Shown: one piece after another, positions 1 through 64,000 of the stretch | Layout of the letters: each line of letters opens with the position of its first letter | How positions within the stretch are numbered: the stretch's first letter is position 1 | Sequence record: OK272490.1 | Length of the DNA: 64,000 bases | Strand: one strand, 5' to 3' | Source: Escherichia phage JLBYU32 | Notes under the pieces: generated by a model | Seen by the model: the letters and a program-made list of their open reading frames with translations, nothing else | Database searches by the model: none | Told to the model about the DNA's origin: nothing | Translations under genes and position numbers: made by a program

Positions 1-1
1 T

Positions 2-2368
2 ATGCGCATGGTAAATGACCACGCAGAAGTGATTAAGAGTTCAACTTCTTTAGAGACGTCTCAAGCACAGATTACAATGACACCTGAGATGTTCAGCCTT
101 TTGAGTTCTGGTGTGTATACCTTTAAAGAAAGGGCAGTGATTCGTGAACTGTCATGTAACGCAGTAGATGCTCAGAAAGAAGCTGGAAAAGAGAACATCC
201 CGTTCCATGTGCATTTACCTACTCGTTTTGAGCCTTACTTTGAAGTTCGTGATTTTGGAACTGGATTGACTCATGATAAAGTTATGAGTTTGTATCTAAA
301 CTACGGGGCTTCTACGAAGAATGACTCTAATGACTACATTGGTGCAATGGGTATCGGCTCAAAATCACCATTTGCAATTGCTCAGTCATTCACAGTGTCT
401 AGCTATGTTGATGGTGTTGTTAATAAGTACTCTGTTTATCTTGAGAATGGTATCCCTCAAGTAACTAAGCTGACCACTAACCCAACAAAAGAACCTAATG
501 GTTTAGCTGTACGTGTGGCAGTTGCTGACCACCGTATCTCAAAGTTCTTTGAAGAAGCTGGAAATGTGTACTCATACTTCACTGTAAAACCAGAAAGTAA
601 TATTGAGTACGACGATGTATTAGCAGACATGAACGTCATTGCCCGTGAAGAAGGTGTTTATGATGCCATGATTCATAAGCAAAGCTGGCGTTCTAGTGGT
701 AACAGGACAGAGTTTAATGTGGTGATGGGTAACATTGCCTACCCTGTTAATATGGAAGCATTACTTGGTGATGATTTCTTCAAAGTATTGCCAGAATTTT
801 TCCGTAGGAGCGTAGACCTTGTAAACATCTACATGCCTATTGGTTCAGTTGCTATTGCAGCTTCTCGTGAAGCATTGCAGATGAATGATACGACAAAAAA
901 TGTTATCATCGAGGCTACCAAAAAGATAACTGAAGCAATTACAAAGGATGTTATCAAGAAAGTTAATAGCCAACCTACACTCATGGATGCTGCACAGGCT
1001 TATGCAGAGCTACGTTTGAACTCACGAGAGATGTTTAATGCTGTGTGTCCAAAGCTAGAGTGGGGAGGCATTAAGCTTGATTCTCTGGAAGAAGAATTGT
1101 TAAACATTCGTCGTGGAATTATCTACGCAGAAGACGGCTCAGTCATTTATGAACGTGACGGTAAAGGCAATATTAAGGTTGATAGGAACGGGAACAATAT
1201 CCCTAAAGTAGATTATCTTTATGACCCAGTTGCTTATGTCAAGTTCAACTCTTTAGAGAGTAAGATTCGTGCAACAGCACTTTCCTACACTCAAGAGGCA
1301 AGTATGTTCAATATCTTTGGTGCAATGCGTAAAAGCCAAATTGAACAGTTTTTGTTCGTGATTAATGACCGTCGCAATAAAAACGGTACTGAGAAGACTG
1401 TAGGCCGCAATCAGATTCTGCGTGGTGCATGTCGAGATTACGCCAATGAGTCAAGTCTGTTTCACAGATACAATGGTATTGTGTTTGTATTCTCAACTGA
1501 GAAAGAGTTAGATGATTTAATCAATCTGCATAAACTTGATAAAAGTTTGTTAAAGATTGTGAAGATGTCTGATAAGGAACACCATTATCAGCGTAAAGAA
1601 GCTGTGAGGGGTGTTGTAAAACTCTGGAAAGCTGTCCCAGCAGAAGGTGTAGCCTCCTACAAAGAGGTATCAGAAGACTTAGACACAATTGAAGAGCCTC
1701 AGCTTTACATTAAGGCGGTTGGCGACACAGTTGATGGTGAATGTTTTTGCTCATCTCCAGAAGATGTGGCTAAGTCAGTTGCTAATGTTATTGGAAAGAC
1801 AGTCTATGTTTTCCGAAAAGCAAATTGGAAAAAGATACCAGAAGACTGGATTGAAGTAGATGAGAAGCTCTTGAACGACAGCTTAACTGATGTTCATTGG
1901 ATTAACCATAACAGGTATATGACACGCATCTACATGAATGGTGTTCTTGACCTTACAAGTAGCTGGATTATTGCCAGAAACTTTACATTCAATAATAGGA
2001 AGATTTCTCGTGGTTATTGCTATTCACGGGATACAAACAAAACTATCTTCCTAGAAGGTAATGAAGAGGCTGTAGAGGCAATGTTCGGTAAAATCCAATA
2101 CGTTGCTGCACCGTTTGCATACACTTACACTGTTAGTAGATTGCAAACTTTGAAAGAATGCCTTGACAATGATACAAAGCTGTACAAGAAAATTAAGAAA
2201 GCTGGTGACCGCATGGTCATTAAGGTGACAAACTATCTTTCAAAAAGAAAACAAGAAAACTTCTTGCTTTCTCATTTAGATTGGAATAAAGTGTCACCTA
2301 TTGAAGTGAGTAAGTTTTTAGGCTTTGATGTGAAATGTGTTCCAGAAGGGACTACAATTTACGATTAA
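2..2368 (+). CDS. rIIA: rIIA-like protein (GHKL/histidine-kinase-like ATPase N-domain)
   Basis: N-terminal block FSLLSSGVYTFKERAVIRELSCNAVDA ... DFGTGL ... NDYIGAMGIGSKSPF matches T4 rIIA ATPase motifs as recalled; 788 aa; followed by rIIB-like gene. Confidence 0.85.
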   Translation: MRMVNDHAEVIKSSTSLETSQAQITMTPEMFSLLSSGVYTFKERAVIRELSCNAVDAQKEAGKENIPFHVHLPTRFEPYFEVRDFGTGLTHDKVMSLYLNYGASTKNDSNDYIGAMGIGSKSPFAIAQSFTVSSYVDGVVNKYSVYLENGIPQVTKLTTNPTKEPNGLAVRVAVADHRISKFFEEAGNVYSYFTVKPESNIEYDDVLADMNVIAREEGVYDAMIHKQSWRSSGNRTEFNVVMGNIAYPVNMEALLGDDFFKVLPEFFRRSVDLVNIYMPIGSVAIAASREALQMNDTTKNVIIEATKKITEAITKDVIKKVNSQPTLMDAAQAYAELRLNSREMFNAVCPKLEWGGIKLDSLEEELLNIRRGIIYAEDGSVIYERDGKGNIKVDRNGNNIPKVDYLYDPVAYVKFNSLESKIRATALSYTQEASMFNIFGAMRKSQIEQFLFVINDRRNKNGTEKTVGRNQILRGACRDYANESSLFHRYNGIVFVFSTEKELDDLINLHKLDKSLLKIVKMSDKEHHYQRKEAVRGVVKLWKAVPAEGVASYKEVSEDLDTIEEPQLYIKAVGDTVDGECFCSSPEDVAKSVANVIGKTVYVFRKANWKKIPEDWIEVDEKLLNDSLTDVHWINHNRYMTRIYMNGVLDLTSSWIIARNFTFNNRKISRGYCYSRDTNKTIFLEGNEEAVEAMFGKIQYVAAPFAYTYTVSRLQTLKECLDNDTKLYKKIKKAGDRMVIKVTNYLSKRKQENFLLSHLDWNKVSPIEVSKFLGFDVKCVPEGTTIYD

Positions 2369-2381
2369 AGTGTTTGACAAG

Positions 2382-2398
2382 GGGCTTTGAAGCCCCTT
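2382..2398 (+). terminator. stem-loop GGGGCTT-TGAA-GCCCC after rIIA (no clear U-tract)
   Basis: inverted repeat directly after stop codon; same GGGGCT/AGCCCC stem recurs elsewhere in window. Confidence 0.4.
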
Positions 2399-2447
2399 AG
2401 AATAGCCTTACAAAATGATTTATTAACTAACAAGAGAGAGTAATAAG

Positions 2448-3557
2448 ATGACTACTAAAACTAAAGCACAGATTGACGCAGAAATTTACAAACTGGTTAA
2501 AGAAGGTAAGCTGACTAAAACAGCTATTGCACAGAAATTTAATACTTCAACCCGTTCAGTCGGTCGTGCTGTAGAGCGTCATGAAGCAACCTTAAAAGGT
2601 AAGAAAAAGGTAGCTTCTAAACCAGCTACGAAGACTTTGAAGCAAGTTGCTAAATCAGTTAAAAAGAAAGCTGACAAGCCAGTTAAAAAGGCTGTTAAAG
2701 AGGATGTACAGAAAGCTCCGGTAAATAAACTACACGAAGCTATGCAGAAAGATGACAAGATTGAGTACATGATTACTGGTGACTCTGTAATTATGACTTA
2801 CGGTTCAGAATCTGAAATTGTTGAGTCTACTCATCCGAACTATCAAGAGATTGTAGTTCATGTTGTTAAAGGTGAGTTTAAGAAAGCTTTCGAACTGATG
2901 AACATTCGTAAGTCTATCGAAAACTTCACTCAGGGAGCTATCACAATCAAAGGTGATAAGTTATTCTACGGTGCTGTTGAGATGCGCTCTACTCTGGTTG
3001 ACCGTATTCTTCACATGATGAAGACTGGTGACAAGGGCTTTGAACGTCTGGTAATGTTCTTCGAAAAACTGATGGAAAACCCATCCAAAGATTCTGTAGA
3101 ACAACTTTGGGGCTTCGTATCTCACCTTGATGTCGAAATTGATGAGGAAGGCTACATCATTGGTTGGAAGAAAGTCTCTACTCGTGAGGGTAAGCTGGTT
3201 GATTCTCACACCTACAAAGTGCCTAATGATTTGGGTAACATTGTAGAAATGCCACGTTGGATGGTTGATAATAACCGTAACGTGACTTGCTCTCAAGGTC
3301 TTCACGTTGGTGCTTGGGATTATGTTCGTTGCTTCTCAGGTGATACAATCCTGAAGGTTCGTGTCCATCCACGAGATGTTGTATCTGTTCCGACTGATTA
3401 CAATGATATGAAGATGCGTTCATCCCGTTATGAAGTTGCAGCAATCGTTGATAATCAACGTAAAGTGCTGGAAGCATGGAATGGTAAGACTGAAGCCTTG
3501 CATGTCATTGTTGGTACTGCTGGGGAACTCATCTCTCAACGCAAACGCGAAATCTAA
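2448..3557 (+). CDS. rIIB: rIIB-like protein
   Basis: C-terminal half (LFYGAVEMRSTLVDRIL ... CSQGLHV ... KVRVHPRDVVSVPTDYNDMKMR) resembles T4 rIIB as recalled; immediately downstream of rIIA. Confidence 0.75.
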   Translation: MTTKTKAQIDAEIYKLVKEGKLTKTAIAQKFNTSTRSVGRAVERHEATLKGKKKVASKPATKTLKQVAKSVKKKADKPVKKAVKEDVQKAPVNKLHEAMQKDDKIEYMITGDSVIMTYGSESEIVESTHPNYQEIVVHVVKGEFKKAFELMNIRKSIENFTQGAITIKGDKLFYGAVEMRSTLVDRILHMMKTGDKGFERLVMFFEKLMENPSKDSVEQLWGFVSHLDVEIDEEGYIIGWKKVSTREGKLVDSHTYKVPNDLGNIVEMPRWMVDNNRNVTCSQGLHVGAWDYVRCFSGDTILKVRVHPRDVVSVPTDYNDMKMRSSRYEVAAIVDNQRKVLEAWNGKTEALHVIVGTAGELISQRKREI

Positions 3558-3572
3558 TAAGTAATTTCTTAA

Positions 3573-3597
3573 AAGGCTGCTTCGGCGGCCTTTTTTA
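3573..3597 (+). terminator. rho-independent terminator
   Basis: GGCTGC-TTCG-GCGGCC hairpin followed by TTTTTTATTT. Confidence 0.7.
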
Positions 3598-3657
3598 TTT
3601 GTATTTTGTGCAGAGTGCTGTATAATTGTTGTCACGATAAACTAAACAGGAGAACCA

Positions 3658-4206
3658 ATGAAGAAGTTGATTCTAGGTTTGTGCTTAATGTTTACAGCAC
3701 ACTTATCTTATGCAGTTGACTGCCCAGAGCTATCAATTAGCCAAAAAGTAAACATGTTAAAAGCTTACCAGTATGGTGAGAATAATATGGGTAAAGGTTG
3801 GGGTATCACTCTAGCTGCTATAGCCTTACAAGAGTCAGAGTTAGGTCTGAAGGTAGAGAATAAAAAGACACACGATTATGGTATTTTCCAGAATCACTTG
3901 AAGACTGTTGTAAAGCGTAACAAAATTAGTCCTAATGTTGCTAAAAAGAAACTCTTAAAAGACTTTGACTATGCTGCGAAGGAGACTCACAAAGAGCTTG
4001 AGTTTTGGACAAAGGTGCATGGTCAACCAAAGTCAAAGAAGACTTTACAAAAAGTTTTAGCATCATATAATGCTGGGTATTCGTACAAAATCCCTAAAGC
4101 TAAGAAATACTCTCAAGATGTCTATAACAATATGAAAGTCATCGCTCAATGTGAATTTGCAACAAACATCTCTAAGGTAAATCATGAAAAAATTAAAAAA
4201 GTCTGA
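3658..4206 (+). CDS. secreted lytic transglycosylase-like protein (SLT domain) with signal peptide
   Basis: N-terminal signal peptide MKKLILGLCLMFTAHLSYA; QESELG...YGIFQ and SYNAGYSY resemble SLT catalytic/AYNAG motifs. Confidence 0.5.
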   Translation: MKKLILGLCLMFTAHLSYAVDCPELSISQKVNMLKAYQYGENNMGKGWGITLAAIALQESELGLKVENKKTHDYGIFQNHLKTVVKRNKISPNVAKKKLLKDFDYAAKETHKELEFWTKVHGQPKSKKTLQKVLASYNAGYSYKIPKAKKYSQDVYNNMKVIAQCEFATNISKVNHEKIKKV

Positions 4207-4879
4207 TGAAGTACTGTGTCATGCTTACGACTTACATCCTCATGAGTTAGGTCTTGATTCCTGTGTATGGACTCCAGAACAGTGTAGGGATTTTGAAGAC
4301 ACTGCAAGAGAAGTTGTATGTTCACTGGAAGAGTTCCACACATCAGAACCAATTGTGAACGTTGTGGACAAAGAGACTGGACAAACTATAGGTGTAAGGC
4401 GTGATAGTTTAGTCATAGTCAATAAAGACCTTGTAGAAAAAGGTAACCTCATCTTAGCAGATATTGATGGCGTTCTTACAAATTTTAATCACGAAGATTG
4501 CTCAACGGAGTTGACTGATGGGTCATTCTCACAGTACACTAATCTTCTTGATTCTGTAAGAGCAAAGCCAACATATGTTTTCAACATTATTGATGCAATT
4601 GCTAATCATGCTGCCGTTGGACTCTTGACAGCAAGAGGTGAATCTCAGAGAATACCTACTGAGATGTTTTTAAGGCACAATATAGAGCATGATTACTTGC
4701 TTTTTATGCGTGGTTTTGGAACTAACTCTATAAGTGCAGAAAGTTTGAAAGTGAGGATGATTCAGTCTTGCATTCTTCCTTACTTTAATATAGTATGCTT
4801 TATAGAAGATACAGAGAATAATGTTAAGAAGGTAAACAGAATCCTTCCACACATTAAAACTATGTTAGTTAAACATTGA
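4184..4879 (+). CDS. hypothetical protein, possible HAD-family phosphatase
   Basis: LILADIDGVLTNF resembles HAD motif I (DxDGxL); GLLTAR possible motif II; weak. Confidence 0.35.
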   Translation: MKKLKKSDEVLCHAYDLHPHELGLDSCVWTPEQCRDFEDTAREVVCSLEEFHTSEPIVNVVDKETGQTIGVRRDSLVIVNKDLVEKGNLILADIDGVLTNFNHEDCSTELTDGSFSQYTNLLDSVRAKPTYVFNIIDAIANHAAVGLLTARGESQRIPTEMFLRHNIEHDYLLFMRGFGTNSISAESLKVRMIQSCILPYFNIVCFIEDTENNVKKVNRILPHIKTMLVKH

Positions 4880-5355
4880 GAGAAGAACTTATGAACAATA
4901 TCATTACGGTAGCACTGGACGATACGGCAAACAAATCTGAAGTAGTTCGTAAAATGATTCAAGGCAACTTTGAAGGTAAAATTTTCCGTGCTGTTAATGT
5001 AAAAGCTGATGGTAGCATTCGTGAATACCGTGCACTGTTGAACGTTAAGAAGCACGTAAAAGGTGTTGGTTCAACGACTGCACACAAAGAAAACCTGATG
5101 ACTATCTATGATATGGGTAAGGCTTCAGAGTTAGGTGCTGAAGGTATCGTTAAAGAAGGTGCTCCGTATCGCTCTTTCAATCTGGAAACTACCCTTATGC
5201 TTTCCTTTACAAGTGGTTCCAAAACAATCACTTATCTCTTTACTGATGCTGCAACGGTATCTGCTATTAAGGATAGCACTGTCAAAGCTGGCGTAGTTGC
5301 TGCTGCAAAAGCTTCTTCGATGGCTGCAAATATCCTTGCTAAAGTCCTCGGTTAA
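4876..5355 (+). CDS. hypothetical protein
   Basis: ORF with overlapping start/stop (ATGA) with upstream gene; followed by terminator. Confidence 0.5.
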   Translation: MREELMNNIITVALDDTANKSEVVRKMIQGNFEGKIFRAVNVKADGSIREYRALLNVKKHVKGVGSTTAHKENLMTIYDMGKASELGAEGIVKEGAPYRSFNLETTLMLSFTSGSKTITYLFTDAATVSAIKDSTVKAGVVAAAKASSMAANILAKVLG

Positions 5356-5366
5356 GGTTAAGATAC

Positions 5367-5389
5367 AGGCTCCTTCGGGAGCCTTTTTC
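5367..5389 (+). terminator. rho-independent terminator
   Basis: AGGCTCC-TTCG-GGAGCCT hairpin followed by TTTTT. Confidence 0.75.
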
Positions 5390-5407
5390 ATTTCAGGAGA
5401 TTGTTAA

Positions 5408-5755
5408 ATGACATTTAAAGAGTTCTGTCAAGCTACTTTCATAGTTGTTTTCTTAGTTGGGGCAGGTGTCTGGGGAGGATACTCTTACAGAGACTACCAA
5501 GTTGCTGAAACTGAGCTAAACAATGAGAAGCTGATAAGTGTTGCTAAAGATGCTTATCAGGAAGGATTAGCTACACTGAGCACCAATTACAAAAATGATT
5601 TGAAAGATGTGCTTGCTAAGAATAAGCATACAAAAGAGGTACTAACATATGAAAAGACTAAGCCAGAGTTTTATAATGTTTGTGTTACTGATAATTATGT
5701 CAGGGTGTTCAACGAGCAAAGTGAACAGTACATTCAAAAACTCCCAAGTAAGTGA
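5408..5755 (+). CDS. putative i-spanin (Rz-like): N-terminal TM helix plus coiled-coil region
   Basis: hydrophobic segment FIVVFLVGAGVWGG near N-terminus; downstream lipoprotein ORF overlaps its 3' end in another frame. Confidence 0.35.
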   Translation: MTFKEFCQATFIVVFLVGAGVWGGYSYRDYQVAETELNNEKLISVAKDAYQEGLATLSTNYKNDLKDVLAKNKHTKEVLTYEKTKPEFYNVCVTDNYVRVFNEQSEQYIQKLPSK

Positions 5756-5918
5756 GAGTGACAAGTACACTCAAGAAGAGTCAAGATTCACTGTCAAAGG
5801 TAATACTGGTAGTGATGTGGCAGCAGCCCTTGAGTTTTATCGTGATGGTTTTTACCAGTGCACAATCAGAGCTAATAACCTTATTGATATGATTTTATTA
5901 GGAAATAAACAGCAATGA
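5649..5918 (+). CDS. putative o-spanin-like lipoprotein (Rz1-like), overlapping the preceding gene
   Basis: signal peptide with lipobox-like IMSGC (MKRLSQSFIMFVLLIIMSGCS); ORF starts inside and extends past the Rz-like ORF. Confidence 0.35.
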   Translation: MKRLSQSFIMFVLLIIMSGCSTSKVNSTFKNSQVSESDKYTQEESRFTVKGNTGSDVAAALEFYRDGFYQCTIRANNLIDMILLGNKQQ

Positions 5919-6184
5919 CAGAGAATGAAGATACTTTTTACGTAGAGGGTTACTTACTGTTACCACGACCAAAAGAAACTTATATGCGAATTGACTTCTT
6001 ACCAACCATTATGGATAATGTGATGTGTCATATCTTTATGCAAGGTGTCACAGCACAGCTTAAGCACGTTGGTAAAGAGTGCAAAATAAAGGTTGACACT
6101 CATCCAGAAATCAAAGAGAATCACTACACATGGTTCTTACCAGACTCTAAAGAAATCTTAGCAGTTCTTAAAACGAGGAAGTAA
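5915..6184 (+). CDS. hypothetical protein
   Basis: ORF, start overlaps upstream stop. Confidence 0.45.
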   Translation: MTENEDTFYVEGYLLLPRPKETYMRIDFLPTIMDNVMCHIFMQGVTAQLKHVGKECKIKVDTHPEIKENHYTWFLPDSKEILAVLKTRK

Positions 6185-6186
6185 CT

Positions 6187-6513
6187 ATGCAGATTAATGG
6201 AAGAGATTTTGTAGCCGTTTACTACGAGAAAGATAAAGAAGTTGGCGTAGCACAAGTATCTTATGGCAATGGTAAGTGGTTGTATGGGACAATCGCAGTA
6301 GTTGGAACAAGAAGTGATACAAAAACTTTTAAAGACTGTGTTGACCTTCTTGAAGAATCCATCCATAATCATTGGTGTCTGATATGGATGACTGACAACG
6401 AAGTGATAGAACGCTTCAAAAAGATTGGTATCAACATTGATAGCATTGAGCATGTTGACTTGTATGAGCTAACTGAGAAGGTAAACTATGAAAGTAATAC
6501 TAGCCAGAGATAA
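6187..6513 (+). CDS. hypothetical protein
   Basis: ORF in tightly packed + strand array. Confidence 0.5.
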   Translation: MQINGRDFVAVYYEKDKEVGVAQVSYGNGKWLYGTIAVVGTRSDTKTFKDCVDLLEESIHNHWCLIWMTDNEVIERFKKIGINIDSIEHVDLYELTEKVNYESNTSQR

Positions 6514-6721
6514 AAAGACCCGTAAGATTGTACGTTCAGCAGTATTCATAGGGAGAGATGAAGTTGTACCGTTTGCAGGGGAAGATGTGCTAACTTATAA
6601 GAAGGGTTTAAAACGTAAATTCAGTGACCGTTTACGTGGCTTCATCTCTGAACCATTAGAAGATTTCAAAAGTCGCTGTGGCGAAGGCATCATCATTCAA
6701 GAGGCAATTATTCATGGCTGA
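6488..6721 (+). CDS. hypothetical protein
   Basis: ORF. Confidence 0.4.
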   Translation: MKVILARDKKTRKIVRSAVFIGRDEVVPFAGEDVLTYKKGLKRKFSDRLRGFISEPLEDFKSRCGEGIIIQEAIIHG

Positions 6722-6914
6722 TTTCTGCAAAGATTGTGCTATCGAAATGTTCGGACGTGATACAGGTGACTTAAAAGGTCTCATCACTGAAGATGACTTT
6801 AAAGCTGGTTATGCAATGCCAGTAATCTGTGAAGGTTGTGGATGTATCTGGGTAGACCATGAAGGACAACGTGTAAAACCTTCAGAAGATAAAGAATCTT
6901 GGGAGAGATGTTAA
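6678..6914 (+). CDS. hypothetical Cys-rich (zinc-ribbon-like) protein
   Basis: CKDC ... CEGCGC cysteine pairs. Confidence 0.4.
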   Translation: MAKASSFKRQLFMADFCKDCAIEMFGRDTGDLKGLITEDDFKAGYAMPVICEGCGCIWVDHEGQRVKPSEDKESWERC

Positions 6915-7700
6915 ATGGGTATTGTAAAAATCATCAATGGGGATATCTTCTCCGCATTTGATAAAGGTAAGTTTGATATTATTGGTCACGGTTGCAACTG
7001 TATGAACTTAATGGGTGCGGGTATCGCTGACAAGATTTCTAAACTTTACCCAAAAGCATATGAGACCGATACAGAAGCTTATCTGTATGCAGGTGGTATA
7101 GGTCACAAACCCTGTGAAAATTTACTAGGAAATTTCTCTGTAGCACGTTTAGAACAAGGCCGTATAGCTAATCTTTACACTCAGCTTAAGACTGGTAAAG
7201 ATGCCCGATACAGTGCTTTAGAGTCATCTTTGAAACAGCTTAACAGATACTGTGAAGTTAATCAGTTGAAGAAAGTCGGGTTACCTATGATTGGTGCAGG
7301 TATCGGTGGGCTAGACCCTCAAGCCGTCACAGTTATCATTAATCAGGTGATGAAGAGTGTAGATGTGTATCTGTATGTTTATGAAGGAGAGATGTACCAC
7401 AAGTTACGCTCAGGTTGGAAGAACTACTGTGAACCAGAATACTTTGCAGGTGTAGTAACGTTCACAGATAATACAGTTACCCTCTTCAGACGAAGAAAAG
7501 GTAAGATACATCAAAGTAACCCTCCGGTTGAAAAGATGTCTCTGAGTAACGCTCTAGTTACCCACCTGTCGAAGAGCAATCACAGGATTGCAGTAACATT
7601 TGGTAGTGATGCAGACACTTATATCTATGCAAGAACTGATGAGGATATCGAGACAGTTTTCTCTTCTCCAGAAGTTATCTTCTTAGACGCAAAGAACTAA
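6915..7700 (+). CDS. macrodomain protein (TARG1/OARD1-like ADP-ribose processing domain) with C-terminal extension
   Basis: DIIGHGCNCMNLMGAGIADKI resembles TARG1 HCISEDCRMGAGIA signature; second glycine-rich loop PMIGAGIGGLDP. Confidence 0.5.
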   Translation: MGIVKIINGDIFSAFDKGKFDIIGHGCNCMNLMGAGIADKISKLYPKAYETDTEAYLYAGGIGHKPCENLLGNFSVARLEQGRIANLYTQLKTGKDARYSALESSLKQLNRYCEVNQLKKVGLPMIGAGIGGLDPQAVTVIINQVMKSVDVYLYVYEGEMYHKLRSGWKNYCEPEYFAGVVTFTDNTVTLFRRRKGKIHQSNPPVEKMSLSNALVTHLSKSNHRIAVTFGSDADTYIYARTDEDIETVFSSPEVIFLDAKN

Positions 7701-7761
7701 GAAACTCTGTAGTATATTCACAATAGACTAAGCCTTTCTTATCTGGTAAATTTTTCAGGTA

Positions 7762-7965
7762 AGGAGGGCTTTTTCATTTCAGATTTGTGCAGGTAGAGTT
7801 CTGTAGAGAAATCTATAGAGAAAATTTTGAACTCCAAAGAGAAAATTCATTTTCAAACTGTGCAGGTAATCTCCAAAGAGCTTTTTCATTTTCAAAACGT
7901 GCAGACCCCGCTCAGGTCGGGCAAGAAAAATCATTTTAGAATTGTGCAGGTAGGTGGGTGCAGGT
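7762..7965 (+). repeat. four direct repeats of ~TTTCATTTTCAAA-N-TGTGCAGGTA in ORF-free intergenic region
   Basis: copies near 7764, 7848, 7884 and 7930 (last with duplicated GTGCAGGT); no ORF >=60 aa in 7701-8208 on the + strand. Confidence 0.7.
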
Positions 7966-8129
7966 GGGAATGTCGCCATTTCTCACAAGGCTACCACATC
8001 TGGAAATAAAAGTCAACAGAAAAATTTGTAGCGGATTGAAAAATAATTCTTGATTGTAGTTCTGTTTTGTGGTAGTCGCGCGCACCCGTTTCATTACAAT
8101 TTTTGCAAAAAATATTTTTAAAATTCCTA

Positions 8130-8158
8130 TTGACTCTTTGAGTATAGTTATCTAATAT
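8130..8158 (+). promoter_or_regulatory. sigma70-like promoter TTGACT-17-TAATAT
   Basis: consensus -35/-10 with 17-bp spacer ~50 bp upstream of first small ORF (8209). Confidence 0.6.
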
Positions 8159-8208
8159 TTGCATCAGACGGGCAATCAAGCCCACTTCCTAAACTGGAGA
8201 TTCAAAAA

Positions 8209-8397
8209 ATGGCATCAAGAAAGATTAAAGTTGGCGATGAGGTTAACATCAAGCACGAATACTCTTACAAAATGCTAACTATACGCTCTTATAAGGTTTA
8301 TCAGGTGGAAGCTATCCACGAAGATAACACTTTTTCCTTAAAAGGTTATAGCGAACGTTTCCCTGCTGAACTCTTTGAGAAATGGAGTGCGAAATAA
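8209..8397 (+). CDS. hypothetical small protein
   Basis: preceded by conserved AAACTGGAGATTCAAAAAATG RBS/start module. Confidence 0.55.
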   Translation: MASRKIKVGDEVNIKHEYSYKMLTIRSYKVYQVEAIHEDNTFSLKGYSERFPAELFEKWSAK

Positions 8398-8603
8398 TGA
8401 TATACAGTCGCGAATTGATGGTTACAACTAACATTCACACAAAGGCAAAACGTTTTTACATGCAAATTTGTGGCGTATGGTCTAGAATATCAGAAGCTGA
8501 CTATTGCAACTATGTAGAAACGTCTATAAACTCTAATTGCTACCTTACAAGAAATACAAGAAAGTACATAAGACAGACAGCAATTTACTACTACGATAAA
8601 TAA
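8397..8603 (+). CDS. hypothetical small protein (start ATG overlapping upstream stop, TAATG)
   Basis: ORF MIYSRELMV...; ends exactly at cassette-associated TAA. Confidence 0.35.
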   Translation: MIYSRELMVTTNIHTKAKRFYMQICGVWSRISEADYCNYVETSINSNCYLTRNTRKYIRQTAIYYYDK

Positions 8604-8690
8604 AGTACTTTACAAGGGGCTTATAGTTCGATAAAGTAAGCCCCAGATAAAGAGCTTTACTAACTAACCTTAAACTAGGAGAATCTGAAA
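8603..8690 (+). repeat. intergenic cassette type A (TAAAGTACTTTACA-GGGGCTTA..TAAGCCCC-AGATAAAGAGCTTTAC + RBS)
   Basis: near-identical copies at 8984, 9592, 10661; stem conserved, loop variable; begins at the stop codon of the upstream gene. Confidence 0.75.
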
Positions 8691-8984
8691 ATGGCTATTA
8701 TCAAAAACGTTGTAATTACTGCAAAAACTCGTGATGACGCTCGCGTTATGGCTAAAAAGTTATGCGGGAAAGTGGTTGACAACGGAAAACAATCTGCTGT
8801 AAGGTGGGGCGTGAAGGCTGATAAACAGTTGAAGTTAAAAAATTCACCGATAAACCTTTTTACATGTGTAAACACTATCGGGAAGACAAATGTATACACG
8901 AAAAAGGCATACATTAGACGCGTAGCATTAACATCCCCCATTCGTACAATGAGAAGTTATGCAAAGCTGAAAATTAACAAATAA
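8691..8984 (+). CDS. hypothetical small basic protein
   Basis: ORF after cassette with GGAGAATCTGAAAATG start context. Confidence 0.55.
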   Translation: MAIIKNVVITAKTRDDARVMAKKLCGKVVDNGKQSAVRWGVKADKQLKLKNSPINLFTCVNTIGKTNVYTKKAYIRRVALTSPIRTMRSYAKLKINK

Positions 8985-9069
8985 AGTACTTTACATGGGG
9001 CTTAAAAGTTGATATCTTAAGCCCCAGATAAAGAGCTTTACCACTCAATCCTAAACTGGAGATTCAAAA
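8984..9069 (+). repeat. intergenic cassette type A
   Basis: TAAAGTACTTTACATGGGGCTTAAAAGTTGATATCTTAAGCCCCAGATAAAGAGCTTTAC. Confidence 0.75.
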
Positions 9070-9582
9070 ATGAAAACTGTAGACGCTACTTTTGAAGTTG
9101 TAAAAGAAAAATTCACCATTATCTATGAAGCGGTAAATTGCTTTGAAGCAAGCCATAATCTTGATAATTGGAAGTTTACAGATGACCATCAAGGCGGTGT
9201 GACTATTAAAAACCCTAACTGTCAGCGTAACGATTTTAAATATGCAATTCCTTTAAATTATAGCCTTAAGCAGCTTTCTAGTGACTATGCAAAACAAGGC
9301 CGGGAAAACCCATCAAAAGAGGCTTATATCAGCTTACAGGAAGAAATAGAAAGAGATTTAGAGGCTTCAGAGTACAACCTTGCCGCGAAAGTTGTGGATG
9401 CAAACGGTAACACGGTTTTAGAAAGTTTTTATCTTGGTTATGCTTTCGATTGGTGCTATCGTGACGGCGATGATTTAGAGGATAGACTAAAAGAAGAGGT
9501 GAGCGATTCAGACGCAGAAACTGAAGTATTAGAACGTTTGGAATCGTTGAAAGACTCAGTGATGAATATCTTTAAGAACTAA
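9070..9582 (+). CDS. hypothetical protein with acidic C-terminus
   Basis: conserved GGAGATTCAAAAATG start module; D/E-rich C-terminal third. Confidence 0.55.
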   Translation: MKTVDATFEVVKEKFTIIYEAVNCFEASHNLDNWKFTDDHQGGVTIKNPNCQRNDFKYAIPLNYSLKQLSSDYAKQGRENPSKEAYISLQEEIERDLEASEYNLAAKVVDANGNTVLESFYLGYAFDWCYRDGDDLEDRLKEEVSDSDAETEVLERLESLKDSVMNIFKN

Positions 9583-9591
9583 ATAGATTTC

Positions 9592-9674
9592 TTTACACGG
9601 GGCTAACAAGCTGATATGATAGCCCCAGATAAAGAGATTTATCAAATAAAGCCCTTAAACTAGGAGATTCTAAA
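9592..9674 (+). repeat. intergenic cassette type A (variant)
   Basis: TTTACACGGGGCTAACAAGCTGATATGATAGCCCCAGATAAAGAG ... AAACTAGGAGATTCTAAAATG. Confidence 0.7.
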
Positions 9675-9971
9675 ATGAAATTATCGAATAAAGTTCGTGA
9701 AAATCTGAGCAAATTACTCAACAAAATTGATTTCATTGAAACATCAAGGAATAGCCATGATGTTATGGAATGGTTACACGGCAAAATAAAAGGTCGTCGT
9801 GTAGTGATTTGCTTATGGAATAGTTGCAGGGAGTATAAAAAACCTGTATTGCAAGTAAATATTTATGATGATACTTTTAAAAGTCCTGTAAAGTCTAAAA
9901 GTGATTTATTAGAATCCTATGAGATAACTTTAAATGGCAAAGTGTCACGTAAAGAGGAAACACCATGTTAA
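9675..9971 (+). CDS. hypothetical small protein
   Basis: ORF following cassette. Confidence 0.55.
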   Translation: MKLSNKVRENLSKLLNKIDFIETSRNSHDVMEWLHGKIKGRRVVICLWNSCREYKKPVLQVNIYDDTFKSPVKSKSDLLESYEITLNGKVSRKEETPC

Positions 9972-10297
9972 TGACTGGTATCACTGCAATCATTGCCATT
10001 TTCGCGCTATATAAGGCATATAAAGCCTATAATCTAGCAAATAAGGCAATCACACAGCAGGTTAGCAATAACCTTGTAGAAAGCTTTCTAGGGCGCCTCA
10101 GTGATGAGCAAATAAAGCGGCTAGAGATGAGCTTCAGATATAAAGCGAAAACCTATCAGATAAGTGACATCTTCAAAGATGATTTTCAGTTAGTCGATGA
10201 TTATAATTCACTGATAAATGCTTTAAATATCAGTGACTTGAAAGACTATTACGCTGTAATTGTTCAAGAATTGAGCAAACGAAAACAAAACAGTTGA
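9965..10297 (+). CDS. hypothetical protein with N-terminal hydrophobic helix
   Basis: ITAIIAIFALY hydrophobic segment; stop TGA lies inside the -35 of the next cassette promoter. Confidence 0.5.
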   Translation: MLMTGITAIIAIFALYKAYKAYNLANKAITQQVSNNLVESFLGRLSDEQIKRLEMSFRYKAKTYQISDIFKDDFQLVDDYNSLINALNISDLKDYYAVIVQELSKRKQNS

Positions 10298-10322
10298 CAC
10301 TGGTTTTTAGATAGATTAAATT
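10294..10322 (+). promoter_or_regulatory. sigma70-like promoter TTGACA-17-TAAATT (cassette type B)
   Basis: exact consensus -35, 17-bp spacer; duplicated at 11162. Confidence 0.6.
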
Positions 10323-10388
10323 ACACATCAACGGGGAGGGAATGACCTTCCCCACTAAGTAAAGTCCTTAAACTAGGAGATTCAAAAA
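10323..10388 (+). repeat. cassette type B hairpin + RBS (ACACATCAACGGGGAGGGAATGACCTTCCCCACTAAGTAAAGTCCTTAAACTAGGAGATTCAAAAA)
   Basis: GGGGAGGGAATGACCTTCCCC stem-loop; copies at 11191, 11758, 12352. Confidence 0.7.
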
Positions 10389-10661
10389 ATGTATACTACT
10401 AACAACGGTCGTACTCTAAATGTCACTCTACGTCACTACATCAACGGGGTGATGCACTTTGAAGACTTACAAGCTGAGCAACATATCTTAGATTGGCAAC
10501 TTGCAGGACTACAAAAAACTGCTACAGGATACGGGAAAAAGATTCCAACCAGTTGGAAAGTATACTACGAAGGCCGTTTGCGCAGAATTTATCAGGATGT
10601 GCAAAGCAATAGCGCATCGAGTTACATCATAGTAAAAGGTAAAAAGCTGCATTTAGTATAA
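10389..10661 (+). CDS. hypothetical small protein
   Basis: ORF after type B cassette. Confidence 0.55.
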   Translation: MYTTNNGRTLNVTLRHYINGVMHFEDLQAEQHILDWQLAGLQKTATGYGKKIPTSWKVYYEGRLRRIYQDVQSNSASSYIIVKGKKLHLV

Positions 10662-10747
10662 AGTACTTTACAAGGGGCTTATAGTTCGATAAAGTAAGCC
10701 CCAGATAAAGAGCTTTACCACTAAATCCTAAATTGGAGAACTTAAAA
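10661..10747 (+). repeat. intergenic cassette type A
   Basis: TAAAGTACTTTACAAGGGGCTTATAGTTCGATAAAGTAAGCCCCAGATAAAGAGCTTTACC, near identical to copy at 8603. Confidence 0.75.
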
Positions 10748-11152
10748 ATGACTATTAATAATCGCGAGTTATCAATCTTAAAAGCACGTTTGACCGTTAA
10801 CCGGATTAATGTTATTACGTCATCAGCACCGGACGAAACATTGCACAACATTATTGGGAAGATTCAAAGCGTTATCTTAGACGTTGAAAACGTAAAAAAC
10901 TCATTGGCTGACGTTGCAGCAGGTATCACGCTAGACGGTGCACAATATGAAATGTCAGACATGTTAGGCAAATCTAAGGTAATGAATAAAGAGTTAGATT
11001 TGAAAATGTTCCGATTTGCTGTTAAAGTGTGGCTATCTGTCGAGTATGACGCTAACTTTGCAATCGCTGACTTTTTCGCCACTTGGTTACAACGTAATTT
11101 GACAAATCATGATTTTCGTGGTATCTGTGATGCAATTTATGCAGAACTCTAA
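10748..11152 (+). CDS. hypothetical protein
   Basis: start moved to ATG at 10748 after GGAGAACTTAAAA module; track start at 10733 lies inside the RBS. Confidence 0.5.
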   Translation: MTINNRELSILKARLTVNRINVITSSAPDETLHNIIGKIQSVILDVENVKNSLADVAAGITLDGAQYEMSDMLGKSKVMNKELDLKMFRFAVKVWLSVEYDANFAIADFFATWLQRNLTNHDFRGICDAIYAEL

Positions 11153-11161
11153 AAAATTTTG

Positions 11162-11190
11162 TTGACACTGGTTTTCAGATAGATTAAATT
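11162..11190 (+). promoter_or_regulatory. sigma70-like promoter TTGACA-17-TAAATT (cassette type B copy)
   Basis: identical architecture to 10294-10322. Confidence 0.6.
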
Positions 11191-11253
11191 ACACATCAAC
11201 GGGGCGGGAATGAACTTCCCCACTAAATAAAGTCCTAAACTGGAGATTCAAAA
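11191..11253 (+). repeat. cassette type B hairpin + RBS
   Basis: GGGGCGGGAATGAACTTCCCC stem-loop then AAACTGGAGATTCAAAAATG. Confidence 0.7.
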
Positions 11254-11595
11254 ATGGCTTATGTAACCGTAATTACCGATAAAGCTGGCTCATCTTGGTC
11301 AACTCAAGTAAGCGATAAGATGTCACCTATGCAGTGCCTAAAATACTTTGAGCAGTGGAATAAAGGCGAGGATGTAAGCCCCTTTCAAGTAATGAAGGTT
11401 ATTCATGTAGACAATGAAGGGAAGAAAACAACGCTGAATAGTGAGTACTATGCAAGCCGTTTTGAAACGAGAAGTAAAACAATGAAACTTTTACGTGAGT
11501 CCGGTTATGCCCATATCGCCGCGTTAATCTGGGATGACCTGCTAAAAAACCAACGTATGAACTATGTAAAACCTGAAAAAATATTCATCAGTTAA
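11254..11595 (+). CDS. hypothetical protein
   Basis: ORF after type B cassette. Confidence 0.55.
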   Translation: MAYVTVITDKAGSSWSTQVSDKMSPMQCLKYFEQWNKGEDVSPFQVMKVIHVDNEGKKTTLNSEYYASRFETRSKTMKLLRESGYAHIAALIWDDLLKNQRMNYVKPEKIFIS

Positions 11596-11627
11596 TCAAT
11601 AACTTACAAAAAACTTTTAAAAAAGTA

Positions 11628-11656
11628 TTGACAATACCCCTTGACATTGGTAACTT
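11628..11656 (+). promoter_or_regulatory. candidate promoter TTGACA-17-TAACTT overlapped by palindrome GTATTGACAATAC
   Basis: perfect 13-bp palindrome centred on the -35; second TTGACA 8 bp downstream. Confidence 0.4.
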
Positions 11657-11724
11657 TGTTCGAGGGGGTTTATCTAAAAAGGATTAACTTAAAAGATTCT
11701 TTATAGATAAGCTTAAAAAATTGC

Positions 11725-11753
11725 TTGCAATCAGATATCAAAACAAGTAAATT
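11725..11753 (+). promoter_or_regulatory. sigma70-like promoter TTGCAA-17-TAAATT
   Basis: same -10 and spacing as type B cassette promoters; followed by type B hairpin. Confidence 0.5.
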
Positions 11754-11757
11754 ACTA

Positions 11758-11815
11758 ATCAACGGGAGGGAATGACCTTCCCCACTAAGTAAAGTCCTAA
11801 ACTGGAGATTCAAAA
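11758..11815 (+). repeat. cassette type B hairpin + RBS
   Basis: AATCAACGGGAGGGAATGACCTTCCCCACTAAGTAAAGTCCTAAACTGGAGATTCAAAA. Confidence 0.7.
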
Positions 11816-12346
11816 ATGAACAAGTTCAAAGCTATCAACTTCATTCGTTCAAATGCTGTAATGTCCAAGCCTGTTAAAGACACCTATGAATTTCGTTGCA
11901 ATGGTGAACATTTCGCAACCATCACCAAATCAGAAAACGGGGCTTATTATATCCATCGTCGTAATGTTTCTACCGTTGTAGTTTCTAACTTTATGCAAGC
12001 TGTAGCGGAACTCCTCCCGCTCTTCATGGAAAAGTATGCCGTACAATGTGAAAGTGTTCGTGAATGCACTAAATCAGTACTTAACGGTTATCGTATGGCT
12101 TACGAGCGCTCTTTAAAGAATCTCAATAAGTACTACAAAGCACCAGAAGGTACTACCTCGACAGCCTACGGGGTAGGGGGCTTCAATGTTAGCCTTTACG
12201 AAGTGGAAGAAATCGAGCTTTACGACCATCGCCCAAATGGTTACGCTAAAACACTGGGGGAAGGGTTAATGATGAATATCAAGAACTTAGAAAAAACTTT
12301 AAGAGAAATTGAAAAAGACATTGACGAGACAATCAAAAATCTGTAA
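11816..12346 (+). CDS. hypothetical protein
   Basis: ORF after cassette. Confidence 0.55.
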   Translation: MNKFKAINFIRSNAVMSKPVKDTYEFRCNGEHFATITKSENGAYYIHRRNVSTVVVSNFMQAVAELLPLFMEKYAVQCESVRECTKSVLNGYRMAYERSLKNLNKYYKAPEGTTSTAYGVGGFNVSLYEVEEIELYDHRPNGYAKTLGEGLMMNIKNLEKTLREIEKDIDETIKNL

Positions 12347-12349
12347 ATT
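12321..12349 (+). promoter_or_regulatory. sigma70-like promoter TTGACG-17-TAAATT inside 3' end of upstream gene
   Basis: same -10/spacing as cassette promoters; precedes type B hairpin. Confidence 0.5.
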
Positions 12350-12351
12350 GT

Positions 12352-12414
12352 CAATCAACGGGGAGGTAATGAACTTCCCCACTACATAAAACCCTTAAAC
12401 TAGGAGATTCAAAA
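12352..12414 (+). repeat. cassette type B hairpin + RBS
   Basis: GGGGAGGTAATGAACTTCCCC stem-loop then AAACTAGGAGATTCAAAAATG. Confidence 0.7.
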
Positions 12415-12663
12415 ATGGCAACTATTCGCGCTACTGTTAACGAATTTGGTTTTTCCTCTCTGGATGTTAAATTTGACATTGTAGGCACTGATAACGCCTT
12501 TGAAATGGTGAAAGGTCTTATCAGTCAGACTATCAAAGGCTATAATCCTTCGGAAGAGTTCTGGGAGGAAACAAAACAAGAAGTTCTCAAGGATGGTTAT
12601 ACTTATCACTATTGGGGAGAAAAAATCGTCTCCCTGTACTACAACAAACAAGATTATAACTAA
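12415..12663 (+). CDS. hypothetical small protein
   Basis: ORF after cassette; last gene of + strand array. Confidence 0.55.
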   Translation: MATIRATVNEFGFSSLDVKFDIVGTDNAFEMVKGLISQTIKGYNPSEEFWEETKQEVLKDGYTYHYWGEKIVSLYYNKQDYN

Positions 12664-14434
12664 TCGACGCAGCGGGGCTAAATAGCCCCAGATACCTTTA
12701 CAGCCCCTTTATTTAGATTCGATAGAGTCTATCTCATAGGGGCTTTTTTACGTCCTATCAAATCCCTTATACAATCCCTTTCCCTTTCCTTTCCAGAATC
12801 TTATCAGACCTTAAAAAGCAATAACTCTATAGTCTACTCTATAGCCTACTCTATAGCCTTTTATCAAATCAACTTAAATATAAGCCCATAACCCGAAAGG
12901 GAAGGGCAACCATTTAAACGCTCTATAAAGCCCTATAACAGCCTTATCAACCTAACTTAAGGGATTGCATTACCTCACCCTTAAAAGCCCTTTATAAAGC
13001 TTCCCAGAGCCTTAAAAGAATCTTATAAGGGTGTAAGCTTTATCATCTCGTTAGCTATCTTGTGAACTACTAAACAACCCCCTTGATAGTCACTAAAAAG
13101 TATGTTATAGGGGCTTTAAAGTTGCTTAAAAGTAGCTTAAAAGTTACTTCAAAGTTACGTAAATGCTAGCCCCCTTAACATTTTCTTAACAATTTCTTAA
13201 CAAACCCTACATAGTTATGCTTGTTAGCAACTTGTTAGCCCCTTGTTAAATCTCTGTTAAGACCACGTAAAAGCCTTGTAAGAGTCTTTGACATAGCCTT
13301 TAAAGCCCCTGTAAAGCCCTATAAAGAGCTATCTGTACAGTTGGGCTGTAGTTACTAGGGAGAGACTTAAAAGGGGCTATACAGAGCTATACAGAGCTTT
13401 TAAGAGGTATGTTTAGAGAATCACTAAGAAAGGAAAGGGAACGATAAGAAAAGATAGTTGTGTTTGTAAACAACCACTGTGACCATGTTAATAGCTTGTT
13501 AAAAAGGTTAAACACTTGTTAGGAACTTGTTAATTATCTTAACAAAATAACTCTTAAAAATTAACTTGTTAGCTCTTGTTAGTCATCTGTTAAGATTCTG
13601 TAAAGACTATTCAGCACTTGTTAATTGGTATTGTTACCAATCCCTAGAAAACTGTTACAGCCTTGTTAGTTCTGTTAAGAATCTGTTAAGACCTTTGAAG
13701 AATTGTTAAGAAGATGTGAGAACTGTTAAGAGATTGTTAAGGATATTTTAAAATTCTGCAAAGGGGGTGTTAAGGAGCTGTTAAGGGCTACCAAGCAGAT
13801 ATACATCTTCTACAGATATTTTTCAGTTCCTTCAAAGACCCTAAAAAATGACTTGATAGTCCTATTTTATAAAAATTTTAAAAATCTGAATAATTACCTA
13901 TACAGTCTTTTAAAAATACAGGTAGAAACAGGCTTATAAGATACCTTGTTAGTACCGTGTTAGACCTTGTGAGATAAGGTCTGTAAAGATATTCCTGTTA
14001 AGTTTGTTAAAACAGTCTATATAGAGGCTTAGTAATACCTAGTGAACACCTATAGAGGGTGACATAGCTGACATAGAGATTAAGAGGTGTATAGGAGCTT
14101 CTAAGAGTGTGTAGAGAGATGGTTAAGGTGATTGTATAGGTTGTTTAGAAGGCTTGTTAGAAGAGTGTTTAGAAGGCTTGTTAGAGGGCTTGTTAGAAGG
14201 GTTATACAGAGGGGCTATTAAGACCACTAGATAGTTACTAAGATACTATATAGTACTATATAACTATATATATATAGAGAGTAAGATTAAGAAGGTTGTT
14301 AAGAAGGATAGATATTTGTTCACATATGATGGTGACCCAGAGGTTGGGACAACCGATAAAATTTTATAAAAAGTATAAATTTCGTAAATTTTACTCAATA
14401 AAAAGCCCCCGATTAAGGAGGCTCTTAAGATATT
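12664..14434. repeat. 1.7 kb ORF-free, repeat-dense region between convergent gene blocks
   Basis: no ORF >=60 aa on either strand; tandem CTCTATAG(T/C)CTA x3 (~12826-12860), GCTTGTTAGA(A/G)G x4 (~14143-14200), dozens of YTGTTAR units, TATATA tract ~14246-14280. Confidence 0.8.
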
Positions 14435-15058
14435 TTAAATCAGTGTTTCCAGAACTGTTTTAAGGGATGACTTAGTTGTCTGATAAAAATGAGTGAATCC
14501 GTTGTTGTTATCGAATATCTGCATCATGATATCATCTCCCTTGATTGGGTATACTCGGATATCATAGTGAAAACCATTAAAGACACAAGACCCATTACAG
14601 AATGCACTAAAGTCATCCACTGAGATATACTCTTCATGTCCTGTGATTTTTATACAAACACCTTTACTCGGTCTCTTAGGGTTGATATCTTCCATCACAG
14701 ACATACTCTGTCCACCAAGAGACACCATAGTGACCACTTTACGGTTCTTCTGTCTAAAGTACATCTTAACTTTCTGCAAAGTGTCTTCATAGAACGGATA
14801 AGACCTTTCTACAAAGATTCCTTCAAGTGGCTCTTTACCATTTTCAACTTCTCGGTTATGCCGTACTGCAAAGATAATTTGTTCGAACCAGTCAAGATTT
14901 TCTTCGGAGAGTGCTTCCCGAACATCCTTCCAGTCAAGTACTAAGTAGTTACCTTCAACTTCTTTTAAGTTATCTTTTTCCATATCTATCACACCATTAT
15001 CGTAAAACTTGATATTCTGGTACTGCGAATTTATTACTATTGTTCTTGATGAGGTCAT
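14435..15058 (-). CDS. hypothetical protein
   Basis: first gene of - strand block; 207 aa. Confidence 0.5.
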   Translation of the reverse strand: MTSSRTIVINSQYQNIKFYDNGVIDMEKDNLKEVEGNYLVLDWKDVREALSEENLDWFEQIIFAVRHNREVENGKEPLEGIFVERSYPFYEDTLQKVKMYFRQKNRKVVTMVSLGGQSMSVMEDINPKRPSKGVCIKITGHEEYISVDDFSAFCNGSCVFNGFHYDIRVYPIKGDDIMMQIFDNNNGFTHFYQTTKSSLKTVLETLI

Positions 15059-15461
15059 CTTCTGAAACTAAAAATGTAACCCCACATAAGTGTCTGTAAC
15101 GACTATCATACTCGAATATCTTAAACAGATATTTACCATCATGATAAACCTGTTGCACTTCGCCTTCTGCAACAATCTCGCCTGTAATAAAATTTTTTAG
15201 TTTATACACATTACCAACTTTAGGTACTGTTTTCATCTCAGGCTCTTTTAGTGCTACACCTATTTTTGCATCACCGAGTAAGTGAGAACTTTCAAACGCT
15301 ACATATTGCATATAAGCCTCTGAGCATTCCCAGATAAAACAGTGTACAAGAACCTTAGCAGCATGTCTTGAGCAATTCAACTTATCACAAATCTCTTTGT
15401 ACATGTCATCTTTAGTTGAGTTGTCAAGCATTGCTTTTTGAACGACTTCTTTAATTTTCAT
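14997..15461 (-). CDS. hypothetical protein
   Basis: ORF. Confidence 0.5.
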   Translation of the reverse strand: MKIKEVVQKAMLDNSTKDDMYKEICDKLNCSRHAAKVLVHCFIWECSEAYMQYVAFESSHLLGDAKIGVALKEPEMKTVPKVGNVYKLKNFITGEIVAEGEVQQVYHDGKYLFKIFEYDSRYRHLCGVTFLVSEDDLIKNNSNKFAVPEYQVLR

Positions 15462-15491
15462 AAACTCTTTACCTATATAACCTTTCGTTTC

Positions 15492-15764
15492 TTAAAGCCT
15501 ATCAATTTGAAATTCTTCAGGTAACTCAGCAACCACTTTTAAATAGTAAGCGTCAGAGATTGTATGCTTTGTCTCATAGCTACCATTCTTAATCCAGTTA
15601 TAATTTTCTGGTACTCCATCATCATTACAGAAACCTGAGTACATAATTGCTCTGTGGATTATATTTTTATTAGAGTATGCAACATCTACAATATAGTATG
15701 TTTTTTCTTTCCAACCACCTTCAGGTTTACAAATACCTGAGATACCTTCTAATTCTGGTGTCAT
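15492..15764 (-). CDS. hypothetical protein
   Basis: ORF. Confidence 0.5.
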   Translation of the reverse strand: MTPELEGISGICKPEGGWKEKTYYIVDVAYSNKNIIHRAIMYSGFCNDDGVPENYNWIKNGSYETKHTISDAYYLKVVAELPEEFQIDRL

Positions 15765-15820
15765 TTCGCTACCTTCTAAGTTTCTATAAAGGGGCTATCA
15801 AGTAACCCCTCAAGCTACTA

Positions 15821-16042
15821 CTAAGACTTTTCAGTCTTCTTGTCGGATTTCTTACTAGTCTTCTTCTCAGCTTTCTGTTCAGGTTCCTTTTCAGGAGTTG
15901 CCTTGATAACCATATCAAGAAGCTCTGATAAGTCACTCTTCAGCAAAGTAACAGGCTGCTCATTGTAGAAGTTTTTGTCAAGATAAACTTTGAACTCTTC
16001 AATAGATGGAAATCCAAAAATTGGTACAGGTGTCTTAATCAT
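15821..16042 (-). CDS. hypothetical protein with lysine-rich C-terminal tail
   Basis: ORF; KAEKKTSKKSDKKTEKS tail. Confidence 0.45.
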   Translation of the reverse strand: MIKTPVPIFGFPSIEEFKVYLDKNFYNEQPVTLLKSDLSELLDMVIKATPEKEPEQKAEKKTSKKSDKKTEKS

Positions 16043-16118
16043 TACTTAGTTTCTCCATAGGCATCTTTTAAGATTGCCTTGTTAATCATTTCAGCGATTG
16101 CAAAACGAACACATACAG

Positions 16119-16652
16119 CTATAATTGTAGGTTGCATTCTTTACTTACCTCTTCAAGTTTAACCTCAGAGTCCTTAAGTCGTTTCTTATGAACTCTGAAC
16201 CTCATTAGTGAGATGATGATACCAGCTAAAGGAACAGTATACAAGTACCAAACATCATGTACCTTTGCAGTAATCTGTGTAATGGTCAAGTCTTGAGATA
16301 TACAACTGATTGCTGATACTGCCAGTAACATTGCTAAGAAGAACGCCAGTACCATAACAATACTCAGGCATCCTCTGGCATGGTGTTCATGCTTAATGCA
16401 CTTATTCTTTTCGTCAACAACTCTGTTGTAGTCATTTGTAAAGTCTCTGTAGAAAGCTTTCAAGTATTCTTGAGTGTAGCCTTCAAAGCAACCTGTACCG
16501 TACCAATAATCACCACCAAAATGTGCTATGATACCAGTCTCTCCATTTGGTTTGGTTACTCTTAGTGAAGTATGATGACCAGTCTTCTGATAATCTATCT
16601 TGTATCTTTCTTCGTAAATCATTTCCCAACCCCTCTCAATCGTTTGTTCCAC
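16119..16652 (-). CDS. hypothetical membrane protein (soluble N-domain + two predicted TM helices)
   Basis: hydrophobic segments LSIVMVLAFFLAMLLAVSAISCI and LYTVPLAGIIISL. Confidence 0.5.
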   Translation of the reverse strand: MEQTIERGWEMIYEERYKIDYQKTGHHTSLRVTKPNGETGIIAHFGGDYWYGTGCFEGYTQEYLKAFYRDFTNDYNRVVDEKNKCIKHEHHARGCLSIVMVLAFFLAMLLAVSAISCISQDLTITQITAKVHDVWYLYTVPLAGIIISLMRFRVHKKRLKDSEVKLEEVSKECNLQL

Positions 16653-16837
16653 TCAAGGTCAACAAGTCTTTGCAGGACTTTCCCTCTAGGTGTTACACCT
16701 TTTAAATCTGCATCGTAGCAACGGTAAAAGTCACCTTCAGCGTGTTTACCATAGCATTTTCTGATATTCTGACTCCTACGATATTGTTCTAATAGGGACA
16801 GTTTGTAGTAATCTTCAACTGTAGTTAGTTTTTTCAT
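16619..16837 (-). CDS. hypothetical protein
   Basis: ORF. Confidence 0.4.
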   Translation of the reverse strand: MKKLTTVEDYYKLSLLEQYRRSQNIRKCYGKHAEGDFYRCYDADLKGVTPRGKVLQRLVDLEWNKRLRGVGK

Positions 16838-16909
16838 TTTTCACCACGCATCTTCTTAAGAAGCTAAAAAGGGAACTACCTCTCGATAGCTCCCATTATA
16901 GTCAATATT

Positions 16910-17500
16910 TTATACTCGGCAAGAGTACTTCTTAGGCATTAATGCACTGCGTTTGCTACTTTCTTCACTCAATAGTGCGATAAAGTCATCACCTTTACCT
17001 TTCCACGGGCTGAATGAAGGGATATGCTCACGAATAGCCTCAATAACCGTCTTAAGTGCTGTGTTCTTCATCCACCAATCAGAATCTGCTGATGCAACCA
17101 CGTAGTATCCACCGTCATCAGTTAAAATTGGCTCTGAAATACATGGTGAAATCAAAGTGGTGATGATTGAACCGTTGTTCATGTAGTATGTGCGCTTCAT
17201 AACCTTTTCAAGAAGCTTGTGAAGGTCACCAAACAGTGTTACAAGTTCTTTGTGGTCAATGTCTTTTTCTAGGTTTGCTCGATACTTCAATAGTGCAGCA
17301 TCAACCTCTCTGTCATTAAACTTGAAATATTGAACTTCATCAACAAGGCAAACACTTATGTTGTTAACATTCATAGTCAGCTTGCAAACTTTTGCAGGAG
17401 AGTTGATGCTTGGTTGAAAAAGTGCAACACACCCTTCAATATTTCCAAAGTGTTGTACAAGTGTTACTTGTGGAATGATATCCTGTTGCTCTTCGGACAT
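16910..17500 (-). CDS. hypothetical protein
   Basis: ORF. Confidence 0.5.
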   Translation of the reverse strand: MSEEQQDIIPQVTLVQHFGNIEGCVALFQPSINSPAKVCKLTMNVNNISVCLVDEVQYFKFNDREVDAALLKYRANLEKDIDHKELVTLFGDLHKLLEKVMKRTYYMNNGSIITTLISPCISEPILTDDGGYYVVASADSDWWMKNTALKTVIEAIREHIPSFSPWKGKGDDFIALLSEESSKRSALMPKKYSCRV

Positions 17501-17844
17501 TACAGTTTCCTCATTAAATATTTTTTAAGTTGTGTGTTAGGTTTCTCAAAAACTTCTATAGAAGATATCTTGACAGCTTCACCACGCATACCAGTATGTT
17601 TGAATATATAGTACTCTAACATCCCTATGTACTTTGCTGGCAAGTCATGCTTGACATACACCGTCACAGAATCTTCAAATTCGACAACCTTTGTACCATC
17701 TTTATAGTTGAACTCTTTAGGATGGTTGTAGTTGTCTATGTCATACATTAAAAAGAGTCTTTTCCGTTGCATGTCAAGCTTATTGGTTAAAGACTCTTTG
17801 ATATCTGAGAAGTTTTTGTAAACTGTGACATGGAGCTTACTCAT
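17500..17844 (-). CDS. hypothetical protein
   Basis: ORF with overlapping start/stop. Confidence 0.5.
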   Translation of the reverse strand: MSKLHVTVYKNFSDIKESLTNKLDMQRKRLFLMYDIDNYNHPKEFNYKDGTKVVEFEDSVTVYVKHDLPAKYIGMLEYYIFKHTGMRGEAVKISSIEVFEKPNTQLKKYLMRKL

Positions 17845-18130
17845 CGTTAAACTCTCTGACGAAGAAATAGTTGACTTTGTTATTACCTACCATAAGGTCA
17901 AAGCAGGTATTCTCAAAAGGCTTGTTGTAGGCATCATAAGAAGTATATGTATCAGCTACTTGTTTAGTATTCAGCTTTTTACTTGATGGGTTTAAGAGAC
18001 CACCATACAACTTCTTGATAGCCTCTTCTACAACAGACCAGATGATTTCGTCAGTAATTTCTTCGTACAGGTCAAGTTCACGCTCTAGTGAGAAGTCACA
18101 AATAGGGAAGATAACCTGTACTTTGCTCAT
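17837..18130 (-). CDS. hypothetical protein
   Basis: ORF. Confidence 0.5.
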   Translation of the reverse strand: MSKVQVIFPICDFSLERELDLYEEITDEIIWSVVEEAIKKLYGGLLNPSSKKLNTKQVADTYTSYDAYNKPFENTCFDLMVGNNKVNYFFVREFNDE

Positions 18131-18519
18131 TAACGAATAACCTGTGAAACTTGAATTGCTTCAGTTACAGACAAATCACCAACTTTCTCTTCTTTGATAA
18201 AAGTGAATGTGAGTTCAACAGGCTCTTGCTCTTCTTGCTCAACTGGAATGCCATTAAGCTCATCAAAGATTGATTGGGTAGTCCAGTCTTCTCCACCATC
18301 TGGATAATGGATGGCGTAAAGAGGAAACTCCATGTCATACCAGCCAAATACAGGGCAACCATCTGCATCATCTCGCATTCTGCGAAGGGTGCTACCTGAG
18401 CCTGTAAAGCGAAGACTAATATTTCCATTACACTCAAAAATCACTGCGTCAGCAAGTCCAGCATCTTCCCGACCATCATGGCCAAAGGTGTCAACTTTTA
18501 CTTGAATCTCTTTATTCAT
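18130..18519 (-). CDS. hypothetical acidic protein
   Basis: ORF. Confidence 0.5.
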   Translation of the reverse strand: MNKEIQVKVDTFGHDGREDAGLADAVIFECNGNISLRFTGSGSTLRRMRDDADGCPVFGWYDMEFPLYAIHYPDGGEDWTTQSIFDELNGIPVEQEEQEPVELTFTFIKEEKVGDLSVTEAIQVSQVIR

Positions 18520-18910
18520 AAAAACCTCTCTCTGCTTGTTCGATTTTTGCTCTTAAAGCTTCACAATGTTGAAAATGATAGTTAGCCTCTTGTTCATGTG
18601 TTGCTAACTGCCTTTCAAGAACAGTTTTATAATAACTTGCAAGTTGCTCTTTTGTCAATGGGTGTTCTGAAATAATATCAAGTCCACTTTCACCAAGAGG
18701 GTTGAATTGTCCATGTTCATTGACATTGTAAGTCTCAAACTTGAAGAGTCCATTGTTCACAGACTCAATAGGCGACAGCTCAACAAGCTCTACAGTAAAC
18801 CGTGTATATACCTTGTCACCTCTTGAAACCACATTGTTTCCGACAATGCGTACAAGCGAGCCATTACGAGTGTACTTAAAAGTTCCAAAGTCACTAGCCC
18901 AAAGTTTCAT
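18512..18910 (-). CDS. hypothetical protein
   Basis: ORF with AAGGAG RBS after - strand terminator. Confidence 0.5.
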   Translation of the reverse strand: MKLWASDFGTFKYTRNGSLVRIVGNNVVSRGDKVYTRFTVELVELSPIESVNNGLFKFETYNVNEHGQFNPLGESGLDIISEHPLTKEQLASYYKTVLERQLATHEQEANYHFQHCEALRAKIEQAERGFYE

Positions 18911-18925
18911 AATTTTCTCCTTAGA

Positions 18926-18952
18926 AAATAAAAAAGGCTCCCGAAGGAGCCT
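18926..18952 (-). terminator. rho-independent terminator (- strand)
   Basis: GGCTCC-TTCG-GGAGCC hairpin followed by U-tract on - strand, downstream of endolysin. Confidence 0.6.
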
Positions 18953-18961
18953 ATGAAGATA

Positions 18962-19426
18962 TTACTTTGGATATACACTGTCAAGATAAATGTCAGCTTC
19001 CATTCTACGTCTGTTTTTCAGGCCGTTTGAAGTGACCTTCTTACCTTTGACTGTAACCTTGTTCCACCACTGCATAGCTTCTGCACAACCGACCTTATTA
19101 CCAGCATTGTGGCGCTTGATAAATGTAGAATCCTGCATAGCTGTGATACCGATGTTGTATGTTTCACTTACAAGTGCATCGAACTCGTTCTGAGAAGTTG
19201 GAACCTTGATAGCTTTATTCACTGCTGCAACGAACTTCTCAACATCTGCAAGAAGATACTGTTCAGCTTGTTCAGCAGTAATTTTCATACCCATCTTAAC
19301 AGGTTTTCCGTCAATACGGATTGTCCCATACCCGATTGTTGGGATTCCGGCAGAGTCTTCGTAAGCCTCTAACTTCAGACCTTCAAAGAACTTAATAGCC
19401 TCTAAACCTTTTCTTGAGAGTTGCAT
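18962..19426 (-). CDS. endolysin, T4-lysozyme-like (GH24 family)
   Basis: EGLKLEAYEDSAGIPTIGYG resembles T4 lysozyme catalytic N-terminus (E..D..T motif); 154 aa. Confidence 0.75.
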   Translation of the reverse strand: MQLSRKGLEAIKFFEGLKLEAYEDSAGIPTIGYGTIRIDGKPVKMGMKITAEQAEQYLLADVEKFVAAVNKAIKVPTSQNEFDALVSETYNIGITAMQDSTFIKRHNAGNKVGCAEAMQWWNKVTVKGKKVTSNGLKNRRRMEADIYLDSVYPK

Positions 19427-20061
19427 TATGCCTCCCCTGCTGGGTTAACAGTAACTGTTGCTGCATCTGAGGTAACACTTGTTCCACCCTCTCCAGATAC
19501 AACGCAAGTGTATGAACCAGTGTCAGAAGGTACTACTGACTGTTTTGTGTAAGTTGCAGAATTGGCACTAGGGATGTCCTCACCATCCTTTTTCCACTGA
19601 TATCCAGTGGCGTTAGTTGCTAGAATGCTTAGAGTAAGTGTGTCACCCTCATTGACTGTTTGACCTGTTGGTTGCTGAGTAATTGTTGGTGGCTTAATAG
19701 CATCCTTCAACTTAGCATTCAACATTGAGAACGGCTTAACTCTTGCCAACCATTCACAGTAAATTGTGTCAACATCTTTACCATTGATGATTGCATACTG
19801 CAAATCCATGAAGAAATCAGCAGTTCTCATCTGTGCACCAACACTGTAAAGGAGTTCATCACTAAAAGGGACTTTGTAGTCTGGTTTGTAGTCAAACTTC
19901 TTAACCTCTGCAATATCAGCTTCAGGCCAATATGAGCTATAGGTGAGTGGTAAAATAGCCTCTTGATATGTTCTAAAATCATATCTCTTACCAGCTTTTA
20001 CGTTTGCAATGAAGCCCTTCACAAACTCTTTGAAGTCTGGGTAAGTCTTTGCTTTAATCAT
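19426..20061 (-). CDS. hypothetical protein with C-terminal Ig-like domain
   Basis: C-terminal ~85 aa (TITQQPTGQTVNEGDTLTLS...YQWKKDG...DTGSYTCVV) has Ig-like hallmarks; N-domain paralogous to next gene. Confidence 0.5.
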   Translation of the reverse strand: MIKAKTYPDFKEFVKGFIANVKAGKRYDFRTYQEAILPLTYSSYWPEADIAEVKKFDYKPDYKVPFSDELLYSVGAQMRTADFFMDLQYAIINGKDVDTIYCEWLARVKPFSMLNAKLKDAIKPPTITQQPTGQTVNEGDTLTLSILATNATGYQWKKDGEDIPSANSATYTKQSVVPSDTGSYTCVVSGEGGTSVTSDAATVTVNPAGEA

Positions 20062-20429
20062 TTCTTTTTAGCCTCTAAATGTGCGTTTAGTCTAAAATAA
20101 CCTTTGTGATTCGGAGATACATCACCAACGACAATACCTTTAACCTTATAACCTTTACCAATTACATACTGGATATCCATAAGGAATCTTCCAAGGCCAA
20201 CAATATGGAACATTGGGTATAATAGACTCTCAGAGTCTGGAATATTGATTTCAGGTTTGTAGATACGCTGTTCGCTTGTTGGTGTAATATCTTCTTCAGG
20301 CCATTTACTGAGTCTCCATGTCAAAGGTGTTGGGATAACATCATTAAGGCTGTACCTTTCACCATTTTGCACGGAATTGATATAGGATTGTAGGAAGCAA
20401 TAAAAGTCTTTTGCACTCTTAGCCTTCAT
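20058..20429 (-). CDS. hypothetical protein, paralog of N-domain of 19426-20061 product
   Basis: shared motifs (FMDxQY.I..GK, WPExDI) with the adjacent gene. Confidence 0.5.
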   Translation of the reverse strand: MKAKSAKDFYCFLQSYINSVQNGERYSLNDVIPTPLTWRLSKWPEEDITPTSEQRIYKPEINIPDSESLLYPMFHIVGLGRFLMDIQYVIGKGYKVKGIVVGDVSPNHKGYFRLNAHLEAKKK

Positions 20430-20476
20430 TAAATATCCTTATAAATAATTAAAGGGGCATCAGCCCCTATTCACAC

Positions 20477-21067
20477 TTAAGCTTTGGTCTTAAGTAGGTT
20501 CTTAAGTTTTTTAAGATTCATACTCTCATCAAACTTAAAACCAAATCCATTGACATAATCAATGAACTCGGATTTCTTACTAAGTGACAATGCGTAACTC
20601 ATATCAAAGTTCTTACTTGTTTCTGCGTCTGGACTAGAGTTCACATCAAATGAAATTTCTGTAGGCTCTTGCTTACTTTTTCTCATATTATCAATTAACA
20701 AACATGTATAGTTTGCTGGATAGAAGTTTACACTACCATCAACGTAGCTGTACTTATTATTGTGGATAAGGTTGGAAAAGACCTTAAGGAATGTTTCTGA
20801 GTCGTGGCAAACAAGTTTGAATTGGCTGCTCTCTCCAAGCGCAACTAATGAATACGGACTTTCACTATCAAAGTCATAATTTGGATTAGATGCCGTCACT
20901 GTTACACGCATCAAGTTATTAGCAATAGTCTTCTGTTTAAAAGAATTTTGAACATAGTGAAGACCTCTATCACACTGATTGACTAGCTCTTTAAGTAGGT
21001 CATTTGCATATGGTGAATTAATTGATACAGAGCCATCACTATTGTAATTAAAACTTACTGTTAACAT
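20477..21067 (-). CDS. hypothetical protein
   Basis: ORF. Confidence 0.5.
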   Translation of the reverse strand: MLTVSFNYNSDGSVSINSPYANDLLKELVNQCDRGLHYVQNSFKQKTIANNLMRVTVTASNPNYDFDSESPYSLVALGESSQFKLVCHDSETFLKVFSNLIHNNKYSYVDGSVNFYPANYTCLLIDNMRKSKQEPTEISFDVNSSPDAETSKNFDMSYALSLSKKSEFIDYVNGFGFKFDESMNLKKLKNLLKTKA

Positions 21068-21294
21068 TTTTCAGTTCTCCTGCGATTTATAATTTTGCTG
21101 CAATAGAGAAACGAAGTAAACTCACTGGAAGAAACCACTAAGTGTTGTTCACTAGATTGAGCCATTGCCCTGAAATACATTCCAGTCAAAGCATCATAGT
21201 GACTATTCTTTCCAATTGAGGTTATATAGCCATGACTCTTTGCAGTTTGATATAAATCTATAATATCTGCGATTTCTAATTGGGAACTACACAT
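21061..21294 (-). CDS. hypothetical protein
   Basis: ORF. Confidence 0.4.
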   Translation of the reverse strand: MCSSQLEIADIIDLYQTAKSHGYITSIGKNSHYDALTGMYFRAMAQSSEQHLVVSSSEFTSFLYCSKIINRRRTEKC

Positions 21295-21458
21295 AGATAA
21301 TCCTCTTGTCTTCTGTAATTTTGAAAGAACAGGTACAGACCAATTTCAGAGGATGAATAGTAGAGTAACTCTACCCTTTTTGATTCCTTACAGTGATTGG
21401 TATTTTTACCTTTCTTCGGGTTGTTTGATTTTCTCATTAAGTCTCCTTTGTAGAACAA
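21276..21458 (-). CDS. hypothetical small basic protein
   Basis: ORF; first gene of - strand block. Confidence 0.35.
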   Translation of the reverse strand: MFYKGDLMRKSNNPKKGKNTNHCKESKRVELLYYSSSEIGLYLFFQNYRRQEDYLCVVPN

Positions 21459-21536
21459 GGCAGACCTACAGCTTTAAGTAAGATGGTACAGTAATCCATA
21501 CAACAAGTCAAGAACTATTGCAAGTTAAAAAAGTTG

Positions 21537-21577
21537 TTGACAAAGTACTTGACAAGGTGTAGGCTTCTAAATACTTA
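21537..21577 (+). promoter_or_regulatory. candidate tandem promoters (two TTGACA boxes) in divergent intergenic region
   Basis: TTGACA at 21537 and 21549; -10 candidates weak. Confidence 0.3.
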
Positions 21578-21686
21578 GAAGATAACTTAAAAGGTTCCTC
21601 TAAAAAGGCTATTTAAACAGATATCTTTCTGGATATCTATCTTTTATCTTAAAAGCCTTTTAAGAGGTCTTATAAGAGGCATACCA

Positions 21687-22058
21687 ATGAAAAACAGAAC
21701 AAACAAAGGCCAGTTTAAAAAAGGCCAGTCTGGAAACCCATCTGGAAGACCTAAAGGCTCTCGTAACAAAAGTTCACTCGTAAAAGCTCAACTGACCATT
21801 GATAATTCTGCTGAGTTTGCTGCAAAGTTGTTTGAAGCGATTGTTACAAGGGATGCTGCTAAGCTTGCAGAGTTCGGTTTGACGACTGACGATGTAAACC
21901 TGAAGTCGATGATGGAAGCTGGTAAAACTATCATGACCCACTCAGCAGGTGAGATGAAAGCGATTGCAGCAGACACTAAGAAGACCCCTGATAATGGTGG
22001 TCAAACCCAGACAGATAACAAACCAACGTTTTCTGCTGTAGCGACTCTCAAAAAATAA
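21687..22058 (+). CDS. hypothetical protein with N-terminal AT-hook-like GNPSGRPKG motif
   Basis: KGQSGNPSGRPKGSRNK basic motif. Confidence 0.5.
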   Translation: MKNRTNKGQFKKGQSGNPSGRPKGSRNKSSLVKAQLTIDNSAEFAAKLFEAIVTRDAAKLAEFGLTTDDVNLKSMMEAGKTIMTHSAGEMKAIAADTKKTPDNGGQTQTDNKPTFSAVATLKK

Positions 22059-22138
22059 TTTTAAAAGGTGTTGACAGACTCTACAAAGTTGCTCTAAAGT
22101 CTGTCACATCAAACAACAATGAGAGAAGAGAGTAAAAT

Positions 22139-23554
22139 ATGAGCGAGTTATTTAAACATGCGCACCTTCATGCAGGTCGAACTGAAAATGGTGCTGTAAA
22201 CCATACTTCATCAATGTCTTCTCTGGTAGACTTTTACAAAGCCGCTGGCTCAAGCCGTAGTAATGTAGAAATCTTACCAGACCTGTTCTACAAAGCTTTG
22301 CGTGAGGATGTTGATGTTGCAGTTCGTATTTTGCTTCATATGCGAGATGTACGAGAAGGTATGGGTGAGCGTAAAGCTTTCCGAACTGTTTTACTTCAAG
22401 CGATTGAAGATAAAGTTTTAGAGCCTACGCAGGTTCTTCGCATTATGGGTAAGATTGCAGAACTTGGTCGTTTTGATGACTTCAAAATCTTCGCAGGTAC
22501 TCGTTTTGAGACAGATGCCTTCAAACATTTAGAAGCAGCATTACTAGACCCTGCAACAGCAGGTTTAGCAGCTAAGTGGTTGCCACGAGTAAAACCACGC
22601 CACAAACAGTTTGTAAAACGTTTCTGCAAGTTTGCAAACTTAAGTGAGAAGGAGTATCGCACACTGTTGTCTGCACTGTCTGATACGGTTGAGCAAAAAA
22701 TCTCTGCTAATGAGTTTGGTAAGATTGACTACAGCAAGATTCCTTCACTCGCTGCTGCACGTTACCAAAAACTCTTTAACCGTAAAGATGGGGAACGTTA
22801 CAAAGCTTACATTGAGTCCCTCTCAAAAGGTGAGGCTAAGATTAACGCTGGCGCTGTTTACCCATACGATGTGATTAAATCTATCAAGTATGGTAATGCA
22901 GATGTTGCTAATGAGCAGTGGAAAGCACTACCAAACTGGATGGCAGAAGGTGAAAACATCCTGTGTATGACTGATGTTTCAAGCTCAATGTCTTGGGTGA
23001 ATCTTGGTTCAATCACTGCCCTTGATATTGGTGTATCACTTGCATTGTATGTAGCAGAACGCAATACAGGTTGCTTTAAAAATGAGTTAATGGTGTACTC
23101 AACAGACCCTCATTTCATCGAACTGAGTGGTGATTTACAGACTCGTATGCGTCAAGTAATGAGTCATGTTGAATATGGTTCAACTTACTTACAAGCAGCT
23201 TTTGACCGTATTCTTGAGATAGGTAAAAGAAACAACTTGACTCAGGAAGATATGCCAAGTAAGCTTATCATCTTCTCCGATATGGAGTTCAATCAGGTTG
23301 ATGGTGCTAACGGTCGTACAAACTTTGAAGCAATTCAGAGTAAGTACAAAAAAGCTGGATATGAGATGCCACAACTGGTATTCTGGTACTTAGCAAACCG
23401 TAATGGCACTTGCGAAGTATCTGTTAAGGATAACGGTGTAGCAATGGTATCTGGTTTCTCTCCAGCCACTTTAAAAGCTCTGCTTGGTGGTGAGAAGTTT
23501 GACCCAATCAGCGTAATGCTCAAAGCAGTAATGATTGACCGTTACATTTGGTAA
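22139..23554 (+). CDS. vWA-domain protein with MIDAS-like DxSxS motif (Ro60/TROVE- or DUF2828-like architecture)
   Basis: alpha-helical N-terminal half; CMTDVSSSMS MIDAS-like motif and FSDMEF in C-terminal half; 471 aa. Confidence 0.45.
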   Translation: MSELFKHAHLHAGRTENGAVNHTSSMSSLVDFYKAAGSSRSNVEILPDLFYKALREDVDVAVRILLHMRDVREGMGERKAFRTVLLQAIEDKVLEPTQVLRIMGKIAELGRFDDFKIFAGTRFETDAFKHLEAALLDPATAGLAAKWLPRVKPRHKQFVKRFCKFANLSEKEYRTLLSALSDTVEQKISANEFGKIDYSKIPSLAAARYQKLFNRKDGERYKAYIESLSKGEAKINAGAVYPYDVIKSIKYGNADVANEQWKALPNWMAEGENILCMTDVSSSMSWVNLGSITALDIGVSLALYVAERNTGCFKNELMVYSTDPHFIELSGDLQTRMRQVMSHVEYGSTYLQAAFDRILEIGKRNNLTQEDMPSKLIIFSDMEFNQVDGANGRTNFEAIQSKYKKAGYEMPQLVFWYLANRNGTCEVSVKDNGVAMVSGFSPATLKALLGGEKFDPISVMLKAVMIDRYIW

Positions 23555-23572
23555 AAAGTTTCAAAAAGGGTA

Positions 23573-23601
23573 TTGACAATATGTTTGATACCCTTTAATA
23601 T
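23573..23601 (+). promoter_or_regulatory. sigma70-like promoter TTGACA-17-TAATAT overlapped by palindrome GGGTATTGACAATA...ATACCC
   Basis: consensus boxes; inverted repeat spans the -35; upstream of tRNA cluster. Confidence 0.55.
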
Positions 23602-23663
23602 GTTCTACATAGAAACGAAATGAGAGCTTTTCTAAGATACTGAAAAATATTTTAAAAAAGTTC

Positions 23664-23692
23664 TTGACAATCACTAAAAAATAATGTTAAAG
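23664..23692 (+). promoter_or_regulatory. candidate promoter TTGACA with weak -10, just upstream of first tRNA
   Basis: TTGACA at 23664; -10 ambiguous. Confidence 0.3.
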
Positions 23693-23719
23693 TGGTTACA
23701 TAGAGTTTGAAAAGTTTAT

Positions 23720-23796
23720 CTCTGTTTAGCTCAGCTTGGTAGAGCGTTCCGTTTGGGGCGGTAAGGCCGGAGGTTCAAGTCCTCCAACAGAGACCA
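23720..23796 (+). tRNA. tRNA-Pro (anticodon TGG)
   Basis: hand-folded cloverleaf; 7-bp acceptor, T-arm GGAGG-TTCAAGT-CCTCC, CCA encoded. Confidence 0.7.
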
Positions 23797-23803
23797 AATT
23801 AAT

Positions 23804-23881
23804 GTTCCAGTAGACAAAACGGTAAAGTCACCACTCTTTCAAAGTGGATATTTGAGGGCTCAAATCCCTTCTGGAACGCCA
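23804..23881 (+). tRNA. tRNA-Glu (anticodon TTC), atypical T-loop CTCAAAT
   Basis: perfect acceptor and anticodon stems; loop CTTTCAA. Confidence 0.7.
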
Positions 23882-23883
23882 GT

Positions 23884-23963
23884 TTTGACAGAAGACCAAT
23901 TACAGCAAGTTTAATCTTATTCATCTGACACGAAATCGGACAAAGAAGAGATTTGGTCTGGTC
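23884..23963 (+). repeat. tRNA spacer element CAGAAGACC..ACAGCAA ... TTGGTCTGG (copy 1)
   Basis: long-range inverted repeat AGACC/GGTCT; recurs at least 4 times between tRNAs. Confidence 0.6.
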
Positions 23964-23972
23964 ATTAAGAAT

Positions 23973-24049
23973 TGCGGGTATAGAGAAAGGGCGTCTCACA
24001 TGTCTCATTAGCATGGTATCGGCAGGTTCGACTCCTGCACCCGCCTCCA
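23973..24049 (+). tRNA. tRNA-Met (anticodon CAT)
   Basis: anticodon loop CTCATTA; T-arm GCAGG-TTCGACT-CCTGC; 1-72 mismatch. Confidence 0.65.
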
Positions 24050-24050
24050 A

Positions 24051-24117
24051 TTTTGCAGAAGACCGTATGCAGCAATAAACTACTTTTTGCGGATAAAAGA
24101 AAAAACACGGTCTGGCA
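24051..24117 (+). repeat. tRNA spacer element (copy 2)
   Basis: TTTTGCAGAAGACCGTATGCAGCAA ... CACGGTCTGGC. Confidence 0.6.
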
Positions 24118-24126
24118 ATGTATTAA

Positions 24127-24203
24127 GGTTAGGAAGCACATAAGGTATGTGCGGTCGCCTGTTAAGCGAATGGCACAGGGTTCGAATCCCTGACTAACCG
24201 CCA
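24127..24203 (+). tRNA. tRNA-Asn (anticodon GTT)
   Basis: loop CTGTTAA; T-arm CAGGG-TTCGAAT-CCCTG. Confidence 0.75.
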
Positions 24204-24212
24204 AATTTAAAT

Positions 24213-24300
24213 GTGTCGTTATCCCGTAGATGGTAGCGGTGGGGACTGTAAATCCCTTGTCATTGAGACTCGGTAGGTTCGACTCCTACACGGCACACCA
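24213..24300 (+). tRNA. tRNA-Tyr (anticodon GTA), long variable arm
   Basis: 88 nt; loop CTGTAAA; T-arm GTAGG-TTCGACT-CCTAC. Confidence 0.7.
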
Positions 24301-24306
24301 AATAAA

Positions 24307-24384
24307 GGTTATGTAGTTTAATCTGGTTAAAATACTCCCCTGTCACGGGAGATGATGAGGGTTCAAATCCCTTCGTAACCGCCA
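24307..24384 (+). tRNA. tRNA-Asp (anticodon GTC)
   Basis: anticodon stem CTCCC/GGGAG, loop CTGTCAC. Confidence 0.75.
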
Positions 24385-24442
24385 ATTTTGAGAGGGCTAT
24401 TTAGCCCCTCCCTTAAAGAGTTCTTACGAGTATTCTTTAAAG

Positions 24443-24514
24443 GAGCAGAAGACCAAATACAGCAAATACGTATGATATTTTCAAGCCAATTTAATTTTGA
24501 AAAAATTTAAAACT
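24443..24514 (+). repeat. tRNA spacer element (copy 3)
   Basis: GCAGAAGACCAAATACAGCAA ... AACTTGGTCTGGC. Confidence 0.6.
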
Positions 24515-24520
24515 TGGTCT

Positions 24521-24668
24521 GGCTCAACAATTTTACAGAAGACCGTTTACAGCAAAACTTAAACAATCTATTTCTCGGTAAAGAAAAGGAGAAGGTTCGA
24601 TTCCTTCACTCGACAGATGTCGAGTTGGTGTAATGGTAGCACTTAAGATGATAAACAACGGTCTGGTA
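24521..24668 (+). repeat. tRNA spacer element (copy 4) containing a tRNA-like fragment
   Basis: TTTTACAGAAGACCGTTTACAGCAA ... AACGGTCTGG. Confidence 0.6.
24585..24640 (+). pseudogene. tRNA-like fragment: T-arm then acceptor-like hairpin then D-arm-like segment (degenerate or permuted tRNA?)
   Basis: GAAGG-TTCGATT-CCTTC then ACTCGAC-AGAT-GTCGAGT then TGGTGTAATGGTAGCAC; no canonical cloverleaf in normal order. Confidence 0.25.
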
Positions 24669-24817
24669 ATCATCTTTGCAGTAGCTTATGTGGCTAATTA
24701 TGTCGTCCCATGAGTGCCGATGAATTTCCTTAGCATGATTCTAGATTAGCTTAATAGGAAATGACTCTACAGACCCTTTAGCAAGGTCTGCGTAGGTTAC
24801 TGCAAAGATGATTTAAT

Positions 24818-24892
24818 GGAAGTGTAGCAGAATGGTGATGCGGCAGACTTTTAATCTGACAGGCGATGGGTTCGAATCCCTCCACTTCTACC
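24818..24892 (+). tRNA. tRNA-Lys (anticodon TTT)
   Basis: loop CTTTTAA; paralog of tRNA at 26051 (shared T-arm GATGGGTTCRAWTCCCTCC). Confidence 0.65.
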
Positions 24893-24897
24893 AAAAT

Positions 24898-24974
24898 GGT
24901 TCAGTCGCAGATAAGGTAATGCAGGGGTCTCATAAGCCCTATGAATGTGGGTTCGATTCCCATCTGAACCTCCA
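24898..24974 (+). tRNA. tRNA with anticodon CAT (Met, or Ile via lysidine)
   Basis: loop CTCATAA; perfect acceptor GGTTCAG/CTGAACC. Confidence 0.7.
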
Positions 24975-24976
24975 AT

Positions 24977-25051
24977 TGTGGGTTAGCATAAATGGTAATG
25001 CAAACGGCTGATAACCGTTAGAAGAGGGTTCGATACCCTCACCTACAACCA
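24977..25051 (+). tRNA. tRNA-Ile (anticodon GAT)
   Basis: anticodon stem AACGG/CCGTT, loop CTGATAA. Confidence 0.75.
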
Positions 25052-25066
25052 ATTTCAATAAAGTTG

Positions 25067-25095
25067 TTGACATTTAGATGTGACCACTTTATAGT
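25067..25095 (+). promoter_or_regulatory. sigma70-like promoter TTGACA-17-TATAGT inside tRNA cluster
   Basis: consensus boxes; followed by ~200 nt of structured non-tRNA sequence before next tRNA. Confidence 0.6.
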
Positions 25096-25299
25096 AACCT
25101 TAGTTTTCGTTGCGTAGCGTCTATTTTGCAAATTTAAAATAAATGCAAACGACAATGTTTTTCTGGCAGTAGCTTGATAGGCTAAACACCAGTGAGGTCT
25201 TCCAATCCCTCATCAAAGAATTTGGCGTACTAGCCCACGGTATGATTAATAAAGTGGGCATCTTTAAGGGCTTTCTAAGAGAGTCTTTAAAGATAATTA

Positions 25300-25381
25300 C
25301 GGGGCGTATCTCAGCTGTCTTCTAAACAGCCGTTAACCGAGTAAGTGGAGTATGCGGGTTCGAGTCCTGCCGCCTCGACCA
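25300..25381 (+). tRNA. atypical tRNA-like gene (possible anticodon TCT, Arg); fold uncertain
   Basis: good acceptor and T-arm (GCGGG-TTCGAGT-CCTGC) but non-canonical D region; hairpin GCTGT-CTTCTAA-ACAGC. Confidence 0.35.
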
Positions 25382-25524
25382 ATTTAGTTAGCAGATTACT
25401 TAGACGACCTAAGCGGGTCTTCCTGTAGGGAGGTGGTCTGTATCTCATGTTTTCCAGAACATGTAAATAATCTGAGAAGGGGCTTTACAGTGTTGAGATA
25501 ATACGGTAAGCTTCGAATTATAGT

Positions 25525-25606
25525 ATGGGACGATGTTAAGACTCTAAGGCATGAGCAACGGCTTCCAACACCGTTTCAAAGGGGTTCAACTCCTCCGTCC
25601 CATGCC
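25525..25606 (+). tRNA. atypical tRNA, possibly tRNA-Trp (anticodon CCA) with oversized D region
   Basis: perfect 7-bp acceptor ATGGGAC/GTCCCAT, T-loop TTCAACT; candidate anticodon loop TTCCAAC. Confidence 0.4.
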
Positions 25607-25620
25607 AAAGTCTTATTAGG

Positions 25621-25708
25621 GGTAGGTAGCGGCTAATGGTAGCCAAACTGTCTTGAAAACAGTTGCCACTGTAGAGATACGGTGAGGGTTCGACTCCTTT
25701 ACTTACCG
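25621..25708 (+). tRNA. tRNA-Ser (anticodon TGA), long variable arm
   Basis: 88 nt; anticodon stem ACTGT/ACAGT loop CTTGAAA; CCA not encoded. Confidence 0.7.
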
Positions 25709-25855
25709 CCTAATAAGATTTAAAGCCAAGCTTCATTCGGATGTTGCTTTGGTATACCGCGTGTATTGTTGTACACACAGATAAAACACCTAGTAGGTGT
25801 CACGGAGAAGAGATAATATCAAGCTCTCCAAAGGTTCTAGTCACCGGATTAAACA

Positions 25856-25880
25856 AGACTATGCAAAGACCTTTTTAGGT
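25856..25880 (+). terminator. hairpin + T-tract inside tRNA cluster spacer
   Basis: AAGACC-TTTTT-AGGTCTT followed by TTTTAGAG. Confidence 0.4.
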
Positions 25881-25966
25881 CTTTTTAGAGGGCTTCTAAG
25901 GTTATTAGTCGCTTGTTGTGGAACCTTGTTGCTCAGGTTCTTAGAAGTTCTCTAAAAAGATTTAAT

Positions 25967-26043
25967 GCACCTATAGCCCAACTGGTGGAGGCAGCAGACT
26001 TAGAATCTGCTCAGTGTGAGTTCGAATCTCTCTAGGTGTACCA
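25967..26043 (+). tRNA. tRNA with anticodon TAG (Leu by anticodon) but class I (short variable loop) shape
   Basis: anticodon stem GCAGA/TCTGC loop CTTAGAA; 77 nt; discriminator A. Confidence 0.6.
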
Positions 26044-26050
26044 AATTAAT

Positions 26051-26126
26051 GCAGGTGTAGCAAAATGGTTATGCGGCTGACTCTTAATCAGTAAGACGAT
26101 GGGTTCAATTCCCTCCACCTGTACCA
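26051..26126 (+). tRNA. tRNA-Lys (anticodon CTT)
   Basis: loop CTCTTAA; paralog of tRNA-Lys(TTT) at 24818. Confidence 0.65.
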
Positions 26127-26132
26127 AACATT

Positions 26133-26208
26133 GGGGTCATAGTTTATATGGTTAAAATTCGAGTTTTGCAAACTTGGGAACTGAGTTCAATTCTCAGTGA
26201 CTCCACCA
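26133..26208 (+). tRNA. tRNA-Ala (anticodon TGC)
   Basis: G3:U70 wobble pair in acceptor stem; loop TTTGCAA; T-arm CTGAG-TTCAATT-CTCAG. Confidence 0.8.
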
Positions 26209-26214
26209 ATTAGT

Positions 26215-26289
26215 GCATCCATAGTTTAAACGGGAAAATTACAGTCTTCCAAACTGAGGTTGAGGGTTCGATTCCCTCTGGATGCTCCA
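26215..26289 (+). tRNA. tRNA-Gly (anticodon TCC)
   Basis: perfect acceptor GCATCCA/TGGATGC; loop CTTCCAA. Confidence 0.75.
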
Positions 26290-26296
26290 AATTAAT

Positions 26297-26372
26297 GCTC
26301 CTATCGTATAATTGGCTATTACGGTTGCCTTGTAAGCAACTTATCAGGGTTCGAATCCTTGTGGGAGCACCA
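26297..26372 (+). tRNA. tRNA-Thr (anticodon TGT)
   Basis: anticodon stem GTTGC/GCAAC loop CTTGTAA. Confidence 0.8.
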
Positions 26373-26467
26373 ATTCAGAGGTCAAGTGAAAGACCGCTTT
26401 GAGTCAACTGAAGACCGTAACAAATTCCACGGAGTTGAGTTAGCGGCACAACTCCAGACCTCTTTCA

Positions 26468-26543
26468 TACTCGCTTAGTTTATATGGTAAAACATCACCC
26501 TTACAAGATGAAGAAAAAGGTTCAAGTCCTTTAGTGAGTACCA
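26468..26543 (+). tRNA. tRNA-Val (anticodon TAC)
   Basis: T-arm AAAGG-TTCAAGT-CCTTT; loop CTTACAA. Confidence 0.65.
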
Positions 26544-26544
26544 T

Positions 26545-26622
26545 GTTCCAGTATCCCAATTGGCAGAGGATGCAAGCTCAAACCTTGTACTAGTGACGGT
26601 TCGAATCCGTCTTGGAACACCA
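26545..26622 (+). tRNA. tRNA with anticodon CAA (Leu by anticodon), class I shape
   Basis: T-arm GACGG-TTCGAAT-CCGTC; loop CTCAAAC; discriminator A. Confidence 0.6.
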
Positions 26623-26627
26623 ATTTT

Positions 26628-26703
26628 GCAGGATTAGTTCAAATGGAAAGAGCAACAGTCTACGAAGCTGTTAATAGGGGTTCGAATCCCTTATCCTGCG
26701 CCA
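26628..26703 (+). tRNA. tRNA-Arg (anticodon ACG)
   Basis: perfect acceptor GCAGGAT/ATCCTGC; loop CTACGAA. Confidence 0.8.
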
Positions 26704-26722
26704 ATTTAAAGAGGCTATTTAG

Positions 26723-27280
26723 ATGAGATATTTGAAGTATGCTTCATGGATTTTCTTAGCTTTGTTAGAGCCATTTGCAGCAATCTTAGCAGTTATCTTA
26801 GCACCTTTTGTAGTTCCATTCTACAGTGAGAAGAAAGGACACTTACCTTTCGGGTTCAGATGGATGGAGACATATGACAACCCAATTGATGGTGATGAAG
26901 GTCACGTTAAAAGATGGGCTAATATTAGATGGATTGGTAAACTAGGTGTCTACATGCAAAGAGTCGGATGGCTCTGGAGAAACAAAGCTTATAACTTCTC
27001 TTACCATGTATTAGGAAGAGATGTAAAAGATGTTACTAAGTGGAAAGGTAATATCAACGTAAGTTCTGACCCCGAAGATAATCAGACAGGTTATCTCCTA
27101 ATGTGGAACAGTAATGCTTGGGGATTATTCGCTTTTATCCCATCAATTAAAATCTTTGGTAAACAATTTTACTGGAGAATTTATATTGGATGGAAACTAA
27201 AAAGTGTTGTCCCAGAAGAAAGAGCATTCTCAAGGGAAAGAGTTATGTTGGCATTCTTTATTCATCCACTGAGAAAGTAA
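26723..27280 (+). CDS. hypothetical membrane-anchored, Trp-rich protein embedded in tRNA cluster
   Basis: AAAGAGG RBS 8 nt upstream of ATG; N-terminal hydrophobic segment. Confidence 0.55.
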   Translation: MRYLKYASWIFLALLEPFAAILAVILAPFVVPFYSEKKGHLPFGFRWMETYDNPIDGDEGHVKRWANIRWIGKLGVYMQRVGWLWRNKAYNFSYHVLGRDVKDVTKWKGNINVSSDPEDNQTGYLLMWNSNAWGLFAFIPSIKIFGKQFYWRIYIGWKLKSVVPEERAFSRERVMLAFFIHPLRK

Positions 27281-27288
27281 AGATTTAA

Positions 27289-27364
27289 AGGGGATTAGTT
27301 TACAAGGTTAAAACCTCGGTCTTTGAAATCGAAGAAGTTGGTTCAATTCCAACATCCCCCGCCA
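27289..27364 (+). tRNA. tRNA-Gln (anticodon TTG)
   Basis: T-arm GTTGG-TTCAATT-CCAAC; loop CTTTGAA. Confidence 0.7.
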
Positions 27365-27366
27365 AT

Positions 27367-27445
27367 GCTCCATTACTCCAATTGGCAGAGAGGCCAGACT
27401 TAAAATCTGTGTTATGTATCGGTTCGAATCCGATATGGAGTACCA
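27367..27445 (+). tRNA. tRNA with anticodon TAA (Leu by anticodon), class I-like shape
   Basis: T-arm ATCGG-TTCGAAT-CCGAT; loop CTTAAAA; discriminator A. Confidence 0.6.
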
Positions 27446-27450
27446 AATTT

Positions 27451-27526
27451 AGCGGTATAGCATAACTGGCAATGCAGCAGCCTCTGAAGCTGTCCTATTA
27501 AGGTTCAAATCCTTATGCCGCTGCCA
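27451..27526 (+). tRNA. tRNA-Gln (anticodon CTG)
   Basis: T-arm TAAGG-TTCAAAT-CCTTA; loop CTCTGAA. Confidence 0.65.
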
Positions 27527-27557
27527 CTTCTAAGGATTCTTGCGAGAGTCCTTAAAT

Positions 27558-27633
27558 GTGGCCTTATCATAAATGGTAATGACCCATGCTGTGAACATGG
27601 TCTATACGGGTTCAAATCCCGTAGGTCACCCCA
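27558..27633 (+). tRNA. tRNA-His (anticodon GTG)
   Basis: anticodon stem CCATG/CATGG loop CTGTGAA; discriminator C. Confidence 0.75.
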
Positions 27634-27639
27634 ATTTAT

Positions 27640-27715
27640 AGTCCAAGTAGCTTATATGGTTAAAGCGCGTGTCTGAAAAACATGAGAAGAGGGTTCGAAT
27701 CCCACTGGACTACCA
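27640..27715 (+). tRNA. tRNA-Phe (anticodon GAA)
   Basis: loop CTGAAAA; T-loop TTCGAAT; acceptor pairing slightly ambiguous. Confidence 0.65.
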
Positions 27716-27731
27716 ATTTCAAAGGTGCTTA

Positions 27732-28466
27732 ATGAAAGAGATGACAGAACAAGGTAAGGAGATTTTTAATCTCTTAAAAACCGGTAGAGGGTTTTCTAAT
27801 CCCCTTATTACTGGTGCAGCAGTTCTCGGTGGAACCGTAGCTGCCTCTACATCACTTGTAAGTTCTATTAGCTCTGTAACAGACCCTACAATGAAGGAGA
27901 AACTTGTTGCTGCTGGACTTACAACAGTCCTTCTAAACAGCTTTACAACAAGCCTTACAAGCACTACAGCGACTACTAAGACCTTAACAGACTATGGTCA
28001 AAAGTCTATTGATGAGTTTTCATCACGTATGCAGGTAGCAAAGGGGTATTCCAATGTTATGGGTGCAGCAGGGGAACAAGTTGGCTGTACACCGTTTAGT
28101 GGTATTATGGGCGTTGCTACAGAATATGGTCAAAAAGCTATTGACACAATTAACAGTGCACTAGATGACGTTAATGATGTATTAAGTGACTTACAAGATG
28201 CTATTGATAAGGGTCTTGATACTGTTTCTGATTTAGCTAATCAGGCTGTTAGCAAGATTAATGAAGGTATCTCGAAGATTACAGCTTATGCAGATGAAGT
28301 TGTGCAGATGATTGAAGAAGAAGCTGCCCTTATTGCAGAGTACCTTAAAACGAATATCAATGGGTTCTTAGCAGGTATCTTACCAGACTGGTTTGATGAT
28401 GCCTGTAAAACTGGTGTAATTGATACTATTGCAACACCAGAAATGAAGAGCGCATTACAGAAGTAA
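27732..28466 (+). CDS. hypothetical Ser/Thr/Ala-rich protein embedded in tRNA cluster
   Basis: start moved to ATG 27732 (track start 27669 is an alternative start inside tRNA-Phe); ends 1 nt before tRNA-Ser. Confidence 0.5.
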   Translation: MKEMTEQGKEIFNLLKTGRGFSNPLITGAAVLGGTVAASTSLVSSISSVTDPTMKEKLVAAGLTTVLLNSFTTSLTSTTATTKTLTDYGQKSIDEFSSRMQVAKGYSNVMGAAGEQVGCTPFSGIMGVATEYGQKAIDTINSALDDVNDVLSDLQDAIDKGLDTVSDLANQAVSKINEGISKITAYADEVVQMIEEEAALIAEYLKTNINGFLAGILPDWFDDACKTGVIDTIATPEMKSALQK

Positions 28467-28467
28467 T

Positions 28468-28560
28468 GGAAGATTAACCCTAAAAGGTAAGGGAGCAGTT
28501 TGCTAAACTGCCAGTAGCTGAGAAATCGGTGTACCAGTTCAAGTCTGGTATCTTCCTCCA
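28468..28560 (+). tRNA. tRNA-Ser (anticodon GCT), long variable arm
   Basis: 93 nt; perfect acceptor GGAAGAT/ATCTTCC; anticodon stem GCAGT/ACTGC loop TTGCTAA. Confidence 0.75.
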
Positions 28561-28564
28561 ATTT

Positions 28565-28640
28565 GAATCCGTGACAGAAATGGCTATGTGCCTGTCTGCA
28601 AAACAGGTTTATAAGGGTTCGAGTCCCTTCGGATTCTCCA
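28565..28640 (+). tRNA. tRNA-Cys (anticodon GCA)
   Basis: perfect acceptor GAATCCG/CGGATTC; anticodon stem CCTGT/ACAGG loop CTGCAAA. Confidence 0.8.
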
Positions 28641-28679
28641 AGTTATTTTACTCTCTCTCTCAATTAAAATAATAATAAT

Positions 28680-28740
28680 GCCCTGCTATAAGTATTCTTC
28701 CTTTCGCTACCGAAGAGTATTTTTAGACAGGGCTTTTTTA
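28680..28740 (+). terminator. long hairpin + T-tract terminator after tRNA cluster
   Basis: GCCCTG ... CAGGGC with internal complementarity followed by TTTTTT. Confidence 0.6.
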
Positions 28741-28804
28741 CAGAGCTATACTTTATAAGAAGACTTATACAGTATGTCTCTGACGTACATTGTGGTTTCT
28801 CCTT

Positions 28805-28830
28805 GACGGTCTCTGTGCCGTCTTTTTTAA
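28805..28830 (+). terminator. hairpin + T-tract
   Basis: GACGG-TCTCTGTG-CCGTC followed by TTTTTT. Confidence 0.5.
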
Positions 28831-28864
28831 GGGGAAACATGGTTAATTATTTGGAGAAAACATA

Positions 28865-29065
28865 ATGAGCGAGACCGTTTATAAAGAACTTTATGAAGCT
28901 AACAAGAAGCTAGAATTTATGCAGAATACTATCATGGCAATTGCAGACAGATTATCTGTAGCAACAGGCATTGATATTAAAGAAGCATCTATGGATGCAC
29001 TTCTTGATGCTGTTGATGCAAAGTTCGAAGTTAAGAAAGAAGAGACTGCTACAGACTCTGAATAA
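28865..29065 (+). CDS. hypothetical small acidic protein upstream of terminase
   Basis: GGAG RBS; first gene of late + strand module. Confidence 0.5.
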   Translation: MSETVYKELYEANKKLEFMQNTIMAIADRLSVATGIDIKEASMDALLDAVDAKFEVKKEETATDSE

Positions 29066-29086
29066 TTCTATTTGCGGAGGTGCTTA

Positions 29087-30688
29087 ATGGACTTAAATGC
29101 TGTTAAGCAGAAGCGAGTGGAAGATGTTAGGAAAGTCCTAGCTGGAGAGTTGGGGCTTTCTGATGAAGTAAAAGAAATTATCAAATCATTCGGTAAAGAC
29201 CCCTCTAAATTCCTTCCAACTCAAATTCTGACTTTATTAAGATACACACCAGACCAAGTTAGACTTATCTTCAAATTGATGACTGATAAGAACTATGTAG
29301 CCCCTCAGCCGGGTTCTCAAGAGGTCTTTTTAAATACTAATGCTGACTTGGTTCTCTATGGTGGTGCTGCGGGTGCTGGTAAAACTGCTGCATTGTTAAT
29401 GGACTCTTTAAGGTTTATTGAAGACCCTAACTATAATGCTGTATATTTCCGTCGAAATACAACACAGTTACAAGGTGGTTTATGGCCTGCTGCAAAGAAA
29501 CTATTTGGTAAGTTTGGTGGGGTTCCTCACGAGCAGAAGATGACTATCACATTCCCTTCTGGGGCAACTATCAAGTTTACCTATCTAGAACTTGAAAAGC
29601 ACGCTGAAGGTCATCAGGGTATTGAATACTCAGCTATTTACTTTGACGAAGGTACACACTTCTCTGCTTCACAGATTTCATACCTACAGACTCGTCTACG
29701 TTCTGGGGCTGAAGGTGATTCATACATGAAGATTTCTATGAACCCAGACAGAGACCACTTTATTTACGATTGGGTAGAACCATTCTTAGATGAAGAAGGC
29801 TACCCAGACCCTGAAAAGTGTGGTCGTATTCGTTGGTATGTAATGAATGATGGTGTTATGGTTTCTGATTGGGAGAGAGACAAGATTCTTGAAATGTTTC
29901 CTCTTGAGATTCCTCAAACATATACATTCATCTCTGGTACGATTGATGATAACCCAATCCTTGACTTCTTAGAGCCTAAGTACCGTGGTAAGTTGGAAAA
30001 CAACACCCCTGTAAACGTTGCAAGACTTCGTTTCGGTAACTGGAAGGCTCGTGCAGAAGGTTCAAACTATTGGCAAAGACAATGGTGTGAGATTGTTGAT
30101 TCACTCCCAGAAGATGTATTCGATGTTAGAGCATGGGACTTAGCAGCAACTTTACCATCTGAGATTAACCCTAATCCAGACTGGACAGCAGGTGTTAAGA
30201 TGGGTAAATCTAAAAAAGACGGTTGCTATTATATCATTGATGTAGTAAGATTTAGAGATAGACCCTCTGGAGTCGAAACACAAATTAATTTGACTGCTGA
30301 AAGTGACGGTAAGCGAACTGGTATTTTTATCCCTCAAGACCCAGGCGCTGCTGGTAAATCCTACGCAACATCCCTCATCAGGAAACTTGCCGAGAAAGGT
30401 TATCGAGCAAGAGCTAAACCAACAAATAAAGATAAAGTTACCCGCTTTGCGGGATTTTCTGCTGCTTCTGAAGCTGGACTTGTAAAAGTCTTGAGAGGTA
30501 GTTGGAATGAAGCTTACTTTCAAGAGCTTGAAGGCTTTTGTGGTGATGGCAAAACTAAAGATGACCAAGTGGATGCTACCAGTGATGCTTTCAACAGTCT
30601 TAACGAAGTTAAATTATTCAAGCCACCATCAATGGGTGCTCACACAGATTTAGTGAGAGGAAACCCGTATGAGGGGCTTAGACGTTGA
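29087..30688 (+). CDS. terL: terminase large subunit
   Basis: Walker A LVLYGGAAGAGKTAAL; start moved to ATG 29087 after GGAGG RBS (track start 29072 is TTG); ~533 aa. Confidence 0.8.
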   Translation: MDLNAVKQKRVEDVRKVLAGELGLSDEVKEIIKSFGKDPSKFLPTQILTLLRYTPDQVRLIFKLMTDKNYVAPQPGSQEVFLNTNADLVLYGGAAGAGKTAALLMDSLRFIEDPNYNAVYFRRNTTQLQGGLWPAAKKLFGKFGGVPHEQKMTITFPSGATIKFTYLELEKHAEGHQGIEYSAIYFDEGTHFSASQISYLQTRLRSGAEGDSYMKISMNPDRDHFIYDWVEPFLDEEGYPDPEKCGRIRWYVMNDGVMVSDWERDKILEMFPLEIPQTYTFISGTIDDNPILDFLEPKYRGKLENNTPVNVARLRFGNWKARAEGSNYWQRQWCEIVDSLPEDVFDVRAWDLAATLPSEINPNPDWTAGVKMGKSKKDGCYYIIDVVRFRDRPSGVETQINLTAESDGKRTGIFIPQDPGAAGKSYATSLIRKLAEKGYRARAKPTNKDKVTRFAGFSAASEAGLVKVLRGSWNEAYFQELEGFCGDGKTKDDQVDATSDAFNSLNEVKLFKPPSMGAHTDLVRGNPYEGLRR

Positions 30689-30704
30689 TAGCTAGGTGAG
30701 AAGA

Positions 30705-32171
30705 ATGGCAGATATTACAGAAACACAAGAAAGCTTACCACCATTTAGAATGGGTGAAGTAGGTTCTTTGGGTCTGAAGGTTAAGAATGGAAGAATCTAT
30801 GAAGAACCTCGTCAGGCACTAAGGTTCCCTGAAAGTATTAAAACTTTCCAATTAATGATGCGTGACCCTGCTGTAGCAGCATCTGTAAATATTATTAAGA
30901 TGTTTGTCAGAAAAGTCAACTGGAGATTCGTACCTCCAAAGGGAAAAGAGCAAGACCCTAAAATGCTTGAAAGAGCAGACTTCTTTAATTCTTTAATGGA
31001 TGACATGGAGCATGATTGGGCAGATTTTATTAATTCTGTAATGTCATTCTGCACTTATGGGTTCTGTGTTAACGAAAAGGTTTATAAGAAGCGACAGGGT
31101 AAAAAAGGAAAGTACCAGTCAAAATTTGATGATGGTCTAATTGGATGGGCTAAATTACCAATCAGAAACCAATCAACACTTGATAAGTGGTATTTTGACG
31201 AAGACTTTAGAAAAGTTACTGGTGTCAGACAGAATCTGAGAAATGTTTCACATATTGCTGGAGCAATTAATCTTGGAGAAAGACCGCTAACAAGAAAACT
31301 TCCACGAGCTAAATTCATGCTGTTTAAGTATGATGATGAATATGGAAACCCAGAAGGTCGTTCACCATTACTTAATGCCTATGTACCGTGGAAATATAAA
31401 GTTCAGATTGAAGAGTACGAAGCTGTTGGTGTTTCAAGAGACTTGGTTGGTATGCCAAAGATTGGTTTACCACCAGATTATCTGGATGAAAATGCAGAAC
31501 CTGAAAAGAAAGCTTTCGTACAATACTGCAAAACTGTTGTTAACGATATGATTGCTAATGACAGAGCAGGTTTAATCTGGCCTAGATATATCGACCCAGA
31601 TACTAAAGAGGATATTTTCGAGTTCTCATTAGTTTCTAGACAGGGTGCTAAAGCATACGATACAGGTTCTATTATTGACAGATATTCCAAGCAGATTATG
31701 ATGGCATTTATGTCAGATGTTCTTGCTATGGGTCAGTCAAAATATGGTTCATTCTCTCTTGCAGATTCTAAGACAAGCTTACTAGCGATGTCAGTAGATA
31801 TTCTGCTGAAGCAAATTAAGAACGTAATTAACCGTGATTTAGTTGCACAGACTTATGCTCTTAATATGTGGGACGATGAAGAACATGTACAAATCACTTA
31901 TGATGATATCGAAACTCCAGACCTTGAAGCAATTGGTTCTTATATCCAGAAGACTGTTGCAGTAGGTGCTTTGGAAGTTGACAAAGAGCTATCTAACAAA
32001 CTTAGAGAGCATATTGGTCTTCCTCCTGCTGATGAGTCTCAGCCAGTATCTGAAAAGCTTTCTCCAAATAGCCAAAGCCGCTCAGGAGATGGTTATAAGA
32101 CCGCTGGGGAAGGTACTGCAAAGACACCTTCAGCGAAAGACCCAAGCACAGCAAATAAGGCAAATAAATAA
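30705..32171 (+). CDS. portal protein (by size and position after terminase)
   Basis: ~489 aa immediately after terL; ATG 30705 preferred over GTG 30696. Confidence 0.6.
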   Translation: MADITETQESLPPFRMGEVGSLGLKVKNGRIYEEPRQALRFPESIKTFQLMMRDPAVAASVNIIKMFVRKVNWRFVPPKGKEQDPKMLERADFFNSLMDDMEHDWADFINSVMSFCTYGFCVNEKVYKKRQGKKGKYQSKFDDGLIGWAKLPIRNQSTLDKWYFDEDFRKVTGVRQNLRNVSHIAGAINLGERPLTRKLPRAKFMLFKYDDEYGNPEGRSPLLNAYVPWKYKVQIEEYEAVGVSRDLVGMPKIGLPPDYLDENAEPEKKAFVQYCKTVVNDMIANDRAGLIWPRYIDPDTKEDIFEFSLVSRQGAKAYDTGSIIDRYSKQIMMAFMSDVLAMGQSKYGSFSLADSKTSLLAMSVDILLKQIKNVINRDLVAQTYALNMWDDEEHVQITYDDIETPDLEAIGSYIQKTVAVGALEVDKELSNKLREHIGLPPADESQPVSEKLSPNSQSRSGDGYKTAGEGTAKTPSAKDPSTANKANK

Positions 32172-32671
32172 TGGCTGAAGTTATCTCTATTTCAAATGCT
32201 ACACGAGTGCATTCGTATAGGGGTGTCCTTATCATCACTGACAAGTTATCTGTAGAGGCTGGCTCAAGGGTCAGCCTTTCAGGTTATGTTAGTGATGGTG
32301 GAATCTCTGACGTTTTCACTATTTGCAGGTTACTTGATGCACCAATGAGTGGAAAACCGTTTATTTCAGGAAATTGTAGTGAAATTGTTAAAATTCCATT
32401 TGACAGTTCATGCCTTTTGGGTGTAAAGTTATATAACTGCGAGAATAAACGTATCAATGTTAATAGCATTGAAGCCGCTTTCATTACCCTCGATACTGCA
32501 TTTCAATCTCCAATGACAGTTAATAAAGAAACAAACAGACTTGAATACATTTTTTCACAAAATGATTACAAAGTACTTGTCAAAGGTAAAGTATATGATA
32601 TGATTGTAAATGTGGTAGATGAATCTGGTAACCATTCAACAGTCCTTAAACAAAAAGTAAGGTTTAATTAA
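32171..32671 (+). CDS. hypothetical head-module protein
   Basis: ATGA-coupled ORF. Confidence 0.5.
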   Translation: MAEVISISNATRVHSYRGVLIITDKLSVEAGSRVSLSGYVSDGGISDVFTICRLLDAPMSGKPFISGNCSEIVKIPFDSSCLLGVKLYNCENKRINVNSIEAAFITLDTAFQSPMTVNKETNRLEYIFSQNDYKVLVKGKVYDMIVNVVDESGNHSTVLKQKVRFN

Positions 32672-33003
32672 TGGGAACATTAACTATTGATGGTAAGAAT
32701 AAAATCCTCGCCACGCTAACCCCAACGACTATTATTTTACACAATGTAGACCCAACGGCAGACCCTACAGCAAATAAGGTTACTCAGCCAGTGGCTATTT
32801 ATTTTTCTGAACCGGATAATGGCTTAATTGCCTCAGAAGACACAGTTAATATTACTGTTCCAGCTTCTGCAACGGTCTCACACTATAGCTTGTGGGATGC
32901 TAACGATAAATGCGTGGCAACTGGTGCTCTTAGCAAACCTCAATTCTTTGCTGAAGAAGGTATTTATGTTGTCTCTTCAGTCTCTGTAGATTTAAACAAA
33001 TAG
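32671..33003 (+). CDS. hypothetical head-module protein
   Basis: ATGA-coupled ORF. Confidence 0.5.
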   Translation: MGTLTIDGKNKILATLTPTTIILHNVDPTADPTANKVTQPVAIYFSEPDNGLIASEDTVNITVPASATVSHYSLWDANDKCVATGALSKPQFFAEEGIYVVSSVSVDLNK

Positions 33004-33014
33004 GGTGAGTAAAA

Positions 33015-34361
33015 ATGAGTTCGAATATCTTCAGACTTGCTGATAGATTATTCAACCAACCTTTACTAGCCACTGAATCATTAGCTCACTCAGCAGCAAC
33101 TTATGTGAATAACAGATTGCTGGGTGATGTCCAAGCAGCAGTAAACTTTGATAAACCCAAAGGTGACGCAAGAAGTCTTTTAAAAGTAAAAGATGACATT
33201 GCTATTATCCCTATTATGGGTGGTTTAACTCATCGTATGACGTTCATTGATGCAATGTGTACAGGTGGATTAAGCTCTTATGAGGGTTTACGTAGAGGCT
33301 TTGACGAAGCTTTAGCAGATGAGTCAATCAAGACTATTGTTCTGCATATTGATTCTGGTGGTGGTGAAGCTTCAGGTTGCTTTGAATTAGCACGTCACAT
33401 TATGGCTTCAAGAGGCCAAAAGAAAATTATTGCTTATGTAGATGAGTTCGCTTGTTCCGCTGCATACGCTCTTGCATCTTCTGCTGAAGAAATTATTGCA
33501 TCACCAGATGCAGATGTTGGTTCTATTGGTGTAATTATGGTTCATCAGGAATTAACTAAGGCATTTGAAAAGAATGGCGTAACAATTAACGTCATCAAAG
33601 CTGGTGAGTTTAAAGGTATGGGTTCACCATTCCAAGCACTCTCGGAAGAAAGCAAAGAAAGACTTCAAAAGAGAATTAATGATACCTACGCAACCTTTAC
33701 AGGTTTTGTAGCTGAATCTCGTAATCTCTCTGAAGAAGCTGTAAAGAATACTGAGGCGAATGTTTATTCTGCTCAGGAAGCTCTTGAACTTGGTTTAATT
33801 AACTCAATCATGTCTCAAGATGATTTCTTAAATTACTTACAAGGTTCTGAAGAGGCTCCTGTAAGTTTAAACGTTAACAATTCAGGTGAAGAAATGACTG
33901 AACAAGAAAAGCAAGAACTAGAAGCTTTGCGTCTTCAGGTTGCTCAAATGAAAGCCAAAGAACAGGAAGCTGCTTTGTCAGATTTGACTAATAAGATTTC
34001 TGCTTCTGCTGAAGCTTTTGGATTTGATGCAAAAGAAGCTGCAACGACTATTTTAGGTGCTGGTCTTGATAACCCTCTGAGTGTTCTGTTTATGAATGCT
34101 ATGGAAGGTGCTAACCAGAAACTTAATGAAACTATCGCGTCCCATGCTTCTGCAATGGAAGAAAAAGAATCAGAAATTACCAAGTTGAAAGAAACTGCTG
34201 GTGCTGTTCTTGAACATTCCAACGCTATGGAAGAAATGGGTAATGACGGCGAAGCTGATTTGGTTGAAGAAGAAAAAGAACCAGCTAAGAATGCTTCCGA
34301 AGACACCGCTGAACAACGCAAACTGGCTCTCCAGAATGCTCTAAAATCTCTTATCAAATAA
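33015..34361 (+). CDS. prohead protease (ClpP/S49-like) fused to scaffold-like coiled-coil C-terminal region
   Basis: IVLHIDSGGGEASG and CSAAYALAS motifs typical of S49/ClpP-type head maturation proteases; E/A/K-rich coiled-coil tail. Confidence 0.7.
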   Translation: MSSNIFRLADRLFNQPLLATESLAHSAATYVNNRLLGDVQAAVNFDKPKGDARSLLKVKDDIAIIPIMGGLTHRMTFIDAMCTGGLSSYEGLRRGFDEALADESIKTIVLHIDSGGGEASGCFELARHIMASRGQKKIIAYVDEFACSAAYALASSAEEIIASPDADVGSIGVIMVHQELTKAFEKNGVTINVIKAGEFKGMGSPFQALSEESKERLQKRINDTYATFTGFVAESRNLSEEAVKNTEANVYSAQEALELGLINSIMSQDDFLNYLQGSEEAPVSLNVNNSGEEMTEQEKQELEALRLQVAQMKAKEQEAALSDLTNKISASAEAFGFDAKEAATTILGAGLDNPLSVLFMNAMEGANQKLNETIASHASAMEEKESEITKLKETAGAVLEHSNAMEEMGNDGEADLVEEEKEPAKNASEDTAEQRKLALQNALKSLIK

Positions 34362-34372
34362 GGAACACAATA

Positions 34373-34750
34373 ATGGCATATCAAGGTTTTACTAAGTTAG
34401 GTAACAGAGAACCTCTGAATGATATCATTCTTTGGGAACAGATTACCCCAACAGGCCACTCTCGTAAAGAGTACACTCCACAGGCATCTACAGAGTATCG
34501 TGTAGGTGAAGTTCTGAAAGCAGATGGTACTAAAGTTGCAGCAGGGGAAGAATCTCAGGCTGATTCTGTATGTATCGTTAACTTTTACGCAGACCTACAA
34601 CTGTCTTACCACGGTCAGTTGAAAGTTGTTGGTATTTACCGTGACGCAGAACTAAAAGACCTGCTTACTCTTGAATCAGGTGTTGATGCTGATGCAGTCA
34701 AGACAGCTCTGGCTGCTAAAGGTATTGATTTCGTACCAACTGGCCTGTAA
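34373..34750 (+). CDS. hypothetical protein (possible head decoration/accessory)
   Basis: ORF between protease and capsid gene. Confidence 0.45.
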   Translation: MAYQGFTKLGNREPLNDIILWEQITPTGHSRKEYTPQASTEYRVGEVLKADGTKVAAGEESQADSVCIVNFYADLQLSYHGQLKVVGIYRDAELKDLLTLESGVDADAVKTALAAKGIDFVPTGL

Positions 34751-34783
34751 TAACAATAATAAGACATTCTGGAGAATTTTACA

Positions 34784-35896
34784 ATGTTGACTAATTCTGA
34801 AAAAAGCAGATTTTTCCTTGCTGACCTGACTGGTGAAGTCCAGTCTATCCCAAATACTTATGGGTATATTTCCAACTTAGGTCTGTTCCGTTCAGCACCA
34901 ATCACCCAAACTACTTTCCTTATGGACTTGACTGATTGGGATGTTAGCTTGCTTGATGCGGTAGACCGTGATAGCCGTAAAGCAGAGACTAGCGCACCTG
35001 AGCGTGTTCGTCAAATCAGCTTCCCAATGATGTACTTCAAAGAAGTTGAAAGCATTACTCCTGATGAGATTCAGGGTGTACGTCAGCCAGGCACTGCAAA
35101 CGAACTGACCACTGAAGCTGTGGTACGTGCTAAGAAGCTGATGAAGATTCGTACCAAGTTCGATATTACTCGTGAGTTCTTGTTTATGCAAGCTCTGAAG
35201 GGTAAAGTTGTTGATGCTCGTGGTACTCTGTACGCTGACCTGTACAAGCAGTTCGACGTTGAGAAGAAGACTATTCACTTCGACCTTGACAATCCTAATG
35301 CTGACATTGACGCTGCTATTGAAGAACTGCGTATGCACATGGAAGACGAAGCTAAGACTGGCACTGTAATCAACGGTGAAGAAATTCACGTAGTCGTTGA
35401 CCGTGTATTCTTCAGCAAACTGGTTAAGCATCCTAAGATTCGTGACGCTTATCTTGCACAGCAGACTCCACTGGCTTGGCAGCAGATTACTGGTTCTCTG
35501 AGAACTGGTGGTACTGACGGCGTTCAGGCTCATATGAACACCTTCTACTACGGTGGTGTTAAATTTGTCCAGTACAACGGTAAGTTCAAAGACAAGCGCG
35601 GTAAGGTTCACACTCTGGTTAGCATTGATGGTGTTACTCAGGATGGAACTGTAGGTGTAGGCCACGCTTTCCCTAACGTTTCTATGCTGGGTGAAGCAAA
35701 CAACATCTTCGAAGTGGCATATGGTCCATGTCCTAAGATGGGTTACGCAAATACTCTGGGTCAGGAACTGTACGTATTCGAATACGAAAAAGACCGTGAC
35801 GAAGGTATTGACTTCGAAGCTCACTCTTACATGCTGCCATACTGCACTCGTCCTCAGTTGCTGGTAGATGTCCGTTCTGATGCTAAAGGCGAATAA
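34784..35896 (+). CDS. major capsid protein (by synteny and size)
   Basis: 370 aa after protease-scaffold gene; strong codon bias. Confidence 0.65.
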   Translation: MLTNSEKSRFFLADLTGEVQSIPNTYGYISNLGLFRSAPITQTTFLMDLTDWDVSLLDAVDRDSRKAETSAPERVRQISFPMMYFKEVESITPDEIQGVRQPGTANELTTEAVVRAKKLMKIRTKFDITREFLFMQALKGKVVDARGTLYADLYKQFDVEKKTIHFDLDNPNADIDAAIEELRMHMEDEAKTGTVINGEEIHVVVDRVFFSKLVKHPKIRDAYLAQQTPLAWQQITGSLRTGGTDGVQAHMNTFYYGGVKFVQYNGKFKDKRGKVHTLVSIDGVTQDGTVGVGHAFPNVSMLGEANNIFEVAYGPCPKMGYANTLGQELYVFEYEKDRDEGIDFEAHSYMLPYCTRPQLLVDVRSDAKGE

Positions 35897-35917
35897 TATT
35901 CTTAAGGAGGGTTATTA

Positions 35918-36367
35918 ATGTGTTATACAGGCGACCCAGCCAATAACCCTCTTGATAGAGTAAGAATCCTCTGCACAGACACCAATAATGATGAAATTCT
36001 TATTGAGCAGTCTGTGCTAGAGTGGTTCTATCTAGAATCTGGAAAGGATGAAAAGAAAGCAGCCATCAAAGCTCTTAAATATTTACTCTTTCAAGTAGCC
36101 AAGATGGGAGATGAGAAGGTTGGTGGTGTTTATTTACGTAACTCTTCCAGATTCAAATCTCTGAAAGCTGTTTATGATGACCTTGTTAAAAGCTCTGTTT
36201 CAGGACTACCCTATGCAGGTGGTATCAATCAGTGTGATATTGACATGCGTCGTCAGAATCCTTGCTCTGTCAAGAAATACACAGAATATGGTGATGCTGC
36301 CAGATACGAAGGCAGAGATTACTGCAACCGTGTCAATGGCGTATTTATTATCGAGCGAGATGAATAA
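35918..36367 (+). CDS. head-tail connector/completion protein (by position)
   Basis: ORF with GGAGG RBS. Confidence 0.45.
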   Translation: MCYTGDPANNPLDRVRILCTDTNNDEILIEQSVLEWFYLESGKDEKKAAIKALKYLLFQVAKMGDEKVGGVYLRNSSRFKSLKAVYDDLVKSSVSGLPYAGGINQCDIDMRRQNPCSVKKYTEYGDAARYEGRDYCNRVNGVFIIERDE

Positions 36368-36849
36368 TGGTTAAAAGGGTTATTCACCCCGCTAGAGCAA
36401 AATTAGTCGGGGCTATGAAGAACTTGCAAACGGCTAATGCTCAAGTTGGGTATTTTCAAGAACAAGGTCAACATAGCTCTGGTTTTTCTTATCCTGCTTT
36501 AATGTATTTGCAAGAAGTTATTGGGGTTCCTTCAGCTTCTGGTAAAGTATATCGTAGGTTGTTTGAAATCACTATGATGCTAAACAAACAGACCTTGTTA
36601 GAGCAGACTAAGAAGAATCTATATAAGCAACTTAGCAGTCTCAACACAGACCCTTCAAATACCTTAGAAGCATTTGCAAAGAATGCTCAAAAGGCAATTA
36701 AAAGGGGTTTTGGTAATTCTGCTATCCTCCCTCCTAACGCACCTTCCACAGTCAAGAAAAAAGGCTTTAACGCACCTCTTGTTGAGACAGGTGACTTAAG
36801 AGATAACCTTGCTTATAAAATTTCTACTAAGAAGGGTATTAAAAAATGA
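36367..36849 (+). CDS. head-tail joining protein (by position)
   Basis: ATGA-coupled ORF. Confidence 0.45.
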   Translation: MVKRVIHPARAKLVGAMKNLQTANAQVGYFQEQGQHSSGFSYPALMYLQEVIGVPSASGKVYRRLFEITMMLNKQTLLEQTKKNLYKQLSSLNTDPSNTLEAFAKNAQKAIKRGFGNSAILPPNAPSTVKKKGFNAPLVETGDLRDNLAYKISTKKGIKK

Positions 36850-37247
36850 GACTCTTAAACAGACACAGCTTTGTAGTAAAGCGCAAAGTCTCTGAAGACG
36901 GTTATTATAATGATGATGGTGATTGGGTAGCTTCACAAGATATTGTTGAGGTTAACTGCAAAGGTAATATCCAGCCATACATCAAAGGTTCTGTAAAGAA
37001 TGGTACACAGATTGCTTTACCGGAAGGTATTAGACTCACCGATACAAGAATCCTGTATACTACATATAAACTTAGAACTTCAGATGATGTAGAGTGGAAT
37101 GAGTCTGATATTGTTATGATTGATGGTCATGAGTATGAAGTATTTATGACTATGGATTGGTCACAACAATTAGCCCATACGTCCCATTATGAATATATCA
37201 TTATTAGAAGGGATAAAATGAATGCAGTTAGAAACAGCAGAACTTGA
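36846..37247 (+). CDS. head-tail joining protein (by position)
   Basis: ORF. Confidence 0.45.
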   Translation: MRLLNRHSFVVKRKVSEDGYYNDDGDWVASQDIVEVNCKGNIQPYIKGSVKNGTQIALPEGIRLTDTRILYTTYKLRTSDDVEWNESDIVMIDGHEYEVFMTMDWSQQLAHTSHYEYIIIRRDKMNAVRNSRT

Positions 37248-37821
37248 AAAAGGTCTAGTTAGAACCTTAGTGGATGTTATTGGTCACAGACTAGCTCGTG
37301 ATAAAAATAATAGACCAAACGTAATTAGAGCTTACCCTTCTGATAACTCAAATGACAAAGGTTTAAAACCTGACCAACCATTTATCACCGTATATTGTCA
37401 AGATGCTGCAACACCTTATGGTTGGGTTCTTGATAAGTTTGTTGAGGATGATGTAGTTTGTTACAGAATTGCTTTTCAGATTCCAGTATTAATTACGGTG
37501 AATGGTAAAGGTGCTCACAGTATTATGCTTGAGCTTAAACAACGATTAGAGATGAGTTCAGTCAGAGATTTAATCCTTGAAGAAACAGGAGCTACAGTAC
37601 TAGACACTGGAGCTATCCCGAATGACTATACTTATCTCAATACAGATTTCGAAAATTCTGCACCTCTTGTTGTAACTCTTGTAAAAAACTCAGTCCTGAA
37701 AGATGAACGTGGAAGTATTATTGAGCGTGTCATTGTTGATGGTGAGTTAGTTTATGAAGAAGGACAAGAGCCACCAGAATATACTATCCATCTAGATGTA
37801 GACTCCAAAGGGGTAAAATAA
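37222..37821 (+). CDS. tail completion/neck protein (by position)
   Basis: ORF. Confidence 0.45.
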   Translation: MQLETAELEKGLVRTLVDVIGHRLARDKNNRPNVIRAYPSDNSNDKGLKPDQPFITVYCQDAATPYGWVLDKFVEDDVVCYRIAFQIPVLITVNGKGAHSIMLELKQRLEMSSVRDLILEETGATVLDTGAIPNDYTYLNTDFENSAPLVVTLVKNSVLKDERGSIIERVIVDGELVYEEGQEPPEYTIHLDVDSKGVK

Positions 37822-39174
37822 ATGTGGAATCCAATTGTTAATGTAGATATTACATTGAACACCGCAGGAACTACAAGAGAAGGTTTTGGTTTGCCACTAT
37901 TCTTAGCTTCAACAGATAACTTTGAAGAAAGAGTACGTGGTTACACTTCCTTAACTGAAGTTGCTGAAGATTTCGATGAGAATACTGCTGCATATAAGGC
38001 TGCTAAACAACTTTGGAGTCAGACTCCTAAAGTGACTCAGCTTTATATTGGTAGACGTGCTATGCAGTACACTGTATCAATTCCTAATGCCGTTACTGAA
38101 AGTACAGACTACTCAATCACTGTAGCTGCTGGCGGTGGAATTTCTCAACCATATCAGTATACAGCGCAAGCTGAAGACACTGCTGAAAACGTGTTGCAAC
38201 AGTTTAAAACACAGATTGAAGCTGACCCAACAATCAAAGATAAGGTTTCTGTGAACGTAACTGGTAGCAATGGCTCTGCCACAATGATTATTACCAAAGC
38301 TGGTGATAATGACTTTGTGAAAGTAACAACCACAGCACAGACTGTATATATTGCAAGTACAACTGCCGATACAGCATCAACTGCTCTAGCAGCCATTGAA
38401 GCTTACTCTACTGACTGGTATTTCATTGCAGCAGAAGACAGAACTCAACAGTTTGTCTTAGCAATGGCTTCTGAGATTCAGGCTCGTAAGAAAATTTTCT
38501 TTACAGCTAACTCCGATGTAACAGCCCTACAAGGTACAGAATTAGCCAGTGCAAATGATGTTCCAGCACAGCTTGCTAAGAATATGTACACTCGTACAGT
38601 TTGCTTGTGGCATCACGCAGCATCAGAAGATTATCCAGAGATGGCATACATTGCTTATGGTGCTCCATATGATGCAGGTTCAATTGCTTGGGGTAATGCT
38701 CAGCTAACTGGTGTAGCCGCTTCTCTACAACCATCTAATCAGAGACCTCTGACAAGTATTCAGAAGTCTGCTTTAGATGTACGTCACTGTAACTTTATTG
38801 ACCTTGATGGTGGTGTTCCAGTGGTTCGTAGAGGGATTACTTCTGGTGGGGAATGGATTGATATCGTCCGTGGTGTTGACTGGTTAGAATCAGACCTGAA
38901 AACTTCTCTGAGAGACTTGCTAATTAACCAGAAGGGTGGTAAGATTACTTATGATGATACTGGTATTACCCGTATTCGTCAAGTCATTGAAACCTCTCTG
39001 CAAAGAGCAGTCAACAGAAACTTCCTGTCATCTTACACAGTTAATGTTCCTAAAGCCTCTCAAGTTGCTTTAGCAGACAAGAAAGCTCGTATCCTGAAAG
39101 ACGTTACCTTCGCAGGTATCTTAGCAGGGGCTATCTTGGATGTTGACTTGAAAGGTACAGTGGCTTACGAATAA
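37822..39174 (+). CDS. tail sheath protein
   Basis: 450 aa directly upstream of 148-aa tube gene, chaperone frameshift pair and tape measure (canonical myovirus order). Confidence 0.65.
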   Translation: MWNPIVNVDITLNTAGTTREGFGLPLFLASTDNFEERVRGYTSLTEVAEDFDENTAAYKAAKQLWSQTPKVTQLYIGRRAMQYTVSIPNAVTESTDYSITVAAGGGISQPYQYTAQAEDTAENVLQQFKTQIEADPTIKDKVSVNVTGSNGSATMIITKAGDNDFVKVTTTAQTVYIASTTADTASTALAAIEAYSTDWYFIAAEDRTQQFVLAMASEIQARKKIFFTANSDVTALQGTELASANDVPAQLAKNMYTRTVCLWHHAASEDYPEMAYIAYGAPYDAGSIAWGNAQLTGVAASLQPSNQRPLTSIQKSALDVRHCNFIDLDGGVPVVRRGITSGGEWIDIVRGVDWLESDLKTSLRDLLINQKGGKITYDDTGITRIRQVIETSLQRAVNRNFLSSYTVNVPKASQVALADKKARILKDVTFAGILAGAILDVDLKGTVAYE

Positions 39175-39189
39175 TAGAGGTAAATTGGA

Positions 39190-39636
39190 ATGGCTATGTA
39201 TCAGCAATATTCCCCTAAAGACGTTGTATGTAGCTGGAACGGCATTGCTATTGAAGGCTTTGCTCCAGACTCATTCTTGCGTCTACAGAGAACATCACCA
39301 CTTGTGACACCAGTTGTTGGTGCAGGTGGTCAGGTTGCTCTGACAAGAAATGCAGACAAGACAGGTACTATTGAGATTGAGCTAATGCAGACTTCTCTCT
39401 CTAACCAGATGCTTTCTGCAATTCAAGCTAAACAAGACAATATGGAACTTGAAGAAGATATCTCTTCTAACTTCGTAATCTACGACCCATCAGGCTCTGT
39501 TCTGGCAACTGGTATTAACGCTTGGTTGCAGGAGTTACCACAGATTGAACTTGGTCGTGACCAGAACTCTAAAACTTGGATTTTTGGTTGTGAGAAGTTA
39601 GACTACACTTCTACAATTCCAGCGTCAAGTGTTTAA
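39190..39636 (+). CDS. tail tube protein
   Basis: 148 aa between sheath and chaperone genes; terminator follows. Confidence 0.6.
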   Translation: MAMYQQYSPKDVVCSWNGIAIEGFAPDSFLRLQRTSPLVTPVVGAGGQVALTRNADKTGTIEIELMQTSLSNQMLSAIQAKQDNMELEEDISSNFVIYDPSGSVLATGINAWLQELPQIELGRDQNSKTWIFGCEKLDYTSTIPASSV

Positions 39637-39648
39637 TAAATCCTATAA

Positions 39649-39680
39649 GGGGGAGACTTTAAAAGGTCTTCCCCTTTTTT
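39649..39680 (+). terminator. rho-independent terminator (likely partial readthrough)
   Basis: GGGGGAGAC..GGTCTTCCCC hairpin followed by TTTTTTG. Confidence 0.6.
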
Positions 39681-39709
39681 GTTTCTTTTAAAAGTATTAA
39701 GGAATCACA

Positions 39710-40108
39710 ATGAAAACAGAATCTAGAGTAATTAATGGTAAGAAAGTAAATATCGTTCTGCTTGGGGCAAGAGATGGTATTAAGATGTCTATGAAGTTGG
39801 GTAAAATTGTTGTTCCAACTTTTGCACAGATGCTGTCAAGTCTGACTGACAAGGGTAAGAAAGAAGCTCCAATGGTTCCATTTAAAGAACTTGTTGAAGC
39901 TTGTTTTGACAGAATTGAAGAAATTAACCTTGAAGAAATGGCTACCCTGTTATTTCAAGGGGCAACTGTTGATGACTTCCCACTCAATATTGATACATAC
40001 TTCCAAGCAAACTACGGTGAGTTCATTGATTACTTAGCATTTGCGCTGGAGGCAAACTTCGGAAGTTTTTTCGAAGCAAGCATTTTCAAAAGCCTAACTT
40101 CTCAGTAA
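39710..40108 (+). CDS. tail assembly chaperone (G-like)
   Basis: position before tape measure; slippery heptamer near 3' end. Confidence 0.6.
   Translation: MKTESRVINGKKVNIVLLGARDGIKMSMKLGKIVVPTFAQMLSSLTDKGKKEAPMVPFKELVEACFDRIEEINLEEMATLLFQGATVDDFPLNIDTYFQANYGEFIDYLAFALEANFGSFFEASIFKSLTSQ
40066..40072 (+). other. programmed -1 ribosomal frameshift site (slippery heptamer T_TTT_TTC)
   Basis: heptamer in X_XXY_YYZ register of 39710 ORF; -1 frame is open from 40069 into ORF 40111-40350. Confidence 0.6.
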
Positions 40109-40110
40109 AC

Positions 40111-40349
40111 ATGGGTAACACTCTACAGACACCACTAACTGATGCTGCTGTAGAGGCAACCTATGAAGAAGCAGACGAGATGAAATTTGTGCTTGCTATT
40201 TATGGTATGGAAGGGTGTAAAGAAACACTCGACCAACTCTTTGCTATGACATTCTCTGATTTATTATCATTGAGACAATTTCTTGAAATTCAGAGGTCGT
40301 ATAAAGAGGAAATTGCTTACAACGAACTTAGAAGAGCAGGAAAAATGTA

Positions 40350-40350
<1 letters not shown>
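40111..40350 (+). CDS. tail assembly chaperone frameshift extension (GT-like)
   Basis: in -1 frame relative to upstream chaperone, no intervening stop from slip site. Confidence 0.55.
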
Positions 40351-48369
<8,019 letters not shown>

Positions 48370-48371
48370 TA

Positions 48372-49520
48372 ATGGCAGTAGGTGAAATTCAAATTAGTGC
48401 CTTGCCTCAAGCAGCCTTACCAATCGACCTTAGTGATATCTTCCATCTTAAACAGGGTATCGAGGATAAGAGATGTACTCTTGAGCAACTACTTGCTCCA
48501 CATTCAAGCCTAAGAAATAACCCTCATGGTGTTACTAAGACACAAATTGGTCTAGACAATGTTATTAATGCTCTTCAGTTAGTTGCTGCAAATAACTTAT
48601 CAGATATTGTTAATGTAGCTGAGGCAAGAGCAAATCTACAGATTATGTCTTCAGAAGAGGTTAATAGCCTTATTCAACAGCATATTAATGACAAGAGCAA
48701 CCCACACAATACAACTAAGGCACAGGTTGGTTTAAGTAATGTCCAGAACTGGACAACATCTAACCTTTATAATGAAGATGCAGATAAGTATGCTACAGCA
48801 AGAGCAGTAAATAACTTGTACAAGGCTGTTCAGGCTTCTTATCCAGTAGGTACTATCCATCTCTCTATGAATCCTGCAAACCCCTCTACATATTTAATTT
48901 GTGGAGGTACTTGGGAGTTAGTTTCAAAAGGAAGAGCACTTGTAGGTTATGATAGTGATTCTAGGCCAGTTGGTTCAACGTTTGGTTCACAGACTACTGC
49001 ACTGACGGTTAATAACATCCCTGCACATACCCACTCAGTGTATGTCACTGGTGGTGGTCACACTCATGGTGCAACGGCCTCTATCGGTGCTTTTGATTAT
49101 GGCACTAAAGGGACTACAACGTTTGACTACGGAACCAAGACCGTATCTACTTACGACTATGGCAACAGAACAACAAGTGCTGCTGGCTTAACACAAACAA
49201 CATTCATTAACCGTGGCTATGCTGATGGTGGTTGGAGAGGTTTATCGGTTGAGGGGGCAAGCTATGACCCAAGAGCTACGCTGACAACAGCTAACAACCA
49301 CACTCACTCTGTAGCAATTGGTGCGCATAATCATACGGTTGGTATTGGTGCTCACAGCCATACTGTTGCAATTGGTTCCCACAACCACTCAGCAACAGTA
49401 ACAGTAACCGGAGCAGGTGAGCATTCACACTCTGGCACAACTGGCACAACTGGTTCTGGTCAAGCATTTAGTGTTGAACAGCCATCCTTCGTATTGTATG
49501 TATGGCAGAGAACAGCTTAA
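48372..49520 (+). CDS. tail fiber protein with C-terminal His-rich HxH repeat domain
   Basis: repeated HTHS / HNHT / HSHT motifs; C-terminal ...GSGQAFSVEQPSFVLYVWQRTA shared with next fiber. Confidence 0.65.
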   Translation: MAVGEIQISALPQAALPIDLSDIFHLKQGIEDKRCTLEQLLAPHSSLRNNPHGVTKTQIGLDNVINALQLVAANNLSDIVNVAEARANLQIMSSEEVNSLIQQHINDKSNPHNTTKAQVGLSNVQNWTTSNLYNEDADKYATARAVNNLYKAVQASYPVGTIHLSMNPANPSTYLICGGTWELVSKGRALVGYDSDSRPVGSTFGSQTTALTVNNIPAHTHSVYVTGGGHTHGATASIGAFDYGTKGTTTFDYGTKTVSTYDYGNRTTSAAGLTQTTFINRGYADGGWRGLSVEGASYDPRATLTTANNHTHSVAIGAHNHTVGIGAHSHTVAIGSHNHSATVTVTGAGEHSHSGTTGTTGSGQAFSVEQPSFVLYVWQRTA

Positions 49521-49530
49521 TTTCTTTACA

Positions 49531-49552
49531 GGGGCTTTATAGCCCCTTTTAA
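49531..49552 (+). terminator. hairpin GGGGCT-TTAT-AGCCCC + T-tract
   Basis: same stem sequence as cassette type A hairpin; followed by TTTT. Confidence 0.55.
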
Positions 49553-49566
49553 GAGGAAAATTTATA

Positions 49567-51918
49567 ATGGCAGATTACAAGTTGAGTGAATTAAACTCAA
49601 TTGATACAATTCGTTCAGACGACCTTCTTCATGTCAGGGTTAAAAAGAGACCTGAAATGCTGGGTGATGAAGACCGTCGAATGACCTATCAAGACTTCTT
49701 AGCATCTTTTAAACTAGAAAGATTTGTCCAGATTGCTGGTAGCACTATGACGGGTGACTTAGGAATTGTTAAGTTACTTTATGGTGGTAAGGTAGTCTTT
49801 GACCCAACAGGCTCTTCTGAGATTAATATTGGGGATGTTTTAAAGACTTTTAAAATTAACGCAAATGGCCTTAAACTAACTATCGCAGATGCTTCAAGGT
49901 CGGCAACTGTTTATCATACTCTTAATAAGCCAAGTCCTAATGAACTTGGGATGAGAACTAATGAAGAGAATGATGCAAGATATGCAAGACTTGCTGTAAA
50001 TAACACCTTTAGGGCCACTCAAAATATTCTATCTGATAATGAAACTATTATTGTTAAGAATGTTACACAAGGGATGCCGCTGTATATTCGCGGTCGAGAT
50101 GCAGATGGTTCTAACAGGTGGTATCTAGGCAATGATAACAAAGGTACAGACAATCTTGTTTTAAAAAATGTTAAATCTGGTGCATATGTAGCTATTTTGG
50201 ATAGCTTAATCACTGTGAACAAATCTATCCAGATTACTGGTCAAGTTCAGCCTTCTGACTTCTCTAACTTAGATGCTAGATACTTTACTCAGACAGCAGC
50301 TAATCAGAGATTTGCACAGTTAGTTGCGAATAACACTTTTAGAGGTATTAACAATTTTGTAGGAGAGTTCAATATCACCAGAGATAACGCTGTGCTAGTC
50401 GTTAAGAATGCCACTGCTGCAACTGGACTGTACTTGCTGGGGCAGAAGGCTGATGGGACAAACAAGTTCTACTTAGGGACTGATGACTCTGATTCTGTAG
50501 TCAACCTACATAACTACACCACGAGTACAACTATCTCTTTGTCAAATGTGATTACCACTACTAAGACTGTGAAAATCACTGGTCAAGTACAACCTTCAGA
50601 TTGGACTAACATTGACTCTCGTTATGTTCTTATTGGTTCATACGCAAATCTTGCTAAGAAGAATGAAGCTAACACATTCACTTTACAGCAGAATATTCAA
50701 TCTGATGGTGAAGCATTAAGAATCTACAGCAAGGCTCAGAATAATTCTTCTTACATTGTTGGTAAGAATACTGATAACACAAATAAGTGGTTTATTGGTT
50801 GTGGTACTAATGGTTCTGGTACGGCATCATTCCATAACTACTTGACTGGTGCAAGACTCGATTTAGCTGACGAAATTCTTCTGTCTAAATCTCTACAGAT
50901 TACTGGACAGGTAAAACCTTCTGATTGGTCTAACTTAGATGCTAGATACTTCACTCAGTCAGCAGCTAATCAGAGATTCATGGTTGCAGGTTCTACAGGA
51001 GAAGCTACAGAGCATAATGCAGATGGTGTGGCATGGAACGCTAAAACAGGCTTATATAATGTAACCTCAACAAATGCTGATTACACAGCACTTGTGTTTC
51101 AAATGTATCAGGGGGTTAACTCTTCTACTGCCTGTGCGCAATTAAAGTTCCAGTATAAGAACGGTGGGATGTGGTACAGAACATCTGTAGATAGTAAAGG
51201 CTTTGAAGCTAAGTGGTCTAAGATTTACACAGAAGCACAGAAGCCAACCCCTTCAGAGCTTGGTGCATACACTAAAGCAGAAACTGACCAGAAGATTGCA
51301 CAGGCAGTAAGTGACTCTACAGACCTTAATAAAATCTATCCAGTAGGTATTGTGACGTGGTTTAACAGTAATGTTAACCCTAATACAGCACTGCCTGGTC
51401 TAACTTGGACGTATCTGAACAATGGTGTTGGTAGAACTATCAGAATTGCAGCAGCAAACGGTTCAGATGTTGCTACAACTGGTGGTTCAGACTCTGTGAC
51501 GTTAGCTGTTGGTAACTTACCTTCACACACTCACAGTTTTTCTGCGACTACCTCATCGTTTGACTACGGAACAAAAAACACTAACACGACTGGTGCTCAC
51601 ACACACTCTGTAAGTGGTTCTACTTCATCTGCTGGTAACCACAACCACGCTATCTCGTGGATTGGTCAGAACTCTACACACTATTCTGGTGGTGGTGGTG
51701 GTAAAATCGGTACAGGTCCGGGTTACACTGATGCTGCTGGTGCGCACACCCACACAATCTCTGGTACTGCTGCTTCTGCTGGTAACCATGCTCACAGTGT
51801 TGGTATTGGTGCTCACAGTCATACTGTTAGTGGTAACACTGGTGGTACAGGTTCTGGTTCAGCATTTAGTGTAACTAACCAGTTCTACAAGTTAATGGCT
51901 TGGGTGAGAACTGCTTAA
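49567..51918 (+). CDS. long tail fiber protein with internal repeats and C-terminal His-rich HxH domain
   Basis: three copies of ~[20 protein letters not shown](T/S)AANQRF; C-terminal HTHS/HNHA/HSHT repeats and ...[22 protein letters not shown]. Confidence 0.7.
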
Positions 51919-51997
51919 TCCCTTGTTGACTGATTGTTAAGATGGTGTTAATATTCTTTATGGGTATTCTCACCATCTTGGCTGATGAGGTGATTAA

Positions 51998-52192
51998 ATG
52001 CCTACAATCCTAGCAATTCTTCTAAAAAATCTAGGTAGTTTCTTCTGGAAACTCATTTTATCCCTTCTAAGTGAATACATGATTGAGAAAGTGTTCTTTA
52101 GGCTTGCAAGATACCTTGCGAGTAAGACAGACACACCTATTGATGATGAGTTCGTAGATAACTTAGAAAAAGCTTTTAAGGGGGAGAAATAA
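51998..52192 (+). CDS. hypothetical small membrane protein (holin candidate)
   Basis: 64 aa, hydrophobic N-terminal segment ILAILLKNLGSFFWKLILSLL. Confidence 0.3.
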   Translation: MPTILAILLKNLGSFFWKLILSLLSEYMIEKVFFRLARYLASKTDTPIDDEFVDNLEKAFKGEK

Positions 52193-52564
52193 ATGAAGTG
52201 GCTGGAGGAAGCTTTTAAAAATAATATTGGTGCAATTGTAGTTGGTATTTTTAGTGTTATTGGGATGTATACCACCATGCAAGTTTCGGATGGTAAACAA
52301 GAAGTGTCTATCACAACAAAGTTACAGCAGCTAGATAATTATTCCAAAAGTAATTATTCAGCTATTCGTGATTTACAGTCTGATATGAGGCTGCTTCAGC
52401 TAGGGATGGAGAACCAGAAAGTCCAGTTAGAGAATGTTAAGGGAGAGAACGCAAAACTTACTAAGACTCTTGATAAATTTTCTGATAGTGTGAACAATCT
52501 GGCTCAATCAGTATCAGCCCTCCAAGCTATTACTGAAAAGAACACAAAGAATACTGAAAAATAA
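52193..52564 (+). CDS. hypothetical membrane-anchored coiled-coil protein
   Basis: N-terminal TM (IGAIVVGIFSVIGMY) then heptad-rich region. Confidence 0.4.
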   Translation: MKWLEEAFKNNIGAIVVGIFSVIGMYTTMQVSDGKQEVSITTKLQQLDNYSKSNYSAIRDLQSDMRLLQLGMENQKVQLENVKGENAKLTKTLDKFSDSVNNLAQSVSALQAITEKNTKNTEK

Positions 52565-52571
52565 AATTTTA

Positions 52572-52600
52572 AGGCTCCTTTTTACGGGAGCCTTTTTTGT
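52572..52600. terminator. bidirectional rho-independent terminator between convergent blocks
   Basis: AAGGCTCC..GGGAGCCTT hairpin flanked by A-run and T-run. Confidence 0.7.
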
Positions 52601-52602
52601 TT

Positions 52603-53502
52603 CTACTTACCTACTGACAAAGGTGCTTCAATCTTTCCTGCATGTTGGTAGTTACTAATTCCACCAATAAAGTCACTTGCAGTAAGATGTTTCAGGTCAC
52701 TTAAAGTATTAAGTTGTAGACCAATCTCAAAAGTTGGTGCATGGAACTCTTCATTGTTCATCAGTTCATAAACCTGCTTCATATGATTCTGATAAATCTG
52801 AGTATCTCCAAAGACACCTATCAAGTACCGTGGAGTGTATCCAGTCATCTTACAAAGAACTTCCAGAATAAAACCATAAGATGCAATATTAAACGGAAGT
52901 CCTAAAAAGGTGTCTACTGAACGCTGATACCACTGTAAGTCAACTTCACCCTCGTTAGTAATATAAATCTGAAACAGAACATGGCAAGGTGCTAGAGCCA
53001 TTGAGTTTGCTGCAATATCTGCTGCATTCCAAGCATTCACAAGCATGTAACGGTCTGTGATATCACCCTTCATCTTCGTTACTAAGGTCTCTAGCTGGTC
53101 TACAACACAACCGTTATGACCTTCAAAGTTTCTCCACTGAACTCCGTAGATTCTTCCACCTGCATCTTCTAACCAATCTTGTTCAGAAGAATAGTTAGAG
53201 CTTAACCATCGTTTAAAATCATCTGACCAGATAGTCCAACGTTCTCCGTCATTTTCACCCCAAGTACGGTAACGGAGTTCACCCAGTTTATTCTCACCAT
53301 TCAGGAACCATAAAGCTTCCCCAATAACTTGCCGCGTAAACACCTGTTTAGAGGTTAAGAGTGGGAAACCAGTTCTCATATCAAAACGAAACTGTGGTGG
53401 AGCAAATGCAGAGATAACATCTCCAGTTCGTGTAGTACGCAGTTCGCCAACAGATAAAACATGGTTCAGGATATTTTTGTAACTTGTATCTGCTTGTGAC
53501 AT
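52603..53502 (-). CDS. thyA: thymidylate synthase
   Basis: catalytic cysteine motif ALAPCH and overall ThyA-like sequence; 299 aa. Confidence 0.85.
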   Translation of the reverse strand: MSQADTSYKNILNHVLSVGELRTTRTGDVISAFAPPQFRFDMRTGFPLLTSKQVFTRQVIGEALWFLNGENKLGELRYRTWGENDGERWTIWSDDFKRWLSSNYSSEQDWLEDAGGRIYGVQWRNFEGHNGCVVDQLETLVTKMKGDITDRYMLVNAWNAADIAANSMALAPCHVLFQIYITNEGEVDLQWYQRSVDTFLGLPFNIASYGFILEVLCKMTGYTPRYLIGVFGDTQIYQNHMKQVYELMNNEEFHAPTFEIGLQLNTLSDLKHLTASDFIGGISNYQHAGKIEAPLSVGK

Positions 53503-53503
53503 A

Positions 53504-54049
53504 TCAAAAGTGTCCTTTTACTTGTGGAACATAAATTTCAAAAGTTGCTTTACCATCCTCTGATGGTTTTGACTGTACCTTTGTAAACACACGGTTATCA
53601 TACAGCTTCTCAAAGAAGTTTTCAAAAGGTAAATGCACAGTGGCCTCTTCAGTGACTTTATGGAAAACTGTATGGAAAACTACACCAGCATACGGTAAAG
53701 CATTGACAAGGACACCTGCACCACCAATTACAAAGACATCTTCATCAATAGAGCTATCAAGATACTTCAAAAATGCTCCAAAGGATTCTTTGCTGGCCTT
53801 AGCATACATTACATCATCTTTGCCAAAATCTATGCCTAAGTATGGTACAGAATTTGTTAAGATGAGGTTTGCACGTTCTGGTAAAGGTTTACTACCCAGA
53901 GTCTTAAAAGTCTCATTACCCATGACTACTAAGTTATTTTTAGTGAGTCTCTTAAACTCTTGCATGTCCTGTTTATGTCGAGGCCACGGCATACCAGTCG
54001 GTGTACCAAATTCACCGTTTTCACCACTTGCAAATATTAGTTTAATCAT
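53504..54049 (-). CDS. folA: dihydrofolate reductase
   Basis: N-terminal IKLIFA...NGEFG...GMPW motif typical of DHFR; 181 aa; adjacent to thyA. Confidence 0.75.
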   Translation of the reverse strand: MIKLIFASGENGEFGTPTGMPWPRHKQDMQEFKRLTKNNLVVMGNETFKTLGSKPLPERANLILTNSVPYLGIDFGKDDVMYAKASKESFGAFLKYLDSSIDEDVFVIGGAGVLVNALPYAGVVFHTVFHKVTEEATVHLPFENFFEKLYDNRVFTKVQSKPSEDGKATFEIYVPQVKGHF

Positions 54050-54306
54050 TTTGTAAACCCTTTCTTAATGAACCAGTTGATGACACTCTTCACAACTTTA
54101 CTACGATGGTAGATAAAATGTGGAGATGGTTGGTATGAACCATAAGCCCAGAAAGCGATAATTTCATTACACCCTGTGCATCGGGTACTTTCTTCAGCAA
54201 TATGACCGTTGACTATTTCACTTACCTCACCTTGTAAGTCTGTACACCCACAATGTGGACAACGGATAGGTGTTCCATCAGACTCATAGCAGTGTTCAAT
54301 TTTCAT
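54046..54306 (-). CDS. hypothetical zinc-ribbon protein
   Basis: CPHCGC ... CTGCNE cysteine pairs. Confidence 0.5.
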   Translation of the reverse strand: MKIEHCYESDGTPIRCPHCGCTDLQGEVSEIVNGHIAEESTRCTGCNEIIAFWAYGSYQPSPHFIYHRSKVVKSVINWFIKKGFTK

Positions 54307-54822
54307 TTATTTAACCTCAAAAACTGGCTCAAGAACCAATATAAAGTCTACACAGTCATCTTCTTCATCCAGAATACCATCAAAGTTCTTAGGAACGAAG
54401 TCGAAGAGGCTCATAACAAAACAGTCAGAAGTGACCTTGATAGTTCCTCCCATGTTCTCTACAGTCAACACTGTACGACTTTCTTTTACCTCCCTCAGAA
54501 GATTACCCACAAAGTCATCTAAGAAGTACTTCATCAGTGACTTAAACCCTTTAGGGTAGTCTGTACCAGAGTATGTTTCAATCTGTGGTACAAGCTTAAC
54601 ATTTATACTAGTCTTTGTTAAGAACGTGTTAGAGAACATACTATCAGGTAGCTTACAAACAGTCTTTCCAGTACCTTCATGTTCAATCTCAACAAAACCA
54701 GCTTCATCGCCACATGTAACTATTTTAAAAGATGCTTCATTCTCATACTGTGAAGCCATAAACTTTTTAAGCATCACTTTAAGGAAGTCTGCATGAGTAT
54801 CTTGTAAGAAGATATCAATCAT
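54307..54822 (-). CDS. hypothetical protein
   Basis: ORF. Confidence 0.5.
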   Translation of the reverse strand: MIDIFLQDTHADFLKVMLKKFMASQYENEASFKIVTCGDEAGFVEIEHEGTGKTVCKLPDSMFSNTFLTKTSINVKLVPQIETYSGTDYPKGFKSLMKYFLDDFVGNLLREVKESRTVLTVENMGGTIKVTSDCFVMSLFDFVPKNFDGILDEEDDCVDFILVLEPVFEVK

Positions 54823-54835
54823 AGTTAATCACCTA

Positions 54836-55195
54836 TTATGGGAACAAGCACTTAATGTCATCGTTTTTGAAAACAAAACTTGTGTAGTTATGACCGTCAA
54901 CATCCAGCCAAACAGCCTGAACATCTACACCATCAAGATTCTGGTAAAGCTCCTTGATGAAGTGGTCTTTCACAATCTGGCTACTGGTTGTTTCCAGCTT
55001 GATGTTTGAGATTGCTGAACCTACAGCCATATAACCAATGACACGTTTCTTCTCAGTATGCTTAATCTTACCATCTTTGTAAGCCATAATGAGATTGGAA
55101 AGAATCTTTACACCATAATACTTTTCAAGGTGAGTAGGTGCACCATAAAAGCCTAATGCGAAGTTTTCAGAGTGGATAATGTTTTCACGTTTCAT
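54836..55195 (-). CDS. hypothetical protein
   Basis: ORF. Confidence 0.5.
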   Translation of the reverse strand: MKRENIIHSENFALGFYGAPTHLEKYYGVKILSNLIMAYKDGKIKHTEKKRVIGYMAVGSAISNIKLETTSSQIVKDHFIKELYQNLDGVDVQAVWLDVDGHNYTSFVFKNDDIKCLFP

Positions 55196-55196
55196 A

Positions 55197-55526
55197 TTAA
55201 TCTGCCAACCTTAAATTGAAATTAACACCAAATTTTTCACATACTTCCAACATATACTCAAGGGAGACGTTACCAGTGAGATGGATTATGTTGGATACAC
55301 GAGCCTGAGAGATACCACAAATTTTAGCAACTTGCTCTTGAGAAAGACCTCTTGATTTAATCTCTCTCTTAAAACGATGTGCAACAAAGTCTCTCATTTC
55401 GTCTACATCCATTGGACAAATATAACTCTCCATTTCAGCCTCTCTATCAGCCTCCCAATCATCTTGTGGGGCATAAGGGTCAAAAGCTTCATTCATCTTT
55501 CTTCTTCCGTTTGCGTGAAGTGTCAA
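55197..55526 (-). CDS. helix-turn-helix (XRE-like) DNA-binding protein
   Basis: RGLSQEQVAKICGISQARVSNI helix-turn-helix signature. Confidence 0.6.
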   Translation of the reverse strand: MTLHANGRRKMNEAFDPYAPQDDWEADREAEMESYICPMDVDEMRDFVAHRFKREIKSRGLSQEQVAKICGISQARVSNIIHLTGNVSLEYMLEVCEKFGVNFNLRLAD

Positions 55527-55701
55527 TCAATGAATCTATGTTTGTAGCTCTAACCTTTTCACGTTCATCGTTAAGATAATCATCAAGAGCCTTTTCAATC
55601 TGTGAATCATCTTGACAGATAACTGTAAAGACTGTAAAGCCGTCTGTATCGTCAATTATCTTACCATAACCGCTTCTGGGATGTAACTTTTTAAGAGCCA
55701 T
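55489..55701 (-). CDS. hypothetical small protein
   Basis: ORF; overlaps downstream gene start by ~38 nt. Confidence 0.4.
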   Translation of the reverse strand: MALKKLHPRSGYGKIIDDTDGFTVFTVICQDDSQIEKALDDYLNDEREKVRATNIDSLIDTSRKRKKKDE

Positions 55702-55702
55702 A

Positions 55703-56086
55703 TCAAATACCTGTGCAGCTTCTGTTTTCTAAGAAATACTCAACACCATACATAGCTTTTTGCATCAAATCTTCTTTAAACTGAATACGATGATTGAGCA
55801 TAGCCTGTACATCAATATCATCATGGTGTTTCTCTTTAATATTTGCAGATTGCAGGAAATACTCTGCAAGAACGCGATACTGATAGTCAGTTACCTTATC
55901 AGTCATCTCTGTTAAAGATTCTTCAGAGATTGGTTTAAGTAGCTCACCTTTGGATAAAGCAATACCTTTTACAATCTGGCAAGTGTCTTCTGGAACACCT
56001 GACAAGTCCACATTTGGGAGTTCTGTTGCATTGACTGGTAAATTCATTGCCATAACCATTGCAGCAGCTAATAAAATCTTTTTCAT
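55703..56086 (-). CDS. hypothetical secreted protein (signal peptide)
   Basis: MKKILLAAAMVMAMNLPVNA signal peptide. Confidence 0.5.
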   Translation of the reverse strand: MKKILLAAAMVMAMNLPVNATELPNVDLSGVPEDTCQIVKGIALSKGELLKPISEESLTEMTDKVTDYQYRVLAEYFLQSANIKEKHHDDIDVQAMLNHRIQFKEDLMQKAMYGVEYFLENRSCTGI

Positions 56087-56099
56087 AATGACCTCAAAG

Positions 56100-56590
56100 T
56101 TATATTAAATTTTGTATTACATTGAGTATAAAAATAAGCTATAACACCTGACTTGTCAACAGACTTTATAGCTTATTTGGCAGATTTTTTATAAGGCTAC
56201 TGCCATCCTTCCATACCCTACCTTACCACACCTAACCATACCTAACCAAACTACACCATACAATACCTTGTTAAAAGACCCTATTTAAAGACCTTTTAAA
56301 AAGGTAAGTCTCATTTTAATGTAGCTGAGACTAACTACCCATACCGAACAACACCGCGCTATACCTTAGCCCACCTCACCGAGCCTCGCCCCACATCACT
56401 TAAAAACCCTCTTAGAAGACTCTTAAGTGATGTAATCGGATTTTTATGTAGCTCCGATTAACTACCCATACCAAGCCTAACCTGACCGCACCAAACCTTA
56501 CAACACCACACCATACCTGACCATACCAAACCTCATTAAAAGACCCTGTTTAAAGACCTTTTAAAAAGGAGCCTCCGAAGAGGCTACCTA
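56100..56590. repeat. ORF-free C/A-rich repeat region, copy 1
   Basis: shares ~70-bp block TTAAAAGACCCT.TT.AAGACCTTTTAAAAAGG(TAAGTCTCATTTTAATGTAGCTGAGACTAACTACCC) and CACTTAAAA.CCCT.TTA.AAGACTCTTAAGTGATG with 57650-58020. Confidence 0.7.
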
Positions 56591-56596
56591 GTCAAC

Positions 56597-57037
56597 TTAG
56601 AAAGGTTTTCTACGTTGCTTGTTAATGTTAGCTTTCATAGCAGCTAAATGGTTTTGCTGTTCAATCAGTCGTGAACGTTCTTGATGGCTAAGTGCCATAG
56701 TGTTCACATTCTCAATCGCTTGAGTGGCTTGCTTTAAAGCCCGACCAATCTTACCAGACATTTTACGTTTTGCAATAGTTGCTTGATGTTTAGGTTCAAC
56801 CACACGATAACCAACACCCATTGAAGCAACCAGATAAATCTTCTCTTCTTTAAGAAGCTTTTCAATAAACTTCTCAAGTCGGTTTAGACGTGTAAGTGCA
56901 TAAGCCTTCATTTCATCTTCGTACTTAACAATGTCGCCTTGATAAGTTGGCTTCACAATACCTAAGAAGGTATCCATCTCAGAATGTGATACAGTGTCAC
57001 CGTAACTAAACTTTGCTGCTAATGCTTTTGTATTCAT
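56597..57037 (-). CDS. hypothetical protein
   Basis: ORF. Confidence 0.5.
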   Translation of the reverse strand: MNTKALAAKFSYGDTVSHSEMDTFLGIVKPTYQGDIVKYEDEMKAYALTRLNRLEKFIEKLLKEEKIYLVASMGVGYRVVEPKHQATIAKRKMSGKIGRALKQATQAIENVNTMALSHQERSRLIEQQNHLAAMKANINKQRRKPF

Positions 57038-57039
57038 AA

Positions 57040-57645
<606 letters not shown>

Positions 57646-57649
57646 TTAG

Positions 57650-58020
57650 TTTATTGTTAAGTTGTTTGTAAAGAACCCTCAACAGAAGACTCTTTAGAAA
57701 CTTGGTAGATTTTTAACGTGGCTACTACCATCCACCCATACCAGACCTAACCACACCTCACCCCACCTGACCCATACCTCACATTACCATACCAAACCAG
57801 ACCCCACCTCATTAAAAGACCCTCTTAAAGACCTTTTAAAAAGGTAAGTCTCATTTTAATGTAGCTGAGACTAACTACCCGCACCTTACCAAACCACACC
57901 ATACACCACCGAACCGAACCAAACACTACCTTACCGGACATCACTTAAAACCCTTTTAAAAGACTCTTAAGTGATGCTGGTGAGTACCCGTTGGTTTATG
58001 ATGCTCAGTATACTCACCAA
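57650..58020. repeat. ORF-free C/A-rich repeat region, copy 2
   Basis: near-identical blocks to 56100-56590. Confidence 0.7.
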
Positions 58021-58030
58021 ATTTTCTATG

Positions 58031-58219
58031 TCAACAACTTTCTAATAAAGTTTTATGAAGATTTTGCTTAACAACCCGCCTCACATGCCTATGTTCTTTC
58101 TTAATAAAGAGTGACCTCTTCTTGATAGAGCGCCTATTCTTGTAAGTATTACTAGGATACTTATCATGAACCGGACAACAACTCCCCGGATTTGTAAACT
58201 TGATAATCTCTCTTTTCAC
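58031..58219 (-). CDS. hypothetical small basic protein
   Basis: ORF. Confidence 0.35.
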   Translation of the reverse strand: MKREIIKFTNPGSCCPVHDKYPSNTYKNRRSIKKRSLFIKKEHRHVRRVVKQNLHKTLLESC

Positions 58220-59355
58220 TATTCATAATCCCTAATAACTAGCCCGACAGGGAACTGTAAAGAACCCTTACGAGTCATCTTCTGGAACTGTACCGTTAAA
58301 GGTTTCCCGATAAACTCTTCAGGATGCTCAGCAAGATACTGTTTCTTCTCATGAGTAGTCTTCCATGAGACATCTACAAAGACGTTAGGAAGAGTCTCTA
58401 CAACGAACTTACCGTGGCCACGTTTATCAGTCTTGACACCAGTCACTTTAAACTCTTCAGTGTGCATCTTCTTGTGCTTAATCAAGAAGTATGAACGGTG
58501 ACAACACTCATAGAAGGAGTCTTCAGAGATTGAACGGTACATTGCACCTTCAAACTTAGCTTCAACCCACTTATCATGAGCTTCATCGAACTCTTCCCAA
58601 GAATTTACACGACGAGACTTAACAGGGACAACTTTACAGCCGTCTCTAAAGTCATTCAATGGTGAAGTCTCAATAATATCTCTACGCTCAGGCCACGTCT
58701 TAGTACTGTCACAGATATCGTACCAGTAAAACTTGAGTAAGTGTCTGTCAGGATTGTCTTCATTTTTAATCATGGAGACAATATCTTCTAAGTCCCACCC
58801 ATGAGCATAAATCTCTCCATCAAATTCATCAACATCTTTGTGGAGCCTTAACATTGCCATAATGTCAGGTATTAGTTCAGTAGGGATTTTGTAAACAGTA
58901 TTCTCACGAGAATATGCCGTGAAACTAACTGAATCATCACCTCTTGAAATTCTACAACGTACACCATCAAGTTTTGGTTGAGCATCAGCAGGGAACTTCA
59001 GATACTTTGCATGACTAACCTTTGCAGCATCATGAGCAAGCTGTACACCTACCTTCTCAGTATTCTGTGCAGATTCTTTTGTGTAAGCATACCCTTTACG
59101 GTCAACCTGCTTTTTATACTTAGCAGCAACTTCAAAGAGAGCTTGCTGTTCAGCGTTACGCTCATTCTTTTTACCAATGTTCTTAGGTTCTGCTGTATAC
59201 TCTTCAAACATCATCTTGCCATTTTCTTTACCGTAGGTTGTAATAACTTTGTCGCCTACAGCAACACATGACCAGACATTGAAAGAGCCATCTTTATTTT
59301 GTTTGTATAGAATTGTCATTTTATTCCTCTGAGTGATACCAAGTATTGCAAGCAT
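58219..59355 (-). CDS. ATP-dependent DNA ligase
   Basis: adenylation motif I KLDGVRC (KxDGxR); 378 aa, T7-ligase-like size. Confidence 0.75.
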   Translation of the reverse strand: MLAILGITQRNKMTILYKQNKDGSFNVWSCVAVGDKVITTYGKENGKMMFEEYTAEPKNIGKKNERNAEQQALFEVAAKYKKQVDRKGYAYTKESAQNTEKVGVQLAHDAAKVSHAKYLKFPADAQPKLDGVRCRISRGDDSVSFTAYSRENTVYKIPTELIPDIMAMLRLHKDVDEFDGEIYAHGWDLEDIVSMIKNEDNPDRHLLKFYWYDICDSTKTWPERRDIIETSPLNDFRDGCKVVPVKSRRVNSWEEFDEAHDKWVEAKFEGAMYRSISEDSFYECCHRSYFLIKHKKMHTEEFKVTGVKTDKRGHGKFVVETLPNVFVDVSWKTTHEKKQYLAEHPEEFIGKPLTVQFQKMTRKGSLQFPVGLVIRDYE

Positions 59356-59512
59356 TACATGCGTAAAGCTCTAAGTCATTTTTATCAGGTTTATGAAAGC
59401 AGTTTGCTCCGCAGTGGCAACGAAACGGCTTTCCACCAACTGTCAGGGTGAAGGATTGAACCTTTCCATTAGGAGTTCGTACAGCATTTTTATGCTTATC
59501 TTCTTTGTTCAT
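59321..59512 (-). CDS. hypothetical zinc-finger protein
   Basis: CHCGANCFH ... CNACN motif. Confidence 0.45.
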   Translation of the reverse strand: MNKEDKHKNAVRTPNGKVQSFTLTVGGKPFRCHCGANCFHKPDKNDLELYACNACNTWYHSEE

Positions 59513-59715
59513 TTTCTCTTACCACCAATCTCTACGTCAACCACTTGAACATCACCAGCAACATCAAACTTATGAATGATGCTTTCCACAGTGTAAGTCC
59601 AACCATCAATGCGAACTAACTCACCCTCTCGTGGGACGATTGGATTACGTTGAGCTACAGTTGTAGTGGAGTGAACAACATCATAACAATAGATATAGTT
59701 TACTAATACTTCCAT
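59509..59715 (-). CDS. hypothetical protein (start placed at internal ATG with GAGG RBS)
   Basis: track ORF 59509-59814 overlaps lipoprotein gene; internal Met has AGTGAGG RBS. Confidence 0.4.
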   Translation of the reverse strand: MEVLVNYIYCYDVVHSTTTVAQRNPIVPREGELVRIDGWTYTVESIIHKFDVAGDVQVVDVEIGGKRK

Positions 59716-59725
59716 CGTGAAAACC

Positions 59726-59983
59726 TCACTCAATAACCGTGGTATGTGATTGACCATTTTTGCCATAGCTATAAGATGTTGTTGTTTGAGAGTTTGGACA
59801 TCTGACAACAACAATATCCCTGCTTATAGCGTCACCATTGAGTTTGTAGATTTTGCAGTCTTGCATCTCTGGAGGTAGGCTGTAAGAAGCATCTTTGTTT
59901 TCATAAGAAGGGTTGCAGCCAGCCAGAAAAATTACTCCAAGTGCAACCATTACTTTCACACAACTCTTAATCTTATTGTTCAC
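59726..59983 (-). CDS. small lipoprotein (signal peptide + lipobox LAGC)
   Basis: MNNKIKSCVKVMVALGVIFLAGC; mature part ~63 aa. Confidence 0.55.
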   Translation of the reverse strand: MNNKIKSCVKVMVALGVIFLAGCNPSYENKDASYSLPPEMQDCKIYKLNGDAISRDIVVVRCPNSQTTTSYSYGKNGQSHTTVIE

Positions 59984-60115
59984 GATAGTCTACCTCTCTG
60001 TATGTTTTTAAATAGTGGGTGATGAGTTCTGGTAATTCACTACGTTTAACGTTTGAACGAAGAAGTGTCCAGTCAAAACCTTTACCAACCCTTCCCCAGA
60101 GACTGTACAGTTTCT

Positions 60116-60349
60116 TCATATCAACTCCAGAATATCAATACGTTCACCCTTAAGAACTCCAGTACGGTCTCTTGCAATCTTGCCGTCAACAATAAGGATA
60201 TGTGCAGCCCTTAAAGAGTCACCATTAAAACCTTTTACGAACTTGCTAGGCATCACTACAATGGACATCTCCTGAATCAACTCTGGAGTATAGCAATTAT
60301 CGTGAAGTTGCTGAATAACGTCTGCAAGTGTCATTTTTGATGTCTCCAA
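60116..60349 (-). CDS. hypothetical protein
   Basis: ORF. Confidence 0.45.
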   Translation of the reverse strand: METSKMTLADVIQQLHDNCYTPELIQEMSIVVMPSKFVKGFNGDSLRAAHILIVDGKIARDRTGVLKGERIDILELI

Positions 60350-60540
60350 TACTCAATGTCAATAAGTTCTTGTGCAATGCTTTTCAGATTACCTTTCAAG
60401 AAAACCTTCTCAGAACCTGAAAGAGATGAATTGTCAATTAACCTGTTCATTCTCTCAAACAACTTCTGCTTACGGTTCTTAATAGTTTCCTTTGAAGCAC
60501 CTTTCATCATCGCTGCATGGGTTCTTCCACGGTGACTCAT
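60331..60540 (-). CDS. hypothetical small basic protein
   Basis: ORF. Confidence 0.4.
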   Translation of the reverse strand: MSHRGRTHAAMMKGASKETIKNRKQKLFERMNRLIDNSSLSGSEKVFLKGNLKSIAQELIDIEYWRHQK

Positions 60541-60601
60541 AAGCCCTCCTATACAAGATGTAGTATAAGGTACTCTTCCCTGAGCACCTTGTCAATACTA
60601 A

Positions 60602-61165
60602 TTAGTGTACCTCATACCAGCTTTTACCAACCTTACCAGTACCTGTAACAAGTGTTTCTTTCTTAAGACCTAAGTTCTTAGAAGCTTGTCCATAATACCA
60701 GTCAGTAACTGCTTTCACTTCTGCCGTCATACTTTCTGGACATTCCCAACTCGTCTCGTCGTGATAGGAGCACAATAAACGAGCACCTATAGCTGGCTTG
60801 CGACCGTTCAACTTCATCAAACCTTCGTCAATCATACGACGGCAAGCAAGGTTAATTGCTTCATTCTGAACCTGCGCCTCACTACCCATAAGTGTGTAAT
60901 TCAATAACTTATGTGGAGATTTACACCATAACCACGCTCCAGCGACCTGAATGTACCCACCCTTAGCGATTGCAGCACTCTTGCCGAAAACCTCTTCTAA
61001 TGCCTTCTTAGTGGCCTTAAAATCGGCTTCTAAGTTATCAAGTAGCTTCTTAATCTTTGGTAGACGCATATAGTAGGTCTGCTTAGTCAATGCACCTTCT
61101 TCTGTAGAAGCTGCCTTAATGGTTTTGGCAAACTTCTCATCACCTGCACCGAACAATACATCTGG
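60602..61165 (-). CDS. DNA polymerase (family A), C-terminal segment (second half of motif B and motif C)
   Basis: VLFGAGDEKFAKTI matches T7-like motif B second half; YHDE motif C; in-frame stop at 61166-61168 bounds the segment. Confidence 0.7.
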   Translation of the reverse strand, partial: PDVLFGAGDEKFAKTIKAASTEEGALTKQTYYMRLPKIKKLLDNLEADFKATKKALEEVFGKSAAIAKGGYIQVAGAWLWCKSPHKLLNYTLMGSEAQVQNEAINLACRRMIDEGLMKLNGRKPAIGARLLCSYHDETSWECPESMTAEVKAVTDWYYGQASKNLGLKKETLVTGTGKVGKSWYEVH

Positions 61166-61965
61166 TCAATACACTCGCAAGGTGTACCAGTTCTCTTATG
61201 AACTTCTCCGCATTTCTACGGAGTGTCGGACTATATCACGTAGTAGTAATACTACCGTTGCACTTGGGAATGGTCATTAGCTTACCACCCTACTCTACTC
61301 AGTTCATACATTAAGTATGCTTTTCGATAGTCTCTGAACGTTTCTCTGTTAGGAACTCTAAAATACTATTGTTTACTAAGGTATGCAATTGCTCTCTGCA
61401 TATTATCTACACTGTCTGAGAACAAGCCAAGACCTCTGTTACAGTTGTGGCACAACATCCCTCTCACCTTACCTGTTTTGTGGTCATGGTCAACAACAAG
61501 TTTAGCTTTATGTCTTGAGCCATTCATGATGAAACCTTCACCGCCACAGATTTGGCACTTATGGCCACATTTACTTAACAACTCTTCAACCTCTTCTCTT
61601 TCTAGGCCGTAAGTCCTTAAGTAGTAGTTCTTTACCCTTCCCTTTTCTCCACATGCAGAACTGCAATATGTCTGTCTTGCTGTTCTAGGTGTGAATTGGT
61701 TATTGCAGCTTGGACATATCTTTTCTATGACACGGTTTGCTGCTCTCCTGTCTACTTCAAGAACGCAGTTTCTGCAACGTTTTTGATTGTACTGGTATGG
61801 CTTAAACTCTTCGCCACATCTGGAACAAACTCTCTCTTTATAACCTACCATTGTCTCTCTCCCATTTCTACTATAGGAGTCCTAACAGAGACTTCGCTGC
61901 TGATTACCATATCTTTTAAGACTTAGGCTTCCAGCAATTCACAACGTTTTACATGCGCCACTGAC
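61160..61965 (-). mobile_element. intervening sequence in DNA polymerase gene (putative group I intron; boundaries approximate) carrying HNH endonuclease
   Basis: splits motif B between ...AKNGIYA and VLFGAGDEK...; contains HNH ORF on same strand. Confidence 0.55.
61366..61851 (-). CDS. HNH homing endonuclease
   Basis: multiple CxxC pairs and DHDHKTGKVRGMLCHNCNRGLG HNH motif. Confidence 0.8.
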   Translation of the reverse strand: MVGYKERVCSRCGEEFKPYQYNQKRCRNCVLEVDRRAANRVIEKICPSCNNQFTPRTARQTYCSSACGEKGRVKNYYLRTYGLEREEVEELLSKCGHKCQICGGEGFIMNGSRHKAKLVVDHDHKTGKVRGMLCHNCNRGLGLFSDSVDNMQRAIAYLSKQ

Positions 61966-64000
61966 GCATAGATACCATTCTTAGCCTTCTTACGGCCTTT
62001 AGTTATCTCGTGAAGAAGTTCCTCATCCTGTGTCTCTCTACAACGGATAATATCTTCTTCTTTGTTCAATGCAAAATAGATACTGTTAAGTGTATGCGCA
62101 TCAGTACCTGTGTAGACTTCATACAAATCATTATCAGCATCGTAACGACAATATTTATCAGCCTCTGGATTTAGGTACTTATCAAGATGCTTGCAGTAGT
62201 ATCGTCCATCATCCTGTTTAGTGAACTCTACAAACTCTTTACCTTCAGTTACCGCTTTGGTGAAGTCTTTATCACCCATAAAGTTACACAGTAAAACAAG
62301 CTGTGCAGAGTTCTGGTCAACTGAAACGATATTAGTCCCTTCCTCGCAAATCCACACCTCCCTCATAGGCGCTCCATAGACAGCAGCACCAGACGGCACG
62401 TTTACAATACCATATTGTGTCATACGCCCAGTTGAAGTACCAAACACCATTGCACCAGCACTAAGGCGACCATCTGGACGAATCTGGTTCAGCCAACCTT
62501 TCTCGTCATCCTTTGAGTTCTCAATAGTTCTGCGTCGGTGCATCAAAGTATAGTACTTAGCAATCTTCTGTCCAAGTTCACCTTCAATCGTATCATAAGA
62601 TGATTCAGTAAGTTTTGGTGAAGTACGGATTAAGCAAGGCTCAAGCAAATCTGTGTACTTCTTCACAGACCAGTTATGCTCAATGTACTGGACACCTTCA
62701 TGCTCAACATAGCTCAAACCACACCGCTCAACCATTTCCTGCCATTTAGGATGCTTGGTAATCATCTTTTTGTTGTCTTTGAAACGACAAACCTTAACAG
62801 GACGACCATCTGAGTCTTTCTTGTAGTTCCAGTCATCTGGAATCCAACCAACTGATTTCAAGTAGTCTTTAACAACTGCTACCTGAGTCATACGAGAAAC
62901 TTCAAACTCAATTGGTGTATATGGTGCATCAATCAATCCTGTGTAGCGACTTGACTCAAGTTCAAAGTGGTTAACAACGTGGCTGTTATAGTACTTCACA
63001 GTTTTGACTGTTTTTACTGGCTTCCAGTCTTTGCATTTCTTACCAATCTTTGCATTCAACTCATTGCAAATTGCACGAGCATCCTTCATTGCTACAAAGC
63101 CTTCCTTGTACTCTTCACCAGTTACAGAGTTGGTTGGTGTATAGCAATTTCTCTTTTCAATGTTAAAAATCTTTGTAGTTGGCTTACCAAATGGTTTGAT
63201 TTCATAAGTCTGCATCTCACCATTACGCACCTGCTGACGATACTTCGTCTTAGGGTACTTGGTAATTCTTTTCAGTCCATCTGCATGACCAAATGCTTCA
63301 ACATACTCATTCCAAGCTTTTGCAAACTCTTCTCCAGTGACTTTACCTTTGGTCTTAATAGTTGGAGGTAGATGTGGTTCAACCTCTGAAGCAAGCTCAT
63401 TAGTCAACTTGTCAAGTTCCTTTACATGGAACTCCATAAGCTCTTTATCAGCTTTCCAGCCATTAATAGCTTGTTGACTCATCCAGAAAGACGTCTCTTT
63501 AGCTCGCATGTAGGTTTCATAAGTGTCTATGCCACACTTCTTAAGCTTGAGATACTCGTTATCAAGTGCCCGTTTAGTTTTGGCGTTAATACGGATATCT
63601 TCTACAACACGAGTGAAGATTTCTGCATTCCACACACCCCAATGTTCAATCTCTGGTTTACGAACACCAACACGAGCACCCCATGCAGCCAAACCATGAG
63701 CACCTTTATAACCCTTTGGAGTTGGTCTATCCATCCACTGAACACGAGACTGGATAAGAGAATCCTGAAAGAAATTACTCCACGGTTTACACTTTGGATT
63801 ATCAAAGTTCCATAAATCAGGTGCAATGTGATTGAAAACCCACCAGTCATAACCGAGACCATTATGGATGCAAAGACGTTTTGCCTTTAACGCAAACTCA
63901 ATGCCTTCACGTAAGCCACCCTTAATGTACTTGGTATACTTGTGACCGAGGATAGGCTCATCTGTAAAGACCCATACAGGCGGCTCTTCATCGTCAGATT
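61923..64000 (-). CDS. DNA polymerase (family A), N-terminal segment; partial, runs off window end
   Basis: DQNSAQL (motif A-like) and ...RKKAKNGIYA (first half of motif B); frame open from 63734 to 64000. Confidence 0.7.
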   Translation of the reverse strand, partial: SDDEEPPVWVFTDEPILGHKYTKYIKGGLREGIEFALKAKRLCIHNGLGYDWWVFNHIAPDLWNFDNPKCKPWSNFFQDSLIQSRVQWMDRPTPKGYKGAHGLAAWGARVGVRKPEIEHWGVWNAEIFTRVVEDIRINAKTKRALDNEYLKLKKCGIDTYETYMRAKETSFWMSQQAINGWKADKELMEFHVKELDKLTNELASEVEPHLPPTIKTKGKVTGEEFAKAWNEYVEAFGHADGLKRITKYPKTKYRQQVRNGEMQTYEIKPFGKPTTKIFNIEKRNCYTPTNSVTGEEYKEGFVAMKDARAICNELNAKIGKKCKDWKPVKTVKTVKYYNSHVVNHFELESSRYTGLIDAPYTPIEFEVSRMTQVAVVKDYLKSVGWIPDDWNYKKDSDGRPVKVCRFKDNKKMITKHPKWQEMVERCGLSYVEHEGVQYIEHNWSVKKYTDLLEPCLIRTSPKLTESSYDTIEGELGQKIAKYYTLMHRRRTIENSKDDEKGWLNQIRPDGRLSAGAMVFGTSTGRMTQYGIVNVPSGAAVYGAPMREVWICEEGTNIVSVDQNSAQLVLLCNFMGDKDFTKAVTEGKEFVEFTKQDDGRYYCKHLDKYLNPEADKYCRYDADNDLYEVYTGTDAHTLNSIYFALNKEEDIIRCRETQDEELLHEITKGRKKAKNGIYASVAHVKRCELLEA

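What the first reader, a model, noticed from the sequence alone, without database searches (positions are those of the whole stretch)
23884..24668. Repeated structured spacer elements between tRNA genes
At least four spacers share the same architecture: a 5' box (T)TTT(G/A)CAGAAGACC(A/G)...ACAGCAA, a variable A/T-rich middle, then a 3' box (T/C)GGTCTGG(C/T) that can pair with the 5' AGACC. A related copy with two GAAGACC boxes lies at 26390-26455. They look like co-transcribed small stable RNAs or processing signals rather than random spacer.
Basis: seen in the sequence. Interest (0 to 1): 0.6.

Follow-up and report, generated by a model that had tools for sequence, protein, structure and literature searches.

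The report
Phage Y-RNA-like partners of Ro60-like protein
The four repeated spacers in this phage's tRNA gene cluster are most likely small non-coding RNAs that dock onto the Ro60-like ring protein encoded just upstream, and they belong to a widespread phage RNA family that seems not to have been described.

Summary
Four elements (23886-23964, 24053-24118, 24443-24525, 24533-24669, + strand) share one architecture: a 7-bp helix, then N3, an unpaired CAGCAA box, a variable interior, the complementary strand and a trailing G. Chance expectation is 0.01 copies.

The same RNA module sits on the protein's strand next to homologues only 29-45% identical. It gave 96 hits against 6 on the opposite strand in 79 viral loci, and 52 against 5 in an independent set of 80 genome loci. 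Helix sequences covary freely while the box stays fixed.

The interior of copy 4 is a permuted tRNA-like domain (T arm, 7-bp acceptor hairpin, D arm), as in bacterial YrlA Y RNAs. Rfam's YrlA model aligns this domain in a distant relative below threshold, but not the protein-binding stem.

Best reading: these are Y-RNA-like partners of a divergent phage Ro60, released by tRNA processing. Binding and expression are untested. A preprint on phage Bas63 guessed that such Y RNAs exist among the tRNA genes but did not locate them. The "related copy" at 26390-26455 lacks the box and is not a member.

The parts
22139..23554 (+). Gene for a 471-aa Ro60-like protein (TROVE-like HEAT ring plus a vWA domain with DxSxS MIDAS motif). 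Proposed protein partner of the RNAs.
23573..23693 (+). Two promoter-like sites (TTGACA-17-TAATAT at 23573-23601; TTGACA-18-TAAAGT with TG at 23664-23693) ahead of the tRNA/RNA array.
   Evidence: Consensus scan. These are pattern matches only. No + strand terminator-like site lies between 23700 and 25060.
23886..23964 (+). Copy 1, short form. Outer stem TGAC/GTCA, AGA loop, helix AGACCAA/TTGGTCT (23893-23899 / 23953-23959), TTA, CAGCAA box (23903-23908), 44-nt A/U-rich interior, trailing G 23960. Lies 4 nt after tRNA-Glu and 8 nt before tRNA-Met.
24053..24118 (+). Copy 2, short form. Outer stem TTGC/GCAA, helix AGACCGT/ACGGTCT (24060-24066 / 24107-24113), ATG, CAGCAA (24070-24075), 31-nt interior, trailing G 24114. 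Lies between tRNA-Met and tRNA-Asn.
   Evidence: Compensatory TTGC/GCAA <-> TTAC/GTAA among orthologues.
24443..24525 (+). Copy 3, short form. Outer stem GAGC/GCTC, helix AGACCAA/TTGGTCT (24450-24456 / 24514-24520), ATA, CAGCAA (24460-24465), 48-nt interior, trailing G 24521.
24533..24669 (+). Copy 4, long form (YrlA-like). Outer stem TTAC/GTAA, helix AGACCGT/ACGGTCT (24540-24546 / 24658-24664), TTA, CAGCAA (24550-24555), trailing G 24665, and a tRNA-like interior.
   Evidence: Covariance model R1 gives 75.3 bits, E 2e-13.
24591..24642 (+). tRNA-like domain of copy 4, in permuted order. T arm GAAGG-TTCGATT-CCTTC (24591-24607); 7-bp acceptor-like hairpin ACTCGAC-AGAT-GTCGAGT (24608-24625); TG; D arm GTGT-AATGGTA-GCAC (24628-24642). 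It carries U8, A14, G18 G19, A21 and T54-loop consensus bases.
   Evidence: Read from the sequence, MFE fold, and covariation of all three helices across the family.
23804..24203 (+). Flanking tRNA genes: Glu 23804-23881, Met 23973-24049, Asn 24127-24203. Their RNase P and 3'-end processing would release copies 1 and 2 with short tails (inferred).
   Evidence: ARAGORN, Rfam.

Best explanation
The four elements are genes for small non-coding RNAs of the Y-RNA kind, and their partner is the Ro60-like protein encoded immediately upstream.

Each RNA closes on a 7-bp helix, consensus 5'-W-G-R-N4 / N4-Y-C-W-3'. On the loop side the helix is followed by N-U-W and an unpaired C(A/C)GCAA box. On the open side it is followed by an unpaired G. 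This conserved module is the proposed docking site for the protein ring (inferred). The interior is a swappable 'cargo'.

In copies 1-3 the cargo is a loosely structured A/U-rich loop. In copy 4 it is a tRNA top half (T arm, acceptor hairpin, D arm) in the same permuted order as in bacterial YrlA.

The RNAs are transcribed with the tRNAs from the promoters at about 23573 and 23664. They would be freed by the RNase P and 3'-end processing of the neighbouring tRNAs (inferred from the 3-8 nt spacing).

By analogy with Ro60/Y RNA complexes, they would gate the ring's RNA-binding surface and cavity, or tether it to tRNA-recognising or RNA-degrading host enzymes such as PNPase. The result would be a phage RNP that acts on RNA, probably tRNA, during infection.

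Shown here: the repeat, its conserved and covarying structure, the protein's fold, and the genetic linkage of RNA and protein across distant phages. Inferred: expression, processing, binding and downstream function.
For: 1. Repeat far above chance: 4 observed against 0.01 expected.

3. Linkage. A fixed pattern (7-nt strand with G at position 2, a 1-4 nt gap, C[AC]GCA[AGT], 20-140 nt, complementary strand, G) gave 96 hits on the protein's strand in 61 of 79 viral loci whose protein is 29-45% identical. The opposite strand gave 6 and shuffles gave 2-7. Almost all hits had a 3-nt gap, lay next to the gene, and often came in tandem sets of 2-4.

4. Replication. On an independent hold-out of 80 genome-contig loci, the 3-nt-gap form of the pattern gave 52 against 5, with shuffles at 0-4.

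5. In the 64-kb window the pattern finds the four copies plus one chance hit per strand.

6. G2, the middle U of the gap and the trailing G remain strongly enriched when they are not imposed.

7. Covariance model R1 of the long form gave 53 hits at E<=0.01, all on the protein's strand in 913 kb searched on both strands. On that alignment 91.8% of cells pair against 61.7% in shuffles. Double changes number 275 against 84. The covariation score is 0.454 against 0.13, with 0 of 500 shuffles reaching it. Slid controls pair at 35-47%. All four helices covary.

8. Orthologues show a clean compensatory switch in the outer stem of copy 2.

9. Rfam's YrlA model matches the long form in L077 at 39.1 bits, E 3e-7. 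It aligns the T arm, acceptor hairpin and D arm.

10. Precedent. Y RNAs lie within 4 kb of Ro60 on the same strand, including in phages (PMC4201824). Thermus phage phiLo Ro60 binds two upstream Y-like RNAs and host PNPase (PMC12135203). For the Felixounavirus Bas63, gp130 (Ro60-like, directly upstream of the tRNA genes) counters the ppl defence, and the authors guessed that Y RNAs hide among the tRNA genes (PMC11482910).
Against: - No expression, end-mapping or binding data exist for these RNAs.
- The sequence motif that defines bacterial YrlA (GNCGAAN0-1G) and the metazoan Ro-binding helix are absent.
- Rfam's YrlA model does not match copy 4 even at E<=10.
- The strict pattern misses 18 of 79 viral loci and 50 of 80 genome loci, mostly Clostridia-type relatives at 31-35% identity. 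The pattern may be too narrow: Yersinia phage P778 has the module with a trailing A. Alternatively, many homologues may lack such RNAs.
- In the Bas63 preprint, gp130 alone, moved to a plasmid or into T7, restored plaquing on the ppl strain. The RNAs are therefore not needed for that phenotype.
- That gp130 is the orthologue of the window's gene is inferred from genus and synteny, not checked by sequence.
- The covariation alignment was fitted to the model, which leans towards the structure.
Confidence: 0.75

Rival explanations
1. The elements are cis-acting processing signals. In this reading they are spacer structures that guide RNase III, E or P cleavage of the polycistronic tRNA precursor, and they have no life of their own.
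For: They sit between tRNA genes within 3-8 nt of tRNA ends. Leader-trailer helices are used this way in rRNA operons (general knowledge).
Against: The same module occurs directly next to the Ro60-like gene in many loci with no tRNA gene within 5 kb, for example L042, L045, L047-L049, L051, L055-L058. Most tRNA junctions in this array lack it. The conserved unpaired box and the tRNA-like cargo have no role in such a model. A 7-bp helix is too short for RNase III.
Confidence: 0.06
2. The RNAs are free-standing tRNA-mimic decoys or sponges, for host anticodon nucleases, RNases or tRNA-modifying enzymes. They would act without binding the Ro60-like protein, and the linkage would reflect only a shared role in tRNA-centred conflict.
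For: Cargo domains mimic tRNA parts. Examples are the elbow plus acceptor in copy 4, and anticodon-arm-like hairpins (UUUGACUUUUAAUCAAA) or D, anticodon and T arms in other phages. gp130 works against ppl without the RNAs.
Against: The part conserved across all members is not the tRNA-like cargo but the helix-box-G module. The module has no tRNA counterpart, is present in short forms without any tRNA mimicry, and tracks the protein gene and its strand. That pattern is what a protein-docking site looks like.
Confidence: 0.1
3. The module is a cis-regulatory or autoregulatory site on the mRNA of the Ro60-like gene. It could be an operator or a 3' stabiliser, secondarily duplicated into the tRNA array in Felixounaviruses.
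For: In many distant loci a single short form lies about 30 nt after the stop codon or just before the start of the gene.
Against: In the window the copies lie 330-1100 nt downstream, behind separate promoter-like sites, and are interleaved with tRNAs. Tandem arrays of 2-4 with different cargos and full tRNA-like domains are not expected of an operator. The helix is not followed by a U-run, so it is not a terminator.
Confidence: 0.07
4. The elements are selfish or decaying DNA: miniature inverted-repeat elements or tRNA pseudogene debris.
For: Short inverted termini (AGACC/GGTCT) and multiple copies. Copy 4 contains tRNA pieces.
Against: Strand bias is 96:6 and 52:5 relative to the protein gene. 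Pairing is preserved while sequence changes. An unpaired box is invariant. The tRNA-like helices covary across phages with 30-45% protein identity. No copies occur elsewhere in the 64-kb window.
Confidence: 0.02

Closest known systems
YrlA, the bacterial Y RNA-like RNA (Rfam RF02553; Chen et al. 2014, PMC4201824)
   Same: It is encoded within a few kb of a Ro60-type gene on the same strand, often with a shorter second RNA (YrlB), which parallels the long and short forms here. The 5' and 3' ends pair into the proposed protein-binding stem. The interior is a tRNA-like domain in the order T arm, acceptor hairpin, D arm. The Rfam model aligns that domain in relative L077 (39.1 bits, E 3e-7). The 7-bp acceptor hairpin of copy 4 resembles M. 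smegmatis YrlA, which is cut by RNase P and receives CCA.
   Different: The protein-binding module differs: helix, N3, C(A/C)GCAA and a trailing G, in place of GNCGAAN0-1G. Rfam's gathering score is not reached in L077, and there is no match at all in the window at E<=10. The partner protein belongs to Pfam DUF2828/DUF7788 and is not recognised as TROVE by sequence. Cargos are far more varied. In this phage the genes are embedded in a tRNA array.
Yrl1/Yrl2 of Thermus phage phiLo with phage Ro60 (PMC12135203)
   Different: phiLo has a canonical TROVE protein and a CGAA motif in a bulge. Its RNAs lie upstream of the gene and not among tRNAs. Binding and a PNPase complex were shown experimentally there, and nothing has been shown here.
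Metazoan and Deinococcus Y RNAs
   Same: A terminal stem with conserved bases and an unpaired nucleotide as the Ro60 site, a large variable loop, and several paralogues per genome.
   Different: There is no sequence similarity, and the conserved bases sit differently. The AGACC/GGUCU core of the window copies is a feature of these close relatives, not of the family.
Phage T4 stable RNAs C and D (species 1 and 2)
   Same: Small stable RNAs of unknown function, co-transcribed and co-processed with the phage tRNA cluster.
   Different: The T4 rnaC and rnaD sequences have tRNA-like 3' ends. They have no helix-CAGCAA-G module, and model R1 gives no match beyond the T loop. No Ro60-like gene is annotated in the 8-kb stretch examined around the T4 tRNA cluster.

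Membership tests
Y RNA (Ro60-associated ncRNA, broad sense) | Encoded close to a Ro60-type protein gene, on the same strand (the criterion used for bacteria and phages). | tested here: met
   Copies lie 332-1115 nt downstream of a gene whose product has the Ro60 fold. The linkage holds in distant loci: 96:6 and 52:5 by strand.
Y RNA (Ro60-associated ncRNA, broad sense) | About 50-140 nt, with a terminal stem formed by the 5' and 3' ends that carries conserved nucleotides, plus a large variable loop or module. | tested here: met
   Elements of 66-137 nt. Covarying 7-bp stem with conserved G2-C, an adjacent box and a trailing G. Variable interior.
Y RNA (Ro60-associated ncRNA, broad sense) | Physically bound by the Ro60 protein. 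| not testable with these tools
   Needs RIP/CLIP or EMSA.
YrlA (Rfam RF02553) | Match to the Rfam covariance model at the gathering score (69 bits). | tested here: not met
   Window 23000-29000 at E<=1 and 23880-24820 at E<=10: no YrlA match. Relative L077: 39.1 bits, below gathering.
YrlA (Rfam RF02553) | GNCGAAN0-1G motif in the Ro60-binding region (PMC4201824). | tested here: not met
   The conserved unpaired motif is C(A/C)GCAA after a 3-nt gap. In the YrlA alignment of L077 the stem region does not align.
YrlA (Rfam RF02553) | tRNA-like domain with T arm, acceptor-like stem and D arm. | tested here: met
   Met for copy 4 only: 24591-24642, with helices covarying across the family. Copies 1-3 lack it, like YrlB.
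Ro60 / TROVE protein family (for the partner protein) | Sequence match to Pfam TROVE. | tested here: not met
   Only DUF2828 and DUF7788 at E<=0.1. A profile search against PDB sequences gives TROVE at E 2.3 only.
Ro60 / TROVE protein family (for the partner protein) | HEAT-repeat ring followed by a vWA domain with MIDAS motif, superposable on Ro60 structures over the full length. | tested here: met
tRNA / permuted tRNA gene | Complete cloverleaf with an anticodon arm, detectable by tRNA models. For permuted genes, also a bulge-helix-bulge junction. | tested here: not met
   ARAGORN and Rfam tRNA models do not call any of the four elements. In copy 4 the place of the anticodon arm is taken by the closing helix and long linkers.
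T4 rnaC/rnaD stable RNAs | Sequence or structure similarity to T4 species 1 and 2 RNAs. | tested here: not met
   No module in the T4 sequences. R1 gives only a 13-bit T-loop match.

The most novel reading that the evidence does not exclude
DUF2828/DUF7788 proteins, with thousands of homologues mostly in phages, may be a second and much larger branch of Ro60. In that reading they come with their own, so far unrecorded, Y-like RNA family. Its conserved helix-CAGCAA-G handle would carry interchangeable tRNA-mimic cargos: elbow plus acceptor, anticodon arms, or whole tRNA bodies without acceptor stems. The phage would use these RNPs as programmable adaptors or decoys in conflicts over tRNA and RNA decay, and in Felixounaviruses they would be produced as by-products of tRNA array processing.
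Probability: 0.35. Interest if true: 0.85.

Novelty: new variant of a known kind. Interest (0 to 1): 0.7.

Why it matters
Ro60/Y RNA particles are conserved from bacteria to humans, yet their function is still debated.

Here the RNA partners of a divergent, very common phage Ro60-like protein can be pointed to base by base. They come with a simple rule (7-bp helix, N3, CAGCAA, trailing G) that finds them in most of the viral loci tested.

This turns a published guess, that some 'tRNA genes' of Bas63 may be Y RNAs, into defined and mutable elements in a genetically tractable E. coli phage whose Ro60-like gene already has an anti-defence phenotype.

The modular cargos, which mimic different parts of tRNA, suggest how such RNPs choose their targets. 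The elements also fill unannotated 'spacers' in several hundred deposited Felixounavirus-like genomes.

Tried and rejected
- First module filter. It required 'AG' before and 'TG' after the helix. The register was wrong, because those bases are inside the helix, and it missed even the window's copies. It was replaced by the pattern.
- Single-sequence AF2 (pLDDT 44) and sequence searches against PDB said nothing about the protein. The alignment-based model did.
- Rfam. No described family covers the four elements. Scanning 12 distant loci at gathering scores gave only tRNAs and one group I intron.
- T4 species 1 and 2 RNAs are not related.
- Conserved neighbour genes such as RtcB, PNPase or ligases. 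Three annotated neighbourhoods share nothing but the protein, the RNAs and often tRNAs.
- The 'fifth copy' at 26373-26468 is a conserved structured spacer, but it has no box and no trailing G.
- A K-turn reading of the AGA/G internal loop was rejected, because the non-bulged strand lacks the tandem G-A partners.
- A permuted functional tRNA was rejected, because there is no anticodon arm.
- Literature search for expression data on Felixounaviruses found nothing usable.
- Relaxed ARAGORN runs on two tRNA-like stretches at 25299-25381 and 25517-25608 gave no credible call.

Full report
**Where we are.** The window is a Felixounavirus-type phage. Bases 23560-25100 are 96.8% identical to Escherichia phage bumzen, and 336 phage records match. 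A + strand array of 25 tRNA genes runs from 23720 to 28640. None of the inspected records annotates anything in the spacers.

**The observation.** GAAGACC-N5-CAGCAA occurs four times, all on the + strand (23891, 24058, 24448, 24538), against 0.01 expected. Each occurrence is followed by GGTCTGG. The repeat finder gives the same four-copy family.

Folding and direct reading give one architecture:
- outer 4-bp stem;
- internal loop, AGA opposite G;
- 7-bp helix AGACCRN/NYGGUCU;
- 3 nt, then unpaired CAGCAA;
- interior;
- 3' strand of the helix, then G;
- outer stem.

The outer stems differ between copies but always pair (UGAC/GUCA, UUGC/GCAA, GAGC/GCUC, UUAC/GUAA). The two inner pairs are AA/UU or GU/AC. 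Folding energies alone are unremarkable for copies 1 and 2 (z -0.8 and -1.35).

In 24 of the 27 IMG/VR relatives (protein 84-97% identical) and in phage bumzen all four copies are present, with invariant boxes and interiors of varying length; the other three relatives keep 2-3 by the strict regex. Copy 2's outer stem switches between UUGC/GCAA and UUAC/GUAA in about half of the genomes each, with no unpaired intermediate.

**Copy 4 is different.** Its 102-nt interior contains three tRNA elements:
- a T arm, GAAGG-UUCGAUU-CCUUC (24591-24607);
- a 7-bp hairpin, ACUCGAC-AGAU-GUCGAGU (24608-24625);
- after UG, a D arm, GUGU-AAUGGUA-GCAC (24628-24642).

It carries the tRNA elbow bases (U8, A14, G18 G19, A21, T-loop consensus). 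This is a tRNA top half in permuted order, with the element's closing helix standing where the anticodon arm would be. ARAGORN and the Rfam tRNA model do not call it.

**The neighbour.** The gene ending 165 nt before the tRNA array (22139-23554, 471 aa) matches only Pfam DUF2828 and DUF7788 and PHROG 850 'RNA-binding protein'. Sequence searches of PDB are silent.

The family is large. 2789 proteins reached E<=1e-5 among the candidates scored, and the sources that name a host name phages, for example from Yersinia and Vibrio. At least 591 loci are in IMG/VR.

**Linkage of RNA and protein.** I first looked for 'T arm followed by hairpin' outside tRNA genes in 79 viral loci whose protein is only 29-45% identical. 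That search found permuted tRNA-like elements on the protein's strand, each enclosed by a 7-bp helix whose 5' strand is followed by N3 and C(A/C)GCAA and whose 3' strand is followed by G.

I then turned this into a fixed pattern without any tRNA requirement. It gave 96 hits on the protein's strand in 61 of 79 loci, 6 on the other strand, and 2-7 in shuffles. Nearly all hits had a 3-nt gap, lay within a few hundred bases of the gene, and often formed tandem sets of 2-4.

Helix sequences are almost unconstrained, for example AGAUUAG/CUAAUCU, UGGUUCC/GGAACCA and AGGAUGC/GCAUCCU. With the two imposed G's removed, G2, U5, the middle U of the gap and the trailing G are still strongly enriched.

In the window the pattern returns exactly the four copies plus one chance hit per strand. 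An independent hold-out was fetched only afterwards: 80 loci from bacterial and archaeal assemblies. The 3-nt-gap form of the pattern gave 52 against 5 there, with shuffles at 0-4.

Many positive loci have no tRNA gene within 5 kb, so the module follows the protein and not the tRNAs. Yersinia phage P778 (protein 54% identical, same synteny) has the module with a trailing A. The strict pattern therefore under-counts.

**Structure of the long form.** A covariance model from 12 long forms (R1) found 53 matches at E<=0.01, all on the protein's strand in 913 kb searched on both strands. Copy 4 scores 75.3 bits. One further window hit (24947-25014) is a partial match across a tRNA junction.

On the resulting alignment:
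- 91.8% of cells pair, against 61.7% in shuffles;
- 275 cells carry double changes, against 84;
- the covariation score is 0.454 against 0.13, reached by 0 of 500 shuffles;
- slid controls pair at 35-47%;
- the closing, T, acceptor and D helices all covary.

The alignment is fitted to the model, which favours the structure somewhat.

**Short forms and other cargos.** Short forms, like copies 1-3, are a helix and box around an A-rich, mostly open loop, often with repeated AGCAA. Other cargos include anticodon-arm-like hairpins and whole D, anticodon and T bodies in normal order.

**Comparison with what is known.** Bacterial YrlA RNAs lie within 4 kb of Ro60 on the same strand. They have a Ro-binding stem with GNCGAAN0-1G and a tRNA-like domain, and were reported in 22 phages with annotated TROVE proteins (PMC4201824).

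Rfam's YrlA model matches the long form of L077 at 39.1 bits (gathering 69, E 3e-7). It aligns the T arm, hairpin and D arm well, but not the stem region. It does not match the window at E<=10.

Thermus phage phiLo Ro60 binds two upstream Y-like RNAs and host PNPase (PMC12135203).

For the Felixounavirus Bas63, a preprint reports three things. gp130 is Ro60-like by structure. It lies directly upstream of the tRNA genes. It counters the ppl defence. The authors suggest that 'some tRNA genes are possibly Y RNAs' but do not identify any. gp130 alone also rescues T7 on ppl (PMC11482910).

T4's stable RNAs C and D share only the context. I found no paper describing this RNA module. The library is incomplete, so earlier description elsewhere cannot be excluded.

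**Mechanism.**

*Shown:* a conserved, covarying RNA module genetically tied to a Ro60-fold protein.

*Inferred:*
- The RNAs are transcribed with the tRNAs. Promoter-like sites lie at 23573 and 23664, and there is no + strand terminator before 25060.
- Copies 1 and 2 would be released by processing of the flanking tRNAs, which lie 3-8 nt away.
- The helix-box-G module docks on the ring.
- The cargo gates the ring or tethers it to tRNA-recognising or RNA-degrading enzymes.
- The 7-bp acceptor hairpin of copy 4 could be cut by RNase P, as in M. smegmatis YrlA.

Neighbourhoods give no further functional hint.

**Verdict.** The repeats are real, and they are best explained as Y-RNA-like partners of a divergent phage Ro60. 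They represent a new variant of a known kind, with a sequence rule that generalises to many phages.

Noticed in passing
window 24668-24813 (+): A 146-nt very stable structure directly after copy 4 (MFE -57 kcal/mol, z -6.9) closed by a 23-bp stem, which is long enough for RNase III. It contains a mini-hairpin CAGACC-CUUUAGCAA-GGUCUG (about 24770-24790) that looks like a collapsed version of the module. That hairpin sequence is found only in the window and phage bumzen among the 28 related loci, and many Felixounavirus records stop matching the query near 24680.
   Followed up: partly
window 25299-25381 and 25517-25608 (+): Two stretches with good T arms, 7-bp acceptor stems and encoded CCA, but abnormal D and anticodon regions. 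One has a UCU anticodon-like loop and a long extra arm. The other has a 9-nt loop CUUCCAACA. ARAGORN does not call them even when relaxed, and Rfam gives only a weak tRNA-Sec hit (23 bits). They may be odd tRNAs or further tRNA-like RNAs.
   Followed up: partly
window 26373-26468 (+): A conserved structured spacer between tRNA-Thr and tRNA-Val (closing stem AGAGGUC/GACCUCU, z -3.8, kept in relatives). It lacks the CAGCAA box and the trailing G. Function unknown.
   Followed up: partly
window 24414-24442, 25258-25293, about 25880-25960 (+): Recurrent long hairpins built on CUUUAAAG / UCUAAGAG-type arms in the larger gaps of the tRNA array. One shows a compensatory change in a relative (AAAGAG..UUCUUU versus AAAGGG..UCCUUU in L035).
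   Followed up: no
L040:3133-3233, L041:4276-4371, L044:149-281, L046:3595-3698, L054:1265-1374, L070:4734-4829: A second conserved long subclass of the module family. Its interior ends in a nearly invariant GAACCUUUCUGGAGGGGAAAGCAAAAACUCGCCAAAAC, and it usually lies next to a tRNA-like long form. No Rfam match at gathering score in the three of these loci that were scanned (L040, L041, L046).
   Followed up: no
L065:4801-4860, L076:4754-4818, L080:4758-4854, L085:4734-4834, L109:4755-4831: Module RNAs whose cargo is an anticodon-arm-like hairpin (for example UUUGA-CUUUUAA-UCAAA, a Lys-UUU-like loop), or a D, anticodon and T-arm body in normal order with the module helix in place of the acceptor stem. 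This hints at decoys for anticodon-directed enzymes.
   Followed up: no
short forms such as L047:6409-6470, L051:6416-6473, L055:2084-2142, L064:6424-6481, L067:6398-6456: The open loop of many short forms repeats AGCAA two or three times after the CAGCAA box, as if several copies of a single-strand binding motif were presented.
   Followed up: no
L050:10696-10922: A group I intron (Rfam 71.5 bits) a few kb downstream of the Ro60-like gene in one distant viral contig.
   Followed up: no
window 21687-22058 (+): A 123-aa ORF just upstream of the Ro60-like gene (PHROG 4114, unknown function). A Pfam DUF5681 gene occupies the same position in Yersinia phage P778 (L116:5558-5917). It may be a conserved companion.
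   Followed up: no

What the first reader, a model, noticed from the sequence alone, without database searches (positions are those of the whole stretch)
24585..24640. tRNA-like fragment with T-arm, acceptor-like hairpin and D-arm-like segment in non-canonical order
A canonical T-arm (GAAGG-TTCGATT-CCTTC) is followed by a perfect hairpin ACTCGAC-AGAT-GTCGAGT and then a D-arm-like TGGTGTAATGGTAGCAC, with no anticodon arm in the normal position. It could be a degenerate tRNA, a permuted tRNA gene, or a tRNA-like decoy.
Basis: seen in the sequence. Interest (0 to 1): 0.45.

Follow-up and report, generated by a model that had tools for sequence, protein, structure and literature searches.

The report
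Phage Y RNA with tRNA-like core
The "scrambled tRNA" is the core of a conserved ~130-nt non-coding RNA of the YrlA/Y-RNA type, encoded 1 kb downstream of a previously unrecognised Ro60-like protein gene in a Felix O1-like phage, so it is a new member of a known RNA-protein system, not a broken or permuted tRNA gene.

Summary
A T arm (24591-24607), a perfect 7-bp hairpin (24608-24625) and a D arm (24628-42) lie in that order, and there is no anticodon arm.

They are the core of a longer RNA, 24536-24668 (+). Its two ends pair (24540-47 with 24657-64) and enclose a variable-arm hairpin, the T arm, a closed "acceptor" hairpin and the D arm. This is the published architecture of YrlA-type bacterial and phage Y RNAs.

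- **Partner gene:** the gene 982 nt upstream on the same strand (22139-23554; Pfam DUF2828/DUF7788) has a Ro60 fold. The top 11 PDB matches are all Ro60/TROVE.
- **RNA family:** covariance models built from the element find full-length relatives beside distant homologues of that gene. All 94 hits are on the gene's strand. 27 of 32 base pairs covary, and the tRNA 15:48 tertiary pair covaries too.
- **Link to known YrlA:** the same RNA family sits beside a canonical TROVE Ro60 gene in another viral contig. Rfam's YrlA model hits some members below threshold, but not the window copy.
- **Sibling units:** three shorter units in the window share the terminal helix and a UNCAGCAA motif.

Most likely role: a Y RNA partner of the phage Ro60-like protein. 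Binding and function are inferred, not shown. Verdict: new member of a known kind, of moderate interest.

The parts
22139..23554 (+). Ro60-like protein gene (471 aa; HEAT-repeat ring plus vWA domain with a DxSxS MIDAS motif). Proposed protein partner of the RNA.
   Evidence: Pfam gives only DUF2828 + DUF7788; PHROG 850 is named 'RNA-binding protein'. AF2 model from 45 homologues has pLDDT 87.6. In Foldseek against PDB, the top 11 hits are all Ro60/TROVE, E 3e-8 to 3e-7, TM 0.5-0.65 over the full length. D279/S281/S283 are invariant.
23573..23693 (+). Two sigma-70-like promoter matches (23573-23601 and 23664-23693) ahead of the first tRNA/Y-like cluster.
   Evidence: Consensus scan. There is no + strand terminator-like site before the next promoter-like site at 25067. 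Co-transcription is an inference.
23889..23963 (+). Sibling unit 1: terminal helix AGACCAA/UUGGUCU plus UACAGCAA motif, no tRNA-like core.
   Evidence: Repeat pattern: 4 matches against 0.09 expected. Conserved in Felixounavirus and Suspvirus loci and, as the variant AGGCCAA, in Mooglevirus. Weak full-model hits with R1/R2.
24056..24117 (+). Sibling unit 2: helix AGACCGU/ACGGUCU plus UGCAGCAA motif.
   Evidence: 33.6 bits; 35 bits.
24446..24523 (+). Sibling unit 3: helix AGACCAA/UUGGUCU plus UACAGCAA motif.
   Evidence: 27.9 bits.
24536..24668 (+). Unit 4: the complete YrlA-like RNA that contains the finding.
   Evidence: MFE and centroid folds. R1 164.7 bits and R2 121 bits. The same fold is predicted independently for seven Ounavirinae variants.
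24540..24547 (+). P1 5' strand (AGACCGUU). It pairs with 24657-24664.
   Evidence: 7 of 8 pairs covary and 94.6% of cells are paired in A3.
24548..24555 (+). UACAGCAA internal-loop motif (family consensus U-N-C-A-G-C-A-A). Proposed protein-binding determinant.
   Evidence: Nearly invariant in 31 family members (A4). It sits at the position of YrlA's GNCGAAN0-1G motif, but the sequence differs. Binding is inferred.
24567..24590 (+). V (variable-arm-like) hairpin.
   Evidence: Present but different in sequence in Mooglevirus and in distant members. It is the least conserved helix, with 76% of cells paired.
24591..24607 (+). T arm: GAAGG-UUCGAUU-CCUUC.
   Evidence: 100% of cells paired and 3 of 5 pairs covary. 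The T-loop consensus GGUUCGAnUCC holds family-wide.
24608..24625 (+). AS: closed acceptor-stem mimic, 7 bp with loop AGAU. The predicted RNase P site is between 24618 and 24619.
   Evidence: 7 of 7 pairs covary and 100% of cells are paired. The loop begins with N-CCA in six relatives. Cleavage is inferred by analogy with M. smegmatis YrlA (PMC4201824).
24626..24642 (+). U8/G9 equivalents (24626-24627) plus the D arm GUGU-AAUGGUA-GCAC.
   Evidence: 98% of cells paired. G18 and G19 are present. The 15:48 Levitt pair covaries in the family, but it is A:A in the window copy.
24657..24664 (+). P1 3' strand (AACGGUCU), followed by the conserved GG.
24669..24812 (+). Adjoining ~145-nt long-stem domain. 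Its membership in the system is uncertain.
   Evidence: Long perfect helix in the MFE fold. The wV8 version has diverged, with compensatory changes in the stem. It contains a mini hairpin, CAGACC-CUUUAGCAA-GGUCUG.

Best explanation
The finding is the tRNA-like effector module of a phage-encoded Y RNA of the YrlA type.

**The RNA.** It spans about 24536-24668 on the + strand and is probably cut out of the polycistronic tRNA precursor. It folds so that its 5' and 3' ends form a terminal helix next to a conserved UNCAGCAA loop. Inside that helix lie a variable-arm hairpin, a T arm, a closed 7-bp acceptor-stem mimic and a D arm. Together these should adopt a tRNA-like L shape in which the anticodon arm is replaced by the terminal helix.

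**Proposed mechanism.** The terminal helix and motif bind the Ro60-like ring protein encoded 1 kb upstream. The tRNA-like module presents a tRNA-shaped surface to a host enzyme, most likely PNPase or another tRNA-recognising enzyme. The RNA would thereby gate or tether the Ro60-like protein, as Y RNAs do in Deinococcus, Salmonella and Thermus phage phiLo. Three shorter sibling RNAs with the same terminal module but no tRNA-like core would be alternative partners, by analogy with YrlB.

**Shown here:** the sequence and structure, covariation, gene linkage, the Ro60 fold of the neighbouring protein, and the link to canonical YrlA/TROVE loci.

**Inferred:** expression and RNA ends, protein binding, RNase P cleavage, the identity of the effector, and the biological role.
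For: 1. **Architecture.** The order terminal stem, V, T, AS, D is identical to YrlA as described in PMC4201824. It is predicted by MFE for the window and for 7 variants.

2. **Covariation.**
- Within the Ounavirinae, the AS is 100% paired through 3 sequence types.
- Across 19 diverse members, 93% of cells pair against 41-46% in slid controls. 27 of 32 pairs show compensatory change. AS is 7/7, P1 is 7/8, and the T arm is 100% paired.
- The tertiary Levitt pair 15:48 is G:C in 12 rows and A:U in 9, with no G:U or A:C, among 31 rows.

3. **Partner gene.** The upstream gene has a Ro60 fold over its full length and an invariant MIDAS motif.

4. **Linkage.**
- R1 and R2 find full-length relatives next to DUF2828 genes that are only 40-56% identical.
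- All 94 R2 hits with E<=0.01 in 757 kb lie on the gene's strand.
- In a motif-first scan of viral contigs, 15 of 47 RNA-positive short loci hold the gene, against 5 of 73 RNA-negative loci. All 15 are on the same strand.

5. **Bridge to canonical Ro60/YrlA.**
- Viral contig L170 has a Pfam TROVE + vWA_Ro60 gene with three tandem R2 hits directly upstream on the same strand.
- Rfam YrlA (RF02553) hits family members at 36.7-42.1 bits (E 2e-4 to 6e-6). That is at least as good as the bona fide mycobacteriophage Bxz1 YrlA, at 32.5 bits.

6. **Literature.**
- In the Felixounavirus Bas63, gp130 (described as Ro60-like and directly upstream of the tRNA genes) counters the ppl defence. The authors only guessed that some annotated tRNAs might be Y RNAs (PMC11482910).
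- The phiLo Ro60 binds phage Yrl RNAs and host PNPase (PMC12135203).

7. **Strand.** G-U pairs in the AS, D and V stems, together with the T-loop consensus, fix the + strand.
Against: - There is no expression, RNA-end or binding data for this RNA.
- The window copy is not hit by Rfam YrlA even at E<=10.
- YrlA's GNCGAAN0-1G motif is absent.
- The partner protein is Ro60-like by fold only; Pfam TROVE does not match it.
- gp130 alone, expressed from a plasmid or from the T7 genome without these RNAs, counters ppl. The RNA is therefore not needed for that phenotype.
- One natural relative (L011) has lost the AS and D arms through T-arm recombination with tRNA-Lys, so the tRNA-like core is dispensable for viability.
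- tRNA arrays also co-occur with the gene, so linkage to the gene and linkage to tRNA arrays are partly confounded.
- 32 of 47 RNA-positive loci from the reverse scan showed no Ro60-like gene within the short stretch held.
- The covariation alignments were fitted to the model.
Confidence: 0.75

Rival explanations
1. tRNA-precursor punctuation or stability element. The tRNA-like fold and the repeated P1 hairpins would serve only to attract RNase P, RNase Z or RNase E, or to block exonucleases, so that the polycistronic tRNA transcript is processed correctly. They would act independently of the Ro60-like protein.
For: - All units lie between tRNA genes in one probable transcription unit.
- tRNA arrays accompany the gene in most loci.
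- A 7-bp stem stacked on a T arm is an RNase P minihelix substrate (established knowledge).
- Many reverse-scan hits lack a visible Ro60-like gene in the held stretch.
Against: - Strong hits lie directly beside the gene in loci with only one tRNA within ~8 kb: L064, L065, L105, L112 and L115.
- Units occur only in the first kilobase after the gene, and not in the other 3.8 kb of the window's array.
- The same family flanks a canonical TROVE gene that has no array.
- A nearly invariant 8-nt loop motif is not needed for RNase P or RNase Z.
Confidence: 0.1
2. Two-piece aminoacylatable tRNA mimic or decoy. RNase P would open the AS hairpin and the 3' end would be trimmed and CCA-tailed. The resulting split tRNA-like molecule would then act on its own as a decoy or sink for a tRNA-targeting host toxin or defence enzyme, or as a substrate of a synthetase or modification enzyme.
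For: - The AS is exactly 7 bp, and M. smegmatis YrlA with a 7-bp AS is cut by RNase P and CCA-tailed (PMC4201824).
- Six genuine relatives encode N-CCA immediately after the 5' AS strand, where about 1 in 64 would be expected by chance.
- The window copy has A at the discriminator position.
Against: - The window loop is AGAU, with no encoded CCA.
- Several relatives have a shortened AS or none (L071, L058, L049).
- There is no anticodon arm, so it cannot be a decoy for anticodon nucleases.
- There is no G3:U70 or other recognisable identity set.
- This reading does not explain the conserved P1 + UNCAGCAA module or the sibling units.
Confidence: 0.1
3. Degenerate tRNA remnant or recombination scar: two tRNA halves left by deletion or duplication in the array.
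For: The array does recombine. L011 fused this T arm to that of tRNA-Lys, and pseudo-tRNAs are annotated in relatives.
Against: - It is conserved in 251 records.
- Compensatory changes are seen in every helix over 40-56% protein divergence.
- No relative has an intact tRNA at this position.
Confidence: 0.02
4. True permuted tRNA gene or two-piece tmRNA, matured by circularisation or by pairing of two pieces into a decoding RNA.
For: The 3' half precedes the 5' half, as in Cyanidioschyzon merolae permuted tRNA genes and in permuted ssrA (own knowledge).
Against: - There is no anticodon loop.
- There is no tag ORF, no pseudoknots and no G3:U70.
- ARAGORN and Rfam tRNA/tmRNA models are negative here.
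- Bacteria lack the BHB-splicing endonuclease that permuted tRNAs need (established knowledge).
Confidence: 0.02

Closest known systems
YrlA (Rfam RF02553): tRNA-like Y RNAs encoded next to rsr/Ro60 in Salmonella, Mycobacterium and 22 phages (Chen et al. 2014, PMC4201824)
   Same: - The order is terminal stem, V, T, AS, D.
- T- and D-loop nucleotides are tRNA-like and the 15:48 pair covaries.
- It lies on the same strand and within 4 kb of a Ro60-type gene.
- It is multi-copy, with shorter siblings (compare YrlB).
- A 7-bp AS is present, as in the RNase P-cleaved M. smegmatis YrlA.
- Relatives of the window RNA score 37-42 bits on RF02553.
   Different: - The window copy is not detected by RF02553.
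- The 5' motif is UNCAGCAA, not GNCGAAN0-1G.
- The partner protein belongs to Pfam DUF2828/DUF7788, not TROVE.
- The units are interleaved with tRNA genes in an array.
Thermus phage phiLo Ro60 with Yrl1/Yrl2 (PMC12135203; PDB 9KOP, 9L5Y)
   Same: - A phage-encoded Ro60-fold protein has adjacent phage-encoded Y-like RNAs.
- 9KOP and 9L5Y are among the top fold matches of the window protein.
- A RYPER-like complex with host PNPase was shown there.
   Different: - The phiLo RNAs were picked by a CGAA motif and a stem-bulge-stem shape. A tRNA-like core is not described in the passages read.
- The protein is a recognisable TROVE protein.
- The RNAs lie upstream of the gene.
Bas63 gp130 (PhageMaP preprint, PMC11482910)
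   Same: - It is a Felixounavirus gene directly upstream of the tRNA array and was noted as structurally Ro60-like. It is almost certainly the orthologue of 22139-23554 (inference from synteny).
- Y RNAs were suspected there.
   Different: - The preprint guessed that some annotated tRNAs are the Y RNAs. The actual candidates found here lie in unannotated spacers.
- gp130 counters ppl without them.
Metazoan Y RNAs and Deinococcus Yrn1
   Same: The 5' and 3' ends form the protein-binding stem and an internal module binds effectors. Yrn1 also has a T-arm-like stem-loop.
   Different: There is no GGUCCGA bulged helix. The window RNA has a complete T/AS/D tRNA mimic in the YrlA orientation.
Permuted tRNA genes (Cyanidioschyzon merolae) and two-piece tmRNA
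   Same: The 3' acceptor/T-arm half is encoded upstream of the 5' acceptor/D-arm half.
   Different: There is no anticodon arm, no BHB motif, no tag ORF and no G3:U70. It is not predicted to decode anything.

Membership tests
YrlA-type Y RNA (Chen et al. 2014; Rfam RF02553) | Encoded within ~4 kb of a Ro60 orthologue and on the same strand. | tested here: met
   The unit starts 982 nt after the stop codon of 22139-23554, on the same strand. Family-wide, all 94 hits are on the gene's strand. Caveat: it is a Ro60 by fold, not by Pfam TROVE.
YrlA-type Y RNA (Chen et al. 2014; Rfam RF02553) | Stem-loops V, T, AS, D in that order, enclosed by a helix formed by the RNA's 5' and 3' parts. | tested here: met
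   Folds and covariation.
YrlA-type Y RNA (Chen et al. 2014; Rfam RF02553) | tRNA-like conserved nucleotides and a covarying 15:48 Levitt pair. | tested here: met
   UUCGAUU T loop, G18 and G19, U8, A14 and A21 are present. In the family, 15:48 is G:C in 12 rows and A:U in 9, with no mixed pairs, of 31 rows. In the window copy itself it is A15:A48, which is non-canonical.
YrlA-type Y RNA (Chen et al. 2014; Rfam RF02553) | GNCGAAN0-1G motif near the 5' end. | tested here: not met
   There is no match in any of the four units. A different, nearly invariant motif, UNCAGCAA, occupies the equivalent place.
YrlA-type Y RNA (Chen et al. 2014; Rfam RF02553) | Reaches the Rfam RF02553 gathering score (69 bits). 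| tested here: not met
   The window has no hit at E<=10. Relatives score 36.7-42.1 bits. The bona fide Bxz1 YrlA also reaches only 32.5 bits, so this threshold is a poor test for phage members.
YrlA-type Y RNA (Chen et al. 2014; Rfam RF02553) | Bound by Ro60 in vivo, and modified by TruB and DusA. | not testable with these tools
   This needs RIP/CLIP and modification mapping.
Ro60/TROVE protein (for gene 22139-23554) | HEAT-repeat ring followed by a vWA domain with a MIDAS motif. | tested here: met
   The top 11 Foldseek hits are Ro60/Rsr/phiLo Ro60 over the full length. D279-x-S281-x-S283 is invariant.
Ro60/TROVE protein (for gene 22139-23554) | Sequence-level match to Pfam TROVE (PF05731) and vWA_Ro60 (PF25045). 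| tested here: not met
   Only DUF2828 and DUF7788 match. The profile against PDB sequences gives Ro60 at an insignificant E of ~1. Bxz1 gp220 does match both families.
tRNA gene (normal or circularly permuted) | Anticodon arm with a 7-nt loop; detected by tRNA models. | tested here: not met
   ARAGORN and Rfam tRNA models find nothing at 24385-24817. The strands that would form the anticodon stem lead into P1.
tmRNA (one- or two-piece) | G3:U70 acceptor pair, tag reading frame and pseudoknots. | tested here: not met
   The AS pair 3:70 is C-G. There is no tmRNA hit at this locus.

The most novel reading that the evidence does not exclude
The RNA is not just a passive Y-RNA scaffold. RNase P opens its 7-bp acceptor hairpin, and the new 3' end is trimmed and CCA-tailed (several relatives already encode N-CCA there). 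This yields a two-piece tRNA mimic with a free acceptor end, held on the Ro60-like ring. The complex would then act in the phage-host conflict over tRNAs. It could do so as a sensor or decoy for acceptor-end-targeting defence enzymes, or as a platform that brings damaged phage or host tRNAs to repair or decay enzymes. That would explain why thousands of phages keep a Ro60-like gene welded to their tRNA arrays, and why the protein counters a defence system.
Probability: 0.15. Interest if true: 0.8.

Novelty: new member of a known kind. Interest (0 to 1): 0.55.

Why it matters
- It pins down candidate Y RNAs that a 2024 preprint only guessed at for Felix O1-like phages. It also shows that the large DUF2828/DUF7788 phage protein family (at least 2,789 database proteins) is a Ro60 branch with its own YrlA-like RNAs.
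- It places a Ro60/Y-RNA system in easily manipulated E. coli and Salmonella phages (Felix O1, Bas63), where the protein already has an anti-defence phenotype. The long-open question of what the tRNA-like module of bacterial Y RNAs does becomes directly testable there.
- It flags about 130-nt unannotated RNA genes in more than 250 deposited phage genomes.
- It gives a new protein-binding motif candidate, UNCAGCAA.

Tried and rejected
- **Single-sequence AF2 of the protein** gave an unusable model (pLDDT 44). It was redone with an alignment.
- **Sequence and profile search of PDB** gave only insignificant Ro60 hits, E about 1.
- **Rfam on the window gap** found nothing relevant.
- **A 4-bp 'anticodon-stem' helix CUUA/UAAG** from the MFE fold is not conserved in Suspvirus or Mooglevirus. 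An alternative, AUCU/AGAU, is possible but untested, so neither was put in the model.
- **Thermodynamic z-scores** do not discriminate the strand: -2.4 on + and -3.7 on -. The strand was set by G-U pairs and context.
- **The reverse scan from an RNA motif to the gene** was only partly informative. The held loci are short, from 1 to 15 kb, so absence of the gene from a locus is not absence from the genome. L135, for example, is on the same contig as the gene-bearing L068.
- **The crude regex census of P1 + motif modules** has a high background: 160 on the + strand against 50 on the - strand.
- **Whether the lack of tRNA-Trp in the array** meant a hidden tRNA-Trp lay here was considered. There is no CCA anticodon context, so this was rejected.
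- **Literature search** for DUF2828 or for Felixounavirus with 'tRNA-like' found no prior description of the RNA.

Full report
**Setting.** The window is a Felix O1-like phage (Ounavirinae). The 433-nt stretch 24385-24817 matches 251 phage records at 80-99% identity, mostly Felixounavirus, Suspvirus and Mooglevirus, and is unannotated or carries only 'hypothetical protein' calls. ARAGORN finds 25 tRNA genes at 23720-28640, all on the + strand. The finding lies in a tRNA-free gap between tRNA-Asp (ends 24384) and tRNA-Lys (starts 24818).

**Observation.**
- a T arm, GAAGG-TTCGATT-CCTTC, at 24591-24607;
- a perfect 7-bp hairpin, ACTCGAC-AGAT-GTCGAGT, at 24608-24625;
- TG followed by a D arm, GTGT-AATGGTA-GCAC, at 24626-24642.

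No anticodon arm follows. No tRNA, tmRNA or other Rfam family is called here, even at E<=10.

**Full extent and fold.** The 433-nt gap folds far better than shuffles (z = -5.5). In the MFE and centroid structures of 24536-24668, the three arms are enclosed by an 8-bp helix, P1, formed by AGACCGUU (24540-47) and AACGGUCU (24657-64). One more hairpin (V, 24567-90) lies before the T arm. The order is therefore terminal stem, V, T, closed acceptor-like stem (AS), D. This is a tRNA cloverleaf opened at the anticodon arm and closed at the acceptor end. Seven sequence variants from three phage genera fold independently into the same arrangement.

**This is the YrlA architecture.** Chen et al. 2014 (PMC4201824) describe YrlA-type Y RNAs as having conserved T and D stem-loops with a non-conserved AS stem-loop between them, and often a V stem-loop upstream of T. 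They are encoded within 4 kb of a Ro60 orthologue and on the same strand. M. smegmatis YrlA, which has a 7-bp AS, is cut by RNase P and CCA-tailed.

**The neighbouring gene is a Ro60.** The gene at 22139-23554 (+) ends 982 nt upstream of the unit.
- Pfam sees only DUF2828 + DUF7788. PHROG 850 is named 'RNA-binding protein'.
- A single-sequence AF2 model failed. With 45 homologues, the model reached pLDDT 87.6 and pTM 0.88.
- In Foldseek against the PDB, the first 11 hits are all Ro60/TROVE proteins: Xenopus and human Ro60, Deinococcus Rsr and Thermus phage phiLo Ro60. E-values run from 3e-8 to 3e-7 and TM-scores from 0.5 to 0.65 over the whole length. The next hits are isolated vWA domains.
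- The MIDAS residues D279, S281 and S283 are invariant.
- A profile search of PDB sequences puts Ro60 entries among its weak hits at the vWA/MIDAS region, but not significantly.
- A 2024 preprint on the Felixounavirus Bas63 independently noted that gp130, directly upstream of the tRNA genes, is structurally Ro60-like and counters the ppl defence. [quoted passage not shown]

**Covariation within Ounavirinae.** In 14 distinct sequences, the AS is 100% paired through three different sequences:
- ACUCGAC/GUCGAGU or ACUCGGC/GUCGAGU in Felixounavirus;
- ACACGUU/GGCGUGU in Suspvirus and related loci;
- ACCCUUC/GAAGGGU in Mooglevirus.

Three of its seven pairs change on both sides, while the T and D arms are invariant. 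G-U pairs in the AS, D and V stems fix the + strand.

**A wider family.** A covariance model of these sequences (R1) found full-length matches just downstream or upstream of DUF2828 genes that are only 40-56% identical to the window's, at 42-64 bits and E 1e-6 to 4e-12.

On the 19-row model alignment:
- 93% of cells pair, against 41-46% when partners are slid by 1-3 columns.
- 27 of 32 pairs show changes on both sides.
- AS is 7/7 covarying and 100% paired. The T arm is 100% paired. P1 is 7/8 covarying.
- No shuffle reaches the observed scores.
- Caveat: the alignment is fitted to the model.

The rebuilt model (R2) gave 94 hits with E<=0.01 in 757 kb searched on both strands. Every hit is on the strand of the Ro60-like gene. 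About 21 loci have strong full-length hits, and many others have only short units (see below).

The tRNA tertiary Levitt pair also covaries. Among 31 rows, 15:48 is G:C in 12 and A:U in 9, and is never G:U or A:C. This is the same argument Chen et al. used for an L-shaped fold. In the window copy itself the pair is A:A.

**Conserved non-tRNA module and siblings.** Directly after the P1 5' strand, all members carry U-N-C-A-G-C-A-A: U in 30 of 31 rows, C in 30, G in 31, C in 30 and A in 29.

The window has four units of the form CAGAAGACC-NNN-UACAGCAA...NNN-GGUCUGG, at 23889-23963, 24056-24117, 24446-24523 and 24536-24668. That is 4 matches against 0.09 expected. Their P1 helices differ by compensatory changes (AA/UU versus GU/AC), and they are conserved in related genera. 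Only the fourth carries the tRNA-like core.

Short P1 + motif units also flank the gene in many distant loci. This parallels YrlA and YrlB sharing a Ro-binding motif. YrlA's own motif, GNCGAAN0-1G, is absent here.

**Bridges to canonical YrlA/Ro60.**
- Rfam does contain YrlA (RF02553, gathering score 69 bits). It hits the bona fide YrlA upstream of the TROVE gene gp220 of mycobacteriophage Bxz1 at only 32.5 bits.
- It hits three members of the present family at 36.7-42.1 bits, two of them over the full model. The window copy is not hit.
- R2 recognises the V-T-AS-D core of the Bxz1 YrlA at 24.6 bits, which is about the level of tRNA-tRNA junctions.
- A motif-first scan of viral contigs (CAGCAA...GGTTCGANTCC) returned 120 short loci. 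Of these, 47 have R2 hits with E<=1e-5.
- 15 of those 47 contain the DUF2828 gene inside the held stretch, against 5 of the 73 without R2 hits. All 15 are on the same strand.
- One further locus (L170) has a Pfam-significant TROVE + vWA_Ro60 gene with three tandem R2 hits immediately upstream on the same strand. One of them has an exact UACAGCAA.

**Processing clues.** Promoter-like sites lie at 23573-23601 and 23664-23693, and the next is at 25067. There is no + strand terminator-like site between them, so the units are probably co-transcribed with tRNA-Pro through tRNA-Ile and released by tRNA-processing enzymes (inference).

The AS is 7 bp in most members. In six genuine members, the loop starts with N-CCA directly after the strand equivalent to the tRNA 3' acceptor strand (GCCA or ACCA), where roughly 1 in 64 would be expected. 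This suggests that at least some members are opened by RNase P and end in CCA, as in M. smegmatis. The window loop is AGAU, with A at the discriminator position. Some relatives have a shortened AS or none.

**Mechanism proposed.** The RNA is a Y RNA. P1 plus UNCAGCAA binds the Ro60-like ring. The tRNA-shaped module recruits a tRNA-recognising host factor; PNPase is the best precedent, from Deinococcus/Salmonella RYPER and from phiLo Ro60-Yrl-PNPase (PMC12135203). The three shorter units would be alternative partners. Everything from binding onward is inference.

Points against:
- gp130 alone counters ppl in T7.
- A natural deletion variant (L011) lacks the AS and D arms.
- tRNA arrays co-occur with the gene, which leaves a processing-signal role possible. 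However, strong hits next to the gene in loci with a single tRNA (L064, L065, L105, L112, L115), and next to a TROVE gene, argue for the protein link.

**Classification.** It works like, and is built like, YrlA. For formal membership, three defining features are met: linkage, stem-loop order and tRNA-like tertiary signature. Two are not: the GNCGAA motif and the Rfam threshold. Ro60 binding is untestable here.

I file it as a new member of the known kind 'tRNA-like Y RNA partnered with a phage Ro60', from a divergent branch with its own binding motif. No paper in the searchable library describes it.

**Verdict.** The 'degenerate tRNA' and 'permuted tRNA gene' readings are rejected, and 'tRNA-like' is upheld and made specific. 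Interest is moderate at 0.55. The kind is known, but the finding opens a tractable E. coli and Salmonella phage model and reveals a very large, unannotated phage Ro60/Y-RNA branch.

Noticed in passing
window 23889-23963, 24056-24117, 24446-24523: Three shorter structured units share the terminal helix (AGACC.../...GGUCU), the flanks CAGA/GG and the UACAGCAA-type motif with the tRNA-like unit, but lack a tRNA-like core. They are probably sibling Y-like RNAs (compare YrlB), interleaved with tRNA genes.
   Followed up: partly
window 24669-24812: A ~145-nt domain with a ~23-bp perfect stem lies directly before tRNA-Lys. Only 59 of 251 relatives match it by BLAST. The wV8 counterpart (L002 2783-2925) keeps the long stem through compensatory changes. 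It contains a mini hairpin, CAGACC-CUUUAGCAA-GGUCUG, that resembles the P1 + AGCAA module.
   Followed up: partly
window 25100-25300: Downstream of a strong promoter-like site (25067-25095) lies a tmRNA-tag-like stretch: AAAAUAAAU GCA AAC GAC AAU GUU UUU CUG GCA GUA GCU UGA (ANDNVFLAVA*). Rfam gives weak hits: tmRNA_permuted 32.5 bits (E 8.5e-5) and tmRNA 16.3 bits. ARAGORN calls no tmRNA. The region is 98-99% conserved in Felixounavirus, and 98% conserved even in L035, whose Ro60-like protein is only 63% identical.
   Followed up: partly
window 25300-25381: A tRNA-like gene missed by ARAGORN scores 31.2 bits on Rfam tRNA. It has almost no D arm, a long variable region, an anticodon-loop UCU, an acceptor stem with G3:U70 and A73 (the alanine identity set) and an encoded CCA. 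It is annotated tRNA-Arg in Maleficent, and a 'tRNA-OTHER' pseudogene is annotated in the same gap in wV8.
   Followed up: no
L011 ~6452-6540 (IMGVR_UViG_2706796742_000001): This is a natural deletion variant. The T arm of the Y-like RNA is fused to the T arm and acceptor end of the downstream tRNA-Lys, removing the AS, the D arm and the 3' half of the unit.
   Followed up: partly
window 24385-24445: Two stable hairpins lie immediately after tRNA-Asp: GAGAGGGCUAUUUAGCCCCUCCC and AAAGAGUUCUUACGAGUAUUCUUUAAAGG. Neither is followed by a U run. Their function is unknown.
   Followed up: no
L070 6729-6942 (IMGVR_UViG_3300045253_000023): Rfam gives an archaeal-type RNase P RNA hit at 46.6 bits, E 4.7e-10 (below the gathering score of 84). 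It lies in a viral contig that also carries the Ro60-like gene and a YrlA-like RNA with a long insertion in its AS loop.
   Followed up: no
L039 4231-4305, L115 1332-1406, L112 3231-3307: Suppressor-type tRNAs (anticodons CUA and UUA) lie close to the Ro60-like gene in several distant phage contigs. This hints at stop-codon recoding in those phages.
   Followed up: no
window 23720-28640: The 25-tRNA array covers 19 amino acids and has no tRNA-Trp. A 185-aa ORF (26723-27280) and a 265-aa ORF (27669-28466) are embedded in it.
   Followed up: no

Follow-up and report, generated by a model that had tools for sequence, protein, structure and literature searches.

The window analysed here is a 64,000-nt stretch of DNA from Escherichia phage JLBYU32 (sequence record OK272490.1), and positions are counted from its first letter. 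Inside its tRNA cluster, the plus strand of 25067-25381 holds a promoter, an element specifying an RNA of ~200 nt (about 25102-25299), and a non-canonical tRNA. The features are listed below, with RNA letters for the transcribed part; those of the putative message part carry the names of their tmRNA (SsrA) counterparts.

25067..25095, plus strand: sigma-70-type promoter (-35 TTGACA 25067-25072, 17-nt spacer, -10 TATAGT 25090-25095)
25102..25144, plus strand: 5' domain, from the alignment (near-invariant start AGUUUUCG, a hairpin, then the AUAAAU context)
25122-25127 / 25136-25141, plus strand: 5' hairpin UAUUUU / AAAAUA, read from the window sequence
25139-25144, plus strand: putative frame-setting context AUAAAU, directly before the GCA resume codon
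25145..25180, plus strand: tag frame GCA AAC GAC AAU GUU UUU CUG GCA GUA GCU, or ANDNVFLAVA
25145-25147, plus strand: resume codon GCA, start of the 10-codon tag
25175-25177 and 25178-25180, plus strand: tandem in-frame stops UGA and UAG, in or beside the helix-5 apical loop
25163-25166 / 25189-25192, plus strand: helix 5 equivalent, outer stem CUGG / CCAG, by covariation
25170-25174 / 25180-25184, plus strand: helix 5 equivalent, inner stem UAGCU / GGCUA, by inspection and single-sequence folds
25193..25225, plus strand: pseudoknot A (H-type), by covariation in both stems
25193-25197 / 25208-25212, plus strand: pseudoknot A stem 1, UGAGG / CCUCA (helix 6)
25202-25205 / 25222-25225, plus strand: pseudoknot A stem 2, CCAA / UUGG (helix 7)
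25226..25259, plus strand: pseudoknot B (H-type), with a strongly conserved loop GAUUAAUAA
25226-25230 / 25240-25244, plus strand: pseudoknot B stem 1, CGUAC / GUAUG (helix 8)
25233-25238 / 25254-25259, plus strand: pseudoknot B stem 2, GCCCAC / GUGGGC, by inspection of sequences
25260..25299, plus strand: closing hairpin (arms 25260-25276 and 25278-25294) and 5-nt linker
25300..25381, plus strand: non-canonical co-transcribed tRNA, anticodon loop CUUCUAA (UCU), no D-arm

The promoter TTGACA-17-TATAGT at 25067-25095, which had been proposed in a first-pass annotation of the sequence, is present, and with 11/12 consensus matches it is the top sigma-70 site within 22500-29500, the region of the tRNA cluster. 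Because the total of promoter-like sites in this region is not above chance (16 found vs 14.6 expected), the consensus match alone is weak proof of a promoter, and support comes instead from position. The promoter is kept in the Ounavirinae relatives, and in 55 of 181 homologous copies the distance from the end of a TTGACA-type promoter to the element's conserved ...TTTCG start is 8-14 nt; these copies come from at least three unrelated phage groups and differ in their promoter sequences. Transcription of the element RNA would start at A25102 or G25103.

The folding of the element is supported by its relatives. Across 52 distinct sequences 89% of the cells counted are paired, vs 37-43% when the partners are slid, and two-sided changes occupy 138 cells vs 44 in shuffles, none of 500 shuffles reaching 138. 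Helices 4 and 5 of the alignment are 98-100% paired in the same 52 sequences. The hairpin CTGGCAGTAGCTTGATAGGCTAAACACCAG, quoted in the first-pass annotation as an example of structure, is real: it lies at 25163-25192 and covaries, its fourth pair being G-C in 34 sequences and A-U in 18 (n=52). In pseudoknot A, stem 1 is 97% paired and stem 2 89%, with two-sided changes at 3/5 and 3/4 pairs, respectively, such as UGAGG/CCUCA to CAAGG/CCUUG in stem 1, and CCAA/UUGG to CCGA/UCGG, CCAG/CUGG or GUCG/CGAC in stem 2. Stem 1 of pseudoknot B is 95% paired, again with two-sided changes at 3/5 pairs. The inner helix-5 stem and stem 2 of pseudoknot B are out of register in the MAFFT alignment and were therefore left out of the pair counts; they rest on inspection and single-sequence folds, and the variants of the latter seen by inspection include GCCC/GGGC, GGGAG/CUCCC and CCCUGA/UCAGGG. 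The 5' domain occupies the place of tmRNA pseudoknot 1 and its upstream sequence. In long-type relatives, helices 1-3 of the 5' pseudoknot are 73-89% paired with a few compensatory changes, and an upstream pseudoknot or hairpin is, on these sequences, plausible, if weakly supported.

Between the 5' domain and helix 5 runs a reading frame that is shared by the family. In 134 copies found by pattern, the tags are of 10 codons, rarely 11. As a tag-independent check, copies were also located by an anchor in pseudoknot B, outside the tag; in all 122 of these the 10 codons and the stop are intact and the A at -4 is invariant. In E. coli tmRNA, the choice of frame has been reported to depend chiefly on A86, the base at -4 (PMC2481249). 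Other tags of the family include ANDDVVLMAA, ANDEQFLAVA, ANEEMYLAVA and ANDDLMLMAA. At codon 10, GCN, each of the four third bases occurs, and similar C-termini are reached via different nucleotides (GCA GUA GCN vs AUG GCG GCN). All three stop codons (UAA, UGA, UAG) are used, frequently in tandem, and a stop codon lies in the helix-5 apical loop in 44/44 distinct sequences that fold under the closed-hairpin criterion (out of 61). About half of the tags end in Ala-Ala, the critical feature of the ClpXP degron (bioRxiv 10.1101/2024.01.29.576913), whereas the LAVA-type tags do not. As judged by comparing the copies, the tag frame is under coding-type constraint, part of which could be structural because helix 5 overlaps codons 7-10.

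The family spans unrelated enterobacterial and Vibrio phages, lambdoid prophages and phage-plasmids. The core of the element was found in 595 phage records, covering Ounavirinae, Ackermannviridae, Schitoviridae and several siphovirus genera, and in 329 of 5426 E. coli genomes, where 237 of the places are on plasmids and other copies sit in lambdoid prophages, with Q/tR' on one side and the lysis genes on the other. The plasmid carriers are ~110-kb phage-plasmids. Its 125-nt core is 71-81% identical in phage families that otherwise share nothing with JLBYU32. tRNA genes adjoin the element in almost every lineage, and copies without a downstream tRNA exist as well, in Schitoviridae, where a terminator follows, and in the lambdoid late leader. 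All 11 phage records examined, among them members of groups that serve phage therapy and typing, leave the element unannotated, and the searchable literature, which excludes subscription-only papers, yielded no description of such an RNA.

On its 3' side the element ends in the closing hairpin, in whose place sister genomes have a longer helix, here called module X; lambdoid prophages, too, have module X beside the element. RNase P would generate the RNA's 3' end by cutting before C25300, as expected from general pre-tRNA processing; the Schitoviridae copies end in an intrinsic terminator instead. The first-pass annotation saw no tRNA fold until 25300, which holds for ARAGORN and for Rfam at gathering score, and a non-canonical tRNA does start at 25300. 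It has a 23-nt variable region, G3:U70, A73 and CCA, and its anticodon stem has changed twice independently with pairing kept, GCUGU/ACAGC having become UCUGU/ACAGA in one case and GCGGU/ACCGC in the other. This tRNA probably sets the 3' end of the tmRNA-like RNA. We rejected it as the missing tRNA-like domain, the same slot being held by a canonical tRNA-Arg(UCU) in sister genomes, and no duplex between it and the upstream RNA was found beyond those in shuffles. A second non-canonical tRNA lies at 25525-25607, and ARAGORN missed both.

A second untranslated stretch, at 25710-25965, had been described as similar to the first. The stretch exists (25711-25966) and has the hairpin ascribed to it, AAAGACC-UUUUU-AGGUCUUU, but this hairpin lies at 25868-25886 and does not end the stretch, being followed by another with 26-nt arms that reaches to 25965. 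The supposed similarity does not hold: the two are unrelated in sequence and distribution, the second stretch being found only in Ounavirinae, with no tag frame and with covariation at 1/55 predicted pairs. A degenerate second copy of the element at 24640-24817 was also considered and rejected, its local alignment being no better than those of shuffles, and a search of the gaps in the tRNA cluster for a group I intron, a ribozyme or a known Rfam family gave nothing at gathering score. Separately, the neighbouring repeats at 23887-24668 contain a permuted tRNA-like module and a closing stem. Bacterial Y RNAs (YrlA) are recognised by a terminal stem that bears GNCGAA(N)G, the Ro-binding motif, by an internal tRNA-like module and by a TROVE-domain Ro60 gene within 4 kb (PMC4201824); in the repeats the GNCGAA motif was not seen, and the 471-aa protein encoded near them is DUF2828+DUF7788, with no TROVE match in Pfam and PDB sequence searches.

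tmRNA is seen either as one unit or as two base-paired pieces, and in both its tRNA-like half delivers the message half. The phage element resembles the message half. Using a profile built from the phage copies, nhmmer aligned in register on the tag of E. coli ssrA and on the tags of tmRNAs called by ARAGORN. AUAAAU|GCAAAYGA is the resume site of ARAGORN-called tmRNAs of Pelistega, Oligella, a Legionella MAG and a gammaproteobacterial MAG. The likeness to real tmRNAs extends over only about 50-60 nt around the tag, and in part it was imposed by the search pattern. Rfam gave matches to four tmRNA families on the element in the window and in 8 of the 11 phage loci scanned, all below the gathering score: tmRNA (RF00023, clan CL00001) at 16.3 bits (47 required), tmRNA_permuted at 32.5 (47), alpha_tmRNA at 23.8 at most (50) and beta_tmRNA at 18.1 at most (84). 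No family reached its gathering score in the window or the 8 related loci. Of the 33 phage, plasmid and prophage loci scanned with ARAGORN, 32 gave no tmRNA call, nor did the window; the one call, at the remaining locus (L003), is chimeric, using the 3' end of the downstream tRNA-Met and missing the element's tag. Both programs leave the element uncalled because it is without a tRNA-like domain: it has no 5'/3' acceptor stem and no helix 2. A hidden upstream 5' acceptor strand pairing with an NCCA-terminated T-arm module was sought, and only chance or ordinary-tRNA matches came up; nor was an Ala-type acceptor/T-arm module (G3:U70, A73, CCA) found near 182 copies, except for the odd tRNA of Felixounavirus. 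Recent capture of the host ssrA was rejected as well, since blastn with the element misses E. coli ssrA and the nhmmer similarity lies only at the tag.

Like a one-piece tmRNA such as E. coli ssrA, the phage RNA has an A-rich single strand that leads into a GCA resume codon with U at -5 and A at -4, a 10-codon tag with an A-N-D/E start and a small hydrophobic or Ala end, and tandem stops in the helix-5 loop; the tag has a pseudoknot or hairpin close by on its 5' side and H-type pseudoknots on its 3' side. It differs in that its ends form no acceptor stem, D-loop, T-arm or CCA, in lacking the long helix 2, in its length (~200 nt vs 363), and in having two downstream pseudoknots vs three, with no fourth pseudoknot. 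The coding piece of two-piece (permuted) tmRNAs, known from Alpha- and Betaproteobacteria, cyanobacteria and marine phages such as Melnitz (PMC9004378), is likewise a short RNA with pseudoknot 1, tag and helix 5 that ends soon after; the resume context of the two-piece tmRNAs of Pelistega and Oligella is identical to that of the phage element, and the best Rfam near-match is RF04321, tmRNA_permuted. In real two-piece coding pieces, however, a 5' acceptor strand (GGGGG...) pairs with an acceptor piece encoded just upstream, whereas transcription of the phage RNA would start past the point of such a strand and no acceptor piece was found: there is no GGGG-type strand at the likely start AGUUUUCG, and upstream lie a complete tRNA-Ile and the promoter. 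Among phages, complete tmRNAs are carried by the mycobacteriophage Bxz1 group and Bacillus phage G, and DS6A has a remnant consisting of the tRNA-like domain only (PMC4131195). All are phage-borne derivatives of the ribosome-rescue RNA, and in DS6A, too, a half-molecule persists; DS6A keeps only the tRNA-like half, whereas the present family has only the message half. Earlier censuses based on ARAGORN show nothing of this kind in enterobacterial and Vibrio phages. T4 makes stable non-tRNA RNAs, species 1 and 2 or RNA C and D, that are co-located and co-processed with the phage tRNAs; they are not known to have a tag frame or a tmRNA-like anatomy.

Taken with its resume codon, its 10-codon frame, the stops in a hairpin loop and the two covarying pseudoknots, 25067-25299 is very probably a gene whose product, a phage RNA of ~200 nt, follows the plan of tmRNA (SsrA) in its mRNA-like domain, without the tRNA-like domain. 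The first-pass annotation, which had suggested a small non-coding RNA or leader, was thus right about a discrete, promoter-driven, structured non-tRNA RNA gene, the comparative data speaking strongly against a mere spacer, and had missed the resume codon, the conserved tag frame and the stops in the loop of the very hairpin it quoted.

As to function, we tentatively suggest, at somewhat less than an even chance, that the RNA enters the host rescue pathway as a tag template. It would be transcribed early from the host-type promoter, freed at its 3' end by RNase P at the following tRNA, and would join the host pathway on ribosomes stalled on broken mRNAs. There, SmpB and the ribosome would put GCA in the A site via the conserved -4 A context, and reading of the phage template would give the incomplete protein a phage-specified, ssrA-like tail of the degradation type, with the tRNA-like function supplied from elsewhere, by host tmRNA-SmpB or an unrecognised partner. 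The element's place beside tRNA genes, seen in almost every lineage, is consistent with a part in sustaining host translation while the phage infects. Canonical trans-translation requires an attached tRNA-like domain, and its absence weakens this mechanism. One version, possible though doubtful, is that the free-standing message domain acts in trans, being loaded into the mRNA channel of stalled ribosomes whose A site is empty, whether the tRNA-like domain of host tmRNA-SmpB has entered first or no such domain takes part; in the latter case the 5' pseudoknot and the -4 A context would position the GCA codon. Phage tags of the LAVA or LMAA types would then overwrite the host degradation tag. 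As an explanation of identity and mechanism together, the tag-template account is the best that we have, with an even chance of being right.

Its main rival is that the RNA mimics the message and pseudoknot part of tmRNA as a decoy or sponge. It would bind what recognises that part, be it ribosomal protein S1, the SmpB tail, the mRNA channel of the 30S subunit or RNase R, and so damp or redirect host trans-translation, with the tag left untranslated. Every short-type copy lacks a tRNA-like domain and conservation in the element is highest in the pseudoknots and helix 5, as such mimicry would have it; yet a decoy needs no fixed 10-codon frame, in-frame tandem stops or wobble at a GCN codon 10, nor ssrA-like C-termini kept via different nucleotides, and we consider it unlikely. 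Less probable still is a cryptic complete tmRNA whose tRNA-like domain is unconventional or separately encoded, whether in a two-piece or permuted layout, with a partner RNA elsewhere in the genome, or through tRNA-like modules 3' of the long forms. Long-type relatives do carry tRNA-like cloverleaves closed by GUUGUGGUG/CACCACAAC, in some with a canonical D-arm and T-arm (L054, L040, L084), as well as strings like a tmRNA 3' end (GGUUCGACUCCC..GGCUCCAC and CAGCUCCAC), and D-armless tRNA-likes with A73-CCA follow the Schitoviridae and Felixounavirus copies. These modules, however, are optional between close relatives, have no G3:U70 and no conserved CCA, and are absent from the short form in the window, and a message attached at the 5' side is sterically unlike that of tmRNA, which lies between the D-loop and the T-arm.

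Two simpler accounts appear very improbable. If the stretch were a plain pre-tRNA leader or spacer, the promoter would serve the tRNAs from 25300 onward, upstream of which it indeed lies, and the hairpins would matter only for processing or stability, a role that suits the closing hairpin and the tRNA after it. The identity of the core among otherwise unrelated phage families and the copies that no tRNA follows argue against this, and covarying pseudoknots and a tag frame are foreign to spacers. It is equally hard to credit a small protein gene, in which the AUG inside AUAAAUGCA would open a 9-codon ORF, MQTTMFFWQ, as the functional product. Most copies do have an AUG overlapping the resume codon (a GUG in the phage-plasmid copy L136), and its frame is open for 5-13 codons, but neither length nor sequence is conserved (MQTMI, MQTMMLF, MQTTMFFWQ and MQMMLNFWQWRNS, each ending at a stop), no Shine-Dalgarno sequence precedes the AUG, and the frame-setting context, found in bona fide tmRNAs too, accounts equally well for the AAAU that precedes GCA.

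A promoter-driven message half without a tRNA-like half, its tag frame intact in hundreds of phages, is unexpected, and its carriers include both lytic and temperate phages of enterobacteria, namely Felix O1-like, Vi1-like, N4-like and lambdoid phages and phage-plasmids. Whether tag template or decoy, the RNA would account for a stretch that the phage records leave without annotation. If the tag is translated, these phages rewrite the tag on rescue products, and the rules of template loading in trans-translation need revision. If it is read in trans, trans-translation would have a new, split mode, and phages a widespread strategy for controlling what becomes of rescue products, whereas a decoy would be a new kind of RNA anti-host factor directed against ribosome rescue.

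The window derives from a Felix O1-like myovirus (Felixounavirus, Ounavirinae), and the 1.6 kb surrounding a tmRNA-like RNA gene in it is matched by 306 phage records at 80-98% identity. The gene lies inside a tRNA cluster in which ARAGORN leaves several gaps, one of them (25052-25620) holding the element; no canonical tRNA is called there, in line with what the first-pass annotation had stated for the part up to 25300. The relevant features are the following.

23720-28640, +, tRNA cluster, 25 tRNAs by ARAGORN
25067-25095, +, promoter TTGACA-17-TATAGT
about 25102-25299, +, tmRNA-like element
25163-25192, +, hairpin, helix 5
25193-25225, +, pseudoknot A
25226-25259, +, pseudoknot B
25300-25381, +, non-canonical tRNA missed by ARAGORN: UCU anticodon loop, no D-arm, 23-nt variable region, G3:U70, A73, CCA

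The promoter and the hairpin quoted in that annotation were both recovered, the former as the top sigma-70 match in 22500-29500 (11/12 positions); since this interval holds 16 promoter-like sites versus 14.6 expected, which is not above chance, the match alone means little. A DUF7338 gene (26723-27280, +) and a DUF7217 gene (27669-28466, +) lie between tRNA genes of this cluster.

There is good support for regarding the element as a message domain that derives from tmRNA and is kept by selection. Its widely shared core reads AUAAAU GCA AAC GAC AAU GUU UUU CUG GCA GUA GCU UGA UAG, i.e. the tag ANDNVFLAVA and the two stops UGA UAG; the tag of E. coli tmRNA is ANDENYALAA followed by UAA UAA. As in tmRNA helix 5, the stops of the element lie in the loop of the hairpin 25163-25192. 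The frame was tested by two scans of IMG/VR. The resume-site pattern returned at least 120 loci (134 matches, including a handful of chance hits within coding sequence), with tags of nearly always 10 and in a few cases 11 codons. Because this pattern fixes part of the frame, the scan was redone with an anchor outside the tag, in pseudoknot B, and the 10-codon frame and its stop were intact in 122/122 copies, which carry 17 different tags, including ANDDVVLMAA, ANDEQFLAVA, ANEEMYLAVA and ANDDLMLMAA. Codon 10 is GCN with every third base represented, and the stops are UAA, UGA or UAG, frequently in tandem. The base at -4 is A in all 122 anchored copies, and that at -5 is U apart from four copies with C. 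The resume frame of E. coli tmRNA is set mainly by A86 (-4), with U85 playing a minor part (PMC2481249). Roughly half of the tags have the C-terminus Ala-Ala, which is critical for ClpXP recognition in E. coli (bioRxiv 10.1101/2024.01.29.576913), and the LAVA types end otherwise.

The proposed fold was evaluated on 52 distinct sequences aligned with MAFFT, using a structure specified by us that includes the pseudoknots. The paired cells amount to 89%, versus 37-43% when the 3' partners are slid, and 138 cells are changed on both sides versus 44 in shuffles, none of 500 shuffles reaching 138. The outer helix-5 pair changes from G-C to A-U in 18 of the 52 sequences. Stems 1 and 2 of pseudoknot A are 97% and 89% paired, with 3/5 and 3/4 pairs covarying, and stem 1 of pseudoknot B is 95% paired (3/5 covarying). 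Two further stems, the inner one of helix 5 and stem 2 of pseudoknot B, fall out of the MAFFT register and are based on inspection and single-sequence folds. In such folds the stop codon sits in the apical loop in 44/44 distinct sequences retained by the fold criterion, of 61. The 5' region of the window's copy forms a hairpin UAUUUU/AAAAUA, and that of the larger, long-type relatives may be, with modest support, an H-type pseudoknot ending 6 nt before the resume codon.

A sensitive BLAST of window 25052-25300 against phage records matched 595 of them, including all Ounavirinae, and query positions 85-209 (window 25136-25260) matched intergenic DNA of unrelated phages at 71-81% identity, either without annotation or under dubious 'hypothetical protein' calls. 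These phages are as follows.

Jedunavirus, Swiduovirus, Deseoctovirus, Roufvirus (Vibrio)
Ackermannviridae: Kuttervirus, Taipeivirus, Agtrevirus
Schitoviridae: Ithacavirus, Gamaleyavirus

The element was also found in 329/5426 E. coli genomes, 237 of the places being on plasmids, which among the matches listed are mostly ~100-120 kb and, judged by size and gene content, are taken to be phage-plasmids; these copies adjoin tRNA genes, as the element does nearly everywhere, and carry the tag ANEEVYLAVA. The remaining E. coli copies belong to lambdoid prophages and have the Q antiterminator/tR' on one side and the lysis genes on the other. In 55/181 copies, among them those of Ounavirinae, of an SSU5-like group and of several groups of siphoviruses, a TTGACA-type promoter, whose sequence differs per group, ends 8-14 nt upstream of the conserved ...TTTCG, which places the 5' end at (GAU)AGUUUUCG. 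The other copies lie inside longer transcripts, behind a helix termed module X. In the long-type copies (L003, L017, L018, L054, L084 and L137), which come from siphoviruses, Ackermannviridae and lambdoid prophages, a far larger modular RNA region surrounds the core. Its long helices GGUAAGAGCAUU/AGUGCUCUUUCC are repeated and hold tRNA-like inserts, and it also has a 3' cloverleaf with the closing strands GUUGUGGUG/CACCACAAC as well as strings similar to tmRNA 3' ends (CAGCUCCAC); one module (insert CCCUUAUGGGGCUUGGCUUAAAUGCA) is common to Ounavirinae and lambdoid prophages. Rfam STnc100, a candidate sRNA of Salmonella, has matches in Ackermannviridae at 0.6-1.6 kb downstream of the element, above the gathering score at locus L004 (3617-3831) and as a partial, sub-gathering match at locus L010 (2174-2283; 33.7 bits vs 47).

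A scan of bacteria (one genome per species) with the resume-site pattern gave 42 hits, and within the 25 on which ARAGORN was run, its calls include true tmRNAs whose resume codon is exactly this site.

Pelistega, Oligella and other Alcaligenaceae, two-piece tmRNAs: ANDESYALAA
Legionella MAG, tmRNA: ANDEIYAVAA
gammaproteobacterial MAG, tmRNA: ANDENFAVAA

In the last of these, GCAGUAGCUGCCUAAACACCAG is similar to the phage helix 5. The phage-core profile aligns in register on these bacterial tags with E of 4e-6 to 8e-3, a similarity partly imposed by the pattern, and in register but weakly (1.5 bits) on E. coli ssrA. Consistent sub-gathering Rfam matches (tmRNA, tmRNA_permuted, alpha_tmRNA, beta_tmRNA) were obtained for the window element and 8/11 phage loci scanned. 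Sequence similarity to tmRNA does not extend past about 60 nt around the tag, and a blastn search with the element does not retrieve the host ssrA. Neither the element in the window nor those of the 33 related loci scanned were called as tmRNA by ARAGORN; its single tmRNA call, at L003, takes its 3' end from a downstream tRNA-Met and misses the tag of the element.

The first-pass annotation regarded a second stretch as similar, and it proved to be unrelated. The interval 25711-25966 (+), between tRNA-Ser and tRNA-Leu, is confined to Ounavirinae (253 records), and has neither tag frame nor Rfam match. It consists of successive hairpins and has a nearly invariant core of 110 nt (about 25785-25895), its first hairpin being swapped for an unrelated one in some relatives; the AAAGACC/GGUCUUU hairpin has a conserved stem and a variable loop, and only 1/55 predicted pairs shows a compensatory change. 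Elsewhere in the cluster, a repeat (CAGAAGACCnnnUACAGCAA ... nnnGGUCUGG) occurs in four copies.

23887-23962, +, repeat copy
24054-24118, +, repeat copy
24446-24526, +, repeat copy
24537-24668, +, repeat copy

The closing stems of all four, AGACCnn/nnGGUCU, show compensatory changes at the nn positions. Within the last copy lies a tRNA-like module in circularly permuted order, made up of T-arm, closed acceptor hairpin and D-arm (fold z = -2.8). This topology is known from bacterial Y RNAs (YrlA), although their published GNCGAA motif is not seen there; the adjoining 471-aa ORF (22139-23554) has DUF2828+DUF7788, and no TROVE domain was detected in it. At 24667-24815 (+) lies a very stable 149-nt multibranch RNA with a ~23-bp closing stem (MFE -57 kcal/mol, z = -7.5) and no Rfam match, which has only the string GCAGUAGCUU..GGCUAA in common with helix 5, the overall alignment being not significant.

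An unbroken tag frame, tandem stops and conservation of the frame-setting A all speak for ribosomes reading the element, and, as the frame has no start codon or Shine-Dalgarno, the rescue pathway is the only known route. A spacer or a small ORF is an unlikely reading, and the overlapping AUG frame, 5 to 13 codons long, lacks conservation. The rescue pathway normally requires a tRNA-like domain, either covalently or base-paired, and none was found for the element; upstream 7-mers pairing with a downstream T-arm-NCCA module were chance matches only. A translationally silent decoy is the main rival of the tag-template reading favoured below, at a fairly low probability, and a cryptic tRNA-like partner is given a somewhat lower one.

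The tRNA at 25300-25381 was considered as such a domain, since G3:U70 and A73, identity marks of alanine, resemble the alanine-accepting tRNA-like domain. It was rejected: sister Felixounavirus and Mooglevirus genomes have an ordinary tRNA-Arg(UCU) in the exact slot, its intermolecular pairing is not beyond shuffles, and a comparable module is absent near 182 other copies. Among relatives its anticodon stem has undergone two independent compensatory changes, which indicates a functional, if odd, tRNA; most likely it merely supplies the RNase P site that forms the 3' end of the RNA. Other groups have other 3' ends.

Kolesnikvirus: tRNA-Leu
Ithacavirus and related Schitoviridae: intrinsic terminator
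siphoviruses, Ackermannviridae, lambdoid prophages: long helices and tRNA-like cloverleaves

In phage tootiki and others, a free-standing HNH endonuclease gene follows the odd tRNA precisely (3966-4364 in locus L001), in a slot corresponding to that between window 25384 and 25385, where the window lacks it. Neither ARAGORN nor Rfam detects a second non-canonical tRNA (25525-25607, +), which has a CCA anticodon, Trp-like identity (A1-U72 and G73), a C31-A39 mismatch and a 24-nt D region replacing the normal D-arm; it would be the only tRNA-Trp of the phage.

Censuses with ARAGORN-type detection have reported complete tmRNAs in mycobacteriophages, phage G and marine phages (PMC4131195, PMC9004378), and a tRNA-like-domain-only remnant in DS6A (PMC4131195). 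Our searches for tmRNA-like phage RNAs, tag peptides and the sequence string found no description of the element in the literature covered, which is that outside subscription journals. We tentatively favour a reading in which stalled ribosomes would use the phage RNA as a tag template, while the tRNA-like function would be supplied in trans or in an unrecognised way.

Follow-up and report, generated by a model that had tools for sequence, protein, structure and literature searches.

The window, by which we mean the whole stretch of 64,000 nucleotides of Escherichia phage JLBYU32 that was analysed (OK272490.1), comes from a Felixounavirus and shares 98% DNA identity with the genomes of that genus, published Felix O1/wV8-like coliphages. 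ARAGORN places 25 tRNA genes at 23720-28640, all of them on the + strand, and their coordinates together with those of the open reading frames bear out the original prediction that two protein-coding ORFs interrupt the tRNA cluster. The features of the region are as follows.

23664..23693, + strand: candidate for the array's early promoter, directly before the first tRNA (promoter-like TTGACA, 18 nt, TAAAGT, with TG)
25067..25095, + strand: promoter-like site (TTGACA, 17 nt, TATAGT, 11/12) in the gap that follows tRNA-Ile; as a candidate internal promoter it precedes both ORFs
26628..26703, + strand: tRNA-Arg(acg), directly upstream of ORF1
26708..26714, + strand: Shine-Dalgarno-like AAAGAGG, 8 nt before the ORF1 ATG, as read from the sequence
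26723..27280, + strand: ORF1, 185 aa, ATG start, DUF7338 / phrog_2143, between tRNA-Arg(acg) and tRNA-Gln(ttg)
27289..27715, + strand: block of five tRNAs, Gln(ttg), Leu(taa), Gln(ctg), His(gtg) and Phe(gaa), between ORF1 and ORF2
27721..27727, + strand: Shine-Dalgarno-like AAAGGTG, 4 nt before the ORF2 ATG, likewise read from the sequence
27732..28466, + strand: ORF2, 244 aa, ATG start, TAA at 28464-28466, DUF7217 / phrog_2114, between tRNA-Phe and tRNA-Ser(gct)
28468..28640, + strand: tRNA-Ser(gct) and tRNA-Cys(gca), downstream of ORF2
28772-28788, + strand: weaker terminator-like hairpin with a T-poor tail, from the terminator scan
28805..28828, + strand: terminator-like hairpin GACGGTCTCTGTGCCGTC followed by TTTTTT; candidate end of the tRNA/ORF transcription unit

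Both ORFs fit tightly between their neighbours. The upstream tRNA ends 19 nt short of the start codon of ORF1 and 16 nt short of that of ORF2. On the downstream side, tRNA-Gln(ttg) starts at 27289, 8 nt past the ORF1 stop codon, and a single base (28467) separates the TAA of ORF2 from the start of tRNA-Ser(gct) at 28468, just as had been predicted. This last spacer measures 1-3 nt in 26 of the 28 Ounavirinae loci examined. An Rfam scan of 21000-29200 returned only tRNAs in and around both ORFs, with no Y RNA-like match near the Ro60-like gene. The array of the window holds neither the HNH genes seen in Felix O1 nor the additional 80-aa ORF found upstream of ORF1 in wV8-type genomes. We also considered a longer, GTG-started frame for ORF2 that begins at 27669; it overlaps tRNA-Phe and is not conserved, and the start is unsupported because all orthologues begin at the methionine of MKEMTEQ.

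ORF1 corresponds to Felix O1 ORF48 and Bas63 gene 153, and ORF2 to Felix O1 ORF49 and Bas63 gene 159. ORF1 matches the Pfam family DUF7338 (PF24027) with 208 bits at a cut-off of 27 (E=1e-61; residues 1-184 on profile positions 1-176 of 180) and, in PHROGs, phrog_2143 at 6e-80. ORF2 matches DUF7217 (PF23854) with 299 bits at a cut-off of 29 (E=4e-89; residues 8-243 on positions 2-238 of 238) and phrog_2114 at 2e-111. We obtained dN/dS values of 0.04-0.08 for ORF1 and 0.08-0.11 for ORF2, and AlphaFold2 models with mean pLDDT of 94.8 and 95.3, respectively. Orthologues of both number in the hundreds and are annotated already in hundreds of genomes. ORF1 and ORF2 are real, conserved genes under strong purifying selection and not chance frames. 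They are also already known, having been catalogued earlier as proteins without assigned function; a literature search on the names DUF7338 and DUF7217 found no paper.

The expression and dispensability of the two genes can be read from close relatives. In Felix O1, RT-PCR shows transcripts of ORFs 45, 46, 48 and 49 peaking at 5 min, and those of ORF51-53 at 25-60 min (PMC3185647 Table 3); we checked which genes these ORF numbers denote. Early expression would be odd for a holin; in an antiholin or an exclusion protein it would not. According to the PhageMaP supplement, scores on two hosts range from +0.75 to +1.85 for Bas63 gene 153 and from -0.14 to +0.71 for gene 159, against -2 to -4 for essential genes. 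The orthologues of ORF1 and ORF2 are thereby shown, in these close relatives, to be early (Felix O1) and non-essential (Bas63). When the two ORFs were initially described as uncharacterised passengers, this was apt in that they represent two DUF families; it needs amending in that both are catalogued, early by RT-PCR, non-essential by knockout and not orphans of this locus.

Both ORFs are probably co-transcribed with the tRNAs and then freed by tRNA processing. No terminator-like site was found on the + strand within the array, between an upstream one (23565-23596) and that at 28772. The best promoter-like site in the region is the one at 25067..25095, although the scan found 18 sites where 18.4 were expected from shuffles, so there is no enrichment and all sites are candidates only. 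Because the scan has no statistical power, the co-transcription of ORFs and tRNAs is something that we infer and do not observe. In the mechanism that we propose, the host polymerase would make one long early transcript carrying the tRNAs, ORF1 and ORF2. RNase P would then sever the downstream tRNA at its 5' end, and the upstream tRNA would be completed by 3' trimming, so that the ORF mRNAs are released. The resulting untranslated ends would be 19 and 16 nt long on the 5' side, with the ribosome-binding site, and 8 and 1 nt long on the 3' side.

ORF1 is Trp-rich (11 Trp, 5.9%) and carries an N-terminal hydrophobic helix, both of which had been noticed in the initial reading of its translation. 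Its one hydrophobic segment, at approximately residues 9-27 (Kyte-Doolittle 2.38), falls in an AlphaFold helix over residues 2-33, and the predicted architecture is a single N-terminal transmembrane (TM) helix joined to a globular alpha/beta domain that is basic (pI 9.9) and rich in Trp. The flanking charges favour an N-in/C-out orientation in distant relatives and are ambiguous in the window protein; in enterobacterial members, positive charges flank the helix on either side. When compared with solved structures, the predicted fold had no similar protein, the T4 holin domain included. A Foldseek search against viral models matched unnamed family members only, PDB sequence and profile searches with ORF1 and ORF2 gave only noise or coiled-coil matches, and NCBIfam yielded nothing of use for either. 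We considered ORF1 as an i-spanin and rejected this because its predicted domain is globular alpha/beta rather than a coiled coil.

Relatives of ORF1 occur in two genomic contexts. The first is beside tRNAs: in clusters 0-5 and 9 of the ORF1 relatives, a tRNA on the same strand lies 17-1100 nt upstream. In clusters 0-5, whose members are at least 55% identical, this holds in all loci but one, and these clusters cover the Ounavirinae, Avunavirus Av-05 and, in T4-like phages, two or more distinct positions in the genome. An unrelated contig group likewise has a same-strand upstream tRNA in three of its four loci (L062, L063, L071). By a rough binomial calculation, tRNA linkage in at least 4 of 12 lineages at p = 0.05 has a probability of about 2e-3. 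The only protein-coding neighbour common to the Ounavirinae/Av-05 cluster, the T4-like clusters and cluster 9 that emerged from the comparison was one 76-aa ORF family, which T4-like ORF1 loci and Av-05 have in common; the widely shared neighbours are those of the T4-like clusters only and reflect T4-like synteny. The second context is free of tRNAs. Ten of the 17 ORF1 sequence clusters have no tRNA within 6 kb, bar one opposite-strand tRNA 2.3 kb away (L060), and several of these fall in lysis or tail-fibre modules. ORF1 relatives adjoin an endolysin, with no tRNAs nearby, in lineages 7, 8, 13 and 15, although these lysis-cassette relatives are only 30-37% identical and their function may differ. 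In a jumbo-phage lineage the endolysin is 63-95 nt upstream of the ORF1 relative in all 11 of 11 loci, and in another lineage an Amidase_2 endolysin is 12-13 nt downstream in three of four loci. In L060 a gene for a SAR Phage_lysozyme follows after 246 nt, and in L082 and L083 its homologue follows after about 800 nt. The ORF1 relative is directly preceded by genes for tail fibres or fibre assembly in L060, L084 and L066; in L082 such genes come within about 500 nt upstream. In three lysis cassettes (L074, L060 and L056) the ORF1 relative is accompanied by a separate small holin-like ORF with 1-2 TM segments, which suggests that ORF1 is an accessory and not the holin itself.

What, then, does ORF1 do in the midst of the tRNA genes? 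In related phages this site often holds homing endonucleases, as was stated at the outset: Felix O1 carries three HNH ORFs in its array and wV8 carries one. These HNH genes, together with the variable presence of ORF1 among the Ounavirinae, might suggest that the two ORFs encode homing endonucleases, either degenerate or of a new kind, or are selfish mobile genes of another sort with tRNA genes as their target. However, the early observation that neither ORF has an HNH or GIY-YIG motif held up, in that no HNH, GIY-YIG or LAGLIDADG family, nor any other endonuclease domain, was matched by either ORF at E up to 1 in Pfam, PHROGs or NCBIfam. The predicted folds, a membrane-anchored alpha/beta domain for ORF1 and a helical bundle for ORF2, also argue against such an origin. 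T4 segB and Felix O1 HNH ORFs 44, 45 and 47 likewise fill gaps between tRNA genes, whereas ORF1 and ORF2 lack a nuclease domain, keep a fixed, conserved position and are under strong purifying selection. Neither ORF is mobile, and we regard the homing endonuclease or selfish-gene explanation as exceedingly improbable and already effectively refuted. One could instead suppose that ORF1 travels with tRNA genes because it acts on or with phage tRNAs, in their repair, maturation or protection from anticodon nucleases, and the tRNAs are indeed the sole context that recurs across the Ounavirinae, Av-05, the T4-like phages and the L062/L063/L071 group. Yet the tRNA regions of T4-like genomes are plastic and gather accessory genes, ORF1 is a membrane protein with a single pass in which no RNA-binding or nucleotidyl-transfer fold can be recognised, and searches of Pfam, NCBIfam, PHROGs and the PDB by sequence and by fold found no RNA ligase, kinase/phosphatase, nucleotidyltransferase or RNA-binding domain. 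The tRNA-free clusters described above speak against it too, as does Mooglevirus (L104), which retains the same array with tRNA-Arg followed directly by tRNA-Gln and no ORF1. The suggestion in the original prediction that the ORFs are linked to tRNA function thus comes down to a genomic linkage, and one of ORF1 alone, whose distant relatives sit in lysis cassettes free of tRNAs; we judge a tRNA factor decidedly unlikely. The holin label that GenBank records give to relatives in HMD-P8, ESCO50 and Citrobacter phage HP1 has points in its favour and against it. T4 gpT, a class III holin, has a layout like that of ORF1, with one TM helix and a large C-terminal domain, endolysin genes adjoin ORF1 relatives in four distant lineages, and the Felix O1 genome paper found no holin-lysin cassette (PMC3185647). 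ORF1 has the TM helix of a holin; in the window it is flanked by tRNAs only and adjoins no endolysin or other lysis gene, and neither late expression nor a need for the gene is seen in close relatives, the Bas63 gene 153 knockout being neutral or positive and Felix O1 ORF48 being transcribed early, at 5 min. Structurally, ORF1 has no similarity to the T4 holin domain, the three cassettes mentioned above each hold a separate holin-like ORF, and the T4-like phages that carry ORF1 relatives presumably have their own holin t. Moreover, the asterisk on the holin label in PhageMaP denotes a manual assignment after BLASTp with no experimental basis, and knockout of the ORF1 orthologue is neutral on each of two hosts, in contrast to Bas63 gene 29 (“holin*”), with scores of about -1.2 to -1.7 (MG1655, BW25113). 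That ORF1 is the phage holin is therefore unlikely in our estimation.

The reading of ORF1 that we consider best is that of an accessory lysis or envelope membrane protein, perhaps antiholin-like. On this model ORF1 would insert in the inner membrane through its N-terminal helix, and its basic, Trp-rich domain would probably face the periplasm. There it would most likely cooperate with the holin-endolysin system or regulate it, in the manner of an antiholin, or else act as a factor of the superinfection-exclusion type, and it is probably neither the main holin nor a tRNA factor. Its place next to tRNAs would reflect the early expression that they have in common, and horizontal exchange that has happened repeatedly in this plastic part of the genome. 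Because the knockout in Bas63 is neutral, a lysis role would need to be subtle or conditional. A bolder proposal, to which we attach rather little credence, is that DUF7338 could be an unrecognised class of single-pass lysis-control proteins with no solved relative, captured repeatedly in tRNA clusters. If so, the synthesis of DUF7338 proteins in large enterobacterial myophages would be coupled with the early tRNA operon and with processing by RNase P, and the end of ORF2 translation, at a distance of 1 nt from tRNA-Ser, would be in competition with the maturation of this tRNA.

ORF2 is a protein of a different kind. It is rich in Thr (11.1%), Ala (10.2%) and Ser (8.6%), in agreement with its initial description, and acidic (pI 4.4), with a predicted mass of 25.7 kDa and two conserved cysteines, C119 and C225. 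AlphaFold predicts an all-helical bundle. In structural searches designed helical proteins score highest, and the natural matches, which include apolipophorin III, IncA, the Rx/NRG1 CC domains and the MLKL four-helix bundle, have 5-15% sequence identity; such matches of a predicted model mean “helical bundle” only and imply no shared function. ORF2 was found in all Ounavirinae examined and also in Ackermannviridae (the DUF7217 locus search, which used a narrow alignment, reached Ounavirinae only). Outside the Ounavirinae its relatives are not near tRNAs, and in Ackermannviridae the relative adjoins a gene for a YAcAr/SLOG nucleotide-binding domain. In Erwinia Ounavirinae, the ORF2 gene stands after the last tRNA and before TerL. 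We considered whether ORF2 might be TerS; this is unlikely because the gene is non-essential and a DUF5681 gene upstream is the essential candidate for that role. Our proposal is that ORF2 would be a soluble, acidic, non-enzymatic early protein that probably works by binding a host or phage partner.

Two other accounts of these genes deserve to be weighed against this proposal. ORF2 could be a virion protein, structural or injected, whose gene opens the packaging and morphogenesis module, which its position before TerL in Erwinia Ounavirinae would fit. A GenBank record of a Kuttervirus (Ackermannviridae) labels the homologue, located between capsid and tail-completion genes, as “structural protein”, there are weak PHROG matches of ORF2 to tape-measure proteins, and “Gp49” of Felix O1 was listed as structural from a 51 kDa gel band (PMC3185647). 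But the predicted mass of ORF2 is about half that of the band, which fits the 48.9 kDa sheath protein gp63, as the Felix O1 authors themselves suspected (PMC3185647), and ORF49 is missing from the 17-protein Felix O1 shotgun list. Table S1 for VpaE1 gives ORF47 as “hypothetical protein” and the portal homologue ORF51 as “putative structural protein”, a label that we take, by inference, as a sign of detection by MS. Neither does the Bas63 cryo-EM paper mention gp159, nor does any PDB chain match ORF2, and the gene is early-transcribed and non-essential. We found no sound evidence that ORF2, or likewise ORF1, is a virion protein, and for ORF2 we hold this to be very unlikely. Alternatively, ORF1, ORF2 or both could be counter-defence factors, needed only on hosts with a particular defence system. 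Both genes are early, small, dispensable accessories, ORF2 shares with many inhibitor proteins a strongly acidic, non-enzymatic character, and its relative in Ackermannviridae has the YAcAr/SLOG gene beside it. In addition, the neighbouring Ro60-like gene (Bas63 gp130) counters a defence system (preprint 10.1101/2024.10.10.617714). Set against this, neither ORF resembles known defence or anti-defence families: PADLOC gave no match for ORF1 and, for ORF2, only matches of the coiled-coil type to ZorA tails (E 5e-4 or weaker, ~17 bits). ORF2 is moreover near-core across the Ounavirinae with a low dN/dS, which is unusual for arms-race genes. Genes 153 and 159 appear nowhere in the main text on the screen of Bas63 against 33 defence systems, be it as counters, as triggers or in another role, and hence do not belong to the matches that the screen validated or discussed. 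The defence evasion that had been raised as a possible role thus gained no positive evidence from PADLOC, where nothing meaningful emerged, or from the main text of the screen, and we consider counter-defence improbable for these genes.

Taken together, we lean, with somewhat more confidence than doubt, towards an explanation in which both ORFs are accessory genes that are co-transcribed with the tRNAs and released by their processing, ORF1 serving in lysis or at the envelope and ORF2 as a soluble helical protein that binds a partner. Felix O1-like phages are widely used in typing, biocontrol and therapy directed at Salmonella and E. coli, their lysis control is poorly defined, and ~70% of their genes are without assigned function (PMC4690856). 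The DUF7338 family occurs in hundreds of phages that are candidates for therapy, and assigning it to lysis or the envelope is a concrete idea that can be tested cheaply. The recurrence of ORF1 beside tRNAs in unrelated backbones is a small, clean case of tRNA clusters as landing and expression platforms. None of this is a major shift in understanding, as the genes had been catalogued before and are dispensable in the laboratory.

The orthologues in Felix O1 and Bas63 (JohannRWettstein) occupy the same array position, have the same lengths of 185 and 244 aa, and share 94-98% protein identity with the window proteins; ORF1 and ORF2 themselves show no material difference from them. Further afield, ORF1 can be likened to the T4 antiholin RI and to T4 gpT, which likewise combine one N-terminal membrane helix with a globular C-terminal domain, and T4 rI is, like ORF1, early and dispensable. 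ORF1 differs from RI and gpT in that we detected no sequence or structural similarity to either, it is not beside a lysis gene here, and any binding of a holin is putative. As for the arrangement of the locus, mixed tRNA-mRNA operons exist, such as thrU-tyrU-glyT-thrT-tufB of E. coli, and mitochondrial transcripts have given rise to the “tRNA punctuation” model. In those systems, as for ORF1 and ORF2, coding segments abut tRNAs on one strand and leave no room for promoters or terminators. Compared with them, the 1-nt 3' tail that the proposed processing would leave past the ORF2 stop codon would be unusually short.

ORF1 (window 26723-27280, 185 aa) and ORF2 (window 27732-28466, 244 aa) are genuine genes. 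ORF1 belongs to Pfam family DUF7338 (208 bits against a cut-off of 27; also phrog_2143) and ORF2 to DUF7217 (299 bits against a cut-off of 29; also phrog_2114), and the 90%-identity clusters containing their exact sequences have 1081 and 1308 members, respectively. Against Ounavirinae orthologues, dN/dS was 0.04-0.08 for ORF1 and 0.08-0.11 for ORF2. AlphaFold2 models based on family alignments had mean pLDDT values of 94.8 and 95.3; no PDB chain matched either protein, and the modelled fold of ORF1 is apparently new. Over the 3.2 kb around the two genes, more than 200 published Felix O1-like phages (Felixounavirus: LMP34, KhF3, wV8, VpaE1 and others) share 96-99% identity with the window.

The original prediction had both ORFs interrupting a tRNA array, and its description of them was accurate throughout (ARAGORN, ORF calls and sequence). 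ARAGORN called 25 tRNA genes at 23720-28640, all on the + strand. ORF1 starts 19 nt past tRNA-Arg and ends 8 nt ahead of tRNA-Gln, while ORF2 starts 16 nt past tRNA-Phe and its TAA stop (28464-28466) is followed by one base and then by tRNA-Ser(gct) from 28468. Shine-Dalgarno-like motifs precede both start codons, AAAGAGG by 8 nt for ORF1 and AAAGGTG by 4 nt for ORF2. A GTG start for ORF2 at 27669 was rejected, as it overlaps tRNA-Phe and the orthologues all begin at MKEMTEQ.

Genes flanking the tRNA array
21687-22058, DUF5681 gene, upstream
22139-23554, Ro60-like gene (DUF2828/DUF7788), upstream
66-aa ORF, downstream
29072-30688, large terminase gene (TerL; ATG at about 29087), downstream
portal gene, downstream

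The compositions noted earlier were also confirmed. ORF1 contains 11 Trp residues (5.9%) and a single strongly hydrophobic segment near its N-terminus, and its pI is 9.85; Thr, Ala and Ser together make up 30% of ORF2, whose pI is 4.39. Profile searches (Pfam, PHROGs, NCBIfam, PADLOC) returned no endonuclease or other named domain beyond DUF7338 and DUF7217, in agreement with the view that both are uncharacterised and not endonucleases. The suggested role in defence evasion was an overreach.

Both genes are already catalogued, early and non-essential in relatives, where their orthologues are ORF48 and ORF49 of Felix O1, genes 53 and 54 of wV8, ORF46 and ORF47 of VpaE1, and genes 153 and 159 of the close relative Bas63. 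Expression of Felix O1 ORFs 45, 46, 48 and 49 is maximal 5 min post infection, that of ORF52 (TerL) at 25 min and that of ORF51 and ORF53 at 60 min (PMC3185647, Table 3); ORF48 and ORF49 therefore behave like the early tRNA region and unlike the late packaging genes next to them. Among the Bas63 knockouts screened by PhageMaP (preprint 10.1101/2024.10.10.617714, supplement 3), gene 153 scored +0.89, +0.84 and +1.85 on S17 and +0.81, +0.78 and +0.75 on MG1655, and gene 159 scored +0.28, -0.07 and +0.71 on S17 and -0.14, -0.09 and +0.41 on MG1655. Because the scores of capsid, portal and terminase genes were about -2 to -4 with MG1655 and BW25113 as hosts and less negative with S17 (10.1101/2024.10.10.617714), both genes are dispensable in the tested hosts, with gene 159 nearer neutral than a typical non-essential gene. 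The PhageMaP labels "holin*" and "membrane protein*" were assigned manually after BLASTp (10.1101/2024.10.10.617714) and are not experimentally based.

The block of tRNA genes, ORF1 and ORF2 is flanked by the DUF5681/Ro60-like genes (21687-23554) and TerL (29072-30688). The Bas63 orthologue of the DUF5681 gene, gene 129, is strongly essential (-3.1 to -3.5 on MG1655, -0.9 to -1.5 on S17; PhageMaP), and a small terminase was not found in the Felix O1 paper (PMC3185647). The DUF5681 gene may be this "missing" small terminase (TerS); if so, the tRNA array separates TerS from TerL.

We fetched 78 viral loci (L-numbers) encoding ORF1 relatives, whose proteins fell into 17 clusters at 75% identity, and found two recurring contexts, namely tRNA genes and lysis plus tail-fibre modules. 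The members of clusters 0-5, with 55% or more identity to ORF1, come from phages of several unrelated backbones:

Felixounavirus and another Ounavirinae-like contig
Avunavirus Av-05
RB16/RB43-like Pseudotevenvirus, with the DUF7338 gene between genes 31 and 30
Tevenvirinae, with the DUF7338 gene between 57B/trna.x and e.8
170-183 kb T4-likes with 18-19 tRNAs

In every locus of clusters 0-5 except L039, a same-strand tRNA lies 17-1100 nt upstream of the DUF7338 gene, and in many there are tRNAs on both sides. Cluster 9 consists of unrelated short contigs in which genes for a Dam methylase and a family-A polymerase are the neighbours; in three of its four loci, a same-strand tRNA-Met or tRNA-Arg ends 17-267 nt ahead of the DUF7338 ORF. 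The identity of the flanking tRNA differs among loci, no protein-coding neighbour except one 76-aa ORF family is common to the tRNA-linked groups, and widely shared protein-coding neighbours are confined to the T4-like clusters. If roughly 5% of a genome is taken to be tRNA-adjacent, the probability that four or more of 12 independent lineages lie next to a tRNA is about 2e-3, a figure that is only rough because lineage independence is uncertain. The tRNA adjacency of the ORF1 family is real. The close relatives with this adjacency are among L005-L007 and L029-L071, T4-like phages carry the gene at two different genome positions, and tRNAs are the sole context recurring in Ounavirinae, Av-05, T4-likes and the unrelated contig group.

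None of the remaining clusters, ten in number, has a tRNA closer than 6 kb, save an opposite-strand tRNA 2.3 kb off in L060, and in four of them an endolysin gene adjoins the DUF7338 gene. In all 11 loci of a ~250 kb jumbo-phage lineage, the gene for a GH19-type endolysin ends 63-95 nt upstream of the DUF7338 gene; in another lineage, three of four loci have an Amidase_2 endolysin gene that begins 12-13 nt downstream. The order in L060 is tail fibre, DUF4376 fibre-assembly gene, DUF7338, an 89-aa ORF with one transmembrane segment and a SAR-type Phage_lysozyme (8.8e-43), a lysozyme family also found ~800 nt downstream of DUF7338 in L082 and L083. Tail-fibre or fibre-assembly genes directly precede DUF7338 in L060, L084 and L066; in L082 they are found within ~500 nt upstream. 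In each of the lysis cassettes of L074, L060 and L056, a further small ORF has one or two hydrophobic helices and makes a more conventional candidate for the holin than DUF7338. Lysis-cassette loci of distant relatives are L056-L061, L068 and L072-L077; L074, L079 and L085; L060; and L082 and L083.

Presence at this locus in related phages held for ORF2, which is in all Ounavirinae examined, but not for ORF1, which is missing between tRNA-Arg and tRNA-Gln in Mooglevirus genomes. ORF1 is therefore insertion/deletion-variable in Ounavirinae, unlike ORF2, and is dispensable to the tRNA array itself. Mooglevirus-like L104 (5469-5630) has the same tRNA order as window 26628-27364, with tRNA-Gln within 10 nt of tRNA-Arg. 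In wV8 (L016 5744-6000) and about half of Felixounavirus loci, an insertion of ~237 bp between tRNA-Arg and ORF1 encodes, on the + strand, an ORF of 80 aa (MQTLTVVEHENCES...) that has an SD-like motif of its own and whose stop overlaps the ORF1 start as ATGA; the wV8 annotation has a minus-strand ORF here instead. The window lacks this insertion (site 26704-26722).

What might ORF1 do? Five observations together fit an accessory role in lysis or at the envelope, for instance as an antiholin-like regulator or an exclusion factor: its single-pass membrane architecture, the adjacency of relatives to lysis cassettes beside a separate holin-like ORF, its early transcription, its neutral knockout, and its carriage by T4-like phages, which have their own holin. 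A primary holin would share the membrane segment and the cassette setting and fits less well, as does a tRNA-related enzyme, for which the adjacency itself would speak. Because the relatives involved are only 30-37% identical, we infer the link to lysis rather than observe it. Homing endonucleases cut and co-convert the DNA flanking them in tRNA regions, and three HNH genes lie within the Felix O1 tRNA array. We think that shared early expression and tRNA-region plasticity explain the tRNA linkage better than shared function, and the suggested link to tRNA function went too far. What is new is modest: the tRNA adjacency of DUF7338 recurs in several phage families, its alternative home in lysis cassettes provides a testable functional hypothesis, and its fold has apparently not been seen before.

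Only 24 relatives of ORF2, all of ~220-270 aa, emerged from an exhaustive HMMER scan of 1.84 billion representatives; an N-P motif near residue 23, C119, C225, G133 and E197 are conserved. The predicted model of ORF2 is a bundle of long helices that takes in the Ala/Thr/Ser-rich, weakly hydrophobic residues 25-43, probably the source of the "membrane protein" label. The spacer from its stop to tRNA-Ser is 1-3 nt in 26 of 28 loci, and in Erwinia phages the last tRNA is followed by the ORF2 gene, then by two small ORFs and finally by TerL. Ackermannviridae as a whole have homologues with 26-29% identity, encoded beside a YAcAr/SLOG-domain gene and a DUF7424 lipoprotein gene, with the capsid region on one side and a tail-completion gene on the other; the loci examined there had neither annotated nor called tRNAs. 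Another relative lies among DNA-metabolism genes of a 116 kb phage. ORF2 relatives thus have no consistent context and no tRNA link. In the Ackermannviridae loci L121 (5542-6729), L122 (1001-2188) and L116 (5992-6720), the DUF7217 gene lies directly downstream of the YAcAr/SLOG gene and back-to-back with the DUF7424 gene. PHROG 289 ("GTP-binding domain", 500 positions) matches ORF2 over its C-terminal half only and seems to combine these two adjacent genes; both kinds of sequence also occur together in the 90% cluster of the Kuttervirus protein.

The claim that ORF2 is a virion protein was not taken at face value. In the Felix O1 paper, "Gp49" counts as structural because a 51 kDa virion band was assigned to it, and the authors speculate from "synteny and mass" that it is the tail sheath (PMC3185647). 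However, ORF49 has a predicted mass of 25.7 kDa and is missing from the 17-protein shotgun table of the same paper, which does list a sheath-like gp63 of 48.9 kDa. Likewise, VpaE1 Table S1 calls ORF47 a "hypothetical protein" whereas the portal homologue ORF51 is a "putative structural protein", a label that presumably denotes MS-detected proteins, and neither gp153 nor gp159 is mentioned in the Bas63 cryo-EM paper. "Gp49" is most likely a numbering slip, which was probably carried into the abstract's structural-protein list (PMC3185647). ORF2 can be described no further than as an early, acidic, non-enzymatic, putative binding protein.

Elsewhere in the array, a 570 bp gap (25051-25621) without any ORF of at least 60 aa contains the region's best promoter-like site and sub-threshold tRNA-like and tmRNA-like Rfam matches (24991-25177, 25109-25298, 25299-25378). 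The equivalent place holds tRNA-Arg(tct) in Bas63 and an HNH gene in Felix O1, and the gap may harbour a degenerate tRNA remnant. ARAGORN's tRNA-Met (23973-24049), tRNA-Tyr (24213-24300) and tRNA-Ser(tga) (25621-25710) were either unreported by the Rfam tRNA model at E up to 1 or weak tRNA-Sec matches (29.6 and 39 bits). The Felix O1 authors marked their Tyr and His genes as pseudo-tRNAs and gave the Met gene a low Cove score (PMC3185647).

Finally, we considered how the locus may be expressed. The spacers of 19 and 16 nt leave no room for a promoter, and no + strand terminator-like site was found between 23596 and 28772. The candidate signals are:

23664-23693, + strand, promoter-like site in the gap just upstream of the first tRNA, among the best on the strand
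25067-25095, + strand, promoter-like site in an array gap, best of the region
28772-28788, + strand, weaker T-poor hairpin past the last tRNA
28805-28828, + strand, good hairpin with T6 run past the last tRNA, terminator-like

The two promoter-like sites are only candidates because the scan was unenriched over shuffles (18 vs 18.4). Spacer sizes and terminator positions, together with the Felix O1 RT-PCR timing, suggest as the simplest model that one or two early transcripts carry the tRNAs, ORF1 and ORF2, from which RNase P and 3' trimming would release the tRNAs and both messages. The processed ORF2 message would end 1 nt past the stop codon. During termination the ribosome would also sit over the 5' strand of the acceptor stem of tRNA-Ser, and we therefore speculate that ORF2 translation and tRNA-Ser processing may compete. 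Mixed tRNA-mRNA transcripts have precedents in the E. coli tufB operon and in mitochondrial tRNA punctuation.
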